Shown: in pieces, positions 1 through 6,071 of the stretch
How the letters are laid out: each line of letters starts with the position of its first letter
Numbering within the stretch: the first letter of the stretch is position 1
Virus record (IMG/VR): IMGVR_UViG_3300020029_000011
Location: 1 to 6,071 of that record
Strand: one strand, 5' to 3'
Length of the DNA: 6,071 bases
Source of the DNA: a virus
Made by a program: the position numbers and the translations under genes
The notes under the pieces: generated by a model
Databases searched by the model: none
Seen by the model: only the letters and a program-made list of their open reading frames with translations
Told to the model about the DNA's origin: nothing

Positions 1-121
1 CTGCTTGCGTGAGCACATCCAATATTGTTATCGTAGGCCTTGTCTCGGCCCCGAGTCCCTCATCTCCTCCGCTTTTCTGTTCACTTCAACTCCGGAGGGT
101 TATGAATTTTGGATTAAGCAC
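1..121. repeat. Terminal direct repeat, copy 1. It is identical to 5951..6071, the overlap expected when a circular genome is linearised.
   Basis: Base-by-base comparison shows ctgcttgcgtgagcacatcc...ggattaagcac identical at 1..121 and 5951..6071. The period is 5950 nt. Confidence 0.95.
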
Positions 122-157
122 TCCGACGCTTGGAAGCGTTTTTACAATAGACTCTAA
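2..157 (+). CDS. 3' part of the same junction-spanning ORF. Codons 51 to 90 are duplicated by the repeat, followed by the unique last 11 codons SDAWKRFYNRL and the stop.
   Basis: The frame beginning at position 2 (TGC TTG CGT...) is continuous with the 5802 frame. The stop TAA is at 155..157. Confidence 0.6.
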   Translation, partial: CLREHIQYCYRRPCLGPESLISSAFLFTSTPEGYEFWIKHSDAWKRFYNRL

Positions 158-180
158 ATGAAACATTAAATTATATCATT

Positions 181-504
181 ATGACACAAGTCCATATCGT
201 TGTCCGCCGTATTAATCCGGCTCTTAATGTCGATTTTGTCCAGGTAGGTTGTATTAAAGATGATCAGTTTTCGACATTACCTCTTGATGCTCTTGACCAT
301 ACCCCTGTTTCTGATTTTGTAGAGCATTCTAGCATCTCGGCTTCGCCCTATATCAATCATCGTCAGATTCCTAGCCTTGTAGAGGCTCTGGTTGCGTATC
401 CTGATTTTTCGATTGATTTCTTCGATAATACGCTCGTTCTCATGTTTAGCACTGACCTGACTCACAATGAAAGCACGTCGAAAGAAGAAGGGAAAGGGCA
501 CTAA
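181..504 (+). CDS. Hypothetical protein, 107 aa, with an acidic C-terminal half.
   Basis: This is an ATG-started ORF on the coding strand. Its third codon positions are strongly T-biased, as in the capsid and Rep genes. A hairpin plus T-tract follows it. I recognise no motif. Confidence 0.55.
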   Translation: MTQVHIVVRRINPALNVDFVQVGCIKDDQFSTLPLDALDHTPVSDFVEHSSISASPYINHRQIPSLVEALVAYPDFSIDFFDNTLVLMFSTDLTHNESTSKEEGKGH

Positions 505-550
505 AGTAGTGACCCGCCCGCTTGGTGGAAGAGTTCTTTAACTCGTTGAG

Positions 551-590
551 CCCCAGGAGATTTTGTCTCTCCTGTGGGTTCTTTTTATTT
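551..590 (+). terminator. Intrinsic-terminator-like hairpin followed by a T-tract.
   Basis: CCCCAGGAGA (551..560) pairs with CTCTCCTGTGGG (567..578), giving a 7-bp stem plus 3 more bp across a 1-nt bulge, with a 7-nt loop. TTCTTTTTATTT (579..590) follows immediately. The element lies 47 nt after the stop of ORF 181..504. Confidence 0.55.
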
Positions 591-623
591 ACTTGCTTAC
601 TGGTATATTCTAATTTTTAAATT

Positions 624-824
624 ATGGATCACTTTGATTTCAGACCCAGGTATTCTCCTGTTATTAATAGTGCACCTCATCGTTATTCTGTTGGCGCTTA
701 TCGAGGTAAAAAGCGAGTCGTTGTCGCTTGGTTTGTCGACGAAATTCCTGCGAATGATTATCTTGTTCGCTGTCGCCGTACTAATCCTTATGTTAAGTTT
801 GATTGTCTTAAGAGCCTCTTCTAA
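624..824 (+). CDS. Small basic hypothetical protein, 66 aa, translationally coupled to the replication initiator.
   Basis: Third positions are very T-rich, matching the core genes. The overlapping 574..891 frame instead has T at second positions. Its stop TAA (822..824) overlaps the VP4 ATG (824..826) as TAATG. The protein is rich in Arg and Lys. The function is unknown and a DNA-binding role is only a guess. Confidence 0.55.
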   Translation: MDHFDFRPRYSPVINSAPHRYSVGAYRGKKRVVVAWFVDEIPANDYLVRCRRTNPYVKFDCLKSLF

Positions 825-1894
825 TGGCTTGCTCATCTCCCATATGGATACGAAATCGTCGTTATTTCGACAAGAAGAATCCTTGTCGTAATGGCTCTGA
901 TGTCGCAAAGTCTGCCTTAGCGCTTCGACCTTGGGATGTCTCCCGCCAGTGGCTTATGGTTCCTTGTGGTAAATGCGAGGATTGTCTTCGACGTCTTCGC
1001 AATGACTGGTTCGTGCGCATCGAGCGTGAATTAGCCCGTTGCAAGGCCGAATCACAGCAGGCCATTTTTATTACTATTACCATTAATCCCTCCCACTATG
1101 AACGAGCTCTCGTTGATCCTTCGTCATTCATACGCAAATGGAATGAGCGAATTCGACATCGAATCGGTCATTCCTTTAAGCATTGTTTCTTTCAAGAATT
1201 TGGCACTCATCCGGAAATTGGCTCCGAACCACGTCTTCATTTCCATGGATTCCTCTTTGGTACAAACGTCTTGTACAATGAAATTAGGTCGGCAGTGTCT
1301 GACCTTGGATACGTTTGGCTCTCAAAAGCTACGCTTAAGCGTGCGCGATACTGTGTCAAATACGTTGTTAAACAAATTGGTTTTGACGCTGACGCCGTCA
1401 AAGACCGTTATATTACTGTAGATGGAAAACTTCAATCGTTATCTTCCCTTCTTGAGCACAAACGGTATACCCGGAAATTTGTCAGTGCTGGAGTTGGTGA
1501 CTTTCTTGGCTATATGCCTCGCCCTTCTGCTCGTACTTCGTCGTGGTCTTATTTTGACCCTAAGAAGGGGATCAATTATAATTACTCGATCCCTCGATAT
1601 TATCTTAGATATCTTAAACCGGAAGACGAAGTCATGCGTTCGATTGCTGCTGCTGACGCTTATGCACATTTTAGCAAGTCTTCTTTGGTTAAGCGTATTG
1701 TGTCTCTGTGTGTTGAGCGGTTCGGTCTCAATTCCGCCGTATCCCGTAGAGCGTCGTACGTGTGGGAACAAAAGCAAATAATGCGTTTTTCTGCGTCTTC
1801 GCGGATGATGCCCGATTTCGACCCGCCTACTTGGCTAGATTCGGATATTCTTCAGTTTTGGAGAGATCACTATAAACTTCAACTTCTTATTTAA
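824..1894 (+). CDS. VP4: Microviridae replication initiation protein (VP4 / gene A-like HUH rolling-circle endonuclease), 356 aa.
   Basis: The N-terminus MACSSPIWIRN is typical of this family. The motifs are CGKCEDC (965..985), FITITINP (motif I, about 1067..1090), the HUH motif HFHGFLF (1238..1258) and the double-Tyr motif YCVKYVVK (1349..1372), comparable to YVAKYVNK in phiX174 protein A. Confidence 0.93.
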   Translation: MACSSPIWIRNRRYFDKKNPCRNGSDVAKSALALRPWDVSRQWLMVPCGKCEDCLRRLRNDWFVRIERELARCKAESQQAIFITITINPSHYERALVDPSSFIRKWNERIRHRIGHSFKHCFFQEFGTHPEIGSEPRLHFHGFLFGTNVLYNEIRSAVSDLGYVWLSKATLKRARYCVKYVVKQIGFDADAVKDRYITVDGKLQSLSSLLEHKRYTRKFVSAGVGDFLGYMPRPSARTSSWSYFDPKKGINYNYSIPRYYLRYLKPEDEVMRSIAAADAYAHFSKSSLVKRIVSLCVERFGLNSAVSRRASYVWEQKQIMRFSASSRMMPDFDPPTWLDSDILQFWRDHYKLQLLI

Positions 1895-1897
1895 TTT

Positions 1898-3721
1898 ATG
1901 GGAAAACAACCTTTTATTTCACACTCCGTAAATGGTTACTCTCGCTATGATGTTCCTGAGAGTAAAGCTTTTACGTGTACGCCGGGTATTTTATATCCGG
2001 TGCGGATTGATTTTATTAATGCCCGCGATCGTATTTCTATCGAGCAGGGCATCGACGTTCGAAGTAACCCTCTCGCCGTCCCAACGTTCAATCCTTATAC
2101 TATTCGGCTTCACCGCTTTTGGGTGCCTCTTCAGTTGTATCATCCTGAGCTGAGAACGAATAGCAGCAAGTTCGATATGAATGACCTCACTCTGAATTGG
2201 ATTAACGCAGTTCCAGGTATACCCTCGTCTGGTGCGACGCCTTCGGTTACTGCGACTTTTTCTAATTCGCTTATGTATTGGCTGCGCGTGTCTAACCGTT
2301 CTGTTGATTTCACTACACCCGCTTCAACCTCCGGTATTGTACTCCCCTCGAATGTTGTTGGGGGCGTTTGGGCTAATGCTGATACGTATCTCGCTTATTG
2401 GGACATTGTTCGAAATTATTACGGTTATTCGCAGTGGGGACTCTACTCCTTTGCTTGGCCCGCTTCTTGGTATTACACTGTAACGGGCCATTCTACCGCT
2501 ACCAACGGTACCTACGGATTCAATTCGAATGCCTCGGATGCGTTTTTCACCCAACGCTATGGTAATCTTGAATTCCTTGATGCTTATTTTGAGAGTCAGT
2601 TTTACCCTGCAGCTGTATCATCTTCTAATAATACTTATTGTCGTTCTGCTCTTCTTCGGCAGATTATCGCTTCTGATATTGCATCTACCGGTTCTGCCGC
2701 TGGCGCCGCCGGTGACGGCTATCCGGTTGCGGCTCAACCGACCGCGCTTCAGATTTGGGGCGCCACGGCTCCTCTCGATCAATTTAGTTCGCGTGACGAT
2801 ACAAAAGGCCTTGCTGAGCCTATTATTTTCAACCTTGCTCATCCTATGGCCGTTATCCCGTCTAATCCTGACCGATTTAGTCGTCTCCTCCCTATTGGTA
2901 GTAGTTCCGCCGTTTCAATGACTGGCGTTCAAACCATTCCTCAGCTGGCTATCGCTTCTCGTCTTCAGGAATACAAAGATCTCCTCGGCGCTGGAGGTAG
3001 CCGTTATAGCGATTGGTTGGAAACGTTTTTTGCTTCGAAGATTGAGCATGTTGATCGGCCTAAACTTCTTTTTAGTGCTTCGCAGATGATCAATGTTCAG
3101 GTTGTTATGAATCAGGCTGGATTTAACAACTTTGGCGGTAATCCTTCGGCTGGTCCTCTTGGTCAACAGGGCGGCGCTATCGCTTTTAACGATCGCCTTG
3201 GTCGTCGCCAGTCTTATTATTTCCGCGAACCCGGCTATATGATTGACATGCTAAGTATCCGACCTGTTTATTACTGGTCGCAGATCAAACCCGACTATTT
3301 GAATTATCGAGGCTCTGATTATTTCAACCCAATCTATAATGATATAGGATATCAGAGCGTACCTAATTGGCGCTTCGGTAATCTTGTTGGTGGCGTCGTT
3401 GAAAGTACCTTTTCGCAGGAACCTTGCTTTAACGAGTTTCGAGCCTCTTATGATGAAGTTCTAGGTCAAATCTCTAGCACCGCCGGAGACGTTAGCGGCC
3501 GTTCTCTTTATGCTTATTGGGTGCAGCAGCGTCAGGTAAACTGGAGTTCTTATTGGCCTTCAAAGGCTGATTATGCGCCGGCCCTTTTTGTTGATCTATC
3601 GCAGGTTAATTCTCCGTTCCTTTCTGATGTGGAAGATAATTTCTTCGTGAATATGTCTTATGCTGTTCAGAAGAAGAACCTCCTTAACAAGACCTTTGCA
3701 ACTCGTTTGTCTAACCGCTAA
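1898..3721 (+). CDS. VP1: Microviridae major capsid protein (VP1 / gene F-like), 607 aa.
   Basis: It is the largest ORF in the genome. The conserved-looking blocks are TPGILYPVRIDFINARDRISI, NPYTIRLHRFWVPLQLY and IPQLAIASRLQEYKDLLGAGGSRYSDWLETFF (GGSRY at 2993..3007). They resemble the characteristic gokushovirus/alpavirus VP1 blocks. It starts 3 nt after the VP4 stop. Confidence 0.95.
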   Translation: MGKQPFISHSVNGYSRYDVPESKAFTCTPGILYPVRIDFINARDRISIEQGIDVRSNPLAVPTFNPYTIRLHRFWVPLQLYHPELRTNSSKFDMNDLTLNWINAVPGIPSSGATPSVTATFSNSLMYWLRVSNRSVDFTTPASTSGIVLPSNVVGGVWANADTYLAYWDIVRNYYGYSQWGLYSFAWPASWYYTVTGHSTATNGTYGFNSNASDAFFTQRYGNLEFLDAYFESQFYPAAVSSSNNTYCRSALLRQIIASDIASTGSAAGAAGDGYPVAAQPTALQIWGATAPLDQFSSRDDTKGLAEPIIFNLAHPMAVIPSNPDRFSRLLPIGSSSAVSMTGVQTIPQLAIASRLQEYKDLLGAGGSRYSDWLETFFASKIEHVDRPKLLFSASQMINVQVVMNQAGFNNFGGNPSAGPLGQQGGAIAFNDRLGRRQSYYFREPGYMIDMLSIRPVYYWSQIKPDYLNYRGSDYFNPIYNDIGYQSVPNWRFGNLVGGVVESTFSQEPCFNEFRASYDEVLGQISSTAGDVSGRSLYAYWVQQRQVNWSSYWPSKADYAPALFVDLSQVNSPFLSDVEDNFFVNMSYAVQKKNLLNKTFATRLSNR

Positions 3722-3732
3722 TATTATATCTT

Positions 3733-4029
3733 ATGGCACTTGATTGGATGATTGAAGATCGCGAAGAATACGTTTCTCGTGGTCAACGCATTCTTTCCGT
3801 TCTCGATGGCTCCGGCTCCGTCGACGTTCTTCCTGGCCGTCCAGATGTGGTGGCCGAGCCCTCTGATTTCGACAAGGGTGAAAAGTTTAACCCTGATATC
3901 GATTTCGATCCTAACTCTTTTTCTCGTATGGATAAGTTTGACGGCCTAGAGGTCGGTCAGGAACTTATTGACTCTCAGCTTGATAAGTCTAAGCCCACCT
4001 CGAAATCCTCTGACCCTGAAGAAAAATAG
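3733..4029 (+). CDS. Small, highly acidic hypothetical protein, 98 aa. It may be an internal scaffolding-type protein.
   Basis: This is an ATG-started ORF 11 nt after the VP1 stop on the coding strand. It is very rich in Asp and Glu, with a Ser/Lys-rich tail. The scaffold idea rests on position and charge only, with no motif-level support. Confidence 0.5.
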   Translation: MALDWMIEDREEYVSRGQRILSVLDGSGSVDVLPGRPDVVAEPSDFDKGEKFNPDIDFDPNSFSRMDKFDGLEVGQELIDSQLDKSKPTSKSSDPEEK

Positions 4030-4060
4030 TACTATCTTCACTTGACGATATATGTTACGT

Positions 4061-4131
4061 GCGCGGACCCCTTTGGCGAGAGTTCGTGAATTGCTGAAGG
4101 TTATTGGTAACGACTGCCGGAGAGGCCGCGC
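4061..4131 (+). other. Long imperfect GC-rich stem-loop followed by a T-rich tract. It could be a transcription terminator or attenuator, or an ssDNA structural element such as a complementary-strand origin.
   Basis: GCGCGG-a-CCCCTTTGGC (4061..4077) pairs with GCCGGAGAGGCCGCGC (4116..4131). That gives 6 perfect GC pairs, a 1-nt bulge, then 10 positions with one mismatch and two G:T wobbles. The inner extension AGTtCG (4081..4086) pairs with CGACT (4111..4115). ATTTTTCTATCGTTCTTTAAATTTTG lies downstream. Confidence 0.5.
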
Positions 4132-4162
4132 ATTTTTCTATCGTTCTTTAAATTTTGTTGTC

Positions 4163-4354
4163 ATGTCTGAAACTAAACTACCTTTCTACAAGTCAAAGGC
4201 TTTTTGGACGCTCGTTACCTCCATTATCGCCGCTCTATCGGCTTTTTTCCTTGCTTCGTGTTCCGCACAGGCAAAGGTTGCTCGAACGGGTATTCACATT
4301 GATACTGTTCGCGTAGACTACATTATTCGTTCGAACAATTTTTCGCTTCCGTAA
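4163..4354 (+). CDS. Predicted small lipoprotein. The precursor is 63 aa and the mature lipopeptide about 31 aa. An alternative upstream start exists at 4052.
   Basis: The sequence MSETKLPFYKSKAFWTLVTSIIAALSAFFLASC-SAQ... has a Lys-containing n-region, a hydrophobic h-region and the lipobox L-A-S-C, with Cys33 at 4259..4261. Its stop (4352..4354) lies 1 nt before the VP2 ATG. Starting at 4052 would add 37 basic residues ahead of the signal peptide and would run through the 4061..4131 stem-loop. Confidence 0.6.
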   Translation: MSETKLPFYKSKAFWTLVTSIIAALSAFFLASCSAQAKVARTGIHIDTVRVDYIIRSNNFSLP

Positions 4355-4355
4355 T

Positions 4356-5729
4356 ATGAGACTCATTGATTTTAAGTCTTACGTCGAGCCTGTTTCCACA
4401 GGTGCTATACTCGGCGCCGCAGGCATTGCCGCTGGCGGCCAGGTTGCTTCTGGGCTTTTCAAACCATCCCTTAAGAGGCAATGGAAGTACCAACAAAAAC
4501 AGATGAAGCTTCAGCAGCAGTATGCTCTTGAACAGATGCAGAAACAGGGCGAGATCAATTACGCTAATTGGCAAAAACAATTTGATTACGAAAACGCCTA
4601 TAATGATCCCTCTAAGGTTTTCGATCGCTATCTTAAGGCCGGCGTTACGCCCGCCGCTGTTCTTGGCTCTTCAGGCGTTGGCATTAACGCTACTATGTCC
4701 GGCGGCTCTGCTGGTTCTGTAGGCGCTGCTGGTCCTTCGGGTGGCTCGTTCGACTTTTCCAGCCCTCTACCCCCTGGTGTTGGTTCTGCCGCCGCTGGTA
4801 CTGCGCTTGACGCTATGGGTATCAACTCGTCTATTGAACGTAACAAAGCTGCTGCTAATCGTGATGACGCCGAGGCTGAAAATATCCGTAGTAATACCTT
4901 TGAACCTGAGTTTAATAAGGCTCGTGCTGAAGCCTCTAAGGCTGTTGATGAAGCGTTGGCTAATAAGGAAATCGAAGCTGCTGCAGCTCTTAAGTCTGAG
5001 CGCCTTCTAAACGATCTTAACAATACTCTGCTCTCTCTTACACTAGATGCTCACGTTGAAGAAGCTAAGGCGCTCGCTGATACAGCCAAAGAGGAATTAA
5101 GACAGCTTCGTATTCAGGGTACTTACGTTGATCGTATGGTTAAAGCTCGAGTTTTAGTTATTGAAACGCAGGGTGCTCTTAACAAAGCTCTTTCCGGTCT
5201 TGCTTCCGCCAATGAGGAAGGACAGCGCATTAACAATCTCGATCTTGCTAACGAACTTTCGCGTAATTGGGATAAGCGTTTTGACGTTGAAATCCCGAAT
5301 CCTCAGTACGAAAAGAATCTTCGCAGCTCTAATCCTATAAATCGTGCTAATCCTGGTCCCCGCTCTTTCAAAGTTTCTATGTCTCTTAAGGACTTTTACG
5401 ACAAGACTGAGATTAACCAATCTAAAGCCTCAGAATTTCTTCCCGAAGAAGCTCGTATTGCCCTTCGCAATGCTAGGCTCGATCCGTATCTCGAAATCGG
5501 TAGAGCTCTTATTGGCGTTGCTGGCAGTGTTGCAGGCGCTGGTATTATTCGTGGCGGAATGGCCCGCGCTGCTGGCACTATCTCCGCTGGTGGTTCTTCG
5601 AGTAGCTCTGCAGGCTCTTCTTTGACAACTCGTTATGATTCGCGTGGCAACGTTGTTGGTTATGCGAAAACAGAAATGAATCGCAGTGGCCACTCGAGTT
5701 CGTACAATAACACTCGTAGATCTCGTTAA
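4356..5729 (+). CDS. VP2: Minor capsid / DNA pilot protein (VP2 / gene H-like), 457 aa.
   Basis: It is the second-largest structural-size ORF. The N-terminal segment is hydrophobic and Gly/Ala-rich (GAILGAAGIAAGGQVASGLF), and a Gly/Ser/Ala low-complexity region follows. The centre is a long Ala/Glu/Lys-rich predicted coiled coil (about 4850..5120), and the C-terminus is Gly/Ser-rich. This architecture and position are typical of microviral VP2/H. The family is poorly conserved, so the call rests on architecture. Confidence 0.65.
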   Translation: MRLIDFKSYVEPVSTGAILGAAGIAAGGQVASGLFKPSLKRQWKYQQKQMKLQQQYALEQMQKQGEINYANWQKQFDYENAYNDPSKVFDRYLKAGVTPAAVLGSSGVGINATMSGGSAGSVGAAGPSGGSFDFSSPLPPGVGSAAAGTALDAMGINSSIERNKAAANRDDAEAENIRSNTFEPEFNKARAEASKAVDEALANKEIEAAAALKSERLLNDLNNTLLSLTLDAHVEEAKALADTAKEELRQLRIQGTYVDRMVKARVLVIETQGALNKALSGLASANEEGQRINNLDLANELSRNWDKRFDVEIPNPQYEKNLRSSNPINRANPGPRSFKVSMSLKDFYDKTEINQSKASEFLPEEARIALRNARLDPYLEIGRALIGVAGSVAGAGIIRGGMARAAGTISAGGSSSSSAGSSLTTRYDSRGNVVGYAKTEMNRSGHSSSYNNTRRSR

Positions 5730-5744
5730 AATCGTTGTTTTTTT

Positions 5745-5775
5745 TTTGCATTTTAGATTTTTGTTGCTAAATTTG
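5745..5775 (+). promoter_or_regulatory. Candidate Bacteroidota sigma-A-type promoter (-33 TTTG, -7 TAnnTTTG).
   Basis: TTTG at 5745..5748, a 19-nt spacer, then TAAATTTG at 5768..5775. It lies in the 72-nt intergenic region after VP2, 27 nt upstream of the ATG at 5802. It matches the published Bacteroides consensus TTTG...TAnnTTTG. Confidence 0.45.
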
Positions 5776-5801
5776 CCTCGTAAACCAATAATCTTATCAT
5801 T

Positions 5802-6071
5802 ATGAAAAAATTTGGATCACGTCAAGATGACGTACTGCGACTCGATGCCATGGAGTACTTGTTCATAGAGTGGCTTGTCCGGCGAGGAATATTCGCCGCC
5901 TATAGGGCAAATTGCGACCGCGTCCCTACAGGTCGGAAAACCTTTCGAGACTGCTTGCGTGAGCACATCCAATATTGTTATCGTAGGCCTTGTCTCGGCC
6001 CCGAGTCCCTCATCTCCTCCGCTTTTCTGTTCACTTCAACTCCGGAGGGTTATGAATTTTGGATTAAGCAC
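5802..6071 (+). CDS. Hypothetical accessory protein, N-terminal 90 codons of a 101-aa ORF that crosses the circular junction and continues at 122..157. Translation: MKKFGSRQDDVLRLDAMEYLFIEWLVRRGIFAAYRANCDRVPTGRKTFRDCLREHIQYCYRRPCLGPESLISSAFLFTSTPEGYEFWIKH then SDAWKRFYNRL and a stop codon.
   Basis: I translated this by hand. ATG at 5802 opens a frame to the window end with exactly 90 codons. The same frame continues through the repeat copy to TAA at 155..157. A promoter-like motif lies 27 nt upstream of the ATG. The ORF is missing from the supplied track because it has no stop inside the window end. I recognise no family. Confidence 0.6.
   Translation, partial: MKKFGSRQDDVLRLDAMEYLFIEWLVRRGIFAAYRANCDRVPTGRKTFRDCLREHIQYCYRRPCLGPESLISSAFLFTSTPEGYEFWIKH
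5951..6071. repeat. Terminal direct repeat, copy 2 (same sequence as 1..121).
   Basis: 121/121 identity with the window start. An ORF reads through it in frame and continues at position 122. Confidence 0.95.

What the first reader, a model, noticed from the sequence alone, without database searches (positions are those of the whole stretch)
4163..4354. Microvirus-encoded mini-lipoprotein coupled to the pilot-protein gene: candidate lysis or exclusion factor
The sequence shows a textbook signal-peptidase-II signal (basic n-region, hydrophobic core, lipobox LASC). It is followed by a mature peptide of only about 31 residues (CSAQAKVARTGIHIDTVRVDYIIRSNNFSLP). The ORF has the same T-rich third-position bias as the core genes and ends 1 nt before the VP2 start, so it looks like a genuine, co-expressed phage gene. 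Non-phiX microviruses lack a homologue of the phiX174 E lysis gene, and how they get out of the cell is largely unresolved. Small lipoproteins of this mature size are known in two relevant roles. Colicin-release (BRP/Kil) proteins and o-spanins disrupt the outer membrane, and phage lipoproteins such as T5 Llp or Cor block the receptor for superinfection exclusion. Either role would be new for this virus family.
Basis: partly seen in the sequence, partly recalled or inferred. Interest (0 to 1): 0.75.

Follow-up and report, generated by a model that had tools for sequence, protein, structure and literature searches.

The report
Conserved mini-lipoprotein gene of gut microviruses
A tiny single-stranded DNA phage of gut Bacteroidales carries a real, strongly conserved gene for a 63-residue exported lipoprotein whose job is unproven; it is a testable candidate for how these phages open or modify the host cell envelope, but it is not the only candidate in the genome.

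Summary
Window 4163-4354 (+) is a genuine 63-codon gene with a basic n-region, a 20-residue hydrophobic core, lipobox L-A-S-C (Cys33) and a 31-residue mature peptide. Its stop lies 1 nt before the pilot-protein ATG.

- **Gene length:** 80 of 80 IMG/VR relatives keep exactly 63 codons. The 100-aa version is broken by stops in 33 of 80 and overlies a conserved hairpin.
- **Selection:** dN/dS is 0.07 with saturated synonymous sites. The [A/G/S]-Cys is kept in all 207 family sequences checked.
- **Surface signal:** no member has the acidic Bacteroidetes surface-export signal.
- **Mobility:** type A is 70-75% identical in microviruses whose Rep and capsid are under 30% identical to the window's. 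Close relatives carry a different mature peptide behind the same signal peptide. Gene position varies.
- **Host:** the gene occurs in Alistipes prophages.
- **Long forms:** about half of the representative clusters are 170-220 aa, with a C-terminal hydrophobic segment and a J-like basic tail.

No known family matches. Function is inferred only: release/lysis factor about 0.4, superinfection exclusion about 0.3. An overlapping two-transmembrane gene inside Rep (1422-1781) is a rival lysis candidate. An nr entry already names one homologue "lipoprotein"; no paper describing it was found.

The parts
4163..4354 (+). Mini-lipoprotein gene: 63 codons plus a TAA stop.
   Evidence: ORF list and sequence. 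80 of 80 relatives have 63 codons and an ATG start. dN/dS is 0.069. The first search returned 321 homologues and the profile search 780.
4163..4198 (+). n-region of the signal peptide (M1-K12, with K5, K10 and K12).
   Evidence: Y9, S11 and K12 are invariant and K10 nearly so among close relatives. dN/dS for this region is 0.03.
4199..4258 (+). Hydrophobic core (A13-S32, AFWTLVTSIIAALSAFFLAS). It is unusually well conserved for a signal peptide.
   Evidence: F14, W15, L17, A24 and F29 are invariant even across the type A and type B alignment. AlphaFold2 models it as a helix with pLDDT 87-89. dN/dS is 0.055.
4250..4261 (+). Lipobox L30-A31-S32-C33; predicted cleavage and lipidation at Cys33.
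   Evidence: Passes the PROSITE-type rule. [A/G/S]-C is present in 207 of 207 family sequences.
4259..4351 (+). Predicted mature lipopeptide of 31 residues (CSAQAKVARTGIHIDTVRVDYIIRSNNFSLP), called the type A domain here.
   Evidence: G43, H45, D47, T48, V49, R50, D52, Y53, I54, I55, R56, S57 and N58 are invariant in 81 sequences. No acidic residue occurs at +2..+6 in any member. The structure model is uninformative here (pLDDT 49-62).
4352..4358 (+). Junction TAA-T-ATG between the lipoprotein gene and the VP2 (pilot protein) gene 4356-5729.
   Evidence: The TAA/TAG-T-ATG junction is kept in all junction variants printed (24 of the 80 close relatives). VP2 matches phrog_8689 at 1.2e-9.
4040..4150 (+). 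Conserved structured non-coding element upstream of the gene. It contains a hairpin at 4059-4133 followed by a T-run.
   Evidence: The fold has a z-score of -2.1. In an alignment of 14 relatives, 6 pairs show compensatory changes and the sequence is nearly invariant. The reading frame is interrupted in 33 of 80 relatives.

Best explanation
The gene encodes a prolipoprotein that is exported through Sec, lipidated on Cys33 and cleaved by signal peptidase II. The product is a 31-residue lipid-anchored peptide that stays on the periplasmic side of the envelope of a Bacteroidales host, probably Alistipes or a relative. There it acts on a conserved host envelope component.

I commit to progeny release as the most likely role. 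In this reading it is a lysis or outer-membrane-disrupting effector. In size and anchoring it is analogous to colicin-release/Kil lipoproteins. In its long-form relatives it is analogous to unimolecular spanins. It may work together with the overlapping two-transmembrane protein encoded inside Rep.

What is shown: it is a real gene, selection is strong, the lipobox is invariant, the surface-export signal is absent, the gene is mobile between lineages, and it is present in prophages.

What is inferred: actual lipidation, subcellular location, the target, and the lytic role.
For: A real, constrained gene with the lipoprotein signature.

Distribution:
- It is one of the best conserved proteins of the clade: median identity to the window is 82%, against Rep 81.5%, MCP 68% and VP2 46%.
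- All six whole-genome relatives that lacked a tblastn hit turned out to carry a type B version (five shown directly upstream of VP2; L019 in the same interval, partly inside the record's VP2-like feature). The gene therefore looks obligatory in this clade.
- It is the only ORF in the genome that passes the lipoprotein rule.
- Distribution is complementary with the candidate endolysin. None of the roughly 100 lipoprotein-bearing loci held at that point has an M15 peptidase. Six M15-bearing microviruses, including Bacteroides phage phiHBP1, have no comparable lipobox ORF.
- It behaves like a transferable cassette, as reported for microvirus M15 peptidases (PMC3394797). Type A is 70-75% identical in genomes with Rep at 25-30% identity, and it occupies three different genome positions.

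Long forms: about 30 of 67 representative clusters combine the lipoprotein N-terminus, a Ser/Thr/Pro-rich linker and a C-terminal hydrophobic segment that in most of them is directly followed by poly-Arg/Lys. That is the topology of a periplasm-spanning unimolecular spanin.

From my own knowledge: the mature size of about 30 residues equals that of colicin-release proteins. The functional, stable signal peptide of those proteins would also rationalise the unusually conserved hydrophobic core.
Against: - There is no sequence or profile similarity to any lysis protein family.
- No known mechanism lets a 30-residue periplasmic lipopeptide breach peptidoglycan so that 25-30 nm virions can escape.
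- The genome has another good lysis candidate, the embedded two-transmembrane ORF 1422-1781.
- The M15/lipoprotein complementarity rests on a small sample and is confounded by phylogeny and host.
- Conserved export signal plus several unrelated mature-peptide types also fits an arms-race (exclusion) function.
- The gene sits next to the host junction, co-oriented with a host-side HTH gene, in several Alistipes prophages. That arrangement is typical of lysogenic-conversion genes.
- SignalP and LipoP could not be run, and lipidation is untested.
Confidence: 0.4

Rival explanations
1. Superinfection exclusion or receptor masking. The periplasm-facing lipopeptide binds a host envelope protein that microviruses need for adsorption or DNA delivery, as T5 Llp and phi80/N15 Cor do with FhuA. 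Alternatively it blocks the incoming pilot-protein conduit, as Ltp of phage TP-J34 blocks DNA injection. Either way it would protect infected cells and lysogens, and would protect progeny from inactivation on debris.
For: - The gene is present in integrated microvirus prophages of Alistipes. It is the first or second prophage gene next to the left junction and is co-oriented with the flanking HTH gene.
- Type A is 83-86% identical between prophages whose Rep and MCP are 21-31% identical. This is expected if unrelated phages of one host share a target.
- A conserved export signal carries several unrelated mature peptides (types B and others), as expected for a diversifying interaction surface.
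- From my own knowledge: apart from o-spanins, the characterised small phage lipoproteins I know of are exclusion proteins.
- The absence of the surface-export signal (PMC5080379) is compatible, since Llp and Cor act from the periplasmic face.
Against: - Within a type the peptide is more conserved than the capsid and far more than VP2, and dN/dS is 0.09. There is no sign of diversifying selection within the clade.
- The gene appears obligatory in apparently non-integrated 6-kb genomes.
- It accompanies extremely different VP2 and MCP proteins, so it cannot recognise the incoming phage's own proteins specifically.
- The one cultured gut Bacteroides microvirus appears to depend on phase-variable surface structures, possibly capsule, which a periplasmic peptide cannot mask.
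- There is no similarity to Llp, Cor or PADLOC models.
Confidence: 0.3
2. The active part is the transmembrane segment rather than the lipopeptide. Either the uncleaved precursor or a stable cleaved signal peptide acts in the inner membrane on a membrane enzyme of envelope synthesis. This would work like the transmembrane domain of phiX174 E on MraY, or like the stable signal peptide of colicin-release proteins. The C-terminal peptide would be a variable appendage.
For: - The hydrophobic core is the best conserved part across types. Five of the eight invariant columns in the type A and type B alignment lie in it (F14, W15, L17, A24, F29), while the mature peptide changes type.
- It is 20 residues long, enough to span the membrane, and has a small-xxx-small pattern (SIIAALSA). 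AlphaFold2 models it as a confident helix.
- dN/dS of the core (0.055) is lower than that of the mature part (0.09).
Against: - The [A/G/S]-Cys is invariant in every type. That is unexplained if processing is irrelevant.
- An Alistipes prophage copy (L026) has a quite different hydrophobic core but a conserved type A peptide.
- Within type A the mature peptide has 13 invariant positions.
- There is no similarity to E (Pfam).
Confidence: 0.12
3. An envelope- or assembly-associated accessory role unrelated to lysis or exclusion. One example would be tethering assembly or packaging to the membrane, as hinted by long forms that end in a J-like DNA-binding tail. Another would be modulation of host envelope physiology, such as vesiculation or nutrient-receptor function, in lysogens.
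For: - In about half of the representative clusters the same module is fused in one ORF to a C-terminal motif RRGGRRGKPRPKxKTIPLGGSHL.
- The window encodes that motif as a separate 24-aa J-like mini-ORF at 467-541.
- In L013 and L025 the other two forward frames are closed, so the fusion is real.
Against: - An exported lipoprotein and a cytoplasmic DNA-packaging tail are topologically hard to combine.
- The window's own protein lacks the extension.
- There is no precedent for such a role.
Confidence: 0.1
4. Chance ORF, or the 100-aa ORF 4052-4354 is the real product and is not a lipoprotein.
For: Many gene callers report the 100-aa form (80 of the 120 top hits). A lipobox-type ORF appears in 7% of shuffled genomes.
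Against: - 80 of 80 relatives keep the 63-codon frame with an ATG. The extension is closed by stops within 1-5 codons in 33 of 80.
- The extension overlies a conserved hairpin with compensatory changes.
- dN/dS is 0.069.
- More distant relatives start at the equivalent Met.
Confidence: 0.02

Closest known systems
Colicin/bacteriocin release proteins (BRP, Kil/CelA, Cal; Pfam Lysis_col)
   Same: Both are very small lipoproteins with a mature lipopeptide of about 28-33 residues. Both are made without partner enzymes. In BRPs the signal peptide itself is stable and contributes to killing (my own knowledge). That would fit the unusually conserved hydrophobic core seen here.
   Different: There is no sequence or profile similarity (no Pfam hit at E<=1). 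This signal peptide is longer (32 against about 17-19 residues). The host is Bacteroidales rather than an enterobacterium. The context is a phage genome, not a colicin operon. BRPs cause leakage and quasi-lysis through the phospholipase OMPLA, and it is unclear that this would release virions.
Spanins: o-spanin Rz1 and unimolecular spanin T1 gp11
   Same: These are phage-encoded outer-membrane lipoproteins with short mature parts. The long-form relatives have an N-terminal lipobox plus a C-terminal hydrophobic segment followed by basic residues, which is the gp11-like topology.
   Different: The window's protein has no C-terminal anchor, no proline-rich region and no extra periplasmic Cys. No i-spanin partner, holin or endolysin was recognised in the genome. 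There is no sequence similarity.
Superinfection-exclusion lipoproteins T5 Llp, Cor (phi80/N15) and Ltp (TP-J34)
   Same: These are small phage-encoded lipoproteins that act from the periplasmic or outer face on receptors or on DNA entry. Like them, this gene is present in prophages next to the junction.
   Different: There is no similarity. The mature part is half the size of Llp or Cor. It is conserved across phages with very different capsid and pilot proteins.
phiX174 lysis protein E (single-gene lysis)
   Same: Both are small membrane-targeted proteins of a microvirus, with a conserved N-terminal hydrophobic segment and a variable C-terminal part. Both would be candidates for lysis without an endolysin.
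   Different: This is a stand-alone gene, not embedded in another gene. It has a lipobox with an invariant Cys and the probable opposite topology. It gave no Pfam hit of any kind, so none to the protein E family. In this genome the E-like embedded arrangement belongs to a different ORF, 1422-1781 inside Rep.

Membership tests
Bacterial lipoproteins (signal peptidase II substrates; PROSITE PS51257-type rule) | Positively charged n-region (K/R within the first 7 residues) | tested here: met
   K5, plus K10 and K12.
Bacterial lipoproteins (signal peptidase II substrates; PROSITE PS51257-type rule) | Uncharged hydrophobic core ending in a lipobox [LVI][ASTVI][GAS]C, with the Cys at position 15-35 | tested here: met
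   LASC with Cys33 in the 63-aa form. The 100-aa form fails. Across the family [A/G/S]-C is present in 207 of 207 sequences. Positions -3 and -2 are looser, for example LESC and TTSC.
Bacterial lipoproteins (signal peptidase II substrates; PROSITE PS51257-type rule) | Actual diacylglyceryl modification and globomycin-sensitive cleavage; a SignalP/LipoP call | not testable with these tools
   No predictor or experiment was available.
Bacteroidetes surface-exposed lipoproteins | Acidic lipoprotein export signal just after Cys+1 (C-x-K-(D/E)2, or SDDDD) (PMC5080379) | tested here: not met
   0 of 207 sequences have D or E at +2..+6. The rule was read. The protein is therefore predicted to face the periplasm.
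Colicin/bacteriocin release proteins (Pfam Lysis_col) | Profile match to the family | tested here: not met
   No Pfam or NCBIfam hit at E<=1 other than weak signal-peptide-only matches.
Colicin/bacteriocin release proteins (Pfam Lysis_col) | Mature lipopeptide of about 28-33 residues | tested here: met
   31 residues here; 194 of 207 family members have 31.
Colicin/bacteriocin release proteins (Pfam Lysis_col) | OMPLA-dependent quasi-lysis and protein release | not testable with these tools
   This requires an experiment.
Two-component spanin (Rz/Rz1) | Adjacent or embedding i-spanin gene (type II membrane protein with a periplasmic coiled coil), plus holin and endolysin in the genome | tested here: not met
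   No annotated or profile-detected partner gene (i-spanin, holin or endolysin) in the window. No M15 peptidase in any lipoprotein-bearing locus.
Two-component spanin (Rz/Rz1) | Proline-rich mature o-spanin with a periplasmic Cys for intermolecular disulfides | tested here: not met
   The mature peptide has one Pro, at the C-terminal residue, and no Cys other than +1.
Unimolecular spanin (T1 gp11 type) | N-terminal lipobox plus a C-terminal transmembrane anchor in one protein | tested here: not met
   The window protein ends after the 31-residue peptide. The long-form relatives (170-223 aa) do have a C-terminal hydrophobic segment (median Kyte-Doolittle hydropathy 1.85 over 15 residues), in most cases followed by poly-Arg/Lys. 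For those relatives the result is inconclusive, since the segment is only 11-18 residues long.
Superinfection-exclusion lipoproteins (Llp, Cor) and known defence proteins | Profile match to the families | tested here: not met
   No Pfam or PHROG match. The only PADLOC hit is PDC-M02A at E=0.005 over 37 residues, which I judge noise.
Superinfection-exclusion lipoproteins (Llp, Cor) and known defence proteins | Blocks adsorption or DNA entry of the same or related phages | not testable with these tools
   This requires an experiment.
phiX174 E-type lysis protein | Profile match; gene embedded in another gene; N-terminal transmembrane domain that inhibits MraY | tested here: not met
   No Pfam hit. 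The gene stands alone between p98 and VP2. The target cannot be tested.

The most novel reading that the evidence does not exclude
The family is a new class of envelope-attacking effector used by Bacteroidales microviruses to get out of the cell. It would be a lipid-anchored periplasmic peptide of about 30 residues, with periplasm-spanning long forms resembling unimolecular spanins. It would disable a conserved envelope machine or the outer membrane, either alone or together with the overlapping two-transmembrane protein inside Rep. That would be a lysis solution unrelated to phiX174 E and to endolysins. It would also be exchanged horizontally between distantly related microvirus lineages that share a host.
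Probability: 0.3. Interest if true: 0.85.

Novelty: new variant of a known kind. Interest (0 to 1): 0.6.

Why it matters
How microviruses other than the phiX174 group leave their hosts is largely unknown. An early survey noted that phiX174 was the only one with an elucidated lysis mechanism, and that some others carry an acquired M15 peptidase (PMC3394797). These phages are abundant in animal guts.

This work turns a lone ORF into a defined family:
- 67 representative clusters at 50% identity among 1.84 billion proteins.
- An invariant lipobox.
- At least two well-sampled mature-peptide types, plus further variants seen only as single cluster representatives.
- Long fused forms.
- Evidence of transfer between lineages.
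- A named host genus (Alistipes) and a sequenced lysogen (A. montrealensis kh20).

Lysis and exclusion both become directly testable. It also shows that the gene must be tested together with a second, previously unannotated overlapping membrane-protein gene. If the peptide kills or permeabilises Bacteroidales, its target would be of interest as an antibacterial target in a phylum with few genetic tools.

Tried and rejected
- **100-aa ORF (4052-4354).** Rejected. The frame is broken in 33 of 80 relatives, and the region is a conserved hairpin with compensatory pairs.
- **Family searches.** Pfam, PHROG, NCBIfam and PADLOC were searched, and PDB was searched by sequence. Only sub-threshold matches to other signal peptides turned up.
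- **AlphaFold2 with a 46-sequence alignment.** Only the transmembrane helix is confident. The mature peptide has pLDDT 49-62, so no fold search was run.
- **Long hydrophobic off-frame ORFs** (574-891, 2529-2921, 2232-2483 and others) as lysis candidates. Rejected. They are by-products of T-rich third positions and are interrupted in most relatives. Only 1422-1781 survives the test (and 1932-2153, inside MCP, was open in 66 of 77 relatives and was not followed up).
- **Bacteroides-type or sigma-70 promoter in front of the gene.** Nothing convincing was found.
- **HTH_3 gene beside the prophage copies as a phage repressor.** The free circular relative Dulem virus 219 has no such gene. It is therefore probably host-side, but this is unresolved.
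- **Literature.** No paper links Microviridae with a lipobox or lipoprotein gene.
Full report
**What the window is.** The 6,071-nt window is a microvirus genome with all genes on the + strand.
- Rep is at 824-1894 (phrog_942, 2e-18).
- The major capsid protein is at 1898-3721 (phrog_514, 1.8e-24; Pfam Phage_F).
- An acidic 98-aa ORF is at 3733-4029.
- The ORF in question is at 4163-4354.
- The DNA pilot protein VP2 is at 4356-5729 (phrog_8689, 1.2e-9).

The nearest GenBank records are uncultured Microviridae from pig, civet and musk-deer faeces, at about 74-79% nucleotide identity over 57-74% of the genome.

**Checking the observation.**
- The 63-aa form satisfies a PROSITE PS51257-type lipoprotein rule with Cys at position 33. 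The 100-aa form does not.
- Only 7% of dinucleotide shuffles of the window contain any such ORF.
- Third-position T content (0.42) matches the core genes.
- In my scan for lipobox-type ORFs the only other hit in the window is a 44-residue off-frame ORF inside the capsid gene, which I regard as spurious.

**Which start is used.** I retrieved 80 related genomes from IMG/VR.
- All 80 have exactly 63 codons from an ATG.
- The upstream extension that would give 100 aa is closed by an in-frame stop within 1-5 codons in 33 of them.
- The extension overlies a nearly invariant non-coding element. It contains a hairpin (4059-4133, then a T-run) in which 6 base pairs show compensatory changes among 14 relatives.
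- More distant relatives start at the equivalent Met.

The 63-aa protein is therefore the product.

**Is it a real gene?** Yes.
- Across 81 distinct sequences, synonymous sites are saturated (pS 0.63) while dN/dS is 0.069. By region it is 0.03 for the n-region, 0.055 for the hydrophobic core plus lipobox, and 0.09 for the mature peptide.
- Cys33 and Ser32 are invariant, as are 13 positions of the mature peptide.
- Its median identity to the window (82%) equals that of Rep (81.5%) and exceeds MCP (68%) and VP2 (46%).
- A search of 5.8 billion proteins found 321 homologues with the single sequence and 780 with a profile.
- One nr entry is already named "MAG TPA: lipoprotein [Microviridae sp.]" (P0052).

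**Shape of the family.** tblastn found the gene in 40 GenBank phage records: pig, civet, dog, rodent, lemur and tortoise faecal microviruses and 'Poophage'.

Whole-genome relatives that lacked a hit were not exceptions. All six that I checked carry a 60-65-aa ORF (five directly upstream of VP2; L019 in the same interval, partly inside the record's VP2-like feature). It has almost the same signal peptide (SKKFWTLVASIVAALAAYFATSC) but a different mature peptide (TTRHYVVQSASSIKSGDTTRTTITYEQVGNFKRP). I call this type B.

In the joint alignment the invariant columns are F14, W15, L17, A24, F29, C33, D47 and T48. Five of the eight lie in the signal peptide.

A profile search of 1.84 billion cluster representatives found 67 clusters.
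- They include further mature-peptide types behind the same signal peptide (P0237, P0238, P0242, P0247 and others).
- [A/G/S]-Cys is kept in 59 of 67. The other 8 gave no match to my pattern and were not inspected; several are very short or matched only part of the profile.
- Among 207 family sequences, all have [A/G/S]-C, and none has an acidic residue at +2..+6.

Surface-exposed lipoproteins of Bacteroidetes need such acidic residues (C-x-K-(D/E)2, or SDDDD; PMC5080379). The peptide is therefore predicted to stay on the periplasmic side.

**Mobility and host.** Gene position is not fixed.
- It lies upstream of VP2 in the window's clade.
- It lies between VP2 and Rep in Dulem virus 219, bajarodmic viruses 856, 1136 and 393, and Dipodfec virus 542.
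- It lies directly after the capsid gene in Peromfec virus RodF5_8.

Type A is 70-75% identical to the window's protein in genomes whose Rep and MCP are only 24-30% identical. Meanwhile genomes with 65-76% identical Rep and MCP carry type B. The gene's history is decoupled from the core genes, which points to transfer between lineages that share hosts.

Homologues lie in integrated microvirus prophages flanked by Bacteroidales-type genes (RelA/SpoT, HIT, GH97, GH2). A scan of one genome per species found two loci, in Alistipes montrealensis kh20 and an Alistipes MAG.

In four such loci the lipoprotein gene is the first or second prophage gene next to a co-oriented HTH_3 gene. For three prophages it is 83-86% identical, while their Rep and MCP are 21-31% identical. 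The Alistipes MAG copy has a different hydrophobic core but a type A peptide.

**Long forms.** Thirty of the 67 representative clusters are 159-223 aa. They consist of:
- the same signal peptide, lipobox and type-A-like domain;
- a linker of about 110 residues rich in Ser, Thr and Pro;
- a hydrophobic segment of 11-18 residues with a central Pro (median Kyte-Doolittle hydropathy 1.85 over 15 residues);
- a conserved basic end, RRGGRRGKPRPKxKTIPLGGSHL.

In L013 and L025 the other two forward frames are full of stops, so this is one protein.

The basic end matches a separate 24-aa mini-ORF in the window, 467-541: MKARRKKKGKGTKVVTRPLGGRVL. It is conserved in 80 of 99 related genomes. From memory, it resembles phiX174 J and gokushovirus ORF8 DNA-binding proteins.

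An N-terminal lipid anchor plus a C-terminal hydrophobic segment followed by a poly-basic tail is the topology of a unimolecular spanin. The alternative is internal initiation of the J-like part. This remains unexplained (note 4).

**A rival lysis candidate.** Testing all long off-frame ORFs for conservation showed that most are by-products of T-rich third positions and are interrupted in relatives. ORF 1422-1781, in the +1 frame inside Rep, is different.
- It is open in 61 of 61 relatives with a Rep of the same length. The ATG and the stop sit at the same positions in all of them.
- Synonymous-codon shuffles of Rep give a probability of 0.034 per genome that the frame stays open.
- Stops in the +1 frame are nearly absent (2 occurrences across Rep codons 200-300 in 76 genomes), against roughly 35-78 per 20-codon bin in most other stretches of Rep.
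- Rep's synonymous divergence falls from 0.40-0.50 to 0.13-0.22 exactly there.

It encodes a 119-aa protein with two hydrophobic segments and a basic tail. It is kept in the 13 fetched GenBank relatives (L001-L019) whose Rep is at least about 45% identical to the window's, whether they carry type A or type B. It has no family match. This is the phiX174-like embedded arrangement expected of a lysis gene, and it weakens any argument by elimination for the lipoprotein.

**Function.** Nothing here demonstrates function. Points favouring a release or lysis role:
- The gene appears obligatory in the clade.
- It is the only ORF passing the lipoprotein rule.
- It behaves like a transferable cassette.
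- Its distribution is complementary to the M15 peptidase that other gut microviruses carry. None of the roughly 100 lipoprotein-bearing loci held at that point has one. Six M15-bearing microviruses, including the cultured Bacteroides phage phiHBP1, have no comparable ORF.
- The mature size equals that of colicin-release proteins.
- The long forms have a spanin-like topology.

Points favouring exclusion:
- The position at the prophage edge.
- Sharing of type A among unrelated phages of one host genus.
- A constant export signal carrying alternative peptides.

The exceptional conservation of the hydrophobic core suggests a third reading, in which the membrane segment itself is active. The invariant Cys and the L026 variant argue against that.

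My estimates are: release/lysis 0.4, exclusion 0.3, transmembrane-segment effector 0.12, other 0.1, and artefact under 0.02.

**Comparison and novelty.** The protein fails every membership test for BRP/Kil, Rz1, gp11, Llp/Cor and E, apart from generic lipoprotein features (see the membership table). It is best filed as a new family of phage mini-lipoproteins. That is a new variant of a known kind, in a virus family where I found no published description, although one database record already carries the bare label "lipoprotein".

**Limits.**
- No SignalP or LipoP run and no experiments.
- The M15 comparison uses few genomes and is confounded by phylogeny.
- The IMG/VR relatives were retrieved through the lipoprotein itself, so universality rests on the six whole-genome relatives checked independently.
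- The AlphaFold2 model is uninformative for the mature peptide.

Noticed in passing
window 1422-1781 (+), inside Rep 824-1894, +1 frame: A conserved overlapping gene of 119 aa, with two hydrophobic segments and a basic C-tail (...PPYPVERRTCGNKSK). It is open, with the same ATG and the same stop position, in 61 of 61 relatives. Synonymous shuffles give P(open) = 0.034 per genome. Rep's synonymous divergence drops from 0.40-0.50 to 0.13-0.22 over exactly these codons. It is kept in the 13 fetched GenBank relatives with a related Rep and has no family match. It is a candidate phiX174-E-like or holin-like protein.
   Followed up: partly
window 467-541 (+): A 24-aa mini-ORF, MKARRKKKGKGTKVVTRPLGGRVL, overlapping the 3' end of ORF 181-504. 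It is conserved in 80 of 99 related genomes. It resembles the phiX174 J / gokushovirus ORF8 DNA-binding proteins (from memory). It was not listed among the ORFs because it is shorter than 30 aa.
   Followed up: partly
P0194-P0234; L013 4097-4672; L025 7959-8609: In a sister lineage the lipoprotein module, a Ser/Thr/Pro-rich linker of about 110 aa, a short hydrophobic segment and the J-like basic motif form one 170-223-aa ORF. The other two forward frames are closed. A second Cys follows the type A domain at about the point where the window's protein stops. Topology and meaning are unexplained.
   Followed up: partly
window 4040-4150 (+): A nearly invariant non-coding element between the 98-aa ORF and the lipoprotein gene. 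It has a hairpin at 4059-4133 with compensatory pairs, followed by a T-run. It is preceded by ACTTGACGATATATG (4040-4054), which from memory resembles the phiX174 origin nick region CAACTTGATATTAATAAC. It may be an origin, a terminator/attenuator or a complementary-strand signal.
   Followed up: partly
L020 4587-5051, L022 907-1362, L025 7125-7589, L026 6299-6853: Different Alistipes microvirus prophages (Rep and MCP 21-31% identical) sit at the same chromosomal place, just downstream of a HIT-family gene and a 151-154-aa HTH_3 gene that is 51-72% identical between loci. Whether the HTH gene is a host gene beside a shared integration site or a phage repressor is unresolved. The free circular relative Dulem virus 219 lacks it.
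   Followed up: partly
L006 (MG945683.1) 3405-5030; L008 2287-2442; L010 313-483: In several GenBank microvirus records the lipoprotein ORF is unannotated or merged into the feature labelled 'similar to VP2'. The family is therefore under-annotated in public records.
   Followed up: no
window 574-891, 2529-2921, 2232-2483 (+): Long, very hydrophobic off-frame ORFs that could be mistaken for membrane proteins. They are interrupted in most relatives, and they are expected from T-rich third codon positions of the overlapping genes, which supply T at the second position of the +1 frame. ORF 1932-2153 inside MCP behaved differently (open in 66 of 77 relatives) and was not followed up.
   Followed up: yes
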